Source of the DNA: Paramecium tetraurelia
Lineage: Eukaryota
Direction of reading: 5' to 3'
Length of the DNA stretch: 64,000 nucleotides
NCBI GenBank assembly: GCA_000165425.1
Contig: CT867989.1
Span: 62,001 to 126,000 of the forward strand
Shown: positions 1-64,000 of the stretch, piece by piece
How positions within the stretch are numbered: position 1 is the stretch's first letter
Layout of the letters: each line of letters begins with the position of its first letter
The notes under the pieces: generated by a model
What the model was told of the DNA's origin: nothing
The model's database searches: none
The model's input: the letters and a program-made list of their open reading frames with translations, nothing else
Position numbers and translations under genes: made by a program

Positions 1-573
1 TTCTCACATGTCTCACTGACAAATAAGTTCTTCTCATCATGACTCAAAGCCAAACCACTTGGATGGGCTAAACATCTGTATGCTAAGGCAGTTGGCTTGA
101 TTTCTGGACCGTCTACGTCAACCATGAAAACTGAGCCAATTGGGTTTTCAACACTAGTTTCCCCAAAAGGACCTGAATCTGTAAAAAATATTGCATCTAG
201 GATTTAAATCACATTCTCGATTACTTAAGGTGACATACGAGATGATAACTTAATTGGGACCCAAGAAAGGCATTCCTTCATATTCAGTGACAAAATCCTT
301 GGCTCCTTCTTAGAGTTGATTAGTTGATGACAGTTAATTTAATTGCTTGTATGTAATTGCTTGATGTGCCATGTCAGCAATATAGATTACTGTATGATCT
401 CGTTCTATTGTAATTGATGATGGTTGTCCTCCCATTCTGGTGTCAATTTTGAGTTCGTTATTCATTATTAAAATGTCTCCATTCTCAGATACCATATAGA
501 TGGATCCATTGACTTCATGTGGTGAGGAAAGAGGATTTGAAAAAGAGCAAATTTTTTCTGCAGTTACTTACAT
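1..573 (-). CDS. SMP-30/gluconolactonase/strictosidine-synthase-like beta-propeller protein (3' end runs off window)
   Basis: Code-6 translation MQVTAEKICSF...IYIADMAHQAI...EYEGMPFLGPN...IFFTDSGPFGETS...LAHPSGLALSHDEKNLFVSET; one small GT..AG intron near 198-225. Confidence 0.75.
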
Positions 574-1334
574 AAGCAAAATTAATTAATAGTTATTTAT
601 AAACCAAAATCAATTTTTATTCGCAATTCATGAATTTGAAAAAAATCAATAATTTCATCACTTATCATAAATGGAGTAATTTAGGTTTAGATAAAAATAG
701 ATTTTGTTGAAATCATAATACTAAAAATATAGACTATCCTAATTGACAAATTTTTACAACCATTAATAGGAGAATATCATTGGAATTCTCATTTACTTGC
801 TAAAGAGAATTTCCTACAGTTCTAATATTCATCATTGATGTATTTTACAATTATCGATGTTCTGATTTATATATTGTTATCAGATTATAGGCAGTGTAAG
901 AATCATTTAGAAACCTTTTGTTTGGTTTTAGAGATGTAGCTTTTTATTGGAGATTTGATCTAATGTATATAACTTTGAAGAAATAATAATAATTATTGTC
1001 TTAGATGAAGAATATTTCTAACTCCTTTAATAATGGTAAATGTAATGTTTGAACATCAAATGAAGATAAAAGAAAGTTCAAATACTGATATCGAATACCA
1101 TTTTAAGAATTGCCTTGCTACTTTGATAGTTTAATTGTTTTTCTGATGAGTCAAATGCGAACGATTATTTGTAATGATTTCGGAAAGTGCATAAATAAGG
1201 TAGAAATATCAAGCAATTGGAGTTATGAGGCTTAATGAGGTTGTTTTGCTTTTGGGAGTATTGGAGATTAAACTATTAATTTGATATTGGTTTTATATAA
1301 TTAAAAAATTAAATTAAAATGTGTTTTTCCACAT

Positions 1335-1349
1335 GTTCTAGAATATTCA
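1335..1349. promoter_or_regulatory. Heat-shock element (nTTCnnGAAnnTTCn) upstream of BiP
   Basis: gTTCtaGAAtaTTCa: three alternating nGAAn units about 70 bp before the Hsp70 ATG. Confidence 0.6.
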
Positions 1350-1415
1350 ACATATATATTTTTAAGAAAAGTTAAAAGAAAATTAATATTATTTATTTTT
1401 CACACGTCACAAATT

Positions 1416-3450
1416 ATGAAAACAATTATCCTCGTCGTACTTCTACTCGGAGCATGGGCATAGGAAAAGTCAAACAAAGTTGAATGCCCTGTCATTGGTA
1501 TTGATTTGGGAACAACATATTCATGTGTTGGAATTTACAAAAATGGAAATGTCGAAATCATTCCAAACGAATAAGGAAACAGAATTACACCCTCAGTTGT
1601 AGCATTTACAGATGAAGAACGTCTCATCGGAGAAGCTGCCAAAAACTAAGCAGCCATCAACCCTACCAGAACACTCTACGATGTCAAGAGATTGATTGGA
1701 AGAAAGTAAGAATATTAATCTTATAGTATTTTAGATTCACAGATTCCACAGTCCAATATGATAAAAAGTTTATGCCATATGATATCGTTGATAAGGACAC
1801 CAAACCATACATTAAAGTCACCAACATCAAGGGTCATCAATCCAAGATCTTTTCCCCTGAAGAAATTTCAGCTATGGTTTTGACCAAAATGAAGGAAATC
1901 TCAGAAACCTATTTGGGAAAGAAAGTTATTAATGCAGTTGTCACAGTGCCTGCCTATTTCAATGATGCTTAAAGACAAGCTACCAAAGATGCAGGAACCA
2001 TCTCAGGTTTGAATGTTGTGAGAATTCTCAATGAACCAACAGCAGCAGCTATTGCCTATGGTCTTGATAAGAAGGATGGAGAAAAGAACATCTTGGTCTT
2101 CGATTTAGGAGGTGGTACTTTTGATGTTTCCATCTTAACTATTGATAATGGTGTCTTTGAAGTCGTTGCCACTTCAGGAGATACTCACTTGGGAGGTGAA
2201 GATTTTGATCAAAGAATCATTGATCATTTCATCAAGGTCATCAAGAAGAAGCACAATAAAGATATCAGTGCTGACAAGAGAGCCATCCAAAAATTAAAGA
2301 GAGAAGTCGAAAAATCAAAGAGAGCTCTCTCAGCAACCCATGAAACTAAAATCGAAATTGAAGATTTAGTCGATGGTTTGGACTTCAATGAAGTACTCAC
2401 CAGAGCTAAGTTTGAAGAATTGAACAATGATCTCTTCAAGAAGACCACTGGTCCCATGTAAACTGCTTTGGAAGACTCTAAATTCAAAAAGACTGAAATC
2501 CACGAAATCGTTTTGGTTGGAGGATCAAGCAGAATTCCAAAGATTAGATAAATTGTTAAGGATTTCTTCAATGGAAAGGAAGCCAACACTGGTATCAATC
2601 CAGATGAAGCTGTTTGCTATGGTGCTGCCATCCAAGGAGGTATCATCTGTGGTGAAGAATCCAATGAAACTAAAGGTTTGATCGTTATCGATGCTACTCC
2701 TTTGAGTTTGGGTATTGAAACAGTTGGTGGAGTCATGACTAAAATCATTCCAAAGGGATCTTACATTCCAACCAAAAAGTCTCAAGTCTTCACTACTTAT
2801 CAAGATCAATAATAAACAGTTACCATCTCAGTTTTTGAAGGAGAAAGACCACTTGTTAAAGACAATCACAAGTTAGGAACTTTCGATTTGACAGGTATCC
2901 CACCAGCTCCAAGAGGAACTCCTTAAATTGAAGTTACTTTCGAAATTGATGCTAATGGTATCCTCCAAGTTGCTGCCCAAGATAAGGGAACAGGAGTCAA
3001 GAATCAAATTGTTATCACCAACGATTCAGGAAGATTATCAAAGGAAGAAATCGACAAGATGTTGAGAGAAGCTGAAGAGTTTGCTGAATAAGATAAAACC
3101 GCTAAGGAAAGAATTGACGCCAAGAACTCTTTGGAAAGTTACATCTACTCAATGAAGAACCAAATTGAAGTATTATTCTATATCTATCATTTTAGGATCC
3201 AGAAAAGTTGGCTAACAAATTGTCTGATGATGATAAGGATACTATTAAGGATGCATTGAAGGACAGCTAAGATTGGTTAGATAAAAATCAAAATGGAGAA
3301 AAAGAAGACTATGAAGAAGAACTTAAAGAATTAGAAAAGTATATTATTAATATATTCTTTAGAATCTGCAATCCAATCATTAGTAAAGTTTACTAGTAAT
3401 CTGGAAAATAACAATAAGCATCAGATGACGACTATGATTCCGATTTATGA
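1416..3450 (+). CDS. HSPA5: ER-luminal Hsp70 (BiP/GRP78)
   Basis: Signal peptide [51 protein letters not shown] motifs; introns 1706-1734, 3170-3195, 3339-3362; ends ...[11 protein letters not shown]. Confidence 0.96.
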
Positions 3451-3767
3451 TTTATGTATATTTCTGTGTGTTTTGAATTAATTATTCAGTTAAACTAAAG
3501 CTTTCTAGTACAAATTATTAAATTTAAATGTAAATTAATGGAAAATTCTGTTTCCATATTAATAAATTAATTAATTCTACTTTATGAATGAAATATCAGA
3601 TTACATAAAAGTGACAAGAAATTATTGATGTATATTGAGTATTAATAAACGTATTGTAGATAATTTTATTATTAATGGATCCAAGTATTGATTCATTTAA
3701 TCTTATTATTATATTTCAATTAAATGAATAATTAGAAAAATGTCAATGTGAGATTATGTATTTATGA

Positions 3768-4895
3768 TCACACTTTTGTTAAGCAAATGCAATTATAATC
3801 TCTTCCCCTGAGTTCCTGGTTTTTGATGTTCTCTGCCCTCAGTGATGCAGCTCTACTAATTTTATCGACTCCTCCGAACAATCTTTATTATGTATTTTAA
3901 CCAGGATTGATAGCTTCTTTTATGCATCCATTTTGAATCCATTTCAAAGGTACTACACAGGGTATTAGCCTAACACTCTGGTATGATTGATTTGAGTTAG
4001 AGTATCATCATATTTTCTATTATCAAATTCGATATTAGGATTGGCACTTGCATATTTTTCCAATGCTTAAGTTATTTTAGTAATTATACATTAATATCTA
4101 TTGATTGAATGGATCATTCTATTTTCTTATTTCTGCTTATATTTTTGATGCTCATCTTTGTACAATTCAGAATTTTCAATGGTAGGATTGTCAATTCCAA
4201 TTATTCCTGATCTAATATTACAAATTCTTCTACTTGTAGGCTTGTCTGATTTTTCTGTAGGCCTTGTTAGCTTCACCAAATTCTTCTCGCCATTAATGAA
4301 ATCTATATGATTGATCTAATTTACTTTTTTTGCTATTCTTATGTTTCTCTGAGTTCAGCCAGATACCCTGATGGCTTTTTGAGTGTGATTACTTAGGACA
4401 AGGCGAGATTTTGTTCTACATAGTTTTTTTCAGGGATTTCCAATCTCTTCCTTATAACTTCTTGTGAATGATTGACTGGATGATCAGAGACAATATGATT
4501 AATTTTGCTCATGTTCAAGTAATCAATATATTCTGGAATTATTCGAGGTTGTTGTCTACGAAAAAAGAAACTCTGATTCTAACCACTCCCAACAAAAACT
4601 GCTTGGTTGTCAAGATCTTAGGTTTATCTCATGCTTGAGTATTTGCTCTATTTGAGGAAGGTGTCTAGGTGTTTAGCATCCCAACTGCTTCCGGACAGTG
4701 AACTCTGATTCTCGTCAATCAAAGGCTAACTAATAACATTCAAGCAATGTGAAACTTCATTGATCTAGATAATCCAGGTTGAACACTGGGCATCATCTTC
4801 ACTGTTTTAGTTTGGGCTTCGTGTTCCATTCTATAAAATTCGCGAAAATTGTTCCTTCCAACATCTTATATCTTCTCCTTCTATCTAAATAACAT
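3768..4895 (-). CDS. Hypothetical protein (apparent frame break near 3945)
   Basis: MLFRQKEKIQDVGRNNFREF... stays open under code 6 after three small introns; coding-like composition continues to ...ELRGRDYNCICLTKV-TGA in another frame. Confidence 0.55.
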
Positions 4896-4982
4896 TTAAT
4901 ATCGTGATTTTATATTATACCTAACAAGTTACAATACTGCTGTATTATATTTTAGTTCACTCTCGCTTATATTCCTAATTAG

Positions 4983-4987
4983 CCAAT
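4983..4987 (+). promoter_or_regulatory. CCAAT box in the 153-bp divergent spacer before H2B
   Basis: agCCAATca about 65 bp upstream of the H2B ATG; CCAAT boxes are common in histone promoters. Confidence 0.35.
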
Positions 4988-5048
4988 CAAATTGCAGAAT
5001 AGACACATTAAGTATTGAGTATTCAAGTTTATTTTCAAATTAATAAAA

Positions 5049-5426
5049 ATGGCACCATCAAAATCACCAAAGGCAGACGCCGCAAAAAAGACAGTCAAGA
5101 CAGTCAAGACCAAGAAGGGCTCAGATGACAAGAAGAAGGCAAGAAGACGATAAGAGACTTTCGCTCTCTATATCTACAAGGTCTTGAGATAAGTCCACCC
5201 AGAAATTGGTGTTTCAAGAAAAGCTATGAACATTATGAACTCATTCATCAACGATATCTTCGATAGAATTGCCCTTGAAGCTAGCAAATTGGTCAGATTT
5301 AACAAGAGAAGAACCCTCAGTTCAAGGGAAATCCAAACAGCAGTCAAGTTGCTCCTCCCAGGAGAATTGGCCAGACATGCCATCTCTGAAGGAACAAAGG
5401 CCGTCACCAAATACACAAGTGGTTGA
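5049..5426 (+). CDS. H2B: Histone H2B
   Basis: [14 protein letters not shown]...[41 protein letters not shown]...AVTKYTSG; intronless, with two TAA=Gln codons inside the conserved fold. Confidence 0.98.
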
Positions 5427-5711
5427 CTTATAAAATTTAATTCACATCAAATTAAAAATACCTCCATTTTCCCATTTTCACACAATTTATTCACACCCTA
5501 TTCCCCTCCAAAACAAGAGTGTTTCTTTTCCAATCTCCCCATCTTAACACATGAGTTTTGAAGTACTAACAAAAATATCCAAATTTTAGAAATTCTCAGC
5601 AATACCCTTCCATACTATTTCGAATCAAATAATGAATTTCACATAAATAACAGATAAAATAAAGAAATTTATATTCCCTAAATATTATTAAAAATAATTT
5701 TCATAAAAATT

Positions 5712-6116
5712 ATGGGATTATAATCAAGAATTGGAAGATTAGGTATATTCATTTTCTTTGTTGGATTTGCCATTCATTAATTACAGAACCCCAAAACAGC
5801 AATTACATAAACGCATGAAAAAACAAATCAGTTTCTTTAACTCATTGCATAATTAACAAAAAGCCCATCGATAGTAAACTTTATTAATTATTTTTAGTAA
5901 TTTTCATTGGAATCAATACCTCTAGTTGTATTTAGCTGTGCTGTATTGAAATTTTTAGTAGGCCTTGGTGTACTACTTAAATGGAATTATGTAAAATTCA
6001 TTGGATCCATCTATTTACTTTCAGCTATATTTGTTGTACATAATCCAATATTTTCATAATCATATAAAGATTCCATCATGTTTGTAGGAGCATTAGGAGC
6101 ATTACAATTTGCTTGA
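5712..6116 (+). CDS. Small multi-pass membrane protein (HR-lesion/DoxX-like)
   Basis: MGLQSRIGRLGIFIFFVGFAIHQL...FLVGLGVLL...IFVVHNP...VGALGALQFA; probable 24-nt intron near 5874-5897. Confidence 0.6.
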
Positions 6117-6745
6117 TTTATAAAAGTTAAAATAAATAGATTGTACAATTAAATTACATTTGAAAAACCTATCTTAATCTTATTGATACTCCTCTCTATA
6201 TTTCAATTAAATTAGGAAGGATAATCTTATAATACAATAATAATATGCCAAATAGTTGTTTCATATAATTGATATGAATAGGTTTTACATAAAATTAAAT
6301 TCTCAAATTCTTTGTCTAAATTTCTAAAATGAAAATCTTCAAAATATCTTTTTACAATCTATTTTTCTTCTTATCCTCTCCTTTATTTTATCAAATTTTT
6401 AAGTCAATATCTTATGGGAGTCCTACAGATGTTCAATAATCAATATTGCATTATAATATCAAAATTCTGACATATAAACTTTCAATATAAGACTCAAAAT
6501 CATTGCTTTTAGTTTGATTACACAACTATTATAATAACCCATTCTAATTGTATGTGAATTATTGGAGAAAGTAATTTACAACATTGACAGAACTGGTCTA
6601 AAATAATGTTTCTAAACTATTAATAAATGATAACATTTAATTAATCTACTTTGTGGAGTAAAAAGTTGGATCTCTGAAGTACAAGTTTGAAACATATTTT
6701 ATATTATTAGAATTAAATTTCTCCTTGAATAAATAATAATAATTT

Positions 6746-9700
6746 ATGAAATTAGTGAAACCGCCTCTCTAGGTAAGAGAAAAATAATGGGACAATCGTT
6801 TTTATTTGGGAAAGCTGAGTGATCACGAAATTAAGAAATAGTTTATGATTAAGAAGAAATCAGTAAAAAGACCTACATCTACAAATAAAATTGTGGTCGA
6901 TGAAAAATCATTAGCAATACGACTTTATGAATTATAATTATTGTGGGAATAATTCCGTATTCCTCAATTTCATAGGGCCTACTTTCTTCAATATAATGAA
7001 AAAGATCTTGAAGCTATTTTAAGAGAAACTGCTGAAATCAAGTTGAAGTAATCCATAGTACAAAAGCTAATGAGCTTGGTGAAAGGCAGGGAGAGATGTT
7101 TGAATTATTTGAAAACTGAAACATTTGAAGAACATAAATTCTCAGAACTTTTATTTCATCTCAGAATTTTAACAGTCAATGTTATTGAGCAATTTAAAAA
7201 ATGGAGAGATTCCCTCAATAGATGTGTTCGCTGGAGAATAGACGAAGTAGATTATCTCGTTAAATTAAGAGGAGATATTGATTTTCTAAAAGAATTTTAT
7301 TAAGATTACCAAAGAGACCCATTTTTGTTATGGCTCTACAAATTAGGAAAGAATGACCCAGTCCATTCAAATTACCATCAATTGCAGAAGGACATGATGA
7401 AAAGAATTCGTGATTGGTATTCATAAACAATTATATTTTCAGCGAAATTTTACTCATAGAGAATGATTACTTTGACATGTAAACCAACATTTTATCGAGA
7501 AAGGAAGCTCAATTGATAAATAAATATCTCAGAGAATCAACACTACAAATGGAAGACTAAAAAAGTTTGGAGTTAAAAATTTTGAGTCCAAATCATAAAC
7601 AGACTAAGACAGTTTAAATTTAGGATAATCTGACTTTTGTTCCATAAGTTGTAAGAAATAAAGAGCAATTCACTAAATTGTTGAATTAAATAAAAAATGA
7701 CGGCGACATTGAGTGCTCATTTCCAATAAGGGACAATTTATTTGAATTGATTGACTATTAGGATTCACAAATCCTAGCCTTTATGCAGCATTCAAAAATA
7801 AAAGGTATCTGCATTAGTTCGAATGAACAGTCTGAATAATATAGAAAAGTCATTATTGAATAAATTAAATTAGAAAATATGTAACTGTTTCCTCAATTCA
7901 TCTAATAAATAAGTGATTATTTACCTGGAAATGAAATTACTATCAAACTGGTTCATTATATTTAAAATGAAAAATTGATTGATTGTGAATATTTAAAAGT
8001 TGCTCTAAAACAAGAAGGATTTAGATGGAAGCAGTAGACAAATGATAGTGAAAAAAATATCAGATATACAATTTATTATAAGAAGAAGGAATATCAGAAG
8101 TAATAGATGAATCAATTTACATTTAATTTCCATGTTCATAGCACAAAACTAAATTAATTGATGCAATTAGTGTATAATAATATCACTGACAGCACTGATG
8201 TAGCTTAAAAATTTAAACGTTATGTTGATTCAAGAAAAACTGAACATAATCCCCCTCAAATAAAATTGAAACCCAATATTTAAGATGATCGGGTGGTTTT
8301 ATTAGATATAAAATTTAAATTACCATCCTTTAGAACAGAAGTGAGGAATGAGTATAAATATTACAGAATTGTATTTAAATTATTCATAATTAGATTTAAG
8401 ATCCTGAAATAAGTAATATATATTTTACCGAAATCGATGGATAAATAATTTATGCTTTATCTTTATTGGACAATGATTATTATATCCTTATTTCTAAGGA
8501 TCAAATCAATCATGAAACGATTTAAATATCTTAGTTTTAACCAACAGAATAGGATCTCTCAATACCAATGTTTTATTACAAAGATGAAATTGCTGATGTT
8601 TTTAATCATCATGTCAATTTGTAATTTGAGCACCTAATGGCAGTCAAAAGAAATGCGAATAAAGAAAAATAATCCATCGAAATAGCACCAGATTCCTTTT
8701 ATTTCTCCATTTTGTACGATAGCCATATGATAAACTCCTTCAAAATTAAGCAACATCATTTAATTAAATTTAAGCCATTGAAGTCATCAGTCATGATCAG
8801 TGATGATATTAAGTTTGATAAATCTAAATTTGTTATACCCTGTTTGCCCTTAATCCTTAAAAACCTAGAACCTGAGCCTTTAAAAATCATGATCAAGAAT
8901 CATGAATGCATTTGTGCTTTAGATAATTATGCAAATTTCAGAAAGTGGATTATTTATACGATTGTTGGTTGCCAAGAGAATTAATTGAAGGATGTGCTTG
9001 AATAGTTACTAACCTAGTTGACTCTAATTGATCCGAATATTCAAGAAGTTGGTATTGAGTAATTTTTATGAATAATTTTAGCTTTTATCATGAAATGGTG
9101 AATGGAGAATATACAGTTAATAAAAACATCTAGAAATAACTTACATCTCTTGGGTTCAAGTGGAAAATTCAAGTTAACGAAGCAAATGAACACACAAGAT
9201 TTACTAAATATTCTTTAAAGTTACAGAGAGAAACATAGGTAGTTGATAACGTAGTGATTCAATATTTTTGTACTTAAGACTTTGCAGACGTCAATGTTTA
9301 GCCCCTAATTTAATAGTTTTCGATATTTTATCAAACTTTGACTCAATCTCAATTAGTTGTAAAGAGGGTATCATATTCATCTATAATTTATAGAACAATT
9401 TAATTCCCTTTTCAAAGTACTATAATAAGGACATTCCCCCTGAATTATAGGCTGATTAAATGCTAGAAACCAAAATTTCATAAATTTTATAGAATTGCAA
9501 GTATGGAACAAAAAACAAAGTTGATTACATCATTTTTAATGTAAATGTAATTATTAATATTAAGAGCTAAGTTATTACAAGCAATAAGCATCCAGAATTG
9601 GGAACTATCTACTTTATTTAACTCTTTGACATCGTCCTCTGTTTCTATCAATTGGAGAAGGAACTTAATACTGAACAAATAGCCAATTTGATTTAATAAG

Positions 9701-9950
9701 TATTTATTTCCTATATGATTAGTCTACAAGCGATGAGAATGAAAAATAAGAAAGCTTAGGTGTTGAGTTCATTCAATACAGCAAAGCAGGTAGCAATTAC
9801 TCGATGGAGATCAACTTAAATACAGAGAAACGCATTACGATAGAGACTTAAGATTTTAAAACAATATCGAAACCTTACTTTATTGGTGTAATTGAGCCTA
9901 ATTGGTACGAGAAACATAATTAGATGATTGCATCTATGATAATTTTATGA
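6746..9950 (+). CDS. Large hypothetical protein (~1000 aa) with an internally duplicated module
   Basis: MKLVKPPLQVREKQWDNRFYL... open under code 6 with several tiny introns to ...QMIASMIIL-TGA; repeated G-F-(R/K)-W-K...R-(Y/F)-T motif. Confidence 0.7.
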
Positions 9951-10471
9951 AATTTATTTTATAATGTTAATTGATAAAGAGACTTTTAAGAATTGTTGAA
10001 TTATAATTTAAATGGTTTATTTAATTTCTTTTAAATCTAAATTGTTGATTTCTGATCATTATTTGATTATCTATAAATTTCATAGAAGTTTAAAATAAAA
10101 TGATGGAACCATTAATTAAATTTAAGATACATTTATTAAAATAAGTAATTCAAGAATTGCTTAAAATTCTTGGCCCTACTAATAAATTTTAATAGTTTTG
10201 CAAAACGAGTTTAAGAATTTATGTTTATTAAATAAAATTTAATATTTTTATAATAACTAATAAATACATCCTTATCCAAACTTAAAAATACATACATAGA
10301 TTATAAAATTTGATTATAATAATATTATTAAATCATACAAATATTATTGATTTTGCACTTCTAATTAAATAATAATATACATATAATGAAAGTATATTTA
10401 TTCATTTATCAATAAAATTGAAAAATTTTCAATATAAATTCGATTAGTAATAAATTTGAAGATTTGGAAAT

Positions 10472-13400
10472 ATGACGACTTGGAATGAAGTATCTTGTGA
10501 ATATAATTATGCAATTATATATAAATTAATTAAAAATCTTATGTTCTAATTGTATGAGAATGCTGAGAATTCAACCTACTCTTTTGAGTTCAAGTTGGAT
10601 CTAACTTTGTTGAATGTGTTGCGAGCATTCACACACAAAGATCATGAATTTTAGGAGGGTATAGATTAATAAGAATTAAGGATATTTGGAGTCAATTTAT
10701 GCACTATTATACTACTATCAGGGGAGACCAGAGAGTGAATTGTTTTCAGAATACTGCGCTTAGAAGGGAAATCACACAATAGAGTCTTTAATATTTTAGG
10801 GTATTGTGTGTGAAAATATATAAAGTACATTATTATATTGGGTCTCTGGCAAATTTAAATTAACTCGTGGGAGTGCTGAAGGTAGATGAGAACAAAGCTA
10901 TACCATTATCAAGAAGCGATATTAATAAGAAAAATATCCTGTCTGTGCATTCAATCAGCGATAGAGTGGGTTCAATAAATAGTATAGTGTTGGTGAGCAA
11001 GTCTTAGACTGTGAAACCAGAGTATCTCGATTTAAGAGTGAAGATCTGTACCTATGAGAATAAAGAGGAAGGCGTATTTTCAATTGATTACAATGTGCTC
11101 TCATTGGCAATACAAGCCAAGGGTAAGTTGGATCCATTGGTAGGGAGTCATTTGGCAAATAAATTGAATAAGATGTTCAAGATCAATCTGATTTAAAGTG
11201 GAGTGATTCCTAGATTACCAATTGCTATTGCATCCATATTTGAAGAAAATTTGAAGAAGAATGGTACTATGGTTAAGATGGAGAGAAAGAATGTTAATGC
11301 AATAAAAAAGTGGATTGAATACACAGCCAAATAATATCCAGCAGGCAGTATCATAGTTTAGAGTACAACATATAATTCATGGCCTTATCCTGCTTTAATT
11401 TATAAGCGAGGTACAGGTAGCAACTGTAGATTTGTTCTTTACTTTGTAAGATATTCCTATGACTTTTATGGGAGAGGAAGAAGGATTCGCATTTCGAGAA
11501 AAAACAACTTTCAATTATGTGACAAAATATGAGAGTTCAGAAATCAAATTGTAAGATCCAACTTAATAAAAGACACCATAGAGATCACTCAAGAGAGCAA
11601 AATCTTATATTCAAGTAAATGAGGATTACGGATTTGGATACAATACATTAACACATCAAGTTTAATTATAGATTGCATAATCACCTACCAAATCCAGTAA
11701 GAGTGGCTAACCTGTAAGAGTACAAAGAGGTTCTATTTTGTCATAGATGGATATCTCTAATATTGCAACAGCTCGGGAGAATTTTAGAAGAGAAGTAGGA
11801 CCATAATTTGGATTCGATTTATAACAGATTGGAAAACATTATGTTTACATTAGACAAATAAGGAAACAACATAAAGTGTTAAGAAATGGATAGATCGTAT
11901 CATTGTCAGCTGAACATATGTATGGATGGCACACACATGTATTGGCATTTGGTAGATATTCTAAAGAGGAAATGGCATTTGGTTGCAATCAATTTTAATG
12001 ATGGTGAAATTGATATGTTCATGAATCTTAGAAATTTATGATATTATTTTCCAAATTCATAAAGAGACTACAACTGGTGGATTGGGTGTTATGGTAGATG
12101 AATTAACATAGGAATTAGCTAAAATGAGTGAAGAAGTCATCTTGATCACTCAATATTATCATAGAAATAAGAAAGGGGAAACTGGGTATATACTTAGTGA
12201 TGGATTCAAACACATCAGATACATAGAAATTTGGATGTAGGGTGAAAAGATAATTTTGGGAGTATTTGAAAGAGTATTCAATGGAGTAAGATTGTTTTGG
12301 TTGCACAATGAACTATACTTCCCATCTGCATATGCTGGTGAAGATGCCTGTTAGGTTATGAAGTAATTAACAGTTTATGCTAAAGGATGTTTAGAATTAT
12401 TATGTTAAATCAAACTATTTCCATCATTAATTGGAACAAACGATTGGGTCTGTGGTTTAATCCCAGGATATTTTAGAGTAAGGAGATATGGAGAAGCCTT
12501 CGCTGGTACAAAATCATTTCACATTGTTCACAATTTAGATCCCTTGTATGAAGGAAGGCTATATCCTAAGCCTAATGAAGGAACATTAGATTACATCCAT
12601 GATCTTCCTAATGATTTCTTAATCGACCCCTTTTGGCAGAATTTAGTTATCAATCCATCGAGATGTCCTTTGATCACTTGCGATAATTGGGGAACAGTCT
12701 CTTAATCTTATAAATATGAGTTGCTAGAATCTTCCCCATTAGCAAGTGTGTTGAGGAGACATCCTCTGCCTTTTGCTTTTCCTAATGGGATAAGGAGAGA
12801 ATAAAGATTTAAGGTAATAATGGATAAAATTAGTAATGATCACTTGAAGGCCAAGGAACAATTGCAGAAGAAATATTTTGGTTGTTCCTAACTCGAAAAT
12901 CACATTGTTGTCCTGAGCTTTGTTGGTAGAGTGACCAAATAAAAGGGAGTGCATCTCATATTGGAAGTGGCTGAAGAACTCATCTAAAGAAGTCAAGGTA
13001 CTGTGTAGATATTGGTTGGTGGACCAGCAGCTGATATGAAAGAGGAGTACAGTGAGTATTGTGCTTAGAATATGATAAGATTGAAATCCATATATCCTCG
13101 AAACTTCTGGGCAGATCCATCAGCCTTCTTTATGGATGGTACATTAGTGAATGTGGGTTGTGACTTTGGATTAATGCCATCATTATTCGAACCTGGAGGT
13201 ATAGTGCAACACGAGTTTTTCATAGGAAGTACTCCAGTCATTGCTTTAAGACTGGCGGGTTGAGGGACAATGTTCATGAATATGATTAGAAACAATAGAA
13301 AGGATCTGGATTCATCTTTGATTAATACAAGAGAGGGAACTTCCTCTATGCCATAGACAGAGCTCTCTAGTTATATAAGAATCAAGAGTAGTATACTCAG

Positions 13401-13972
13401 CTTAGGAAAATGCTTTTGATGCAGCTATTGATGTAGCTGATGTGAGCAGAGCTTGGGCTTAGGAATATTATAGGTTATTCGATAAGAACTTTATAGATAA
13501 GGAATTAGTTTAACAGATGGTAGGTTAAATTCAACAAGATTACAAGAAGTTGAAAGAGCAGGAGCTTTTTACAAAGGAGGAGGGAAGAGTAAGAAATATA
13601 ATATGAATTTATAGGTATTTTCTAATTCGGATAAGACGCTTAAGAATTTCGAAAGGATTCTGGCTCATGCAAAGAGATCCAATTTGAGATTGCATAAATT
13701 TGTGTATCGATCCACTAGATTATTGCAACCAAGGTAGGTAGCAGTTTCTGGTTCATTTGATGAGAGGAAGGAGAAACACAAGCTGAAGTTCAACCATTTC
13801 TCGAAAGTTTGGAATTTTACTCTTAAATTACTTCCTGGGGAATATTAGTATGAGAATTGATTATATGCTTAGTTACAAATTCTATGTGGATGGAGAATGG
13901 ATATGCACGGATGATGATCTAAAGGATAATGACATTTATGGAAATATAAATAATTTTGTTATTATCTAATGA
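10472..13972 (+). pseudogene. Decayed multidomain glycogen/starch synthase (GH13-like remnant + GT5 + C-terminal CBM48-like)
   Basis: TGGLGVMVDEL, NDW, FVGRVTKQKG, LMPSLFEPGGIVQHE and PGEY..KFYVDGEW motifs. Frameshifts near 11418, 11979, 13246 and 13409, an in-frame TGA at 12039-12041, and apparent internal deletions. Confidence 0.85.
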
Positions 13973-14030
13973 GGGATGTGAAGAATAGATAATTATAATT
14001 ATAGATATGAATTATGTATTTATATTTGAT

Positions 14031-15202
14031 TCAGTTTCCAATCTATTTAGAGTTTATTTCAATGTTTAAATCACTGATCAAGTTCTGTTCATCTTCCAAA
14101 ACCAGCAAATCTCCGTCATTGTCAATCATCCCGAATTACTTGGGCTTTCTAAATTGCTATGGAGGGGTATCCATAATGTCTTCGGAAGCTGATTCTCTGA
14201 TTTGTCTCCTGGGAGGTATGATGTTTGAAATGTCGTCTGTTTCTTCCACTTTCAAATCTTCAAATGGTTACACATCCTCCACTTATGCAGACTCTTGAGA
14301 TTAGTGTTTGTCTGTACTCACTTTATCTGATTATTCTTTTAAAAACTACATGAGTCTATTATTATTATTAGATTCTCGCACCTACTCTTGTGCTCCATTT
14401 GAAAATTCTATACAACTATCAAAAACATCCAATCTTTCTGTGCTGCATTTCGTTGAACACATCCTACTGGATCTTCTCATTAAATTTGTTTCTTGTTATC
14501 AATATGGAAAATTTACTCTCTCTTTTTTATCTTCTTTGTAAAAAGTTGTCATCCTGTCTTTTCAAGTCCTCCTCAATAACCTTCTAATTTTAATCAGAAG
14601 TCTATTGATATCCTGTTATCAAATGTTCTAAATTATTTTAACTGTAATCAATCTAATCTTAGATCTCCATTGCAATCTTCGCCTTAGTTTGTCGTTCCCT
14701 CTTCTTCTACTCCACACCAACTACTTACTTTCTATTATTATGGGATACTTACCTTGGCCTTTGCACTCTCTTAACTATTCTCAATACTTCTTGCTTCTTA
14801 AACAATCAAACTTTGAGTGTGGGAAGGCGCAAATGTACCCTGATCCTGATTTATTTTACGAATGGTCTTCAAAGCTCGTTAACATGCGAACAAAGATTGC
14901 AATTTCTCATTAAAATAATATCCCACCGGGTCCTACATTTAGCTGTTATTCCTTACTTGAATGCTGTCGTAATGCTCTATTAAAACAGCATATAAATCAA
15001 CTAATTTTTGAATCACATCATATTTGTCTGAGCCCTATGAGTATCGATCTTCGAAGACAAGTAATTCTTAGAACAGATCATCTATTTAATATGGAATCGA
15101 GATGTACTCGTAATTGGCATTCTTGTTGTTTTAATTAAAATTAATTATTTATACTGTCAAATACAATTACTCCTACTCTTAACCTAACATTTGACTCATC
15201 AT
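14031..15202 (-). CDS. Hypothetical coiled-coil protein (start uncertain)
   Basis: ...VIQKLVDLYAVLIEHYDSIQ/DPVGYYFNEKLQSLF... open to ...EINSKQIGN-TGA; intron at about 14933-14956. Confidence 0.6.
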
Positions 15203-15245
15203 TATAGTTGAAAAAGTTATTCCCCAACCTTCAACAACCCATTTC

Positions 15246-15864
15246 TCACTTAAGTACATTAATTAGGCAACTGGATCCTTTATAACACCTTTCCTTCCTC
15301 CTATTCAACCAACTCATCAAGACTCAATAATGAGTTCTCCTTCGATATCTCAATTAGATCCTTAGTCGCCTTTACAAAATAATCGTTCACAAAACCACAA
15401 TCTTGATTCTTACATTTTGTCAAATTTTGCATTGCCGACAGCAATCCACAATTATACAACGAAACATACACTTCCGAATACTTAAAGTACCCCGATTTAA
15501 TTCTGGCCTTATGCTACTGCATTCTCCTATCTTTCAGATCATTCAATTGATAACAAAATCGCTGCATCTCAGTCTTGTACATCAACTTCACCACAACTTC
15601 TTTACTCGTTATAATCATCCGGTAAATTTGAACTGCATTCTAGAACTGCTCAACCAAATAATAAGTGTTCTCCCTGTATTTCGATATTCCAGTTATCTAA
15701 TCTAATCTGATCTAGTAATCGATTTCCCACTTTTATCCTGATTTTATGTTCACCAAAATCACCTTCTGCTATTCGTCGAGAATGTAATTCGTATCAAGCA
15801 AAACTGTTTGTTTCGATATTGGGATAGGAATTTGAATTAATTTAAAAATTTCCTATTCCATCAT
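15246..15864 (-). CDS. Hypothetical protein
   Basis: MMEQEIFKLIQIPIPISKQ... about 200 codons without TGA under code 6; 3' end uncertain. Confidence 0.5.
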
Positions 15865-16033
15865 AAAATTTATATTACTATTGTCAAAATCAATTCTAAT
15901 TGTTTTAACATCAACTTGTTAATCATTCCTTATTTTATGCATCCTCCTTTTAGTAACCACTATAAAGATTTGATCTAAGAATCAATAATAATTATTTTTT
16001 TCAAATAAATAGAATATATTTATTAATTATATA

Positions 16034-17512
16034 TCATTTATCATTTTATTTCAATTCTCTTTTTGCTGCTGCCGTGTATAGCAATGCCTTCAAGAAATTA
16101 TTTTACAAATTTATCACTTTCGACCCCTGGTAGAGTATTTCTTAACTCTCCTCAGATAACTCGTAATTTACTGGGACACCAAAAATACTAGGATTCGTTT
16201 TTGGATTCCCATCAAAAAATTCATAAGAAGTATCATCAAGTGAATTGCTGATCTCAAACTACTCATTTAAAGTTTATTCATTCAATTCCTCATTTTAATT
16301 AATTTATTATAAGATTAGATTTAATTATTCTTATGATTAATCTTGTTATTATGCTTATTCTTATTATGATTATTTAGACAACTCTTATTATTATCCTGAT
16401 GATTCTTTTTATTATTCTAACAATTGTTATTATTATTCTGATGATTCTTTTTATTATTATTCTGATGATTCTTTTTATTCTTATTATTAATTTAAATCTT
16501 AAGTAATCTCTATCTAAGTTTTCTCTGCTGCTTATTCTTAATCTTATTATTACTTTATAAAGGCCTATTAATCTGAGTTTTGTAAATCTTAATTTTCATT
16601 TTAAGTTATATCTTACATACTATTACTTGCATCAGTTTTCTTAGCATCAGTATTAATTACTTTATCACTTTGATATTGTTCTTCATTTTTATCAATAAAC
16701 TTTCTTAAACACTTCTCAAAATTTGTCACAAATTCATCTGTTAAAAAGTAAAACTCATAATGAATTTATGAATGTTTATTTTCTTCTGCTTTCAGATATA
16801 CTTTTGATTCAGGGATAGATTTCAACAATTTTTTATGGAAAAATATTCTATCAACTAAATTATTTGCTGGAGTATATAATCGTTATGCAAATAAAGGTCT
16901 GAATTCTATTTTTCCTTAATATTATTGTTTTAATTTTATAACATATTTTTCAATAGACTTATTAGTTTTCCCTAATTTTATCAATTTCTTCTCTTCTCCA
17001 TTCCAAATTATTTTTGCTGTCGTTTCAACCACATAAAGTAACTACCACTTTTCATCTCGATATTTATAATTGTCAGAAACCGATTAATCAATATCTCTAA
17101 TCTTATTCATTAATAATCGATCATTTTCTTTGATGACCTTCTCATCAGAAAATTCAGGGTTGTTTGACAGCTTAAATAGATACACTAATCGTAAATTCAG
17201 ATCCTCTTCAATAGTCTCGAAATCATCAATTAGTTAATTAATCACATCATCCGAAGCTCCCTTTATTGGATTCTTCTAAGCCTGATTCAATATCTAAATA
17301 AAAATTGCAGTTGTTATGTAACCACTCTCCTAATATTCAATTCCAAAGTGTTTAAACGGAGTTTCCAATCTTAAATAGGATTACGAAAAATTAAGAAAAT
17401 TGACTTGCTTAGACATTAGTTCGAATTACACTAAGCAGTCTACCTTATCTAATTTGTAGGTAATATAAATTGCCTACTTACTCTATTTTTCTTGAATCGA
17501 ATGAATGCTCAT
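16034..17512 (-). CDS. Intronless protein with T5orf172/GIY-YIG-like domain and Q/E-rich tail
   Basis: 492 sense codons without TGA; LYVVETT...LIKLGKTNKSIEKY...VDRIFFHKKL...HYEFYFL followed by a low-complexity region. Confidence 0.7.
16386..16480. repeat. Imperfect coding tandem repeat (~21-nt unit, QQKESSE)
   Basis: ttattattctgatgattcttt-like unit occurs three times, inside the 16034-17512 gene. Confidence 0.75.
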
Positions 17513-18063
17513 TTAATTATTTATTTGATTATATATTTATCATTTAAATTTTAGTACTAACTTTTTATTTTATAGAATACAAATTTATCATAATTCAATT
17601 ATCTAGATTTGAGATTTAAATATATTTTGTATATGATGGGTCCAATTAGGTTTAATCAGTATAGATCAAAAATTTCAAAGTTGTTTTATAATTTTATTAA
17701 TTCTCTTAAAAAAATGATTCTGTTGAGATAATATTATATGGGCCAAGAATATTCAAAATGATTTAGTTTACAATACATTCTATTTCAAATGAATCCTAAG
17801 AATTTGGATTAATTTATTAATAAAATTAAGACTCCATGTTATCAATTTGGTTTTTGTGCTCAAAAATATAAGAAAATGATATAAGGTTTAAGTCTGGAAT
17901 AAAATTTAATTTTTTTTCTACTTTTTAATTTATTTTCAATTAGATGACACTATGAGTTTCAGATATTTTTATAATCTTATTAAAACAATTAATTAATAGT
18001 TGAGTTAATAATCGAGCATTTAAATATAGTTTTTATTATTCGACACCACCTGGGCAATCTAAT

Positions 18064-19422
18064 TCAAACTTTTTTGAATGCAATTAACAATAATGAATAA
18101 AGTAATTTGACAACGCCCTATTCAATTTATCAATTGTCAATTATTCAATTTACTATTTTAAAAAAGACATCTTTCCTTTTTACAAATATATTAGATGATT
18201 CTTTATGAAATTTAATGAAAATTGAATATTGCAATATTATTTTCTCAATGTTTCATTATCAATGTCTAAACTCTTATCAAGTTCATTTAATTTTAGATAA
18301 TTATCTTCTAATGCTTTTCCAATTAATATAAGTGCTTCTTGAAATTTTAACTTTAAGGCTTTTATGTTACTTTCATATTTTTATATCTGCAGCCTGACTT
18401 GGTTTTTACGTATAATTAATATTAAAATAGACCTTTGATACTGAACTCTTGCAATTTCAATATTCAGTATCCCTTCATCCCCAATAGCTTATATGCATAT
18501 ATTATTTTGATCCTATCCTAATTTTTCGTTATTAATTAAATCATATAAATATTCTTCTAAATTTAATTGCTTATGAAACTGTTTATTCTAACCTATGCTA
18601 TTGGAATTATCACACATATTTGTTCCAATCGTATAAGTTCTCAAAAACTCTTTAAATTAGTTCCCATTATGTTCCTTTTAAAATGATGATTCATAAGCTT
18701 TATTTACAAACTCAAGTTCAAAACTATTTATTTTCTTGTTGAAACTTACTGCAAATAATGGATCTTAAACAAATTCATAAATGATTGATCTAATAGTGAT
18801 AAATTATTATACTATTAAGACTTGATTGTAATTTATTATGAGAATTCTTATCTTAATGTATATATTCAAATAAATGTGTCATTATTCCTTATATAAAGGT
18901 CATCAATATGCTAAATACTATATATGGTAGTTAATCGACCGAAAATTCAACAAATAGCCCCAAACTTATGCAAGCACTTGAGAATATGAATAAAGGTTTA
19001 TGTTTAAAATCGCAGTATTAGATGAGCGTCTAAAATAAGAGAGAACATGAATATCCGTAATTATATAGGGGTCTAAATTACATTATTATTTACATATTAT
19101 CTTTGACATAAGTGATTAAAGCTCCACCAGCTACATATGAAACAAACATTAAAGTTAATATATTCTTCAAATAGGGTTATAGTTATTTGCTAAAAAAGAG
19201 CAAGATTATCTAAGCAATCATGAGAATAGCAATAAGGATAACGATATAGATTTAGGCATCTTAAATAATGAATACCAGCATAGAAATAAATAACACAAAA
19301 AAGCCAAGTGCAAGTGAGGATCTGAAGAAATAGAGCCTTTAAACATTAAATTTTTCTTAATATTGAGATTCATGAGAAGGGTCATAAAAGCTTAAAGTCC
19401 ATTTTCTGAATAAATTAAACAT
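18064..19422 (-). CDS. Multi-pass membrane sensor-like protein (histidine-kinase-like family, apparently truncated)
   Basis: MFNLFRKWTLSFYDPSHESQYQEKF, several hydrophobic helices, a PAS-like segment (ELEFVNKAYE) and a helical region; no catalytic motifs recognised. Confidence 0.55.
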
Positions 19423-20250
19423 CTTAAAATAAATAACAAGAATCATGAAATTATTATATTTGAATTCATTTTAATAAAATTTAGAATATATGGGTTATAA
19501 TAAAATTATACTTTATCTATTTAAAAAGATGTATAAATTATAATAGATGATAATGAAATCTCTATATAAATTTATTATTTCAATAAATTCACACATTTAT
19601 TTGTATGCATTTAATTATTCCAATTGTAGCGAAATATTATCAACTTTAATAAGGATTGGAAGGTTGTGTCTGAAAATATTCAAGTTATACTAGAAAATTT
19701 TATATTTGAAATTTTATTCACAAATCAAAATCACTAATCAGTATGTATTAATGAGGTAATCATTAGTCCTATGTTAGAAAGAAGAGATCTTGGTCTTACT
19801 TGAGTTTCAAATCTAAATGGTTTTGGTTTGGAAAATACTATTAAATAAATCAAGTTATTAAAGCTATTGATAATTAGGGGATGAGACTATGATTGGATGA
19901 ATTTATAGCAATGTATTAATTATTTCAAAATGAAATAATTATCAAAGTAAAAATTTGACTTTTATTTTATTATTATGATTTGAAGATTTTGGAAATGTAT
20001 AGTAAAAGTTCTGTTGAACGATTAAGTAAATAATTTAACTTCTTATTTTATGGTTTAATTATTTTGTGAATTTGGAAATAAAATGCTGGAAGTTGTTTTT
20101 AAAAATAATAATTAAAAAATTATAATTAATCTCTAAAATTAATCCAAATTATTATTAAATTAGAATTTAGAAAATCTTCATTTATTGTACTTTCTTATAT
20201 AATGCATAATTTATTGATGAATTTTGGCATGTTCTATGATTTAATTAATT

Positions 20251-22176
20251 TCAAAAATTAAATAAAACTTATATAATCATGAAATGTAACAATATTTCAA
20301 AGGAGGGATTTTTAATTGATTCTACAATCGTTTGATAATCAAATGTTTTTTAAATAGGGGATCTTTCAATTACGTAGGGTCCAAAATAGGCATCAAAACT
20401 TGCTTCTGCATAATAGTCATATAATTTATGTATCCTGCATAAATTAATAGTAGAATTGGATTTGCATCTTAATTGAGTCGGCCTTTGAATTTGACTAAGC
20501 AAAAAGTTTGTCACAATGGTGATGTTAGTATTGATGTTTAAAATAAGGTTGGTATTGATTGAAAAGACCTAACAGTTCATGTATTATGAATAAATGTTCT
20601 ATCCAATAAAATAGCTAAGTTAAGGTGAGTAAAGTGTCATTTAGGCAAAGATAAAGCTGGAGCTCAAAAATATACATTTTGATGAATAGTCAACAAATGT
20701 ATTTGAGGTGTACTCCAATTAGAATGTGTTATTTTCAATTTTTTTTAATTAATTAATGGTTGATATATAAAAGATAAAATTAGTGTATGAAATTATTCCA
20801 GTCATTTCGAATAAATTTTTGATATTTGAAACAGATTTGAATATATCTATGGTTATATTAGTCTTATTGTTAATAATGGATTTAATGGCTAGAGTATCAT
20901 AAATTAAAAGCAATTGCTGGCTAAAATAGAAAGATTTAGAGTTGACTAAATCAAACAGCATTTAGTCGTATCCTTATGTTTCTTTGACCAATAAGTAGAG
21001 AATTCTTTGAAAAGTGGAGCTATGGTTATTGAGATAATATTACTTATCCAATGTTTGAGTTTGAAAATTGTCGATTAGGATTTGAAAATAGGATTGAGTC
21101 TAATTATAATAAGCTTCATCTATATAAGTTTAGCATTGATCTCCCGTATAATTATCTTTGCAAAGACAATACTATAAAGGTTGGTAGGATGATTGCACTT
21201 GTCCATTATTATTGCATTCTGAGTTTTAGAGGAAGTGCACATAATCGTATTGGGGGAGGAGTACTTTTAATTCTCCAGTGGACCATTCTAAGCAAGAATA
21301 TCTCTATGTCCAATTCGTTAGATTATTATCAGATAGAACAGTGATATTGCAATCAATCGTAGATTAGTAGGCCCATTGTTGTCCAATCTGATGAAACCAA
21401 TCAGTTTAGTAATATTGAATGGCATCTGAATCAATAACAATGATTGTTATAATGTATAATTTATCAGTCCAAGTTGGAGTTAATGAAATGTTTATAAAGG
21501 AGGTTTTCTATTCAGAGATTGTCGACAAAATAGGACCAAATCTCGTGGGATCTTTGATGAAGATCTTCCAGTCATAGGTGGCAGCTGTAGATAGAATAAT
21601 TTAGGTTTGCTCTGGATTCACTAATTTTTATAAGGAAATAATTTGTTTAGGAATTAGATCTCCTTTTAAAAGCATAATTCGAATTTATAACAGTTGAGAG
21701 AATATCTAAATTTTATTTTTAGTCGCTATAACTCTAATGAAATAATCTGAATTGATCTAGAGTCTAGTCTAATTAATTTGAAATGTCGCTCCATTCATTA
21801 CAAGTTTATTGCTATCATTTTAAATAGGCAGATCTATTAAATTATAGAATCTGCGAGGTTCTTAAAGAGTAAAATTAAACTCTTGTCGTTCTGCCAGCAA
21901 AATTTAATTACCCAATCTAACAGCCCAATCAGTATAAGCTCGCTTTTGGTATTGTTAAGTTAGACAGCCATTGACAGTCATGGCAGGATCTGAGTTGATG
22001 TACAATAATTCCCATTAGATATCCATTTCTTCCTCTAATACATCCTCAACGACAATGATTAAATCCTTCTTGCTTTCGTGATTGACACAAAACTCATTAA
22101 TCACTTATCTAGTGGAATTCAAGATAATCAGATAGCAATCAAAGTGAAAGAGAAATAAAAGTAAGTACAAATTCAT
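20251..22176 (-). CDS. Secreted/surface protein with EGF-like domain and GPS-like motif
   Basis: Intronless, 641 aa; signal-like MNLYLLLFLFHFDC; ECNNNGQ...YCLCKDNYTGDQC; many N-x-S/T sites; hydrophobic C-terminus ILLHFMIIQVLFNF. Confidence 0.75.
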
Positions 22177-22313
22177 TTATATTAATAATTACATGAATTA
22201 CACATCCATTGATTATAATTTAATACAACAATAAGACAATGATGTAAACTTCATTTGAACTTGATAAATAGATAGATCTGATATACATTTTTTGATCACA
22301 AAAAAAGTTAAAC

Positions 22314-23229
22314 TCATGATTGATGTAATGTTTATTAGGGTTAAAGTTATGATTGCTGTTATTCCGGGCCCTAATTTAAAAATAACATCTCATTAAAGGC
22401 AAGGAGAAAGTCTTTCAAATCTTCTTGTTTTAAAATAGTTGTCTTTTCTGGCTATTTAGAATTGGTATTATTCATTTTATTGACATCAAATTCCCGCAAT
22501 TCATTTTCAACATGTTCCAACCACACTTTGTATGCTTCTTCTTCATTCGTGATCTGTGCCATATTCAACTAAGGAGGCGGTGACATGTATGGTATGTATG
22601 AAAATTAGGAGGATGCTACTAAAAATGTACCCACCAAAATCACCCACGAGTGAAACACTAAGGGTGCATATGTTCGATAGGAATCCAAGATCAAAATTTT
22701 GAGAGTGTGGAAGGTGGCTTCTTCAAATTTCTTAGGGACACATTTCTTGCATATTACTTCAATGTAATCATTGGGTAATTTAATATCGAATTCATATTCA
22801 ATTACCTTCAGGATTCTGCTTTCAGCTATGCAGAGTTTGTTTTACAATGATTACATTAAAGCCTCGTTTGCCATTCTTGTTTGTTCAATTGATTGCATGA
22901 TCCTGTGAAAGCTGATTAATAATTTTCTCATTCTTGGATCACCGTCTTTGATTTTTTAAGCCAATAGGAGAGATGCAGCTGCAACAATCTAAGTTAAATA
23001 TGGTATTGTTTACAAATCTGTCATATTGTAGATAACATTTGTGATGAAAGAAATAATTACATAAATGAATTGCTAAAGACACTGTTGAATAGGAGTTCAG
23101 TTCCAAATTGATGGCCAGATCAATAACGAATTAGGCATTTCCATTTAGTAATTTTCTTTAGACTTAAGCAGAGATTTCATATTCTGTGTTTATGTTTTGA
23201 AAAATGTCTTTCTTCTTAATTAATTTCAT
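22314..23229 (-). CDS. Transcription-type cyclin (T/K/L family)
   Basis: TVSLAIHLCNYFF...YDRFIVAAASLLLAQKIKD...AESRILKVIEYEFDIKLP cyclin box; one intron. Confidence 0.85.
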
Positions 23230-23264
23230 AATATAATTTTTATATTTATTAAAATCATATATTT

Positions 23265-23579
23265 TCAAGAATGTTGGATCGATAAGGAAGTCCTTTTTTG
23301 ATTCGATCGAGTACTTAAAGGACCGGGACTTTTTTCAGCCAATTTAAATGTACTCTTTTCAATTACAATTTTCTTCGGTTTACTTATCCTCAATGTTCGT
23401 GTGGATTTTATTGATTGATTTTCTTCAGATGGTTCTGATTCCTATTTTAGTACAGTATCCTGTGGGGAATCTACTATCATTAACAAGTGTTCATGCACTT
23501 ATTATTCATTAAATTATTTCAAATTTGTTAATAAGGGACTCATACGATCATCAGTTGATATGAGCATATCTACAGTCAT
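23265..23579 (-). CDS. Hypothetical protein (may extend upstream)
   Basis: MTVDMLISTDDRMSPLL...KRTSLSIQHS-TGA; the frame stays open upstream of this ATG. Confidence 0.4.
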
Positions 23580-24441
23580 AAAAGTAGAAACCTTTTAATC
23601 TTCCTTTTCTTTCCTAACTAATAAGTTATCGTTTATGCAAAGTATAGATGCAATAAAATAATCTTCCAAATTCGGTATCGAATTGTTACATATGGAAATA
23701 ATCAATAAATAAAATTATTTAACTATTTTGGACTTTTTCTTATTTTATGAATCGATCAAATGATAATTTATAATTCTCGCAGCTTTAATCACACAAATAA
23801 GAGATACAATAACATAAAATCCATACACAAAGCAAAGACTATTGAGTCAAAGAGATTTAATTATTTGAATTACAAGATATATCAATATAAACCTAAATGA
23901 TTATAACAGAATTATTTCCTAAATCAAACTTACAAGTGTTCTTTGTAACATTGTTAGTAAAATAAATAAAGCCAAAGAATTGAAATCTATTTATGACAAT
24001 AATTAATGTTTGCTTTTCTAAAAGACAAAATGAAAATATCAAATTTGAGATAGAATGTAGAGATGAACTATTTGAACCATAATACCTGGATGATCATAAC
24101 AATTTTTAATGGAAAAGAAGAGAGTTATTACATTAGAATTTTTTGATTTTTGAGGTTTAACTTGAATTTTAGTAATCGGATTTTATAAATATTAAGTGTT
24201 TTAATTTTACTAATTTTGGAGTAGATATGTATGTTGGGTTTAGTTGATATATCTTGATATTTTGAATATACAGTTTAAAAAATTGAGTTGAGATAAGGAA
24301 ATCAAATAGGTAGGTAGTTTTTTTGAGATAAGAGGATATCTTTAAATTGGCAATTTATTTAAGAGTGTGGGAGAAGTTTAAAGATGTGTTGAGAAAGAGT
24401 TGCTTAAAATTGTGAATAATGAGTACTAGAAATTTATAATA

Positions 24442-25959
<1,518 letters not shown>

Positions 25960-26184
25960 TTGGTTTTTTAAAATAATATATATGATGTATTTCAATGAAA
26001 TTCCACAAGATATTTCATATTTCTAAGGAGTTTAGAGTATTTTGTGCTATACTTAACAAAATTTAATTTAATTGATTGAATTAGTAATAAACCCTGATTT
26101 ATTTATAATATCATAAGAATATCTAGACAATTATCATTTGAATCTAACTAAATTTAGAATTTATTATTATAATTAATTTGATCG

Positions 26185-27075
26185 ATGGATTAAAAAGATT
26201 TCAAGATCGAGACTTTAAGCGAATAATTCACAAAGAAATTTCAAGTGACTCTTACATTAAGGGAACCAATCAATCATGACTCCTATTTGTTCAGATTCGA
26301 TTTCAAAAATCCAAAAGAGAGATTAGGAATGCAAGCTATCCAGCACATCAAAATCTCGTAAAATATCATTTTATATTGAGTGGCTTTAATATGAAAGGTG
26401 ACGCAGTTGAAAGAGCTTACACACATGTGTTTGAATAAGATGGATATTTTTAGATACCTATCAAAATATATAGGCCAAATGTACATCCTCAATTTCCAAA
26501 TGGAGGAGAATTGACTCCATGGCTAGAAAAATTAAATGTAGTATATGGGATTTATTGATAGCTAAATTCAGAATTGACGATTAAAAGGTGCTTAGGAAAA
26601 CTATTTTATCATAATAATCAATTTATTGTTAGGCCAAAATTGAATAATACTTGGTCATAATTTGATACCGTGCTATTTATTTGCGGAGGGAGTGGTATCA
26701 CTCCAGCATATTAATTAATCCAATCGATATGCAATAATCCAAATGATAACACTAAAATGGTCATTTTGTATGCGAATAAAACTGAATAAGATATCTGGTT
26801 ATAAAAAGAATTAAATCAATTCTAATCTAAGCACAAGGATCAATTTACAGTCCATTTCACTGTAGACAAAGTAATTATATACAATACACTTTAAGTTTGA
26901 TGAGAATTGGAAAGGTCTGAAAGGTCATGTGAATTTCGAAATGATGGCTTCAACATTTCCAAAACCAACTGAAACTACATTAGGTGTATTATGCGGACCT
27001 AAAACCATGAACAAGTTAGTCATATAACTCTATGAATAATTCGGAGTAAAGAAAGATAATATAGTAAAATTTTGA
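26185..27075 (+). CDS. NADH-cytochrome b5 reductase-like flavoprotein (no N-terminal anchor)
   Basis: INHDSYLFRF, ERAYT, IKIYRPNVHPQFPNGG, ICGGSGITP, LYANKTEQDI, LCGPKTM. Confidence 0.9.
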
Positions 27076-27241
27076 GTAGGATATAGTATTATAAACTTTT
27101 AACAGTTTTTTCTACATTTACTTCAACACTCTAATCATCACATATCTTATACCCTTTAGATTATATTACATTTTACAATTTCAATACTAAATTAAGTAAA
27201 TCATAAAAATAAAGACATTGGAAATTTGAATATAAATATAA

Positions 27242-28271
27242 TCATTTATTTGTTTAGCATTTAATGGCTTTTTCAATTCTGTCTTTCAGATTTAAATCAA
27301 TTAGACTATTCACCTATTTGTTTTAGCATATCTATTTCAATCTTTGATTCAATCTAATCATCTCTTCTTCCTCTGAAATTCGTTTTCTAAATAAATTGGT
27401 CATTGATACTTATGTTAATCTATTTTCTCTTTGATCAACAGTTGTTATTGTTATTTATACTCAGCTATTCTTTGATGACTTTCGTGCTTTGCATCTTATT
27501 TTTTTATCTACACATCTATTTTGGACTTAAATTTTTCATTCATCTTAGCTTACTCTTTTTGTTTCTCCATTTCCTTAGTTTCTTGATTATATTTGACCTT
27601 CTAAAAATTGATTTCATTAATCTCATGCAGTCTTTTAACCTAGTCATCAATCATCTTTATTTATAAATATCGTATTTGATACTTTTTTCTTTCTCTCAGT
27701 TCTATCTTCAGTATTTGATCTAAAGGTTGGTTGTTTTATTTTTAATAAATTGCTAGTAGATTTTATTTTGGGAACATCTTTTATTTCCTTTTTGAAATGT
27801 GTTTGAGATTTTGATAGCCAATCTTCTTCATTCCAATTCAATCGTCTCATTTCTTCATCTTAAATAAAATAGGCTGGATCTTCTCCAATCTAATAAATTA
27901 GATTAAATGAGCTACTTCCAATAATTCCTAATGGGTTAATTGTGCCTTCAGTTTTTATTGCATTTCCAAAGGAGTTGGAATGTTGATATTCATTCTTTAG
28001 CAATGGTGTTTTTCTTCTTAAGTAAATTTCATAGGAGGATGAATAGGCAATAGTTATATGAAATTTTGATCTTCTAAATCAAATTCAGTCTTCCTAGTTT
28101 CAATTTCTGATTATAATCTCTCAATTTTTAAGAATTTGTGGCAATAATTCTAAAACTAACTGTTCAATATCTTTACGATCTTTGATCTCAATATACGTTT
28201 CTATAACCTTATAATGTGATTGAACTGTACTTTTCATTAATTGAAACCGAAGGAAATTTTGTATTAGACAT
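27242..28271 (-). CDS. Hypothetical coiled-coil protein
   Basis: MSNTKFPSVSINEKY...EIGEDPAYFIQDEEMRRLNW...IEKAIKCQTNK-TGA with three small introns. Confidence 0.65.
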
Positions 28272-29007
28272 ATTTTTTTAATAATAAATTTAATAAATAG
28301 AATTCTTCATGTAAATAAGCATACATATTTTAATTTAAGTAAGTGCTTTTTGAAAACAATTTGTTTTTTGTCTGAAATGTTATTTTTTATGGTTAATTTT
28401 TAGATTCTTTAGAATTGGTATAAGCGAAGTCAAATATAGTAAGAAATTTATCATGGAAGGTATTCTCGCTGTTACCTTAAAACTAGATACTGGAATTTAA
28501 TTGTCTTAACTTCATACATTAATGGTAAGATTATTTTGGCAAAACTGGATTGAACTGCAAATTTTGATATTTATATCTTAATAATTTAATGGTATTTCCC
28601 CCAATTGAATTATATTCCCTTAAATTTTATTTATATGCCGATATCTATTAGACATAATACAGTATTTAAATAGAATATCCTTCATTAAAATGGATAATTA
28701 AAGAATTACTTTGTTAATTTCAATACTATAATGTACACTAAATGTATTATCAAGTTATTAATTAATAATTAATTTCCCATCTAAATAAGTCTGAAGATAT
28801 TCATTATATAAATATCTTCAAACTTATTTTCATATAAAAAGATATAACATTCTATTTTAACCACAATGATATCACTTTTATACTGTTATATTAATTGGAA
28901 ATGATTATTAGAAACAAATTATAAGAAAAACTTAATTATTTAAACAAAATCTTTGCTTTTTAATCATTAATTTATTTACTTTTAAAATCTCTTCTTTACA
29001 AAAAGAA

Positions 29008-30918
29008 ATGAATAAATTTATTCAAGATAAAAACTACCAATCATCATAACTTGAAGAAATTACATCATTAATATATAAAATAACAGACAGACAGTCCAAA
29101 TTTGCAGACCTTCATAATTAAGTTGAGGAGAGCATCTAGAAAATTATAAATGTGAGTTAGAATTAATTTGAAAAAGTGATGAAAAAAAAACATAAAGAAG
29201 ATCGACAACTTGCATAGGAACATGATGAAAGAATATCAATAATTCAATAGGAATACCTGATTTCTTAAAATAGCTTAATTTAATAGATATGTTAAAGGAA
29301 ATCAGAATATTTATAGATTCTAGAATCTTTGTATTACGAATATTCACAGTTTATATCATTTTTTGATCATGATGAACAGGCTGAAAATAATAATTATATT
29401 TTGATCATCTATGAAATATTAACAGATAGTTAAGTATTTAATGACGATTAAAGATTGAACGATACTCTATTAACCGAGTATATAAGTCAAAATAAAGTGA
29501 ATAAAATACAATCTCTTCATGCTTCTCTTAAATTGACAATTTCTTAATTACAAAAAATAGAAGAAAACTTTAAATTTTCAAAAAACAATAGCAAAAAAGA
29601 ATAATATTTCCATTCTCTTAATTAAAGATTGAATTCATTCATTGAAAATCTAAAATATGGTTAAAGCAAGTTGGATATACTTTTACAAGAAATGCAAGAA
29701 TGCAATGGAGCTCAAAAAGAATAAGATGCAAGAATTTAAGCTAATCTCAGTCTCATCAATTAAATATTGAAGAGCCACTAAGATAAAAAAATGGCTGAAT
29801 ATGATGATTTCAAAAAATCAAATGAAAATCTCATTAAAATCATCAATCGACTCTCAGAAATTAATTACAAACTTAAATTATAGCAAAAACAGAATTATGA
29901 AGATGTTTCATAATTGATGGAATTGTACTACATTCAAAGTGATAAAGCACCATCTCTCCAACCATTATAGAGAAAAAGCACAATTAAAATAATTAAACCC
30001 ATATCTTATCAAAGATCAAGAATTTACTCAGAGGCAAAAAAGGAAGTTCATTTTGATTTATCATCTCGAACTTCAATAAAAGAGACGAATCTTGAATCAC
30101 AAATTCTTTATCAATCTCCACTTATAATTCAACCTTCATTGATCACTTAACCTACAATATCCGATGTATCTCTCTTTACTTCTGGATAGAGTCTCAACAA
30201 ATTGAAAACACAGAAACATTCTGATAGACAATGGACTTCAAAATATCCAATTAATGTGGATAAAAAGACTGCCATCCCAATTAAATGCCAATGTCCACCC
30301 TAATGTTCATGTCAAGCTTTATTAATTATTTAGGTTCATTCATGCAATAAACAACTTTATATCAACTCAATAGGTTAGCTTCTATGCTAATAATGTTTTT
30401 TCACTTAAAACATCTAGGATTATAATTTCTATTGTCCTCACACAAGAACAAAAAATAAATTCAAAAGTAGTAAGGATTTCTTAGAAGCCTTTTGGTAACA
30501 CATAAAGACATTAACAATGAATCAATAGATTGTCGATTTTTGGAATAATTTATAATTAAGTTGCTAATAGATGTTTTAGATGAATCCTTTTTCTCATTCC
30601 GACAATCAAAATCAAATCAATTTTATTGGATTCTGTCCAGCTTAATGCAAATGCAATCACAACTAGAGTAGATAATAATATCACTTATGCTAAAACTAAC
30701 TTTATATTTCATATGATGGACTTATTCATTGTAAAAAGTGTAATTTTTACGGGGATCCAAAATAACATTTTTACTATTGTCCAGAAACGACAACTTTCAA
30801 TATTTACAGAAGTGGGGAAGAGTTTATATAGTCTTTGGATGTTATCTCTGATGCCAGAAGTTAACAATAGTTTCTTAGATAACTAAGATTAAACATTCCT
30901 TCTGTTTTGTGGGAATGA
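29008..30918 (+). CDS. Coiled-coil protein with two C-terminal Cys/His-rich (zinc-binding-like) domains
   Basis: Intronless 636-aa frame; CPPQCSC...HSC...CQQC...CPH and CPAQCKC...HLC...CKKC...CPE. Confidence 0.75.
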
Positions 30919-31265
30919 GAATATATGAAAGACTTGATTAAATGTAGAATCACAATTATTATTATATTAGTATTTAATTAGTTTTTAATATAATGTTTCT
31001 ATAATAAAATTAATTCTTTAATGTAATCCATTATTTTTGAGTGCAGTTAATTTTAGTTAAATAGATTGACTTTCTAAATATTCACTTTTTATTATTAATT
31101 TTAGCCATGCATTTTGGATCCTCGAAATTTATGTCTTTATGTATGAGGTTCATGAATAACAAAATTTGGATCCTTGAATGGGATTAATTATGCTTCTTTT
31201 CACAAAGAATGTAGGAAAATAAATGTTAAATATTTTGGGATAAATAAATAATCATAATTCTGTTG

Positions 31266-32561
31266 TCATTTATCCTTTAGAAATTATTACAATGTTTGAG
31301 GATTGGAGCTTCCTTGAATTTGTTGAAAATTTTGTTTGACCTGTTGAATTTAATTATTTTAACCACTATTAACCATTTGGGGAGCCAAAAATTTGGTTAC
31401 ACAGGTGTTCTGATTTGGTTAATTCCGTTCTGACAATTATCCTTGTTATTTGACCCAATTATTATTATTTGGAAAATTTGGTGCCTTAGTAACAGTCTGT
31501 GAATGCCTATCTGTGTGTATAATTTATGGGTTAAATTTCGGTTGTTGATTTTATGTAGGAATGCATTAAGATTAAGATAAAGGACTCTAGTATGACAATT
31601 AATTCTAATCCTATTCTTGTTTGAATTAACAATTTGGTAATCCAACTTGCTACATAATTTTTTTTTCAATTTCGTCGTATAATTATTTCCATGTTTTTCT
31701 ATTATTTGGATTATAAACAAGTAGATTATTCAAAATGTCTTCTAGAAATTTGTCAGTGTTTTCTAAACTAGGATTTGAATTATCTTTATTATTTTACATT
31801 TACTAGAAATTCTTAAACCACAATACAAACTCGTTTTTTTCTAAACACTAAACTAATTACCTTTTTAATCCTTCATTTAAACTCTATTTTATAATGATTT
31901 CCAAGAGTACTAAGCCAAACTTTAAATATATATCTTGATTACTGAAAAAGCATCAGCTGCATAACTATAATTCGAATCTGTAATTTCTGGTGCTTTATAA
32001 CATCGAGTTCCTTGCTACCCATTTGTTTAAATTCTATCAATTTTAACCAACCCAAAGTCACAAATCTTAATAATAAGTTATATATTTTACTTTGTAAATC
32101 ACTCTATTTTACCTCAAATCTAAATTTACTAATATATTTTCAGGTTTTAAATCTCTATGAATAATTTCTTAATCTTATAAAGCTATGTACCCATTAGAGA
32201 TTTAAGAAATAAAGTCCAGGATTTCATTGAGATTTAATTTATTTGATTTTTTATTTATGTATTTTTAAAAATCCATTTCACAAAATTCTTAAATAACATA
32301 AATTTCAGTCTTATTTTACAACACTTTATAGACTCTTAATATATTCTAATGAAATATTGTAGACATTTTTTCATGGTTTGTAATTTACTTCTGTCTTTCT
32401 GTTTCATCTTTAATTTCAATTTTTTTAGCGCAACAATTCTAATTTGTATCATAATTATATGCGTAGTAAATTCCATCTGCACCAGGAACCTACTTATCAT
32501 AAACAATGTAAGGTCCTTATTAAATTTTTATTTAATAGAGTTGACAAAATTTCGAGTTCAT
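31266..32561 (-). CDS. Ser/Thr protein kinase (ULK/CAMK-like) with Q/N-rich tail
   Basis: CCAKKI, IIHRDLKPENILV, ICDFGLVK, GTRCYKAPE, AADAFS. Confidence 0.85.
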
Positions 32562-33740
32562 TTATAAAATGATTGATTTTCTATAAAGGTAATAAATTTA
32601 TTTAATAATAATTTCAAAACTGATTTTTTTTCCTTTTTCAGAAATGCATTGTGCTAGCCACTTTAAAAAATTATAAATGTAAATTTATTTCTTTCTTAAG
32701 TTCATATAATCAATTCCACTATTTTTAACAATTATATTATATTCTTAGTTTATTTCCTAATCTCTGAATATTATAATAAAGTATTTCTAATCTTTGATAT
32801 TTTATGTAATTAATACTCTCTACAACTATTCTTCCACACTTCTAAGTTTTAGCTCTTTAATATTTTTGTTCACTAGGATAGACTAATTTTATATGTTCAA
32901 TGAAGAATTTATTTATTTATTATATTAAAATTTTAAATCCACTTGTTAAATAAGATTCTCCAATATAATATTTATTTTTCTTGCAATCTTTACAGCAAAT
33001 TTCTATTAATTATGTAGTGATATTGGGCGTCTTCTGAATAATTTGTCATAATTAAATTTAAGTCTCTAAGATGGTAGAATTCTATAAGATTTCTCGTAAG
33101 ATAAAAACATAGTGAGGTTGAGAATCAATATCTCATAATAAATTAATAATAAATTTGGAATAATTTATCTAATCTTATGGATAAATTCTTATTTTTGAAT
33201 AACTAACAAAATTATTCTCTTACATAAGTTAACCAAAATATTTTGAAACTATTTTGCAAGGCTTCTTGTTATGTATAATATCTTCAATTCAATTCGTGTA
33301 GAATAAGCTTTTTTCAAGTTTATATTATTATATCATTAAAACCATAAATTAATACATCATAAACAAAATAGAAATAGTTCTTTTGATAATAATTTTATTT
33401 AATGTTCTAATATAATGATTGAAATAAATGCGATCACTATGACAATACTTTTTTAAGTAAAATATTCTTAATCTTAATAATATATTTTCTTTAATTAAAT
33501 TTAATTTTTAGACTGAATTTAACATCTGAAATTTTCTATACCATTTTTATTATCTAAAGTAATTAAAACCTGTTTTTAGGTAAATCTCAGAATAATAGGT
33601 TTTCTACTTCAAAAAGTGTAAGGTTACCATAGATTTTTAGCCTTTAGAGCAGAAAAACCGACATTAATTATTTAAAAAGTATGATGAGTGTGATTTAATT
33701 TCATTAATTCTTATAATTTTTTTAACAAAGAGCAATCAAT

Positions 33741-34210
33741 ATGAAGGAACAAGCTTAAAGGCAAACTAGATTTTAATCCAAGGCTGAATCATGTGGAATA
33801 TGCTATAATGCGATTGAGAATTAAGTAAAAGATGTTTGAAGGTTTAGGGAGTTCTGGATAGCTGCAATCACTCATTTTGTTCAGATTGCATTAAAAAATG
33901 GTCAAATGTATATAACCTTATTAATTTTAGATTGAAAACACATGTCCTCTATGCAAATAGAAATTCACCTAAATTGAATCCAAGTGGAAGAGAGTATATT
34001 TTGAAATTAATTCAGGTTCATTACAAAAGCCATAAGATATCAAAGCGAAAATGTAAATAAAACAAGTATTTGCCATAATATTGTAGGATTTATGTTAAAG
34101 ATAAAAGTTAGTCACAAAAGGAAGATCAGTTTAATGTTTTACTTGAAATCCTCATAGAGTTCATTCTTGCTGATAGTATAATTATACTTAACTAATTAGT
34201 AAATGATTGA
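33741..34210 (+). CDS. Small RING-HC finger protein
   Basis: CGICYNAIENQGVLDSCNHSFCSDCIKKWSNIENTCPLCKQKF after removing small introns. Confidence 0.88.
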
Positions 34211-34261
34211 AGATGATTAAAACCTTTAAATTTTGTATATTATATATATCTTTATTTAACA

Positions 34262-35713
34262 TCATACTGGATAATCATCATCAGCTTCAGGATCAATTAT
34301 TTTGGCACTCTCTCCTTTCATAATGTGGTTGATGACACTTTAATTGTTGGCTATTTTTTCTTCATAAGATTTCTTAAAATCGGGGTAATGATATAATAGT
34401 ATCTCCTCATATATCATATCTATTTGTATATTATTGAAATCTACCTTTAAGTTACTCATTTGTAAATTCATACATTTCAAATTCGAATTCCATATTGGAA
34501 ACAGGAACTCTAGTGGGCTAAATCAGTTACTTTAACAGTGTACCTCATCACTTGGGTTGTGGAGCTCCTTCAAATAGGGGTGTTTAAGAGCTTCAGCTGC
34601 TGTGATTCTCTTTTTATAATCAATTTCTAAAAGCTTCTCTAATAAATCATATCCTTCGGGTGGTAATCCTTTCACCACTCTATCCCATGGTACTTTCTCT
34701 AAAGTTCCCAATTCTTAAATAAGTTCAACTAGTTTTTGTGATACAAATGTATCTTGAACTTACATTATTTTAGTCTTAGATGGTGTTCCAATGGTTTCAA
34801 ATATCATTTTGATTTATTGCTTTGCTAGTGATATGAATCAAAAAGAGTTTACAATTCTAGCCTCTCCACAGTGTTTTTCCTCTAACAATTTCTGCAAAAA
34901 TACATCCAACACTCCAAATATCAACTGCTTAAGTGTAGGTTTTAAGACCCAACAATAATTCAGGTGCTCTATAATACCTTGTTTCAACATAATCTGTCAT
35001 GATATTAGGATTTTATTATTGTGTTTTTGTAGTCTATAGCAATGCTCTGGACAATCCAAAATCGCAGACCTTCAACATACAATCTTATTTATTTAACAAT
35101 AGATTTGTTGGTTTCTAATTTTTAAGTCTCATTATTATACCAAATCTCGATGTAAAATATTTGCAGAATGCATATATTTAAGTGCTCTAAGAATCTGGTA
35201 TAAAAAGAGTTTAAAATGATCCTAATTCAATTTGGCATGTTCTTTATCAATAACACGCTTCAAATCTGTGTCTAATAGTTCTGTAACACAATATCTACAT
35301 TGATTTAAGATCTATATTCTTACATATCATAAAAATTCTTCCTGGATTTCGGAAGTTATATTGTAATAAGATTAACTATCTAAAATGTTTGTTTTGATGC
35401 TTACATTTTCATGTTTTAAATTTCTTAAGATTTTTAACTCTCGAAGAGTTCTTTTAGCATAAAATCGATGTTCGAAAGTTCTCTCTATTTTTTTGATTGC
35501 TACCATTTTTTATTCTGGTATTGTAGCCTTTGTATCTTCACAACCAATAACAATACCGTATGCCCCGCTTCCCACTGGAAAATTAATAATTAATTTACAT
35601 TATTATGTTGGCTTGTATCTCTTCTCAATAATAAATTCTGATTCATCAACTTTGAAAACATTGGCAGAATATGCCTTCTATGCATATTGATCGTAATTAT
35701 AATTTGAATCCAT
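34262..35713 (-). CDS. Mitogen-activated protein kinase, TDY activation loop
   Basis: [83 protein letters not shown]. Confidence 0.95.
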
Positions 35714-36529
35714 GAATTAATTTATTAATATAATAAAATATATCTCAATCTCATAACTCTAATTGGAAATCCAACCTAAATCTATCACTGCCATCACTTA
35801 TTTCTTTCTTTTTACATTTACCATTTTCAATTACCTATTCTATAAATTTATTCTCTTAAATTCTAATAATTAATATATTTTAATTTTTATATGAGCTAAT
35901 TAGCATCTAATTTCAATCCACCTTTTTTGATGAAATTGTAAATTAAAATTGTAAAATAGCATTTTGAAATTCAATTAATAAAATTTAGTTTCACTTACTT
36001 ATAGTTTATTGTGTTTATTTCACCTATTTAGATTTCTATGTTTATCAAAATAATAGAATTTTACAACCATTTATTTTTATTTATTCAAAACAACCTGTAA
36101 TCATTAAAGTTATGCTCAATATAGTTTCTAATTTCAATAATTCTATTGCATATTTGGCTATTCTTACCATTCTCACTTTTAAATCTGGTCAAGCAGAGAA
36201 TTTTCTAAGAATCTTTCAAGCATTCTATTAATATTTATTGCTCTCAAAAATTATTTTATTTATTCACATCTTTATGTTTTAGTTATTAGAATATTTATTT
36301 TATTACGTTTTAATCAGCTTAACAATATCTACTACATTATTTAATTCTGCAATAATCTTTTATGATTACAATGACACCCCGCCTCATTTATTTTTTATTC
36401 TATTCAGTTTTTTACAATTGTGTGTTTTAATAAGATAAATGAGCACTTACAGATTTTCAGTCTGTAGAGGATTAATCATAGTATAAGTCTTTAAAATGAA
36501 AATTAATAAGAAAATTTATATTATAATAA

Positions 36530-39054
36530 ATGCAAAGTAATTGTATTTTGAAGCCACTCTAATTGTAACCTTAGGTAAATGTAAATTTAATATTTTAGAA
36601 ACCTCTTAAACCATTGGCTGGAATGCAATAAAATTTAAATGAGCATTTGAATAACATCTAGAACATAATCCCTTATCAATTTGTTGATAAAAACAGTCCA
36701 CATATCACTATTTGTAAGTTAAATGAATGAATTTAAGCTGGATTGACTCCAAAGATAACAGAGTAATCTCTAAGGATAGTATGTGCAGAGTACGGAAATG
36801 TTGTGAGAATCTAATTACGAGCATACTATAAGGACGCTTAGGCTTAGATAGTAGCTAATGTTACATATGAAAATGCATAATCAGCATAGTATGCTTATAT
36901 GGAGTTATAGAAGAAGGTGGAAAATGGATTTCATTTTCAACTTTAGTACACTTTTTAATTTAGTATAGCTATGGAGGTCCATGTTATCAAAACACATCTA
37001 AAATAGTGAAAATAAAGTTACCAAATCCATAGATAAGAGGGACAATTGATAAATTGGCTAGATAGGTAATTAAGGAAGGAGTGCAATTTGAGTAGACGAT
37101 AAAGTAGAGAGAGATTAATAATAATAAATATGCATTTTTATTTTTGGTATGTGTTTAATGATTATGTTAGTAATCTGAAGAGAATGAGTATTATAAATGG
37201 AGGGTCTATTCATTTCAGAATGGAGATGATGAAAAATAGTGGAAGTAAGAGCCTTATTATTTCAATTTAAATGAATGCATTTACATTCCACCTTCAATAG
37301 AAGTAGAGGAGCCACCTTCATTTGCCAAGAAGGAATTGGAAAAAGCTTAAAGTAAATGTAATTTTATGATTACAGTCACAACCAAAAACAAGAAAATGCA
37401 ATATTAAGTGTTAGAAGATTAGGATAGATTTACATTTAGTCAAATGTTGAGGGAATTGAATACACAGAAGTAATGAAATAAAGTTGACATTAGACACACT
37501 ATAGGGAAGGCAATGGTTTTTTGTATTGACCATTAGGACTGTCCAGCAGATCTGATGTTGATTTTAGAGGAGTCTCTCTTAAATGATTCGACATGGTCAA
37601 TGAAAGTATTTAGTATTTAATAATGTTAGCTTGCTCGTTTGTATTTGATTTCAGATATTTTGAATAACTGCAATCAGAATTTCAAGAGCTATATCTAGTG
37701 GTGTTTGCCTAAGATTTTTAGTAATTTGGATCAGTTGCTGCCTTATAAAGAGAAAGTAATGTGTTGTGTAAGATAAATAAAAGATTTTGAAATTGTTGTA
37801 ATGTTGGAGAGAGTAGAATTTGTTTGACCAAAAGTACTTGAAGGGATTAGAGCTATCCTTTTTGATGAAAGAACAGTCAATCCAAATTGAGAGCATCTCC
37901 TCATAGCTTTATAAAGTCGATGGTTATTTTATTGAAGGAAAAACTCGCTCATGTTGATGATGAGACACTTGATCGTATCTGCCGAATCAAGGGACTGTGT
38001 TCTTAGGGTCCTCGTGATACCCTAATCCAACGTTTAGTTCAGCATAAGTTCTACAACCGAGCCAACCCCGATGTCTCACTTGAACAGGTGTCCAAATTTG
38101 TTCAAGTTTATCGCTACATTGTTGATAAGGTATTTATGATCTATACTATCATCTAATCAAAGGATCAATAAACTATAATTTCATCCTAGAAGTAATCATT
38201 TACCACATAAATTCAAATGCTGCAAGAGTTTCTCAAACTGATACAAAAGAGGTGAATATTATACAATTCTTAGATACAAGAACATCATAAGCAAAGAAGG
38301 AGAGGAAATAGACGCAGTTGACGAAAGAATCTATGAGTTCAATAAACATATTGAAATCTAAAGAGCTGAGCGAAATCTCTATTTAAATATAGATGGCAGA
38401 GATCTTACTGAAGAAGATATCAAAACGATTGAAGATAAAAAGGTTCAAGTTGTAACCAATTATGAACTGACCTATCTACAACCTAAACCTCCTTTGCCTC
38501 CAGTTCCAACCGATCCCATTGAAGTAACACTACCACTTATCTCTTAGATTGAAGTCTAATAATATAGAGATATTCTATTTTAAAGTGGCTTATATGATCC
38601 TTTTAAAATAGAGGAATTCGCTAAGTCAAAAAGAGCCTAATTGATCAAGGCTGATCTATTGAAAAAGGAGAGGGAGAAACAATTACTACTGAAATAACAA
38701 TAAGAACAGAGAGAGAGGGAAAAGGAAAGACAATGGGAGAGAGAAAAAGAGAAAGAGAGAGAGAGGGAACGAGAAAAAGAAAAGGAGCGAGAAAGAGAAA
38801 GAGAGAGAGAAAAAGAAAGATAGAGACATCATAGTAATTTGGTTTAATTCTATAGCCTCCTAGATCGTGTTAATAAAAGAAGCAGTGCCAGTTCTGAATC
38901 AGATAAGAGGAATTAGAGGAAAAGATTTGATACAAAACATGATCAAAAGTATGATCAAAAATATGACTAAAAACATGATTCTAAACATTATAAGAGGAGA
39001 TCCAGATCAAGAAGCAATTCAAGAAAAAAGAAGACTCAAAATAAAAAGAGATGA
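36530..39054 (+). CDS. U2SURP: U2 snRNP-associated SURP-motif protein (SR140): RRM, SURP, CID, SAP-like, RE/RS tail
   Basis: RRM (ANVTYENAQSA), TIDKLARQVIKEGVQFEQ, EYYKWRVYS, IGKAMVFCIDH, LARLYLISDIL, LCSQGPRDTLIQRL, IDG motif, RE and RS repeats. Confidence 0.88.
38709..38822 (+). repeat. Purine-rich coding repeat (RE/KE dipeptides)
   Basis: gagagagagggaaaaggaaaga... run encoding REKERE repeats in U2SURP; a 12-nt K(H/Y)DQ repeat follows near 38935-38982. Confidence 0.8.
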
Positions 39055-39101
39055 GTAAAATAAGTAAAGCATAAAAATATATTTATTCATCAAATTTATT
39101 A

Positions 39102-40075
39102 ATGAATTCTGAATTTGTTTTAGAGTAACTCGCCTTAGGCAAACGAATCGATGGTCGAGATCCATTACAATAAAGAATGATCTAATGTCATTTTGGGCCG
39201 TAGAGTACAGGGGCTGTTGAATTGAGTCTGGGGGAAACTAGAGTATCAAAAATCATTAAATTTAATTAAGGTATTCGCAACAACTAGTGCCTCAATAACA
39301 ACACCTAATCCAATAAGACCATCAGAAGGATTCCTTAAATTTCATTTGGATTTATAAGTGTTAAGAGATACTGGTTATATGCACAACCCAATTAAATTGG
39401 GCATGGAAATTGAAAAATACATTGAAAAAGTAATCAAGGGATCCAAGTATTAAATTTATTACATACAGAGCCCTTGATACTGAGTCATTATGTATATTGT
39501 CTGGCAAAAATGTGTGGTCAATAGATGTAAATGTAGCCTTAATTAATAATGATGGGAATCTCTTAGATGCCATGTATTTATGTTGCATTTTCTCACTTCA
39601 ACATTTCCGAAGACCATAAGTAAGTGTCTCCCTTTAAGGAGTAAAAGTTGAAGTTGAGAAACGATTGGTGCCATTAAGTATCCACCACATCCCTTTGAGT
39701 CTCACTTATGCTATATTGGAATTGAATGAATAAACCATTCTCTTATAAGACCCATGTGTAAGACTTTGCATTAATTCTTAGTTGGAAGAGGAAGCTGTTC
39801 AGAATGGAAGAATCACATACAGTGTCAACATTTATAATGATATTTGTCATGTCCACAAACCTGGAGGATCACCCATCAATATTTCAATATTACAATAATT
39901 GACAACGGTGACCTTGATGAAATCAAAGCCATATACAGAAGAAATCAGAAGTCTCTTAATCAACAATAAAGGTTTCCCAATGGAGAAGACAGTCACATTG
40001 TTCAAGTTTGAATTGCCTAAATAGGCCAACGATGCCATTTAAGTTGAGTAATTAGAGTAATTGTATAATTAATGA
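39102..40075 (+). CDS. RRP45: Exosome complex RNase PH subunit Rrp45
   Basis: RIDGR, LGETRV, PIRPSEG, ALDTESLCILSGKNVWSI, NNDGNLLDA, HFRRP, PLSIHHIP. Confidence 0.93.
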
Positions 40076-40111
40076 ATGATTAATAATTGTTATTTTGTTA
40101 TTATATAATTA

Positions 40112-40776
40112 ATGATTAATTAAAATCGAATTCCAAAGGGAGATCTTAAAAAAGTAGTGGATTCTCAATTTCATTATGAAAGAAGAAAATATATATTTTG
40201 GGCATTCAATACTTCATATTTGGGGATAGCTTTCTTTTAAATATATTCAGATGTAGTGATTGAAGGTGGAGAGAATCCTGCTTTATGTGTGGATACTGCC
40301 CTCCTGAATCATGATTTACAATGTCCAATAGGTTTATATAAAACTTTGGTGGCCTTGATTGTTGCTCATTTGATTTAGATGCTATCAGCAACTATAGGAT
40401 ATTTTGGAATCGATTAGAAGTCAAGAAAGATTAATAAATCGTATTCAAGTATGATGCTTATCATATTTATTAGTATTATTGATTGGTTCATACATTTATG
40501 ACTTGATAACATCGTTTATACTGTGGTTTTCATATAATACTTGGGATGACACGCCTTTTAGAAATACAAAAAATGAATTCTTAATGTTATCCATATTCTT
40601 CCCAGCATTAATGGCAGTGGTTGGATATTTCTGCTTAAGTTAATTCAAAAAAGCTACCTTTGAAAATGCACGTAAATACTGATATATTTATACATATAGA
40701 AATGTAATAAGCAAAGGATGAATTATTAGAAAAGTATCCGTAAATCGCATCAGATGTAGTCAAATTGTTTTTATGA
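40112..40776 (+). CDS. Four-TM membrane protein of unknown function
   Basis: MINQNRIPKGDL... with about four hydrophobic segments, ending ...SDVVKLFL-TGA; small introns. Confidence 0.6.
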
Positions 40777-40801
40777 TAAAAAAGATAACAAACAAAATTA
40801 A

Positions 40802-42572
40802 TCAAAACTCTAATTTTCTGATATACTCGAAATTTTCCTTTAAAAATTCCTTTTAAAATTTTTCAGGCCACTTCAATTCTTTAGCCATGATCTAGAACAC
40901 TTTCTCATACACATTAAAGATAGCATTCTAATCTAAGAAACCCAATCTTGTTCTCCTAAACAAAATGTCCTCAGGTTTTCTAGCTTGCTCATATCTAATC
41001 TGGTACAATATTTCTCCAACAGTATGGGGAAATTGTGGGTGCAAACTTTCCTTATTCTCTGGTTTTTCATGAACCAACTTTAAAACATCATATGCTCTGT
41101 CCCCATACGTTGTTAAGAAATAGGCTGCATAAGTTTAAGGTAAATTGAACATTTTCATCATATCTTAGATTTCCTTCTTATTATCAAATTATGTCCAATC
41201 ACCAACCAATTTGGGTAGATTCTCTAACCTTTTTTAATTGTTTCCAATTAATCCTTGAACCTTATCTACTGCTTATTCACCCATCAATCTAAAGATAGTC
41301 CATTTACCACCCATAACTGATACTAAACCACTTTTTGATACTTCTATTTCATGAGTTCGTGAAACTTCTTTTGTACTGAGAGCATTGCTTTAATAAACTA
41401 AAGGTCTCACTCCACACCATTTGGATTTTACATCTTTAGCTACTTCACTTGCATCAATTGCAAATTCATCACAAAATGATTACAATAACCATCTATATTC
41501 CTCTTTGCTTACTGTAGGATCACTAATTGCATTATCTAATTTTCGTTCAGTTGTTCCCATTATTATATTTCCTAACCATGGTAGCAGATAGAGAACTCTG
41601 CCATCATTAGTTTTTGGTATCAAATATCCCCACTAATGAGATCCATATTTTTGGGGCATGGTTAAGTGACTACCTGCTACTGAGACTATCCTCTTGCTAA
41701 CAGTTGGATCATCCATTAAACGTAAATTATCAGCCCAACCACCAGTTGCATTAACAACACATTTGCCTTTGATTTGAAATTGTTTCTATCCAATCTTGTC
41801 AAATGCTTGAACTCCTGTGATTTTATTTTATTCATTTTTTAATAAACCTTTAACTTCAACATAATTTGCCATGTTCTACCCTTATCAAATAACTCATAAT
41901 AATACCTTTTAGACTTGATGTAACTAGTAATTCTTAAACCATTCTGGCATCATTGAATTACCCATCATAATAAATGACCCCATAATTACATTTTGCAAAT
42001 TTAAAATGTTATTAAATTTCTTCTTTGCCAACTATTCTCGGAGGCTTAAAAGTATGTCCTCCTGTTTAGTAGTATAAGTAAACACAATGATAAATTAAAG
42101 ACCCAAAATAATAGTAACCCAAATCAAATAAATTTGTACAAGGTATCAAAGTAGGGAAATCTTATGTTAAATAAGAACACATTGATAAAAAGTTGGATCT
42201 CTCTCTTAATGCCTCTGCAACCAGTTACAACTTTTCCAATCTGTTTTTTTCCGACAATTGGAATACTTGTTACATGTACCTTACACCTCCATGAACTAAT
42301 TTTGTCGATTTGCTTGATGCACCACTTGCATAATCTTGCGACTCCAAAACTATTGATTTCAATCCTCTGTTAGCACAAGCAAGGGAAACACCTGCCCCAG
42401 TAGCTCCTCCCCCAACAATAATGACGTCGTATTCATTTAATAGTGCGTCAGCTAAATGTTCCTCTCTACTCTTCAATTTATAATGGATGTGCCTTGAATC
42501 TCCAGTACTTTATAATTAGACTTTTCGCTAGGTTAAAATTGAGGCTATTGCAACAAAGGCCACTCTATTCAT
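40802..42572 (-). CDS. GPD2: Mitochondrial FAD-dependent glycerol-3-phosphate dehydrogenase
   Basis: DVIIVGGGATGAGV, DYASGASSKSTKLVHGGVRYM, YYDGQFNDARM, VVNATGGWAD, WCGVRP, GGKWTIFRLM, EDILFRRTRLGFL. Confidence 0.96.
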
Positions 42573-43004
42573 AAATAATATTTTAATAAATAGATTTTTA
42601 ACTTAATAAAAACTAAAAATAGTCCAATTCATTCTGAAAATTTAATTAATTTAATACTTAAGTATTCATCTATTATTTAAATTAATATATATAATCTTTA
42701 TTTTATTAATCCTGCACTACTTTACTCTTCCAATAACTTTTTCTAGGATTAATTATCTTATAAAATGAATTCTCATTTTTTATCAATTTTGGTTTTATAA
42801 TATTATTAAAAATGATGGTTTAAGACCAACTACTTTATAATTAACAAATTCTCCATTATAGATATAATCAAACAACTAATAATGAGGTTTCTAGCTTTTA
42901 AGCTATTATTTTCGAATGATGTATTTTTGGATTTGTATGAGAATTAATGATTTTGGTAAAAATATATAAACTAATTTGATTTATTGAATTTTAATTAATA
43001 TTTA

Positions 43005-43574
43005 ATGGAAAAAACAATTACCATTATATTCTTGATTCTTCTAGCTATTGATTTTTTGAAACCTCAATAGAAGGAGGAATAATGGTAGGAGAGTTAAGAA
43101 TAAGTTGTAAATCCTCCTACAAGGAAACATGTTAATAATGGTAAAGTTGAAATTCTCATCTAATATTGCACAAGTTGATCTTACAAAGGGGCTTTTCAAT
43201 AAATGCAATAGGCAATATTTAGTTAGTTTGACGAAAGAGTGGAAGTGATGGGAATGCCATATCCATTGGGATAAGGCAAAGAGATATTAGTGCAGCTTCT
43301 AACAATAATCCAATATGGATTTATTGCTGGTTTGATTTTCTTCGACAAATAAATTAGTGAGATGAGTAACTTTTGGAGAACTAATATAAGTCCAAGCAGA
43401 TTAAAATATGGGTTTTTGGGTTATATTGCTCTTAATTTTGTTATTACCCAACTTTCATCATCAGGAGCATTTGAAATATTTGTAAATGATTAGTTAGTAC
43501 ATTCCAAAATCAGCAGTGGTTAGATGCCTACTATGGATACATTATTCAGAATTGTTAGGGAAAGACTATAATGA
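43005..43574 (+). CDS. SELENOT: Selenoprotein T (Rdx family, CxxU; TGA 43176-43178 read as Sec)
   Basis: Signal peptide; ILIQYCTS-TGA-SYKGAF; GMPYP; central hydrophobic helices; SSGAFEIFVNDQLVHSKISSGQMP; downstream SECIS. Confidence 0.92.
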
Positions 43575-43583
43575 AAATGGTTT

Positions 43584-43675
43584 GAAGGATCGATTATATA
43601 TGAGAATGAGAGATTTTAAGTAAAGAAAGTTAAAACTTAAGATTTTGATAAATATTGTTATATAATTGATTCTTT
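43584..43675 (+). promoter_or_regulatory. Eukaryotic SECIS element in the SelT 3' UTR
   Basis: ATGA core 43606-43609; 11-bp helix agattttaagt (43611-43621) pairing with acttaagattt (43635-43645); apical AAA 43622-43624; 3' TGAT 43646-43649; lower helix gatcgattatata/tatataattgatt. Confidence 0.9.
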
Positions 43676-43731
43676 TGTTATTAATTTATTAGTGATGGTC
43701 ATAATAATATTGCAAATTATAAAAATTACAT

Positions 43732-45582
43732 TCATTTCTTGGTCCAGGCGTGATAGAAAGCTGAGGAGGAGGATAGGGTAAAAAAAACACAATAAAATAT
43801 TGTCAGTAGTTTGGCTATGGACTTTGATATGATATAATGGTTTCTGACTGCCATAATTAATGTAAATAACAAATTAAGAAAGGCTGCTAGAATAACCATC
43901 AATTTGAAAGCATTTTACTCAATGTCAATTATACTAAACAAATTGAATTTGATGGGACCTTGATTCACAAAGTTCTGTTTCAAGAAGGCAACACTAAATC
44001 CAATCAAGTTTGTAAACATTTGACCAACTACAAATAGTTTTATCATTTTTACAATAAATTCCATTCAAAGCCATTATTGCTATAAATAGTGTTATTTCTT
44101 ACCATAACCTTCTTCAGCCAAAGAAACCAAGGTGATGCAATCTGGTAGTACATTCCCCATAGCAATCAAACTAAATCCCAAGTATGTTTTATTTAATTCT
44201 GTTATTATGCCCCAAAATTGAAGAAAATCTATTAATAAACCAGATAAAAAGAATATCCACACCAATGAACCTAAAATACAATATAGCTAAAGGTAGAAGA
44301 AATATTTTGGAGGAGTTTTTTAAGATGGGATTGTAGTATTTAAGAAAATAGAAATTCCGAATCCAAACAATAATGCTAAAAAGTAAACCCACCAATGAGG
44401 GAAGCTAAAAACAACAGAAACAAAAAAAATGGATCCTGGAATTGGAAAAACTAAAGCAATAATCAACTGATATTTACTTATTGCTTGATTTTTATCAAAC
44501 TAATCTTCCTTAGGTCCAGGCAATGTGTATTTGAATACTTACATCAAAGGGTAGATGATGATTGCCCTTATCTTCTCATATAATGACAGTCTTTCCCATT
44601 TCTACTTTTAAGTTTCAATATTGGCCATTGTCAACTGCACAGCAAATCTGAACTTTTTAGCTAGCATCTTCACTCTTGCATCTCCTGTTACATAATTTAA
44701 TCTAATTAGTGGAGTTGCCCATTTAACTGGCTTAGCAGCTAATTCCTATTCAGATTTCTTGTCCCAAAGATATAGCAATTTCATATCATCGAATTTCTAA
44801 GCAATCTCTAAATCATATTTAGCTTCATGAACCGTCTGCATTCTCTCACCCAAACTATCTTTTCTACTTTTCAATATTTTGTCTCTTTCTTAATAATAGA
44901 CCAAAGAAACTAGTAGCAAATATAAGACTGTTAATGAAATGCTAGAGAAGTAAGAGATTTAGCCAATAACTCCAAATACCATAATCACAAAAATAGAGAT
45001 TATTTGAAATCCAACATTTCTCCAAAAATGCACAGGATCCATTTTGATTTAAGATTTCGATGTTTTTGTTATTAGATACACGCCTATGCTGCATAAAAAC
45101 TAAAAATAAATTGAACAATCTATATTTTACAAATCCTGCTCCCATTGTGGCTCCAATATTATAATCAATCCCTCCTGGATAGGATGAAGCTACTAATGCA
45201 GTTAAAACGTCACCAGCCCCATTTCCAAATGCAAGTAATGTTACTCCTGCCATAATTTCTGAAACATCGAATTTCACTTTGACTGCTTCTAAAGATGGAA
45301 TTAGAAACTCTTTTATAATCTCGCTTATTCCATTATAGACCAAATAACCAACAAATCCAGACACAATTAAAGTGGTCTAAAAGTTAATGTTCTATTTACC
45401 ATAATTGAACCATTTAGCCAACAATAACTTAAAATGCTATAATTGAAGTAGAGGAAATCATGTTAGCAATACTGTTAGGCAATGTAACATTGTTAACTAT
45501 GCTCTGTTGCTGAAAGGAAATCAGCTTTTTGACATGAAAGAACTTTCGGCTCATAAGGAGCTGCAGATAAATGTTCTAACAT
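43732..45582 (-). CDS. Cation/Ca2+ exchanger (CCX/NCLX-like)
   Basis: Cys-rich N-terminus; AGVTLLAFGNGAGD (alpha-1); LGFSLIAMGNVLPD (alpha-2); GQMFTNLIG. Confidence 0.9.
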
Positions 45583-45590
45583 TAAAATTA

Positions 45591-46694
45591 ATGGGCAATA
45601 ATTGTACCTGTTGGAAACATGATTTACAAAATCAAATAGAACAAGATAAAAAATCTAAACCTAGATGGCAAAGCCTGGAGTTTTTGAAATCACAGGAGCA
45701 TAAAATAGTTAAAATGCAGTCTTGGATTCGTGGATGGTAAGCTCGTTAACGAGTTTGGAAGATTCAATTGCAGAAATATAATGACAGTGTCAATGAATAG
45801 TTAAGAACGTAGCCTCACTTTTAACAGTAGATATTCCGTCAGCGTGATTAATGTAGGATCTAGACAGCTAGCTCCATTCGATTTTGGCATTGACGATATT
45901 AATGATTCTCTCGTTCATTAAAAAGTACTCAAAGCACCAATGAAATTAGAAAATGGGTCCACCTATTTTGGAGAATGGATCAACGATTTAAGACATGGCA
46001 AAGGAATTCTAATTTGCGATGTAATTCCATTTATTTAAGAAAGGATGGTTCAAAATATGAAGGTTATTTTTACTAAGGAAACGCCCATGGGAGAGGAAGA
46101 TTAATACATTCAAATGGAGAAATCTATGAGGGCTAATGGGAGAATGATGAAGCTCATGGTTAAGGTACCTACATTCATGAAGATGGTGCAACTTATGTAG
46201 GATAGTGGGAGCATGACTTATAACATGGAAAAGGAAGTGAGAAGTGGCCAGATGGAAGGTGAGATTCATTTTTAACTGTAGTTTTTTTGAAGGAGCCTAT
46301 AAACAAGGCAAAAAGGAAGGATTAGGAAAATTTGTATGGGCAGATGGAGCAATTTATGATGGAGAATTTAGAAGCAATAATATAGATGGGTATGGTAAAT
46401 ACACTTGGCCAGATGGGAAGTAATATTTAGGCTATTGGTAAAATAACAAAAAGTAATCAAAAATAATAACTAATTAGAAATGGTAAAGGTAAGTACATAT
46501 GGCCTGATGGAAAAGTCTATGAGGGGGATTTCGTATTTGATCAAAAACACGGTTAAGGAACCTTGAGATTCCCAGATGGTAGAGTATATGAAGGAGAATG
46601 GTAGTAAGATAAACAGCATGGTCGGGCAATATTAAAATTACCTAATGGCAAAACTTCCTTTGGGGAATGGAAAAACGGAATTCGTATTAATTGA
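45591..46694 (+). CDS. IQ-motif + MORN-repeat protein with predicted N-terminal acylation
   Basis: MGNNCTCW (myristoylation/palmitoylation-like); MQSWIRGWQARQR IQ motif; many YEG.W...HG.G MORN repeats. Confidence 0.92.
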
Positions 46695-47388
46695 CATACT
46701 ATCAATCATTGGCTAAAATTATAATTCCAAAGTTTGTTTTTCTTCTCTATAAGATTTCTTTTCATTACATATTAATTCAGTTGAGTTAATTAAACTCCAT
46801 GAATAAATTTAGTTATGCTGGTTCAACAATTTTCTTTCGTTTAATTGCGTTTCTTAAGTTAAAAGAGAGAATTAGTAACTGCTACTAAAGTAATTTGAAA
46901 ATTGTTAATAAATTAACATTTGGTTTTATAATATATTTTTAGTTTTTTCATACTTTAACAGCTGGTTTCTTAATATAATTTAATAATTTATAAAGATCAT
47001 ATATCTTTAATTTACAAAGACATCAATCAAATAATACTTAAGATAGAATCAATCTTACAAGTTATACACTAAAATTTTTAGAAATTAAATTTAACCTTAT
47101 CTTATCAAAGATTCTACAAATTCTAATTATTGAAATGTCAAAGCTATATTAAATGATAAGGATTAGAATGTAAATTAGTTAATAAAAATTGTTTTTAATC
47201 ATGGAGTATTCAAAATTTATTAGATTTCATCTAAAATGGTTCTTATTGAGAATGCGATTAAACATTTGCTGTCTTTTGAATAGAACATTAAAATTGATTA
47301 TTCTTTTCAAAATATATTGTATGATGAATAAGAATATTTAAAAATATACAGTTATCAATAATGAAAACGGATTAATATAAATATAATA

Positions 47389-48601
47389 ATGAGAAAGCTT
47401 AGTCTTTTAATATTGGCACTCATCTATGTGAATGCCATTGATCCAACCATGGTGTAATTAGGAACAGCCAAACTTGATGAATTGAACTAAAGCAATTTGG
47501 GGAAAATGATCTTAGAGTTGGCATAAACTCATGCAGAAATGCGAGGACCATTAGGTAAGGTAAATTAAATTTAACAGGAGTCTAGATGATTTAGTGACTG
47601 CAATTGGGGATTTGGAAAATGAATTAACTGCTGAATTACAATAATTAGATGATGATTACACAAGATCAACTAATCAACATGCTGCTACACAAGAGAGTTT
47701 AGATATTCAAATAGGATAAACAGAAATTAATATCTTCAATTAAAAAGACTTTATTGATGCCATTCTTTTACCAAGCATTGATCAAACCAATTCCAAGATT
47801 GATAGATTGAATGGATACATAAATGATAATAGAGATAATTTATCAAAGGAAACAGTAAATAGATAAAAATAACATCAATAATTTTTAGATAGAGGTAATA
47901 ATTTATGATTATTTAAAAGTAAGTGAGCATCAAAGTGCTATAAGTGCAGTTGACGAAGCAATTCAATTGATTAATGCTTTAATAAATGGAAATATATCAT
48001 TTGCTGAAAAGGGAACCATAAACTAAGCAATAGAAAGAATCAATACTAAAACACAAAAGACTAATACAGTTCATCCAATTGTTTAAGCCCTTATGTCCTT
48101 AACTTAAAACTTTTCAGATCAAGAATAAGCTAAGAAAATCAGAGACTTATTGTCAGATACAAGGAATTAATTGGTAGCAAGCTTAAACTAAGAAACAGCT
48201 GATGAAAATTAAATTGAATAGACTTGGGTTGAAAGATAAAAAACTTTAAATACAGAATATCAAGAATTCAAAAGGTCTGTTTTGGAGGCTACTTATGTTT
48301 TAGCTACTTATTAGAGTAAGAAATTAAGTTATTTCAGGCAAATTAAAGTCAACAAGAGAAGCATTGGCTGAGAATGAGAATGATCTCTAAAGTTTTAAAG
48401 ATTCATTATGTAAGTCATTTTGAGATAATTTTTATAGAATAAGATAAAGATGCTTAAGCGTAGGAAACTTAAATTTACAATGAATTAAAGAGCCAATACT
48501 AAATTTAATTGTAAACAACAAGAAATGCTAAGGAATTTGTAAACTCTGCTGAGTTCAGTAATGTTATAAGATAAAAATTAAACTAAGGCGGATTAATCTG
48601 A
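47389..48601 (+). CDS. Trichocyst matrix protein / granule lattice (GRL) precursor
   Basis: Signal peptide; SNLGKMILELAQTHAEMRGPL; acidic coiled coils; AVDEAIQLI; PIVQALMSL..NFSDQEQAKKIRDLL, as in TMP/GRL proproteins. Confidence 0.85.
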
Positions 48602-49451
48602 TACATTTAATATAATTATCTAATATTAAACACAGATTTATATTATTACTTATTTATTATTATTGAAAGTTTTGAAGTTAAAAGTAATTAACTATCATTT
48701 ATTTAATTTTTTGAGTAATTTAATCTTATAAGTAAATATATTCATTATGATTAAAGTTCTTAATTATAATAGATGCAACTGGTTAATAATTTGATTTCCA
48801 TTAATCATCACAATTTCTATTTTCAAAAAGGATTTTTTATTAAGGTGAAGGTAATTTTTCATTAAACGAATAAATGATATATCTAATCGCCTGGAATTTA
48901 GAGTATTAATTTACATAAATGACCTCTAAAATACAAGATAAAGTTTACAAAAATATAATTCTATTTGTTTTAATTTTTTACAACAATACTCTTTATATAC
49001 ATTTCACAATAATATATAAATCCATTAATAGAATTTTTTGAACATGGATTTCTTGTTCTTTCTAATTTTCTTGAACCTTAATCCGTTTTGATAATGTATC
49101 TTTAGTCAATCTTAATTATTATTTAGTTTTTTAATCAATTCTTGGAGAACATATCAAATTTAATATCTTACTTATTTGTAATTTATTATCTTTTGATTCA
49201 AGAGTGATAGTTGAAATTTCGATCGCCAAAGGTTATTAAGATAACATATTTGCAATTCTTATTTAAAAGTAGAGAGAAATTGTTGTTCTTTAGTTTTTGA
49301 ATTAATTTTAATTCTTTTTGATTATTTTACATTATCTATACGAAGTAAATATAATTAAATAAATTTTAAATTTATTAATTTGTGGATTTGGAACATCCCA
49401 CGTATAAAAACTATTTTTTTAATGAATGCGAAAAATAATTTATAATATATT

Positions 49452-50683
49452 ATGTTAAATTAAATAAAAGACAAACCACTTTCTTAGCTAATACTTGAAC
49501 TATAATAAAAATACCAAGAGGACAATGAATAATCAGACATATTTTAATAGTTTTATTAGAAGAAATAGGAACAGGAGAGTTCAACAGATTCATCTCACTT
49601 TGTGCCTGCATTGCTTTCGGGGACTACTGGCTCTTAATCTTCAAATTCTCAAGAAAATAATAACAAAAATTAGGCATGCAAAAAAGGTATAAAAAAGGAA
49701 AAGAAATAGAAAAATACTGGAAAGGGAATCTAAGATAAGAAATAAGAATTACCTCAAACAAACGATAAAAAGACTGTATAAATGATCAAAAATAGAATAT
49801 CAGCCTAAAATTCAAGAGATAGAAAGAAAGCTTATTTATAAAAATTGGAAGAAGACTTTGTCAATTAATCTGCTCAATTAAACGAAATGCATGAACAAGT
49901 CAATCAATTATAATAATAATTAGAGGAAGCTCATAGAGTAAATTAACAGTTACAACAATAATACTCTGTTTTGACTTGCTTGAATTGTGGTAGTAGAAGT
50001 TTTGGATTTGATGATGAAGATCCAATTTTTGTCTCAAAGAATAAAAGTCTTGGAAAATTAGGATTATCATTTTTGTTTATCGTTGCACTCATTGCATGCA
50101 TATCTATTGATTTATATCCTTAAACACAAAATTTAAAGAGAATTGATTTTTAAGAAAACTAGAGTCGAAATTTAAATGCTAATGATAGTCATTTTCAGAT
50201 CTTTGATCATGTTTCATAAAGTAGAATAAGAGGTATGACTGAAATTATGGAATATAATTCAGAATATAATTATAAGTTTTTTGATACCACATACAGAGCG
50301 ATTTTACAAAGTGATGAAAGTTTAGTTAATGGATTGATTAATTTTAACAAAGAAAGGGTTAAAAATAATAATGGGAAAGCTTTGGCTCCTCTTAATTATC
50401 ATAAACCATTAGTTGATTCTCTCTATTGTCCTACAATATATAAGTACTAAAATCAAACATAGGGGTAAGACCTAAATATTATTTTATTAGTATTTAAGTG
50501 CATTACCAAGATAAACAATGGCTTCATTTGATTATTCCAAAGAATAGAGTTAAAATCTTTATTTAAAATACTGATAATTCAATCGTTTTAAAGGAAAGCT
50601 TTACTGAATCCAAAAATGAACATAGACAAATATATTAAGAAATTTGGTGTTAAATAAAGAGCGTCAGTGATTTCTTTATTTGA
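49452..50683 (+). CDS. Membrane-tethered bZIP transcription factor (ATF6/CREB3/bZIP28-like)
   Basis: bZIP basic region QMIKNRISAQNSRDRKKAYLQKLE, heptad zipper, single TM (LGLSFLFIVALIACISI), C-terminal domain ending WLHLIIPK...YQEIWCQIKS; one intron near 50465-50490. Confidence 0.85.
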
Positions 50684-50773
50684 TTATATCTTTTTCTTTA
50701 GATTATATTATAGAATGTTATATATAATTAATGTGTTCAATAATTTAGAAAAATGAATGTATATAAAGTACTT

Positions 50774-53407
50774 TCAATCAAATTTAAACTAATAATAATT
50801 ATTGTTTGAGTTCTGATATAAGAGCATCTATTTCAAATTCATGTTGATTAATTTCGAAAATAGCCATAGATATTGAAGTTTAAAATTTTTACAGTAACTT
50901 AAAATTGGAATTCAAAGCTTAGATTTGTGTTCTTATTCGTTTTTCTTACTAAATACTTTCTAATTTCTATTTTTGTTTTTTGCGTTCTTCTAATTTTTCA
51001 GACTTGATTTCTTCATAAATTAATGAATGACATTTTCCATAAAATAGATCAATCTTATTTTTGTCAACTTTTTCCTTCTTTTAAAATTTGGCAATGTTTC
51101 TAATAATATGAACCAACTTCTTTCTCATAATTCTATCGATGGATTCTTATTTACTCTTCAATATGAAAGACTTAATCATTTCTTCATCGTCGCAAACTTT
51201 AACAAAATTGCTCAAGAGTTTTTAGCCAAACTTTTTTGATTTTTATTTGCTCCAAGCACTATTAACAACTCTATTGTTTATTAAGCTTTGAATAATTCGA
51301 TAATCAGGATCATCCACAGAAATATTTTAAATTTTTTTAGATTTCTAGACATAATACTTAACTTTAGAAATAGCCTAATAATTAATTATAAAAAGTTACT
51401 TTTACAAACCTTTCTCTAATAATTTCAAATCTAGCTTATTTTTAGCCTACAATTTATAACATTAGATCTTGTTAAACACTTTAGTATGGACGATTATCAA
51501 ACTTTTATTTCAAATTATCCAATTGTTAAGCAATCGTATTTTTTCGGTTTAAATACTAATTCTCATTAATAGCATGTCCTCGTCTAATTTTGTTGAGTTT
51601 TTCTATTAAAATTAATAATATTTTTACAGCGCTTCAATTTGGCTTATTGAAATAGTATTATTTTTCTTCTCTTGTACATTTATTGCAATTCAAAAAATTA
51701 AGGTGATTCATTTTATAGTTATTCAGAAAAGAAATGAGCAGAACACATCAAAACAATGCTCTCCTGCAATGCCAAAGCACTCCAGCATCTTGGTGTATAT
51801 TCAATTGATTCAATCTCACCAAAGCATGTTCCTTCCATTACGCTTATGATAGATTCTCCATGTGCATCACATAATCTCACATCTCCTTTGATAAGAAAAT
51901 AGAAATCATTGGCACTTTATCCTATATGATATATAGTTTCAAATTGTTAATAGCAGGCTAAGGAACAATTGGGTAATATAGCTGCAGAGAAGTTAATGTC
52001 ATTAGACATAAAAGGAATGGTTCTAAATATTTCTTTGTGGACAGCTGCCATCATATACAAAATTAATGGGTGTGGCAATTCAGAAAGTATCCTCTTAGCA
52101 TCGTCAGCCCAGAAGGGATTGTACTGAATATTATATTTTGTAAATCTAAACAGGTCATCTTGCATCCATTCAGGCATGTTTACACTTATGTCTTCCAAAT
52201 TAAATAGTTAATCGTCAAATTCTTAGTTGGGATTGGATTAAATCAAAATGAATGTGATGTTTCCGATAGTGAATGAATAATATCCAACTCCTATTAGCAT
52301 CCAAATGTTTACAAGTAAGTATTCATCAGAATTATGGGCCTCGATATCCCCATAGCCTATTACTGTTATAGTTTGATACGCCCAAAAGAAGGCTTAGACC
52401 AATTGAGTGAATTGATCCTTCTCATTAAAGTTATAATAAGATAACCAGTTTGTATTCTCGTTGAATCTGCAAATCCACAACCACAAACAAGCAAATAAGT
52501 GATTGAGTACTATCATTTCCATAAATATCTTCATCAACTTCTTGAGTCTCAAATCCAGATTATATTCACTTCTGATTACTAATTCATCTTTAATTGCTCT
52601 CTACTGTTTCAAAAGATCAAGGGATTAATTGTATGCGACTCTTCTTTCAAATAGGAAAAATCGAAATAATCTAATTAGTTTTAATATTTTGAGTCCAGTT
52701 AAATTAAAATCAGGGAGTACTGAGATTAGGTCAAACATAAACCAACCACTTAAATAATGTTAAGCAATATCCTTAAAGTTGTAAATCAAATCAAGTTATT
52801 TATTGACGTGACAAATAAAAAAATTCATGATTAGATCCAACCAAAATATTATTTGTATTGCCAATGTTAGTTGACTGCCTACTCCCTCTATTATATTTTA
52901 TATAATGTACTTCAAAGTCGAATGCAACTTGCAAGGGAAATAAAATTGCTGCAAAATCAGTGCATAAATTTATAATTAATCCCCATATAATATAAGGGAT
53001 ATCATCTGGAAATAGAGGTAATAGGCTTCTTCTTTTGTAGGCATAGCGTAAATTTTGAGTCCTCAACTGTTCAGCATAATTCCTTAGTTCTTCTATGAAG
53101 TGTTAGGCATTAATGATCTTCCTGATTAGCTTTTAAAATTATAGCTTCCTGTCTTGCCGCTGAGAATTAGTGGGGGAGATAGTAGCTGTTGTGGATAATT
53201 GTATGCTTACATATAAAACTGATTATCTTACAAATTTTTTACTGTTTTAGCTCTGTATTTTCTTATGTTATTATTTATGGGTTGTAGAAATCCACTATGA
53301 GTTTGTATCAGGCCAACTTAAGATCCCATTTCTGTAAATTGCCTCTGACTACTCCAGGTATGTAATGTCTCATTATCCTCCTTGTGTTTAAAGGGATGAA
53401 TTTTCAT
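50774..53407 (-). CDS. Cyclic-nucleotide-binding-domain cation channel (KCNH/HCN-like), copy 1
   Basis: S4-like LKILKLIRLFR; pore FFWAYQTITVIGYGD; C-linker; CNBD FYFLIKGDV...EGTCFGEIE. Confidence 0.88.
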
Positions 53408-53583
53408 TAATTTATGTTCTTGGAAAAATACTTTTTAATATTTAACTGCGTACTAATTAAAAATACTTAATTTCTAAGATTACAGATCACTTAATGAGGT
53501 GAAATGGAAAAGTCGAGGATGATATGACCATTTTTACACTTAGTTAAAATCAAATTAATTTAGTTGGGGAATTATAAAATATT

Positions 53584-56544
53584 TCAATCAGTTAAAGGGG
53601 TATATTGACTTGGCTTTATTTTCGATTTTCTAATAATGCTTTGTATGTGTTCAGATCTAATTGTTCTTCTGGGTTTTTGAAGTTTTTGGAGGATTTTATC
53701 TAAATTGAAGTGAGTAAAATAGTAGGTTGTAATAAAATATCTATCTAATTCAAAATCCACTCTCTAAATTTAATTAGGAGAATCGCTTGGTCTTAAGGAA
53801 ATAACTTCGTCCAACTAGTTAACCATGTTACTACCAGTGACCTCAGATTTAGATAGAGATTTTGCAGGCATTTCAAGATCCATGTTTGAATACGAACTTG
53901 AATTATTTTTCCTTAGTTTTTAGACACTTTATTAAGTTTATTGAGTTTATTACACTTATTATTACTACTATTACGGGACTTGATCTTATGAGATACAAGT
54001 AATGTTGGTAAATCTATTATTAGATATTTGAGTCAATCTCTAAAGAGTTTTATGTCTATTATCTGCTTTCCTTCTGAATGAGTTTTAAGCTCTGAGAACC
54101 TTAGGTTCTGGTTCAGGAGTTGGATGAAATTTAACCTTCTTCTGTTCCATACTTTGCAGATGAGAGTATTTCGATGATTTAGGAGTTTTAGTTTTATTAA
54201 ATTAGGAACTGGATTCATTACTACTGGAGGAATCACTGCTGAATTGTTCGAATCCTGTAAATCCTCTTAACATGGATTTATTAGACTTTTGACTTTTCAA
54301 TGTTTTGATTATTCTTCCATTTTGATCATCCTCCATGTTGAAACCCAGCATATCTAGATATTAATCTGTTAAATCATCTATTGAAATGATGTTATCATTA
54401 ACAATAATGGCCAAAGCGTGTTCTCTTATGATGTTCCTCTGAAACATTCTCTTCATCTCCACTCTATTATGGGAGGCCCTTATCATATCTTCTGACATCA
54501 TAAACTTCTTTCTGATTCTATCTTAGTTAAAATGCACGAAAACTAAAGGACAACTAATTGAATTCAGAAGTATACTTCTTAAATTGATGTGTCCATTTGC
54601 AAATGCAACAAACCTCTCCATAATTTTACTTCTCCTCTGTAAACAACATTTGATCTCGAAGCATGCAGTAATTCTCTTCTTCTAAAGCATCTTCACGAAC
54701 AACCCTAAGAAAATCCTCATAACTATATTTAGAATGAAATTAAACTTGATAAATGCAATCTAACAGAATTTGGTAGATCTAATAGAGTAATCATAACGTG
54801 CCTAAGTAATAAATTCTTTTTCACCCACAAATTTGCCTTCCTCAATAGTGGCAACAATAGTTTCTCTCAACTTCTAATCACCTTAAAATTACTCAAAATA
54901 AGAAATTACAAATCAAACTCAATTATCCACTTTAGATAAATATAAGTTTATTAGCTTAATCATTTTGTGTTGCTATAATCTCTTCAGGGGCTACCTTAAG
55001 TTCATGTACATATGAACACAATTTTTGAACACTTTTCAATGATAAGGTCTACTTGATTAATCTGGATTTCTTCAACATTTCACAATACATATCTATTGCA
55101 ACCTACTCTTTTAACTTCTTATCTAGATTGACCATCATTTTTTCGCCCAATTCATTGTAATCTTGTTCCATCCTTAAAAAGTATTCGAAGTATTTCCTAA
55201 CCTACAACATTAATTATTTGTTAATATTTTTCTTCTTAAGGAAGTTGTTTATGTGCATCATTTACTACTTGAATTACTGTTCTTTCTCAGTCAGTTATCT
55301 TAAAATATTTCCAATACTCGATATTGTGTATCCGAATAGACCACATATCACCATAGCCATTAAAATCACATAGATTCTCTCTAAATCGGTCTGAGGTACT
55401 ATATCACCATAACCAATAGTTAAAGTAGTAATTGTACTGAAATAGAAAGCGTGTATGTATTTTGTGAGCCAACTTGCATCAGTGATATTCTTGGCTATCA
55501 ACCATGAATTCTTCCCATTCTCCAATTGGTTTTCTCCTATCAAATTCCATAAGCATGCACAAAAATGAGACACAAAAAGTACCAAAAACATAGATTTGAA
55601 GAGTTCCAATATGGTTTGCACATTGATTGATGGGTTTGTGACTTCCTCAATTGCTTCAATCATCGATTTCACCTTCGTCACTCTCAATAACAAAATGTAT
55701 TCTGTGTAAGGCACTGAATAAGATGACAAAATAAATGGAATTACAATCATCAAGTCCCACCATAATTGAAGACTTGCATAATGTTTTAGAATTTCCTACT
55801 TATCTCTATGAATTTAACCTTGGCTATAAAAAGCAGTAAAGAATGTCAGTATTATATCGATCACAAAGGTCCAAGAGGGCAAGGTCTCTAAAAATATACT
55901 ACTCAGAAAGTCTTCTCTTTCAAAACCAAATCCCAACTTCATCGGAATGTAGAATATGTTGATGATAATTTGGGTTAATACAAAAATGTCCCAAATTATT
56001 TTAATATTTGAGTCGGGATCCAAAACAGGCAACTAATTCAAAATCCATTTCAAATTCTGCATTACTTATTCGACTTTATTCAATTTATGCAATAAATTAT
56101 CTGCGTCGCTTGCTTAATCCTGAATCAAATCCACTATCTCATTTGTTAATGATTTGAACTTGACCTCCATCGAATGAGTTTTCATTTACTTTACAAATTT
56201 AGTGATATAAAACATTATTCTCAGCCCTCCATGGACCCACAAATTAGTTTTTTCCTTGATCTCTATTTGGAGCATGCTCTTACTATCCTCCTCCATATCA
56301 GGGTCGGGATCAGGACTCAAGATATCTCCTTTAAAAGCATTTTAGACAGGTTATTGTATTTCAATCTTTCTATTTGAACATACATTTGGCTCGAATGATG
56401 CATCCTCGCTATTGTTATCACAATGAGGCATGGTGAACCCTTAACGATACTTCAAAATTCCTTTGAATGTTTGACTCTTAATTACTAAATAGCTTACCTT
56501 CTTTATTTCTAAGTTCCCAAATCAGATTCAAAGAGTAATGACAT
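53584..56544 (-). CDS. Cyclic-nucleotide-binding-domain K+ channel, copy 2
   Basis: PVLDPDSNIKIIWD; SHFCACLW; FYFSTITTLTIGYGDIVP; CNBD (EGKFVGEKEF); post-CNBD CxxC-x3-H-x4-C. Confidence 0.9.
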
Positions 56545-57215
56545 TATTTTAATTTTACTTTAATTATATTGTTTTTCATATTTGTATGAATACTAATATT
56601 AGTTGGTAATAATAATGCTATTCATCTATTCAGCACTTAACAAAGAACGTATCCTCATATAATTTATTACAATTACAAGATTATCAATTAAAGATTTTAT
56701 ATATAAACTCTAAGATATTGAGCAACTACTTAATTAAAATTGTATGAGCTTCTGAAATGAGAGTACAAAAGGAGGAGTTGGAAAAAGAACATTTAAAAAC
56801 ACTGTTAATATTAAAACTATAGAATCAGTAGTTTAGATAAATAATTAAGGTTATTGTGTATCTGATGCATCTTTAATATATTTACTGTCTCAAAATTATT
56901 GATTTATAGATAATTCTTAATTTACCATATAAATAAACATCTTTTAAGCAATTTGAAATCTAATTAATGAAAAATTTAATCATTTTTAATTACTAATAGA
57001 CTCTAGCCATCATTTTTACCCTTAAATTTGCTATTGCATTGCTTTGCAACTGAGTATATAATAATTAATTATCAGATTCTATATTTTTAACTATTTAGAG
57101 ATTGAAATAGGAAAACGAACATAGGTGAGTTGGATGACAGAAATGTTAAATCGCTAAATATTGAAGAGTGATTTAGTTTTATGTATTTAATCATTCAAAT
57201 TCAATATTTAATTAA

Positions 57216-57996
57216 ATGGATAATTATTTCACAATCATAAGTTTACTTGGACTTAGAAATTAGAATCTACCTCCATTTAGGTGAGTATTAATTGTAAATA
57301 CAATAGAGAAGCTCGTTTGAAGAGATACAGATCGATCAAGAAGATGGTTGAATTGATTGAGACAGCTGGATGGACTTAGCCAAAAGTGCCATTCAATGCC
57401 TTTTGCTTGAGTTCTCAAGATCGTAAGAATACTCATTTGAATATGTATTTTAGCCGAGTGGGAAGATGATATGACCTATCCCGTTATAGAGTATAATAAG
57501 TTTGGGTATTAGGCTATGGCTTTTGGAATGAATTTGGTAAATAATATTTTCAAGATGTATTATATAGTTCCTGTATGCATACAATTATAATGTGATAACA
57601 CAAAACATCAGATTCAGAACTTTTAGATACTTATTCCCTGTTGTTTAGTGTTTTATATTTGGCAGAATATATTTCGAATACAAATCTGAATTAACAAAAG
57701 TCAATTTGTTCGATGAGTATGTTCAATTAAGAGCATAGGAGTTGGTGAAGGAGAACGAGTTTCTTTTGGAACACGAAGGTTAGTATGCATTCATGATTTG
57801 AATAGACATCAAGAGATTCGTGTGGTGGTATGAGGATTACAAGGAGACATTATGCAGAGTCCATAGACAAGCTAATGATCACGCAGCCACTGACTTCAAA
57901 GACTCTGAATTGATATTGCAAGACTTTATCCGCAGATACACAAATCCCAATTCAGCAAGACCACTCAATATTTAAGAGAAAGGAGTTTTATTCTGA
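57216..57996 (+). CDS. Ciliate-specific mitochondrial ATP synthase subunit (resembles Tetrahymena ATPTT7)
   Basis: MDNYFTIISLLGLRNQNLPPFREARL...DPEWEDDMTYP...NLFLYAYNYN...VNLFDEYVQLRAQELVK...VHRQAN...DFIRRYTNP; four small introns. Family assignment is from memory of the Tetrahymena sequence, not a search. Confidence 0.65.
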
Positions 57997-58113
57997 AATT
58001 ATTATTCCAAAATAAATAAATATTTTACACACAATAACATCGTATATGTTGGCAATTTAGATTTTCGTTTTGATAGTCTCAACACTCTTTGGGTTATTAT
58101 TTTAATCGCAAAT

Positions 58114-59104
58114 ATGCCCTAACATAATATACGATTGCGTTAAATTGTTTATATTTAGCACCCTTTTGATAGAACACTATTGGATACTCATAGGTTTATT
58201 TCTATTTATTTGGTTAAGAGAATTAATAAAAAAGTTTGATCCTGAAAAAAAATTAGAACTACCTAATATGTAATAGCCATTATAATAAAACACCATGCAG
58301 AGTTCAAAAGCAAAGTTATCATCTTTATCCGTAGAAGTTATAGAATCTGCAGTTGAGGCAGTCCAGATCTACGATCATTTCACTGGGGAAAGCTAGTATG
58401 CTATCATATAGAAGGCTGATAAGAGTTAATTGGCATAGTTAGGAATTACTTTGAAGAATACAGTATTATTGGAAAAGGGCAGGGTGCTGGATTCAAACTA
58501 GACTTCCAAATTACTGTCTTAAATAGATAACCAGAAAAAAGGGAGTGATGCTCAATAAATCTCAATTAAATACGAAGATAATAGTGAATATTTAAGAAAT
58601 TAAAACAGAGTTCAGAAATCAATTCCATTTAAAATTGGTGACTTTGACCAATAAATGGGGGAAATCATTTAAGTTGAGATCTTGTCTAATGAATAATTGG
58701 ATAATTAATAACAGGGGTATTAGCCCTAAGAGCAAAATCATGTTTAGTAACAAATCGTTTTTGAGTATATTCTCTTAGTAATTTTATATGGTATTAATAA
58801 ATATTATATATTAGCTGGTGGAATATCTTAAGTGAAAAACATCTACCTATAATTATTTGATTCATTATTATTTGGAGTAGTAATACATAGTGGAGTTAAA
58901 AGATAGCAACTTTTTACTTTAACTCATCTGTTTATTAATCTAAGCATCATATTGGGATGCTGCCTGATATATACTTTAGGGATTTACTTAAGGTTTCAAA
59001 TTTTCATAATTGGGGGACTGGTTTTATCATTTTAGAAAGTGAATCCCAATTTGTAAATGGTAATAATTCCATTGACTACTTTGCTGAATATATTTATAAT
59101 CTGA
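58114..59104 (+). CDS. Hypothetical protein with C-terminal transmembrane helices
   Basis: MPQHNIRLRQIVYIQHPFDRTLLDTHR...; open under code 6 with two small introns; hydrophobic C-terminal third. Confidence 0.6.
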
Positions 59105-59239
59105 TATAAATAATTCACCAAATATTAAATAATGTTGACATGGTTGTGATTAATTCTTAAATTTAGTTTTAGATTGAAGACATTATTAAATTTAATCTTG
59201 AACTAAATATATATATATAGGAAAATGTTATCAAATTAA

Positions 59240-59884
59240 ATCTAGACCGTCTGAAGTACTACTGTTAAAAATATATTATGAAAATACCCATTCGCATTCG
59301 ACTACTCTTTGTCAATCTTAGAGATGAGCTATTTAATCCTTTCTTCGTTTTCCTATTTATAATTCAATCTTACTTTTTAACCCCTCAATAAATCTTAACG
59401 ATTTTTTTAAGTTTCTTATAATAAAAACATATTAACTGTATGCATTTCATCCTGTTGTATTTTCATTTATTCAATTTCTTGCTCTAAGTATTAAATCGTC
59501 TATTGCAAACTTTAACTAGTTTAGGTGTGCATTCGAATAGGCGATTGAAGGCCTTAGTTACACAATTTGAGACTTGGATATTCAGCCGAATGAGTTGCTT
59601 TTTGATAAGGAGTATGTTTTACAACTACACTCCGAGATTTGACTGAGATTCAGATCGGCTTTTTCTTTGGATTGTTGTTTTCCAAAGTTGAATAAGTTAT
59701 TATACATTCCTTGGGTGTTTACATCAAGTTTTTCTACAATTTGTTAAGTTTAAGTAGCCATTTATTGTATTTTCTGTATAATCAATTTGGTTTCATTATA
59801 TTCGAAATCATCATCTTTAACTAAAAACTCATGATTAATTTAGAAATAATTTCCACTCGATTTGGTTCTTCGATGCTTAGACAT
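59240..59884 (-). CDS. Hypothetical coiled-coil protein (frame continuity and 3' end uncertain)
   Basis: MSKHRRTKSSGNYFQINHEF...; a later segment IQYLEQEIEQMKIQQDEM lies in a different frame. Confidence 0.35.
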
Positions 59885-60001
59885 ATAATAAAAAATTAAA
59901 TAATTAAATTTTAATCACTTTGCCAATACTTTTTGATTCTCAAGATTACGATAAATATACATTAATATACTTGTTTTATATGTTGTACAGATAAAATACT
60001 C

Positions 60002-60418
60002 TCACAATCCTTTAATTTTATCTTCAATGAATTGCTTTTCAGCCTCGCTGACTTCAATTGCGAAATCTTTAACTGCCACAGATGAACACTTTCTTGACTT
60101 GATTTTCTTTGTCTTTGTCAAAAACTTTGAAATTCCGATCCATTCTCCCAACAAAGCACCCTTCTCGACTCTCCAAACTGGAATTTGGAATTGCTTAGCC
60201 AAAGCAACAACTAATTTTTTGTATGTCTCCTCTGAACAATCATCAGCCAACACAATAAACTTAGCCTATTCCAATATATATCAATAATCAACTTATTTGC
60301 TTTCAATTGCTTTGCAGACTTCATGTACACCCTTTGATAATTATCCTCTATGTAAAGAAGTTTAGACAACTCTTTTTAAGGTAGTGAGCTCTTCTGATAA
60401 TTATTCAACCTCTGCCAT
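60002..60418 (-). CDS. RPS12: 40S ribosomal protein eS12
   Basis: LSKGVHEVCKAIE..AKFIVLADDCSEETYKKLVVALA...LGEWIG...CSSVAVKDF; one intron. Confidence 0.93.
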
Positions 60419-60526
60419 AATGAAAAATATTTTAAATCTTTATTTTAAATTAAAAAACAAAAAGAAATATAAGTGAAATAATCCTACACAAAAATTATAA
60501 TAAAGCTTTCATTGTTTTGAAAAATC

Positions 60527-61930
60527 TCATTGTAAAATGATCTAACAATTCTCCTATTTCTACTCAAAAGAACTTGAATCATGTTTCACCAATAAAAACT
60601 TCAAATCATCAGAATGTTTAATTTTTACAGTCTTTACTATTTTTGGTTCCTCCACATAATTCACCTTCAATCTAATTTTCAGTAATCTCCTCTACTCCTC
60701 CTTCTTCTATAGCATTTTCAACATCACCTCCTTTTTTGCTTACTCCTACCTCATCTTCTGGATTTCCTTCCTCTGTTACTCCATTGAGGCTTCAATGTTG
60801 TTCAATTGTCTCTGATAATGAGAGTAAAAATGTTCATAATCAGCTCTGACTCCATCAAAAACTGAAGCTCTGTTTCTATCGACCAACATCAATTTGACTT
60901 TCTTTTTATTTTTTTTGGTTCTATCTTAAATGAGGAGAGTTCTGTTAAAAGTAGAATAAACTAACTATTGATTAGATTAATAGACTCCAATTTTAGAATA
61001 GTTGTCGAGATTCCAATCTGAAAGTACAGTTGGTTGTTTGGGCCAGAGCACTTGCTTGTCCTTGATTGTTGAATATTGATCGTCCATAAATTCAATCAGT
61101 GTTTAGGAGATTAAGGGAGGAGTGAATTAATAGGCACACTCTGGATCCTGACATGAATCAAAAATCTTAGATCTATGATCCTTATTTTCTTAAGGTTCTT
61201 CTTCTTTGAGGGCTAGTCTTAGGTCTTTGAGTGTGTTGAATATTTCTTAGCAATTGTTAAACGTATTTGTAAATTCTTGCTCATCTTATTTAATTAGTTT
61301 TAATTTTAATAGTTCACGCTACTTAATTTAAGAAATAAGCTGGAGAGCAATCAGATTCTCATTGTAGATGATCTGTCTACCAACGTCAAATTCAGGAAGT
61401 TAGATATTGAGTCGTTTTAACCTTTTTTGTTTGTAGGATCTACGAGGACGAAATGCCATATTCATTCTGTAACTAGTGATGAATATAAAAATGATTTTTT
61501 TACTCATTCTCCTGAGCCCTCATGAACACTCGTAACAGAGGCCGTTGAAGACGATCAACCTTAGCATTATAATATTCTGGAGGGTAATTAATGGAATTCA
61601 GCAATTCATATTGGCAAACATAGTTCCGAGTGTTAGATAGGTTATTCCTGATGTCTAGTTATTGGATGGTGAGTGGATCTACTCCAGCTGCTTAATCTTC
61701 TTCGTCACAAGAATATTCGTTTTCGTCTGGATATGTAATATTTGTATGAATATAAGTAGGAGGAATTTTAAGGGTTAGTTGAGGTAAGCCTTCCACAGTC
61801 GTGAATTTAGGTATTTCTATCTGCTTGCACTCTCTTTCCTAACAAAAATTCTGAGATTTCTTACCTTCTGACTTTCTGCTTCCCAAACTTCACATTTCTA
61901 AAGTGGCACATTTGGATCGACCTGCCTCAT
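60527..61930 (-). CDS. EPL1: Enhancer-of-polycomb-like protein (NuA4 subunit)
   Basis: RQVDPNVPL, IEIP, IPPTYI, EYSCDEED, YYNAKVDRLQRPLL, AFRPRR occur in the order of the EPL1 N-terminal blocks. Confidence 0.65.
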
Positions 61931-62766
61931 TAAAATAAAGATTTAATATATGCAAATATTTTAACCAAAACTTTTTAAAATCAATTCACCTATCAACAAA
62001 TGCTCAAAACTCCACTCAAAAACACAATATATTTAAAGGAATTCACAACTTCATTTGATAAATTTTTTTATTTTATTTATTTTATTAATTATCCAATCAT
62101 CATTATTTTTTTCAAAACTATCATCATCATCCATGCTCCCTATCTCATTCGCCATCCCTAAATCCACCAATCTAATTTAACTTACGTTCTCCCCATCTCA
62201 CGATTCCCTACTTCCTATTCTCAAAAGTTCTCACAATCATATCTAAGATTTTGATCGTTTGTCCTCTCAACTACCTTATCAAAAATAGCGAACCAAAGAA
62301 ATATCATTAATATTATCTCAATAACAATATCCTCACTCAAACAACCACAAGAAAATGAAAATAAACCCATTATAATACAATATTATTTCTTTTTATATAA
62401 TTTCTCATATTTTTATATTTCATAATTAACAATTATAATCACAACTTCATTTCACTGTTTTTCTATCTCCCCCCAATCTCCACAATTATTCCTAACAAAC
62501 AACTCAAAAACTCATAGTTAGACATAATATTTAACTTTTCGCAATATATCATTTAATCAGTATAATGTCTAATCTAATTTATCTATTGGTATCTTAATAA
62601 TTTTAGATTATTGCAAAAAGGTTTTTATTTATCCTTTCCTCTCCAAAAGGACTTCTTAGTATGTTAGACAAGGTGTATATGAAAATAATTGCAAGGGTGT
62701 TGTATAATTATAAGAGTTTTGATTTAGGGTATTAACCTGAGAATTAGGATTTTATTTGATAAATTA

Positions 62767-64000
62767 ATGTCCCAATAGAGAAGAAGAGAATAGTTAGAAA
62801 AAATATCCCATTTTTAGAAGGAAGAACAGGATCGGAATAGGAGAGAAGAGTTGGAAAAGGAATTTTTGAAATGCTAAAAGAGAGGTTAAATGCACACAAA
62901 TTCAATGATGAATTGGATAAACAAACATCAAAATAAAGCAGATCCGAAGGCCAAGGAAATGTATCGCTATCTACCTGAAGAAAGAGTATATTAATTTAAA
63001 TGAACCATCAGCGTAAACACATTGAGTTAACCCTGTTGTTTGAGAAGTTTGACAATGATGGTTCCAAAGCACTAGACTTCATTGAAGTATTCAGGATGTT
63101 CACTAAGTAATTGTGAATGATCAATCTAGATATGGGATATTCATAACGAAAAAGGAGTTGCTTGACTTTTTTAAGGTGGTTGATCAAAATAAGGATTTCT
63201 CCTTAAATCTCTAAGAATTCAAGGCATGTTATTTGGACTCGGCAGCAAGAGACATTTTTGCCAAGATTATGAAACAATTAATAGAGAGAACCTAATTGAC
63301 CGAAGAGGAAATCAATGCAGCCTTAAATCAAATGAATGAATTGAACAATCAGAATAGCAACAACCAAAATTAGAATCCCATTCCTGCCCTTCCCAAGTCC
63401 TTTCAGGGAGTGATCAGTCTACTCACTTATTTGAACACCAGAGATGAGATTAAAGATAAGTTGACCTCAAAATCAGTAAACATATATGAACAAATCAACA
63501 ATCTAAAATAACTGATTGAATTGAGTAATAAAATTGATGTTGTTTAGAAGGTGGAGATTGAGAAAAAGATTAAGATCAAGAAATCTTCCGAGGATAGATT
63601 AAATAAATTTAAGAATTAGTTAAAGTAAATTAAAGATAGAGCTATTCAGACTGGATAAATGATGGCTGAAGAGGAATTGAGACAAAAAAACTCTGCATTC
63701 TTGATAACTGTTTTACCATAACGCAAATATAAATACAATTACAAAAGCGAAAATAAATTCAAAAGAATTATACCAAATAAATAAGAGGAGTTACACTTAC
63801 CTCGCTACTCAGATTAAAAGGTAAATCAGTTTTATGAATATATGAATATTAATATACCCGATTAGTTGAAGAATATTAATAATAGAATATGGACAAAACT
63901 ATTTGAAAATAATCAACAACTAGATATAATACTTTAGAAGAACAGAAAAAATCAATTAGAATCTCAAAGAACTGATAGATTAAAGCAGAAGATCAAATAA
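62767..64000 (+). CDS. EF-hand calcium-binding protein (partial, runs off window; start uncertain)
   Basis: FEKFDNDGSKALDFIE and FKVVDQNKDFSLNLQEF EF-hand loops followed by Q/K-rich coiled coil. Confidence 0.8.

What the first reader, a model, noticed from the sequence alone, without database searches (positions are those of the whole stretch)
43005..43574. Hidden selenoprotein T: all three standard stop codons are sense in one ORF
Seen: a 190-codon intronless frame in which TAA/TAG read Gln, TGA at codon 58 sits in Y-C-T-S-[TGA]-S-Y, SelT similarity continues for 131 more codons, and a second TGA ends the gene. Known: SelT is an ER thioredoxin-fold selenoprotein with CxxU. Inference: where TGA is the only terminator, this mRNA must decode it two ways. 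The gene is absent from the ORF track and is likely to be truncated by automated annotation.
Basis: partly seen in the sequence, partly recalled or inferred. Interest (0 to 1): 0.78.

Follow-up and report, generated by a model that had tools for sequence, protein, structure and literature searches.

The report
Mis-annotated selenoprotein T gene in Paramecium
This is an expressed Paramecium gene for selenoprotein T whose internal TGA most likely encodes selenocysteine; public gene models get it wrong, but the gene family and the decoding principle are already known.

Summary
Under the ciliate code, 43005-43574 (+) is one 190-codon frame. It has 14 TAA/TAG codons read as Gln, a TGA at codon 58 inside Y-C-T-S-TGA-S-Y, 131 further codons, and a closing TGA.

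The product is a SelT-type member of the Rdx family: Pfam E 4.6e-19, a confident fold model, and orthologues that UniRef names Selenoprotein T.

Stranded RNA-seq covers the TGA at depth 69-175 with no splice joint, base difference or indel.

The TGA recurs in Paramecium primaurelia, P. sonneborni and P. pentaurelia, and in a second paralogue. Their public gene models are truncated, split in two, or carry a false 15-nt intron.

A canonical SECIS-shaped hairpin lies at 43584-43676, 9 nt after the stop (z -5.4).

Three points stay open. Rfam does not recognise the hairpin. In three raw-read libraries coverage stops inside it, near 43622-43635. The selenocysteine machinery could not be searched because no genome is held.

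Use of all 64 codons through Sec-UGA was published for Tetrahymena in 2006. This is a new member of a known kind, of modest interest.

The parts
43005..43574 (+). Complete SelT-type coding frame, 189 residues plus the stop, intronless, ciliate code with TGA58 read as Sec
   Evidence: Translations. Pfam Rdx E 4.6e-19. RNA-seq shows no joints.
43005..43007 (+). Start ATG. It is the only in-frame ATG upstream of the Sec codon.
   Evidence: Sequence. Orthologue models in three other Paramecium species begin with the same MEKTITIIF. RNA coverage was seen only from about 43009, so its presence in the mRNA is inferred, not shown.
43008..43058 (+). N-terminal hydrophobic helix (residues 2-18), a likely signal peptide or membrane anchor
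   Evidence: Fold model helix 2-18. A hydrophobic N-terminus ending in an acidic residue recurs in homologues.
43167..43178 (+). Redox motif C-T-S-U (Cys55 to Sec58) in the loop between strand 1 and helix 1
   Evidence: C55 is nearly invariant in alignment A1.
43176..43178 (+). In-frame TGA, the proposed selenocysteine codon
   Evidence: Depth 68.6/113.6/174.8 in three RNA runs with no other letters, indels or joints. Homologues carry C, or W (TGA read by another table), in this column.
43174..43188 (+). 15-nt GT..AG stretch. A P. pentaurelia gene model removes the equivalent stretch as an intron; it is not spliced here.
   Evidence: P0153 lacks S-U-S-Y-K-G and has R instead. No joint in RNA reads.
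43272..43457 (+). Hydrophobic helical insertion (residues 90-151) between strands 2 and 3. This insertion separates SelT from SelW, SelH and other Rdx proteins.
   Evidence: The Pfam match spans 137 residues for a 74-position profile. Fold model helices 90-112, 114-120 and 122-151.
43203..43574 (+). The truncated 123-aa model held in the protein collection (P0002)
43572..43574 (+). Terminal TGA. It lies 9 nt before the foot of the SECIS stem and 31 nt before its AUGA core.
43584..43676 (+). SECIS-shaped hairpin. Helix I is about 17-20 bp. The AUGA core is at 43606-43609 and the opposing GA at 43647-43648. Helix II is 12 bp (43610-43621 with 43635-43646). The 13-nt apical loop (43622-43634) starts with AAA.
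   Evidence: MFE -23.6 kcal/mol, z -5.39, 0 of 200 shuffles as stable. Best of 51 loose SECIS-pattern hits in 128 kb. Not recognised by Rfam. Raw-read coverage ends inside it.
43009..43701 (+). Extent of the assembled contig in run X3. This would be the long mRNA form with a 127-nt 3' UTR holding the whole SECIS.
   Evidence: table 8: a 693-nt contig at depth 224.8, with the next contig starting at 43703 at depth 12. The strand cannot be read from a contig.

Best explanation
The locus is a functional, expressed, intronless gene of a Paramecium aurelia-complex species. It encodes a SelT-type thioredoxin-like (Rdx) membrane protein with a C-x-x-U redox centre. UGA is the only stop codon in this organism. 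At codon 58 it is read as selenocysteine, directed by the SECIS hairpin in the 3' UTR (43584-43676). At codon 190 it is read as stop. The likely reason for the difference is spacing: the terminal UGA lies only 9-31 nt from the SECIS, too close to be recoded, while UGA58 lies 427 nt upstream. Shown here: the frame, family and fold; transcription with an unedited, unspliced TGA; conservation of the TGA across species and paralogues; and a SECIS-shaped structure in the DNA. Inferred: Sec insertion itself, the spacing rule, and ER or membrane location.
For: One Rdx domain spans both sides of the TGA.

The fold model has pLDDT 86 and the order strand 48-54, CxxU 55-58, helix 60-78, strand 79-85, helical insertion 90-151, strands 156-167, helix 177-188. 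Its best PDB matches are SelW-related Rdx proteins, with TM 0.83-0.90 normalised to the target and rmsd 1.3-1.8 A.

Three stranded RNA runs (415, 681 and 930 reads laid) cover the TGA at depth 69-175 on the sense strand. They show no joints, no other letters and no indels.

Orthologue gene models end exactly at ...QYCTS in P. primaurelia (P0154) and P. sonneborni (P0005). A second paralogue ends at ...EYCTS (P0156). UniRef names three relatives Selenoprotein T.

Sixteen other sequences cover the Sec column of alignment A1. Of these, 7 have C, 5 have W, 3 have S and 1 has G. For the W type the DNA shows TGA directly, followed by a SECIS.

The window hairpin has z -5.39. It is the only one of the 51 pattern hits with helix II of 12 bp and helix I of 16 bp. 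Read by eye, its layout matches a Tetrahymena GPx SECIS printed in PMC2612030 Table 2: AUGA, then 12 bp, then a loop of 12-13 nt starting AAA, then 12 bp, then GA.
Against: No Rfam SECIS family matches the window hairpin, even at E up to 10 on 141 nt. The same library gave sub-threshold SECIS hits on L001 and L002.

In the three raw-read runs, sense coverage falls from about 45-65 (43540-43576) to 19-32 (43577-43613), then to about 1 (43614-43650), then to 0 (43651-87). If that boundary is a poly(A) site, it lies in the apical loop, and most mRNAs would lack half of the SECIS. Such a 3' UTR of about 50 nt would be the Paramecium norm of 44 nt (PMC5485702).

Coverage was seen only from 43009-43016, which is 4 nt or more downstream of the A of the ATG.

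tRNA-Sec, SPS2, EFSec, SBP2, PSTK and SepSecS could not be looked for.

All five P. tetraurelia GPx are reported as Cys forms without SECIS (PMC7409322). No other Paramecium selenoprotein is documented in what I read.
Confidence: 0.8

Rival explanations
1. 3'-end choice gates decoding. Most mRNAs are polyadenylated at about 43622-43635 inside the SECIS, so UGA58 terminates on them, giving a 57-residue peptide or decay. Only a minor long form reaching about 43701 makes full-length SelT.
For: The coverage profile in X20-X22 ends near 43622-43635, with zero sense reads in 43651-43687 against a summed depth of about 169 upstream. The Paramecium 3' UTR median is 44 nt. The X3 contig nevertheless reaches 43701.
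Against: No poly(A)-junction reads or loose ends were reported (0, 0 and 3 partly laid reads). The tool itself warns that a fall in depth is no finding. An mRNA that mostly terminates at codon 58 should be a decay target, yet it is well covered. A contig cannot give the strand.
Confidence: 0.12
2. The annotated 123-aa protein starting at Met67 is the real product, and the upstream 57 codons are not part of it.
For: It is the only model on record for this stretch (P0002).
Against: It would lack strand 1 and the redox motif of the fold. The 57 upstream codons are conserved at 63-74% identity in other species and end at the same codon. RNA coverage is continuous from about 43009.
Confidence: 0.03
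3. UGA58 is read through as Cys, Trp or another standard residue without the Sec system, as UGA is read as Cys in Euplotes.
For: Seven of the 16 other sequences covering that column have Cys. The Sec machinery was not verified here.
Against: Paramecium eRF1 is UGA-specific and UGA is its terminator (PMC4695839). A SECIS-shaped element sits exactly where one is needed. If Cys were meant, TGT or TGC would be a simple substitution, yet TGA is kept in several species and two paralogues.
Confidence: 0.03
4. A tiny intron (43174-43188) removes the TGA, as in the P. pentaurelia gene model.
For: The stretch begins GT and ends AG, and a public model uses the equivalent stretch (P0153).
Against: No joint in any of three RNA runs at depth 69-175.
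Confidence: 0.01

Closest known systems
Selenoprotein T (SelT/SELENOT) of animals, algae, kinetoplastids and other eukaryotes
   Same: Rdx thioredoxin-like fold, a C-x-x-U centre after strand 1, an N-terminal hydrophobic segment, a long hydrophobic helical insertion, a conserved GAFE...SK motif, a Sec-UGA and a 3' UTR SECIS. Sec-SelT is reported in Ostreococcus, Thalassiosira, trypanosomatids and Amoebophrya (PMC2375036; abstract listings for PMC1557815 and PMC7595633; PMC6394959).
   Different: It is short (189 residues) and only 23-32% identical to the non-Paramecium homologues aligned. Its stop codon must also be UGA. Rfam does not recognise its SECIS.
Tetrahymena thermophila selenoprotein genes (2 GPx, 3 TrxR, SPS2)
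   Same: A ciliate with TAA/TAG read as Gln and UGA as the sole stop. UGA is also Sec, directed by an AU-rich 3' UTR SECIS, so all 64 codons can be sense (PMC1557398; PMC2612030).
   Different: SelT is not among the six Tetrahymena selenoproteins listed there. Tetrahymena 3' UTRs are long (median 163 nt) and Paramecium ones very short (median 44 nt). A SECIS-bearing UTR is therefore an outlier in Paramecium.
Euplotes crassus dual use of UGA (Cys and Sec, even within one gene)
   Same: In a ciliate, one codon has two meanings in one mRNA, decided by position relative to the SECIS (as cited in PMC4695839).
   Different: There the two meanings are Cys and Sec, and the stops are UAA/UAG. Here they are Sec and stop.
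Environmental SelT homologues L001-L003 (P0007 type)
   Same: The same Y-C-T-S-TGA-S-Y-K context and a SECIS hairpin of the same layout in the 3' UTR.
   Different: 28% identity to the window protein in alignments A1 and A2; one search gives 36% over the matched stretches. Their stop codon is TAA, and the SECIS lies about 55 nt after the stop. Rfam gives weak SECIS_5/SECIS_1 hits (E 0.01-0.2).

Membership tests
Rdx family (Pfam PF10262; SelT/SelW/SelH) | Sequence match above the curated threshold | tested here: met
   68.8 bits against a cut-off of 22.6, E 4.6e-19.
Rdx family (Pfam PF10262; SelT/SelW/SelH) | Thioredoxin-like fold with the CxxC/CxxU motif between strand 1 and helix 1 | tested here: met
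   Fold model pLDDT 86. Foldseek top hits are SelW-related proteins with TM 0.83-0.90 on the target, and mouse SelW at 0.76.
Selenoprotein T | Long hydrophobic helical insertion between strands 2 and 3 | tested here: met
   Residues 90-151 form three helices. A 74-position profile is spread over 137 residues. That this insertion defines SelT is recalled, not taken from a call.
Selenoprotein T | N-terminal signal or anchor segment | tested here: met
   Hydrophobic helix at residues 2-18. No dedicated signal-peptide predictor was run.
Selenoprotein T | Orthologues classed as SelT by a public resource | tested here: met
   UniRef names P0153, P0155 and P0004 Selenoprotein T. These are automatic names.
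Selenoprotein T | ER or membrane location and redox activity | not testable with these tools
   Needs cell biology and biochemistry.
Eukaryotic selenoprotein gene | In-frame UGA aligned with Sec/Cys of homologues and present in the mature mRNA | tested here: met
Eukaryotic selenoprotein gene | SECIS element: AUGA/GA core, helix II of about 12 bp, unpaired AA in the apical loop, helix I | tested here: inconclusive
   Structure and motifs are present and far more stable than shuffles. There is no Rfam SECIS hit. No orthologous DNA was available to test covariation.
Eukaryotic selenoprotein gene | SECIS lies within the transcript | tested here: inconclusive
   The X3 contig reaches 43701, but raw reads of X20-X22 stop near 43622-43635.
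Eukaryotic selenoprotein gene | Genome encodes tRNA-Sec, SPS2, PSTK, SepSecS, EFSec and SBP2 | not testable with these tools
   No genome is held for this window. There are 0 tRNAs in the window. No statement on Paramecium was found in the papers read.
Eukaryotic selenoprotein gene | Selenium in the protein | not testable with these tools
   Needs 75Se labelling or mass spectrometry.

The most novel reading that the evidence does not exclude
Paramecium normally cuts its mRNAs about 44 nt after the stop codon. The SelT mRNA may be made mostly in a short form that ends inside its own SECIS, with only a rare long form able to insert selenocysteine. Poly(A) site choice would then decide whether UGA58 means Sec or stop. 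Because the known Paramecium GPx are all Cys forms, the SelT paralogues might be the main or only reason the lineage keeps a selenocysteine system.
Probability: 0.12. Interest if true: 0.6.

Novelty: new member of a known kind. Interest (0 to 1): 0.33.

Why it matters
The result corrects a systematic annotation error. Across the public Paramecium gene models I saw, the same gene is truncated, split into two genes, or given a false 15-nt intron.

It adds SelT to the ciliate selenoproteins; the six described in Tetrahymena do not include it. It also gives a clean natural case of one mRNA that must read its only stop codon in two ways.

The principle was published for Tetrahymena in 2006, so this is not a conceptual advance.

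The unresolved 3'-end observation is the one item that could lead somewhere new. How an organism with 44-nt 3' UTRs fits a 93-nt SECIS into its mRNA is a concrete, testable question.

Tried and rejected
- **Rfam on the window.** E-value scans of 42500-44500 and of 43570-43710 gave no SECIS family.
- **Alternative SECIS inside the coding region.** A relaxed scan of 43005-43640 found nothing convincing. The best candidate, with an ATGA at 43486, folds no better than shuffles (z +0.93).
- **Whole-genome search for tRNA-Sec.** ARAGORN found 0 tRNAs in the window.
- **Earlier findings of this scan.** Three look-ups returned nothing.
- **Orthologous DNA for SECIS covariation.** Alignments A1 and A2 were too diverse to search with. 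P0001 alone gave 105 pattern matches in metagenome contigs, none of them a relative.
- **Profile search with A1 in the word-indexed collection.** Only 7 hits and no new names.
- **The look-up of sequencing runs.** No RNA holder is listed among the indexed runs. RNA evidence comes only from the raw-read runs and one contig run laid.
- **Literature.** The ten full-text searches found no paper describing a Paramecium SelT selenoprotein or the Paramecium Sec machinery. A 2009 review that I recall as relevant is not held. The supplements of PMC4561486 list P. tetraurelia only as an analysed genome; two of its files were not searchable and its poster figure is not held.
- **Background rate of inverted repeats.** There are 78 pairs of at least 14 nt within 90 nt in 64 kb, so a hairpin alone is not rare here. 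Only the SECIS-specific scan is informative.

Full report
**What is in the sequence**

Positions 43005-43574 on the + strand translate under NCBI table 6 as one frame of 190 codons. It holds 14 in-frame TAA/TAG codons (8 TAA, 6 TAG) read as Gln. A TGA at codon 58 (43176-43178) sits inside ...Q-Y-C-T-S-TGA-S-Y-K-G..., followed by 131 further codons and a closing TGA at 43572-43574.

The window has 23-35% GC. Neighbouring Pfam-confirmed genes also carry many in-frame TAA/TAG: a glycerol-3-phosphate dehydrogenase-like gene, a Na/Ca-exchanger-like gene and a MORN-repeat gene. This fits a ciliate that uses only TGA as its stop.

The closest named relatives are from Paramecium primaurelia, P. pentaurelia and P. 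sonneborni at 63-87% identity. The window therefore comes from a Paramecium of the aurelia complex.

**Is it more than an open frame?**

Yes. One Pfam Rdx match (E 4.6e-19, 68.8 bits against a cut-off of 22.6) runs from residue 50 to residue 186, across the TGA. It covers profile positions 2-74 of 74.

An exhaustive HMMER search of 1.84 billion representatives gave 246 proteins at E up to 0.001. I aligned 19 of them with the query.

An AlphaFold model built on that alignment has mean pLDDT 86. Its order is:
- strand 48-54
- the C-T-S-U loop at 55-58
- helix 60-78
- strand 79-85
- three hydrophobic helices at 90-151
- strands 156-160 and 163-167
- helix 177-188

Foldseek against the PDB ranks SelW-related Rdx proteins first, with TM 0.83-0.90 on the target and rmsd 1.3-1.8 A. 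Mouse SelW follows at 0.76.

The long helical insertion and the N-terminal hydrophobic helix are what I recall as distinguishing SelT from SelW and SelH. UniRef automatically names three of the Paramecium relatives Selenoprotein T.

**The TGA is real, transcribed and not spliced out**

Three stranded oligo-dT RNA runs were laid on 42800-43900. They gave 415, 681 and 930 reads, essentially all on the sense orientation.

The bin holding the TGA has depth 68.6, 113.6 and 174.8. The tool reported no joints, no other letters and no insertions or deletions anywhere in the stretch.

Both were run and did not refute.

**The TGA is conserved**

- In P. primaurelia the gene is annotated as two proteins on one contig. 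One is a 57-residue piece ending ...QYCTS (P0154). The other is a 108-residue piece starting at the Met that aligns with residue 82 (P0003).
- In P. sonneborni a 57-residue model ends at the same place (P0005).
- In P. pentaurelia the 184-residue model (P0153) replaces S-U-S-Y-K-G by R. This corresponds to removing a 15-nt GT..AG stretch, equivalent to 43174-43188 here, as an intron. The RNA reads do not support that splice in this window.
- A second, 38-42% identical paralogue shows the same pattern: P0156 ends ...EYCTS, and P0004 and P0155 cover the rest.
- For this window the only protein on record is the 123-residue piece from Met67 (P0002).

Among more distant homologues, 16 cover the Sec column. 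Of these, 7 have C, 5 have W, 3 have S and 1 has G.

For the W type I fetched DNA: loci L001-L003, found with P0007. It reads tct-TGA-tc(c/t) in the same Y-C-T-S-x-S-Y-K context, with TAA as the stop. W there is therefore a TGA read by another table.

**The SECIS**

Nine nucleotides after the terminal TGA begins a 93-nt hairpin (43584-43676). Its parts are:
- helix I of about 17-20 bp
- an internal loop carrying AUGA at 43606-43609, opposite GA at 43647-43648
- helix II of 12 bp (43610-43621 with 43635-43646)
- a 13-nt apical loop (43622-43634) that starts with AAA

The MFE is -23.6 kcal/mol. Dinucleotide shuffles average -10.98, giving z -5.39, and 0 of 200 shuffles fold as well (a longer stretch was folded).

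My own loose SECIS-pattern scan of both strands of the window found 51 hits in 128 kb. Only this hit combines a 12-bp helix II with a 16-bp helix I. One other hit has both helices of at least 10 bp.

Inverted repeats as such are common here: 78 pairs of at least 14 nt in 64 kb. The specific motif placement is what counts, not the hairpin.

The layout is the same, read by eye, as a Tetrahymena GPx SECIS printed in Table 2 of PMC2612030. It also matches the hairpins about 55 nt after the stop in L001 and L003.

Against it, Rfam finds no SECIS family in the window, even on 141 nt at E up to 10. The same library gives sub-threshold SECIS_5/SECIS_1 hits in L001 and L002 (30, 25.2 and 24.9 bits; E 0.01-0.2).

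The Tetrahymena genome paper also notes that most of its Rfam hits to the SECIS family appeared to be false positives (PMC1557398). That selenoprotein study used SECISearch instead.

**An unresolved point: where the mRNA ends**

In X20-X22, sense-strand depth changes as follows:

| Bin | Depth |
|---|---|
| 43540-43576 | 45-65 |
| 43577-43613 | 19-32 |
| 43614-43650 | about 1 |
| 43651-43687 | 0 |

With 58-nt reads this is the shape expected if mappable RNA ends near 43622-43635, inside the apical loop. Such a 3' UTR of about 50 nt would be typical for Paramecium, where the mean is 44.6 nt and the median 44 nt (PMC5485702, passages read).

Several things speak against a simple proximal poly(A) site:
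- No loose ends and almost no partly laid reads were reported (0, 0 and 3).
- The tool warns that a fall in depth is no finding.
- In run X3 an assembled 693-nt contig at depth 224.8 spans exactly 43009-43701. The next contig starts at 43703 at depth 12.
- In the stranded runs, antisense RNA of the convergent neighbour (stop codon at 43732-43734) appears only from the bin 43688-43724 onward.

That picture fits a long SelT mRNA with a 127-nt 3' UTR abutting the neighbour's 3' end. A contig cannot show the strand, however. I report this as open.

**The 5' end**

Coverage begins at 43009-43016, just inside the coding frame. The bin 42948-42984 is empty.

Paramecium 5' UTRs have a median of 19 nt. 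I recall that random-primed libraries under-cover the extreme 5' end, so this is expected, but the ATG at 43005 is not directly shown to be in the mRNA.

It is the only in-frame ATG before the Sec codon. Orthologue models in P. primaurelia, P. pentaurelia and P. sonneborni begin with the same residues.

**How it most likely works**

The mRNA carries two UGAs. Paramecium eRF1 recognises only UGA (PMC4695839).

UGA58 lies 427 nt upstream of the SECIS core and is decoded as Sec by the SECIS-dependent machinery. UGA190 lies 31 nt from the core and 9 nt from the foot of the stem. I recall from work on mammalian deiodinase SECIS spacing that a UGA closer than roughly 50-110 nt is not recoded, so UGA190 would terminate. 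That spacing rule is recalled and untested for ciliates.

The product would be a membrane-associated thioredoxin-like oxidoreductase with a Cys55-Sec58 selenenylsulfide centre.

**What could not be tested**

No genome is held for the window. tRNA-Sec, SPS2, PSTK, SepSecS, EFSec and SBP2 are therefore unverified.

The papers I could read do not state the Paramecium selenoproteome. P. tetraurelia is only listed among the genomes analysed in PMC4561486. Its five GPx are reported as Cys forms without SECIS (PMC7409322).

**Comparison with what is known, and novelty**

The statement that a ciliate with UAA/UAG read as Gln also reads UGA as Sec, and so can translate all 64 codons, was made for Tetrahymena thermophila in 2006 (PMC1557398, abstract and section read).

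Its six selenoproteins are 2 GPx, 3 TrxR and SPS2. SelT is not among them (PMC2612030).

Sec-containing SelT is known in green algae, diatoms, kinetoplastids and a syndinean.

The ten full-text searches found no paper describing SelT as a Paramecium selenoprotein. A 2009 review that may cover it is not held.

This is therefore a new, mis-annotated member of a known family that works by a known mechanism.

**Verdict**

- Observation: confirmed.
- Interpretation: supported.
- Confidence that this is a functional Sec-encoding SelT gene: about 0.8.
- Interest: modest. The possible truncation of the SECIS by default 3'-end formation is the only element that could prove surprising.

Noticed in passing
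window 43174-43188, and proteins P0153, P0154/P0003, P0155, P0156/P0004: Public Paramecium annotations handle the SelT TGA in three wrong ways: truncation (this window), splitting into two genes on one contig (P. primaurelia, both paralogues), and a false 15-nt intron (P. pentaurelia, both paralogues).
   Followed up: yes
proteins P0155, P0156 and P0004 (not in the window): A second SelT paralogue, 38-42% identical, exists in the aurelia complex. It also stops at ...EYCTS, so the Sec codon predates the paralogue split.
   Followed up: partly
L001 69-743, L002 1001-1690, L003 1001-1675: Environmental SelT homologues have TGA at the Sec position, TAA as stop and a conserved SECIS. All three lack an in-frame ATG at the start of the match, which begins at a conserved TTG-GCA-GA. 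The start may be upstream of an intron or non-AUG. The organism is unidentified.
   Followed up: no
window 43614-43701: Sense RNA coverage in three raw-read runs stops inside the SECIS apical loop, while an assembled contig of another run continues to 43701. A second contig starts at 43703, one base later.
   Followed up: partly
window 40802-42632 (-): An FAD-dependent glycerol-3-phosphate dehydrogenase-like gene lies in two open frames that overlap at 41856-41872, presumably across a tiny intron. It lies upstream of SelT and is divergently oriented.
   Followed up: partly
window 43732-45267 (-) and 45975-46700 (+): A Na/Ca-exchanger-like membrane protein gene converges on SelT, with only 157 nt between the two stop codons. 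A MORN-repeat gene lies beyond it.
   Followed up: partly
window 22549-22600 (+): This is the only other SECIS-pattern hit with both helices of at least 10 bp (a GTGA core). Whether it lies in coding sequence or near an in-frame TGA was not examined.
   Followed up: no

What the first reader, a model, noticed from the sequence alone, without database searches (positions are those of the whole stretch)
49452..50683. ATF6-like membrane-tethered bZIP: candidate proteolysis-activated ER-stress sensor in a ciliate
Seen: N-terminal bZIP (MIKNRISAQNSRDRKKAYLQKLE), one TM helix, a post-TM R-N-L (SRNLN), N-x-S/T sites, and a C-terminus WLHLIIPK...QEIWCQIKS. Known: ATF6, CREB3 and plant bZIP17/28 have this type-II layout and are released by S1P/S2P. 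As I recall, the ATF6 luminal end has the similar KMSIVLP...MQIDCQV. Alveolate parasites are usually described as lacking a transcriptional UPR. Inference: an ATF6-type branch operates in ciliates.
Basis: partly seen in the sequence, partly recalled or inferred. Interest (0 to 1): 0.8.

Follow-up and report, generated by a model that had tools for sequence, protein, structure and literature searches.

The report
Membrane-anchored bZIP factor in Paramecium
This Paramecium gene encodes a DNA-binding bZIP protein tethered to a membrane by a single helix, with a conserved domain of unknown type on the far side; it has the layout of stress sensors such as ATF6, but kinship with ATF6 and a stress role are not shown.

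Summary
Window 49452-50683 (+) is a two-exon Paramecium tetraurelia gene with one 26-nt intron, read with TAA/TAG=Gln. Its 401-aa product equals a database protein named only "BZIP domain-containing protein".

It has:
- a Pfam-significant bZIP,
- a conserved CxxC,
- one strong hydrophobic helix (0 of 2000 shuffles as hydrophobic),
- a conserved 180-aa C-terminal domain with two near-invariant cysteines and conserved N-glycosylation sequons.

That is the type-II layout of ATF6, CREB3 and plant bZIP17/28.

The ATF6 interpretation is only partly supported:
- A luminal-domain profile searched over 1.84 billion proteins found only Paramecium relatives and fragments. PDB and Pfam searches found nothing.
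- The canonical R-x-x-L site is absent. The looser R-N-L motif is chance-level, is lost in the closest ortholog and overlaps a sequon.
- S1P/S2P could not be searched because no genome is held.
- Both structure models were unusable.

Full-length relatives were found only in Paramecium species, one metagenome contig and one unplaced environmental protein. None was found in other named ciliates.

Best reading: a lineage-specific membrane-tethered bZIP released by regulated proteolysis, and a functional analogue of ATF6 rather than a demonstrated member. It is a new variant of a known kind, supported by computation only.

The parts
49452..50464 (+). Exon 1 of the gene (aa 1-337 plus two bases of codon 338), ciliate code
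   Evidence: The spliced product equals P0003.
50465..50490 (+). 26-nt intron, GTAAGA...TTAG
   Evidence: A 25-nt intron sits at the same place and phase in the metagenome homolog L001.
50491..50683 (+). Exon 2 (aa 338-401) with the TGA stop at 50681-50683
49452..49631 (+). Conserved N-terminal region (aa 1-60). It is a predicted helix and a candidate activation or regulatory region.
   Evidence: Identity to paralogs is 65-100%. AF2 predicts a helix at aa 10-44, at low confidence. The function is inferred.
49761..49967 (+). bZIP domain (aa 104-172): basic region followed by a leucine zipper with L129, F136, L143, V150 and L157 at 7-residue spacing
   Evidence: Pfam bZIP_1 30.7 bits, above the 27.6 cut-off. 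PDB bZIP hits. Heptad register.
49977..49988 (+). CxxC motif (C176-L-N-C179) at the end of the zipper, on the cytosolic side next to the membrane
   Evidence: C176, N178, C179 and G180 are invariant in 13 of 13 Paramecium sequences. The motif lies 62-68 residues after the basic motif in 11 of the 12 proteins scanned. The 240-aa soluble P0025 lacks it.
50049..50117 (+). Single transmembrane helix (aa ~200-222), predicted signal-anchor, N-terminus in the cytosol
   Evidence: Kyte-Doolittle 2.49, reached by 0 of 2000 shuffles. Hydrophobicity is kept while identity falls to 43-48% in the distant paralogs. K196, K198 and K202 lie on the N-terminal flank.
50163..50189 (+). Conserved island in the juxtamembrane luminal linker (aa 238-246, SRNLNANDS): an [RK]-x-[LI]-N motif overlapping an N-x-S/T sequon
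   Evidence: [RK]x[LI]N is present in 12 of 13 sequences and a sequon at this spot in 13 of 13. The motif alone is chance-level, arising in 599 of 2000 shuffles.
50220..50680 (+). Conserved C-terminal (predicted luminal) core, aa 257-401, interrupted by the intron. It contains C326 (50427-50429), the N334-Q-T sequon, the WLHLIIPK block and C391 (50648-50650).
   Evidence: Identity to full-length paralogs is 64-94%. Both cysteines and NQT occur in 12 of 12 full-length sequences. The LAP, FCP, IPK and (E)[IV]WC blocks are shared with the distant P0030, and the C-terminal fragments P0020 and P0022 carry the blocks that fall within their span.

Best explanation
The gene encodes a type-II membrane-anchored bZIP transcription factor precursor of a lineage-specific family. 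So far the family comprises Paramecium species and a few environmental sequences.

Topology. The N-terminal ~195 residues face the cytosol. They carry a conserved N-terminal helix, a lysine-rich stretch, the bZIP and a CxxC motif. One signal-anchor helix (aa ~200-222) holds the protein in the ER membrane. A conserved ~180-aa domain lies in the lumen, is glycosylated, and carries one pair of conserved cysteines.

Proposed mechanism. The luminal domain senses a luminal condition, most likely folding or redox load. Regulated proteolysis at or in the membrane then frees the bZIP half, which enters the macronucleus as a dimer and activates target genes. In function this is an analogue of ATF6, CREB3 and plant bZIP17/28, built with a luminal domain that has no detectable relative in those families.

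What is shown and what is inferred:
- Shown by sequence: the gene model, the bZIP, the single hydrophobic helix, and conservation of the C-terminal domain, its cysteines and its sequons.
- Inferred: ER location, topology, cleavage, the protease, the signal and the target genes.
For: - Gene model: the spliced product is identical to the database protein P0003. The intron position is conserved in L001.
- bZIP: above Pfam's curated cut-off. PDB bZIP chains match aa 97-162. Five hydrophobic heptad positions follow the basic region.
- One TM helix: KD 2.49, reached by 0 of 2000 shuffles. No second hydrophobic stretch exists (next best 0.27).
- Topology clues:
  - Three lysines sit within 8 residues before the helix.
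  - Sequons are conserved only after the helix: 13 of 13 at the linker site, and NQT in 12 of 12 full-length sequences.
  - Sequons before the helix are sparse and not conserved.
  - Exactly two cysteines follow the helix, both present in 12 of 12 full-length sequences.
- The C-terminal core is as conserved as the bZIP in the distant paralogs (64-69% against 65-70%), which points to a functional domain.
- The same architecture recurs in a distant environmental protein, P0030 (541 aa): bZIP, CxxC, hydrophobic helix (KD 1.99) and a C-terminal domain. hhalign to the luminal profile gives probability 61.8%, E 7.7e-5, with the LAP, FCP, IPK and VWC blocks aligned.
- Human ATF6alpha likewise has two conserved luminal cysteines whose redox state controls trafficking and S1P cleavage (PMC8944254, passages read). 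This is a functional parallel only.
Against: - There is no experimental or expression evidence of any kind.
- Cleavage is unsupported by sequence:
  - Canonical R-x-x-L is absent.
  - The looser motif is chance-level and is not kept in the closest ortholog.
  - No Asn or Pro lies in the core of the helix of this protein, by my reading. The requirement for helix-breaking residues in S2P substrates is recalled knowledge.
- Whether Paramecium has S1P or S2P could not be tested. Two literature searches pairing 'site-2 protease' with Paramecium or Tetrahymena gave nothing relevant.
- The luminal domain has no detectable relative among known sensors, so the nature of the signal is a guess.
- Both AF2 models were unusable, with mean pLDDT 41.7 and 35.3. 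Even the fold of the luminal domain is therefore unknown.
- Four old paralogs exist in P. tetraurelia. One of them, P0015, is annotated as truncated at 274 aa without the luminal core. The luminal domain may therefore be dispensable in some copies, or that copy may be mis-annotated.
Confidence: 0.6

Rival explanations
1. It is a true ATF6 ortholog. On this view the luminal domain descends from the ATF6 luminal domain, the protein is cleaved by S1P and then S2P after ER-to-Golgi transport, and it drives a canonical transcriptional UPR.
For: - The overall layout is the same.
- There are two conserved luminal cysteines, as in ATF6alpha (PMC8944254).
- An [RK]-x-[LI]-N island lies ~16-20 residues after the helix in 12 of 13 sequences.
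Against: - The exhaustive HMMER profile search returned no ATF6-, CREB3- or bZIP28-like protein among its 7 hits at E<=0.001.
- PDB and Pfam searches were empty.
- The language-model look-alike search of the luminal part scored at most 0.80, a level that shuffled proteins reach a third of the time.
- The cysteines are 65 residues apart with the second one 10 residues from the C-terminus. In ATF6alpha they are C467 and C618.
- R-x-x-L is absent, and the R is replaced by Q in the closest ortholog.
- The resemblance of the C-terminal motifs rests on recalled sequence and was not tested.
Confidence: 0.12
2. It is a CREB3/OASIS/CrebA-like regulator of secretory capacity rather than a stress sensor. 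It would be released when demand on the secretory pathway rises, for example during renewal of trichocysts after discharge, and would scale up ER, Golgi and cargo genes.
For: - The membrane-tethered layout is the same.
- The top PDB match to the bZIP is chain 6iak_A (E 0.0087), named only 'Uncharacterized protein'. By my recollection its basic region looks CREB3L-like; this was not tested.
- Paramecium has a very large regulated secretory system (established knowledge).
Against: - The PDB ranking barely separates 6iak_A from TGA7 and Jun (E 0.0087 against 0.013-0.04).
- The conserved 180-aa luminal domain with a cysteine pair suggests luminal sensing. My recollection is that CREB3-family luminal tails are short and poorly conserved.
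- There are no expression data.
Confidence: 0.18
3. It is a permanently membrane-bound bZIP, sitting in the ER or inner nuclear membrane. It would either act while tethered or be controlled by turnover, without regulated release. Alternatively, release could occur by a non-S1P/S2P route such as a proteasome- or Ddi-type clip or a signal-peptide-peptidase or rhomboid cut.
For: - No convincing protease site is present.
- The conserved cytosolic CxxC next to the membrane, present in 11 of the 12 family proteins scanned, hints at regulation on the cytosolic side by metal or redox.
- Relatives with the same basic region and CxxC have only weak hydrophobic segments (P0027 and P0028, KD 0.77-0.81) or unrelated C-termini (P0017, hhalign probability 0.07%). 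The module upstream of the membrane may therefore be what matters.
Against: Strong conservation of the luminal core is hard to explain if the lumen plays no part. The known type-II bZIPs are all activated by release (established knowledge).
Confidence: 0.1
4. It is a bZIP60/XBP1/HAC1-type factor. IRE1-dependent unconventional splicing of the mRNA would remove the membrane anchor.
For: Plant bZIP60 also encodes a bZIP followed by a TM helix (established knowledge; title and abstract of PMC3216516 seen in the listing).
Against: The coding region holds only one C-N-G-N-N-G-N heptamer, at 49572, far from the TM-coding part and with no flanking stem (0 bp). There are no twin hairpins.
Confidence: 0.02

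Closest known systems
ATF6 (animal ER-stress sensor, type-II membrane bZIP)
   Same: Both have a cytosolic N-terminal bZIP, one signal-anchor helix and a sizeable glycosylated luminal domain with exactly two conserved cysteines (ATF6 cysteines from PMC8944254).
   Different: - No detectable sequence similarity exists in the luminal domain.
- There is no canonical R-x-x-L site.
- The luminal domain is shorter and the cysteine spacing differs (65 residues, against C467 and C618).
- There is an extra cytosolic CxxC.
- The protein is 401 aa.
CREB3/OASIS/CrebA family (membrane-tethered bZIPs that scale secretory capacity)
   Same: The layout is the same. The bZIP of this protein matches PDB chain 6iak_A best (E 0.0087). 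That chain's basic region looks CREB3L-like by my recollection.
   Different: The margin over other bZIPs is negligible. The conserved 180-aa luminal domain has no counterpart that I could detect.
Plant bZIP17/bZIP28 (S1P/S2P-activated) and bZIP60 (IRE1-spliced)
   Same: These are membrane-tethered bZIPs outside animals. They show that this design serves the UPR in distant lineages (established knowledge).
   Different: - No plant protein appeared among the 7 luminal-profile hits.
- There is no R-R-I-L-type site.
- There are no IRE1 splice hairpins.
Environmental protein P0030 and the Paramecium paralogs P0004-P0014 (unnamed family)
   Same: These are true relatives. They share the basic region M-I-[KR]-N-R-I-S-A-Q-N-S-R-D-R-K-K-A-Y, the CxxC, the helix and the luminal blocks LAP, FCP, IPK and [IV]WC.
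   Different: None has any functional annotation beyond 'BZIP domain-containing protein'. P0030 has a longer luminal domain and lacks the linker island.

Membership tests
bZIP transcription factors (Pfam PF00170) | Basic region plus leucine zipper scoring above Pfam's gathering threshold | tested here: met
   30.7 bits against a cut-off of 27.6, E 3.3e-7, aa 104-158. bZIP_2 scores 25.3 against 22.3. The heptad positions are L, F, L, V, L.
Type-II membrane-tethered bZIPs (architectural class: ATF6, CREB3, bZIP17/28) | A single TM helix C-terminal to the bZIP and no N-terminal signal peptide | tested here: met
   One window of KD 2.49 at aa 203-221, reached by 0 of 2000 shuffles. The next best window is 0.27, so the N-terminus holds no hydrophobic stretch.
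Type-II membrane-tethered bZIPs (architectural class) | The C-terminal part lies in the ER lumen | tested here: inconclusive
   Only indirect sequence signs are available: conserved sequons (13 of 13 and 12 of 12) and a conserved cysteine pair after the helix, with lysines before it. Topology needs an experiment.
S1P/S2P-activated factors (ATF6, CREB3, SREBP, bZIP17/28) | A luminal S1P site of the R-x-x-L or R-x-L-x type near the membrane (consensus recalled) | tested here: inconclusive
   R-x-x-L occurs 0 times in the first 40 luminal residues. R-N-L-N is present and [RK]x[LI]N is kept in 12 of 13 sequences. However, R-x-[LIV]-x arises in 599 of 2000 shuffles, the closest ortholog has Q, and the motif overlaps a sequon.
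S1P/S2P-activated factors | S1P (subtilase) and S2P (peptidase M50) are encoded by the same genome | not testable with these tools
   No whole genome is held for this window. The literature searches found nothing.
ATF6 family (orthology) | The luminal domain is homologous to the ATF6 luminal domain | tested here: not met
   At HMMER sensitivity, a profile of 7 luminal domains searched over 1,835,955,588 representatives gave 7 hits at E<=0.001, none ATF6-like. PDB gave 0 hits and Pfam none. More remote homology is not excluded.
ATF6 family | Two conserved luminal cysteines | tested here: met
   C326 and C391 are present in 12 of 12 full-length Paramecium sequences and are the only cysteines after the helix. 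The ATF6 feature is taken from PMC8944254.
ATF6 family | Stress-induced ER-to-Golgi transport, cleavage, and induction of BiP | not testable with these tools
   Needs experiments.
IRE1-spliced bZIPs (XBP1, HAC1, bZIP60) | Twin stem-loops with C-N-G-N-N-G-N loops flanking a short unconventional intron (consensus recalled) | tested here: not met
   One heptamer occurs in the whole coding region, with a 0-bp stem.

The most novel reading that the evidence does not exclude
Paramecium has its own ER-lumen-to-nucleus signalling arm. It would be a membrane-tethered bZIP whose lineage-specific luminal domain reads folding or redox load through one cysteine pair, while a cytosolic CxxC adds a second redox or metal input. 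Regulated release of the bZIP half would drive chaperone genes such as the BiP gene 48 kb upstream in the same window, which carries a CACGTCA bZIP-type site 7 nt before its start codon. This would be a transcriptional UPR branch in an alveolate. [quoted passage not shown]
Probability: 0.3. Interest if true: 0.75.

Novelty: new variant of a known kind. Interest (0 to 1): 0.55.

Why it matters
Membrane-tethered bZIP sensors are experimentally known in animals (ATF6, CREB3 family) and plants (bZIP17/28/60).

One paper I read states that amoebae have no homologues of ATF6, S1P or S2P and calls the mechanism a recent acquisition (PMC8507491, passages read). My recollection, checked by no call, is that alveolate parasites are described as lacking a transcriptional UPR.

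A conserved four-paralog family with this layout in a free-living alveolate gives a concrete, genetically tractable candidate. It allows a direct test of whether ciliates signal from the ER lumen to the macronucleus, and of whether the design arose repeatedly or is ancient. The luminal domain is an uncharacterised domain family, and the juxtamembrane CxxC is a feature I do not know from ATF6 or CREB3.

Ten full-text searches found no paper describing such a protein in ciliates.

Tried and rejected
1. Structure route.
   - AF2 on the full-length protein with 13 sequences gave mean pLDDT 41.7, with the luminal part below 50.
   - AF2 on the luminal domain alone with alignment A3 gave mean pLDDT 35.3.
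   - Both models are too poor, so no fold search was run.
2. ESM Atlas.
   - The luminal part scored at most 0.80, which is chance level, and structure TM-scores were at most 0.38 on a pLDDT-0.41 model.
   - The whole protein returned only generic, unnamed bZIP clusters.
3. PDB profile (0 hits at E<=10) and Pfam on 7 luminal domains (best E 0.11).
4. Word-index searches.
   - The luminal region alone found only Paramecium (11 of 81 candidates).
- The bZIP region at E<=10 gave 20 proteins from 67 candidates, none named ATF6, CREB3 or XBP1.
5. P0024, an 899-aa protein that hit the luminal profile in 8 stretches, is a tandem-repeat protein. hhalign probability is 0.4%, so I rejected it as spurious.
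6. P0017/P0018 and P0027/P0028 share the basic region and the CxxC, but their C-termini do not match the luminal profile (hhalign probabilities 0.07% and 0.79%).
7. Metagenome scan.
   - Alignment A3 was too divergent for pattern design (error).
   - With A2, 121 pattern matches yielded 1 confirmed locus, L001.
8. IRE1-type splice hairpins: none found.
9. Own-genome search for peptidase M50: no genome is held.
11. Earlier findings of this scan: three look-ups returned nothing.
12. TGACGTG motif count in the window: 2 observed against 0.98 expected, and 25 of 100 shuffles reach 2, so there is no enrichment.
13. Papers opened for ciliate UPR content held nothing on sensors (PMC10428556, PMC12998183, PMC11476214, PMC3710099; passages only).
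Full report
**1. What is in the sequence**

The window is AT-rich, with 23-35% G+C in 2-kb steps. Under the standard code the frame is full of TAA and TAG codons. Under NCBI table 6 a frame is open from 49380 to 50531, and a second frame runs from 50426 to 50683. A 26-nt GTAAGA...TTAG intron at 50465-50490 joins the two frames in phase. The spliced coding sequence (49452-50464 plus 50491-50683) gives 401 residues and ends at a TGA. It is letter-for-letter the database protein P0003. Sources name P0003 only 'unnamed protein product (macronuclear) [Paramecium tetraurelia]' or 'BZIP domain-containing protein'. A metagenome homolog, L001, has a 25-nt intron at the same codon and phase. An in-frame ATG also lies 30 nt upstream at 49422. 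All 13 family members are annotated as starting at the M-L-[NKT]-[QK] that corresponds to 49452.

**2. Checking the observation**

- bZIP: Pfam bZIP_1 scores 30.7 bits against a curated cut-off of 27.6 (E 3.3e-7, aa 104-158), and bZIP_2 scores 25.3 against 22.3.
- PDB matches: phmmer finds only bZIP chains over aa 97-162. The best is 6iak_A 'Uncharacterized protein' at E 0.0087, followed by TGA7 at 0.013 and Jun/AP-1 at 0.03-0.04.
- Zipper: hydrophobic residues L129, F136, L143, V150 and L157 follow the basic region at 7-residue spacing.
- TM helix: there is exactly one strongly hydrophobic stretch, with a Kyte-Doolittle mean of 2.49 over aa 203-221. None of 2000 shuffles of the protein reached this value (maximum 2.37), and the next best window elsewhere scores 0.27.
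- SRNLN lies at aa 238-242.
- There are five N-x-S/T sequons, three of them after the helix.
- WLHLIIPK and QEIWCQIKS are in exon 2.

**3. The family**

The word-index search with exon 1 found 13 full-length or near-full-length relatives, all from the Paramecium aurelia species group. Four of them are in P. tetraurelia itself: P0003, P0005 (78%), P0010 (59%) and a 274-aa form, P0015.

Region-by-region identity of the distant paralogs to this protein is as follows:

| Region | Identity |
|---|---|
| N-terminal 60 residues | 65-72% |
| bZIP | 65-70% |
| TM helix | 43-48% |
| Luminal linker | 19-32% |
| C-terminal core (aa 257-401) | 64-69% |

The C-terminal core is therefore as constrained as the DNA-binding domain. 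The helix keeps its hydrophobicity but not its sequence, as a membrane anchor would.

After the helix there are exactly two cysteines, C326 and C391, in 12 of 12 full-length sequences. An N-Q-T sequon is also present in 12 of 12, and a sequon in the linker in 13 of 13. Sequons before the helix are sparse and not conserved. Three lysines lie within eight residues before the helix. Together these features favour a topology with the N-terminus in the cytosol and the C-terminus in the lumen. This remains an inference from sequence.

**4. Wider relatives**

The bZIP-region search (20 proteins at E<=10 from 67 candidates) and the first search brought in unnamed environmental proteins. These carry an almost identical basic region and a CxxC motif 62-68 residues after it. 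The CxxC is present in 11 of the 12 proteins scanned; the exception is P0025, a 240-aa soluble P. tetraurelia bZIP.

One of them, P0030 (541 aa), also has a hydrophobic helix (KD 1.99) and a C-terminal domain that aligns with the Paramecium luminal profile. hhalign gives probability 61.8% and E 7.7e-5, and the blocks LAP, FCP, IPK and VWC line up. Fragments P0020 and P0022 carry the same blocks.

The C-termini of P0017/P0018 and P0027/P0028 do not match the profile, with hhalign probabilities of 0.07% and 0.79%.

No protein of a named ciliate outside Paramecium appeared in any search. 'In ciliates' is therefore broader than the evidence allows.

**5. Is it ATF6?**

The layout matches, but the test of kinship did not.
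- A profile of seven luminal domains (A2) was scored by HMMER against 1,835,955,588 representative proteins. It gave 7 hits at E<=0.001: the family itself, five fragments of 34-85 aa, and an 899-aa tandem-repeat protein. The repeat protein is spurious, with hhalign probability 0.4%.
- Nothing resembling ATF6, CREB3 or plant bZIP17/28 was returned.
- The same profile found 0 PDB chains at E<=10. Pfam gave nothing better than E 0.11.
- The language-model look-alike search scored 0.80, which is chance level.
- Two AlphaFold2 runs gave mean pLDDT 41.7 and 35.3, so no fold comparison was possible.

Very remote homology therefore stays open, but it is unsupported.

One real functional parallel exists. 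Human ATF6alpha has two highly conserved luminal cysteines (C467 and C618) whose disulfide state governs trafficking and S1P cleavage (PMC8944254, passages read). This protein also has exactly two conserved luminal cysteines, but with a different spacing: 65 residues apart, the second one 10 residues from the C-terminus.

**6. The protease site**

The canonical R-x-x-L does not occur in the first 40 luminal residues. R-x-[LIV]-x does occur (R-N-L-N), but such a motif appears in 599 of 2000 shuffles. Across the family [RK]-x-[LI]-N is kept in 12 of 13 sequences, within a linker that is otherwise only 19-32% identical in the distant paralogs. This makes it a real conserved island. However, the closest ortholog (P0004, 91% identical) has Q instead of R. 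In 11 of the 13 sequences the final N is the Asn of the conserved sequon. Glycosylation therefore explains the conservation at least as well as a cleavage site does.

S1P and S2P genes could not be sought, because no genome is held for this window. Two literature searches found nothing.

An IRE1-type unconventional splice, as in plant bZIP60, is disfavoured. There is one C-N-G-N-N-G-N heptamer in the coding region, with no stem.

**7. Best explanation and rivals**

I read the gene as a lineage-specific, type-II ER-anchored bZIP precursor. Its cytosolic half would be released by regulated proteolysis in response to a luminal signal, making it a functional analogue of ATF6. My confidence in that whole chain is 0.6. 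The membrane-tethered bZIP part alone is much more secure.

The rivals are:
- true ATF6 orthology (0.12);
- a CREB3/CrebA-like regulator of secretory capacity, which is attractive given Paramecium's trichocyst system (0.18);
- a permanently tethered factor, or one released by a different route, perhaps governed by the cytosolic CxxC (0.10);
- IRE1 splicing (0.02).

**8. Novelty**

Ten full-text searches found no paper on an ATF6-like or membrane-bound bZIP in Paramecium, Tetrahymena or ciliates in general. The papers opened held nothing on ciliate UPR sensors (passages only). PMC8507491 states that amoebae lack homologues of ATF6, S1P and S2P.

The protein is in the databases, but only as an unnamed bZIP protein. 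I rate it a new variant of a known kind: the known design of a membrane-tethered bZIP combined with an uncharacterised luminal domain and a juxtamembrane CxxC. All of this is computational. No supplements were consulted.

**9. Seen in passing**

The same window holds an ER-type Hsp70 (BiP-like) gene with a signal peptide at about 1416-3450. One of the window's two TGACGTG sites lies 7 nt before its start codon. The count itself is not enriched: 2 observed against 0.98 expected.

Noticed in passing
window 1416-3450 (+): A multi-exon ER-type Hsp70 (BiP-like) gene. Pfam HSP70 gives E 2.2e-197 for the 1772-3256 exon. The upstream exon starts with a signal-peptide-like [15 protein letters not shown]. 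In the frame I read, the last exon ends ...DYDSDL rather than a classic KDEL or HDEL. It would be the natural reporter gene for testing the bZIP.
   Followed up: partly
window 1403-1409: CACGTCA (the reverse complement of TGACGTG, an ACGT-core bZIP-type site) lies 7 nt upstream of the BiP-like start codon at 1416. It is one of only two TGACGTG sites in the 64 kb. The total is not enriched: 0.98 expected, and 25 of 100 shuffles reach 2. Its position so close to the ATG may fall within the 5' UTR.
   Followed up: partly
window 49977-49988 (aa 176-179) and proteins P0016-P0018, P0026-P0030: A CxxC motif lies at the end of the zipper, 62-68 residues after the basic motif, in 11 of the 12 family proteins scanned. 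It is invariant in the 13 Paramecium sequences. In a zipper dimer this would bring four cysteines together next to the membrane, which could form a metal or redox site. I do not know this feature from ATF6 or CREB3 (recalled).
   Followed up: partly
protein P0025 (P. tetraurelia, 240 aa; not in the window): A soluble bZIP with the same basic region (MIRNRISAQNSRDRKKAY) but no CxxC and no hydrophobic helix (best KD 0.63). It could be a dimerisation partner, or a counterpart of HAC1/XBP1.
   Followed up: no
protein P0015 (P. tetraurelia paralog, 274 aa): This paralog is annotated as ending just after the RIKG-TDLMEY block, so it lacks the luminal core. It may be a mis-called gene model, a pseudogene, or a naturally truncated form.
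   Followed up: no
window 49422-49424: An in-frame ATG lies 30 nt upstream of the annotated start (ORF 49422..50531). All family members are annotated from the downstream Met.
   Followed up: no
window 51566-53044 (-) and 54896-56431 (-): Two neighbouring ion-channel genes lie just downstream. Both match Ion_trans and Ion_trans_2, and the first also has a cyclic-nucleotide-binding domain.
   Followed up: no
window 12091-13260 (+), 40805-41872 (-), 32061-33110 (-), 44068-45267 (-): Other recognisable genes: a starch/glycogen-synthase-like glycosyltransferase, an FAD-dependent glycerol-3-phosphate oxidoreductase (DAO plus DAO_C), a protein kinase, and a Na/Ca-exchanger-like membrane protein.
   Followed up: no
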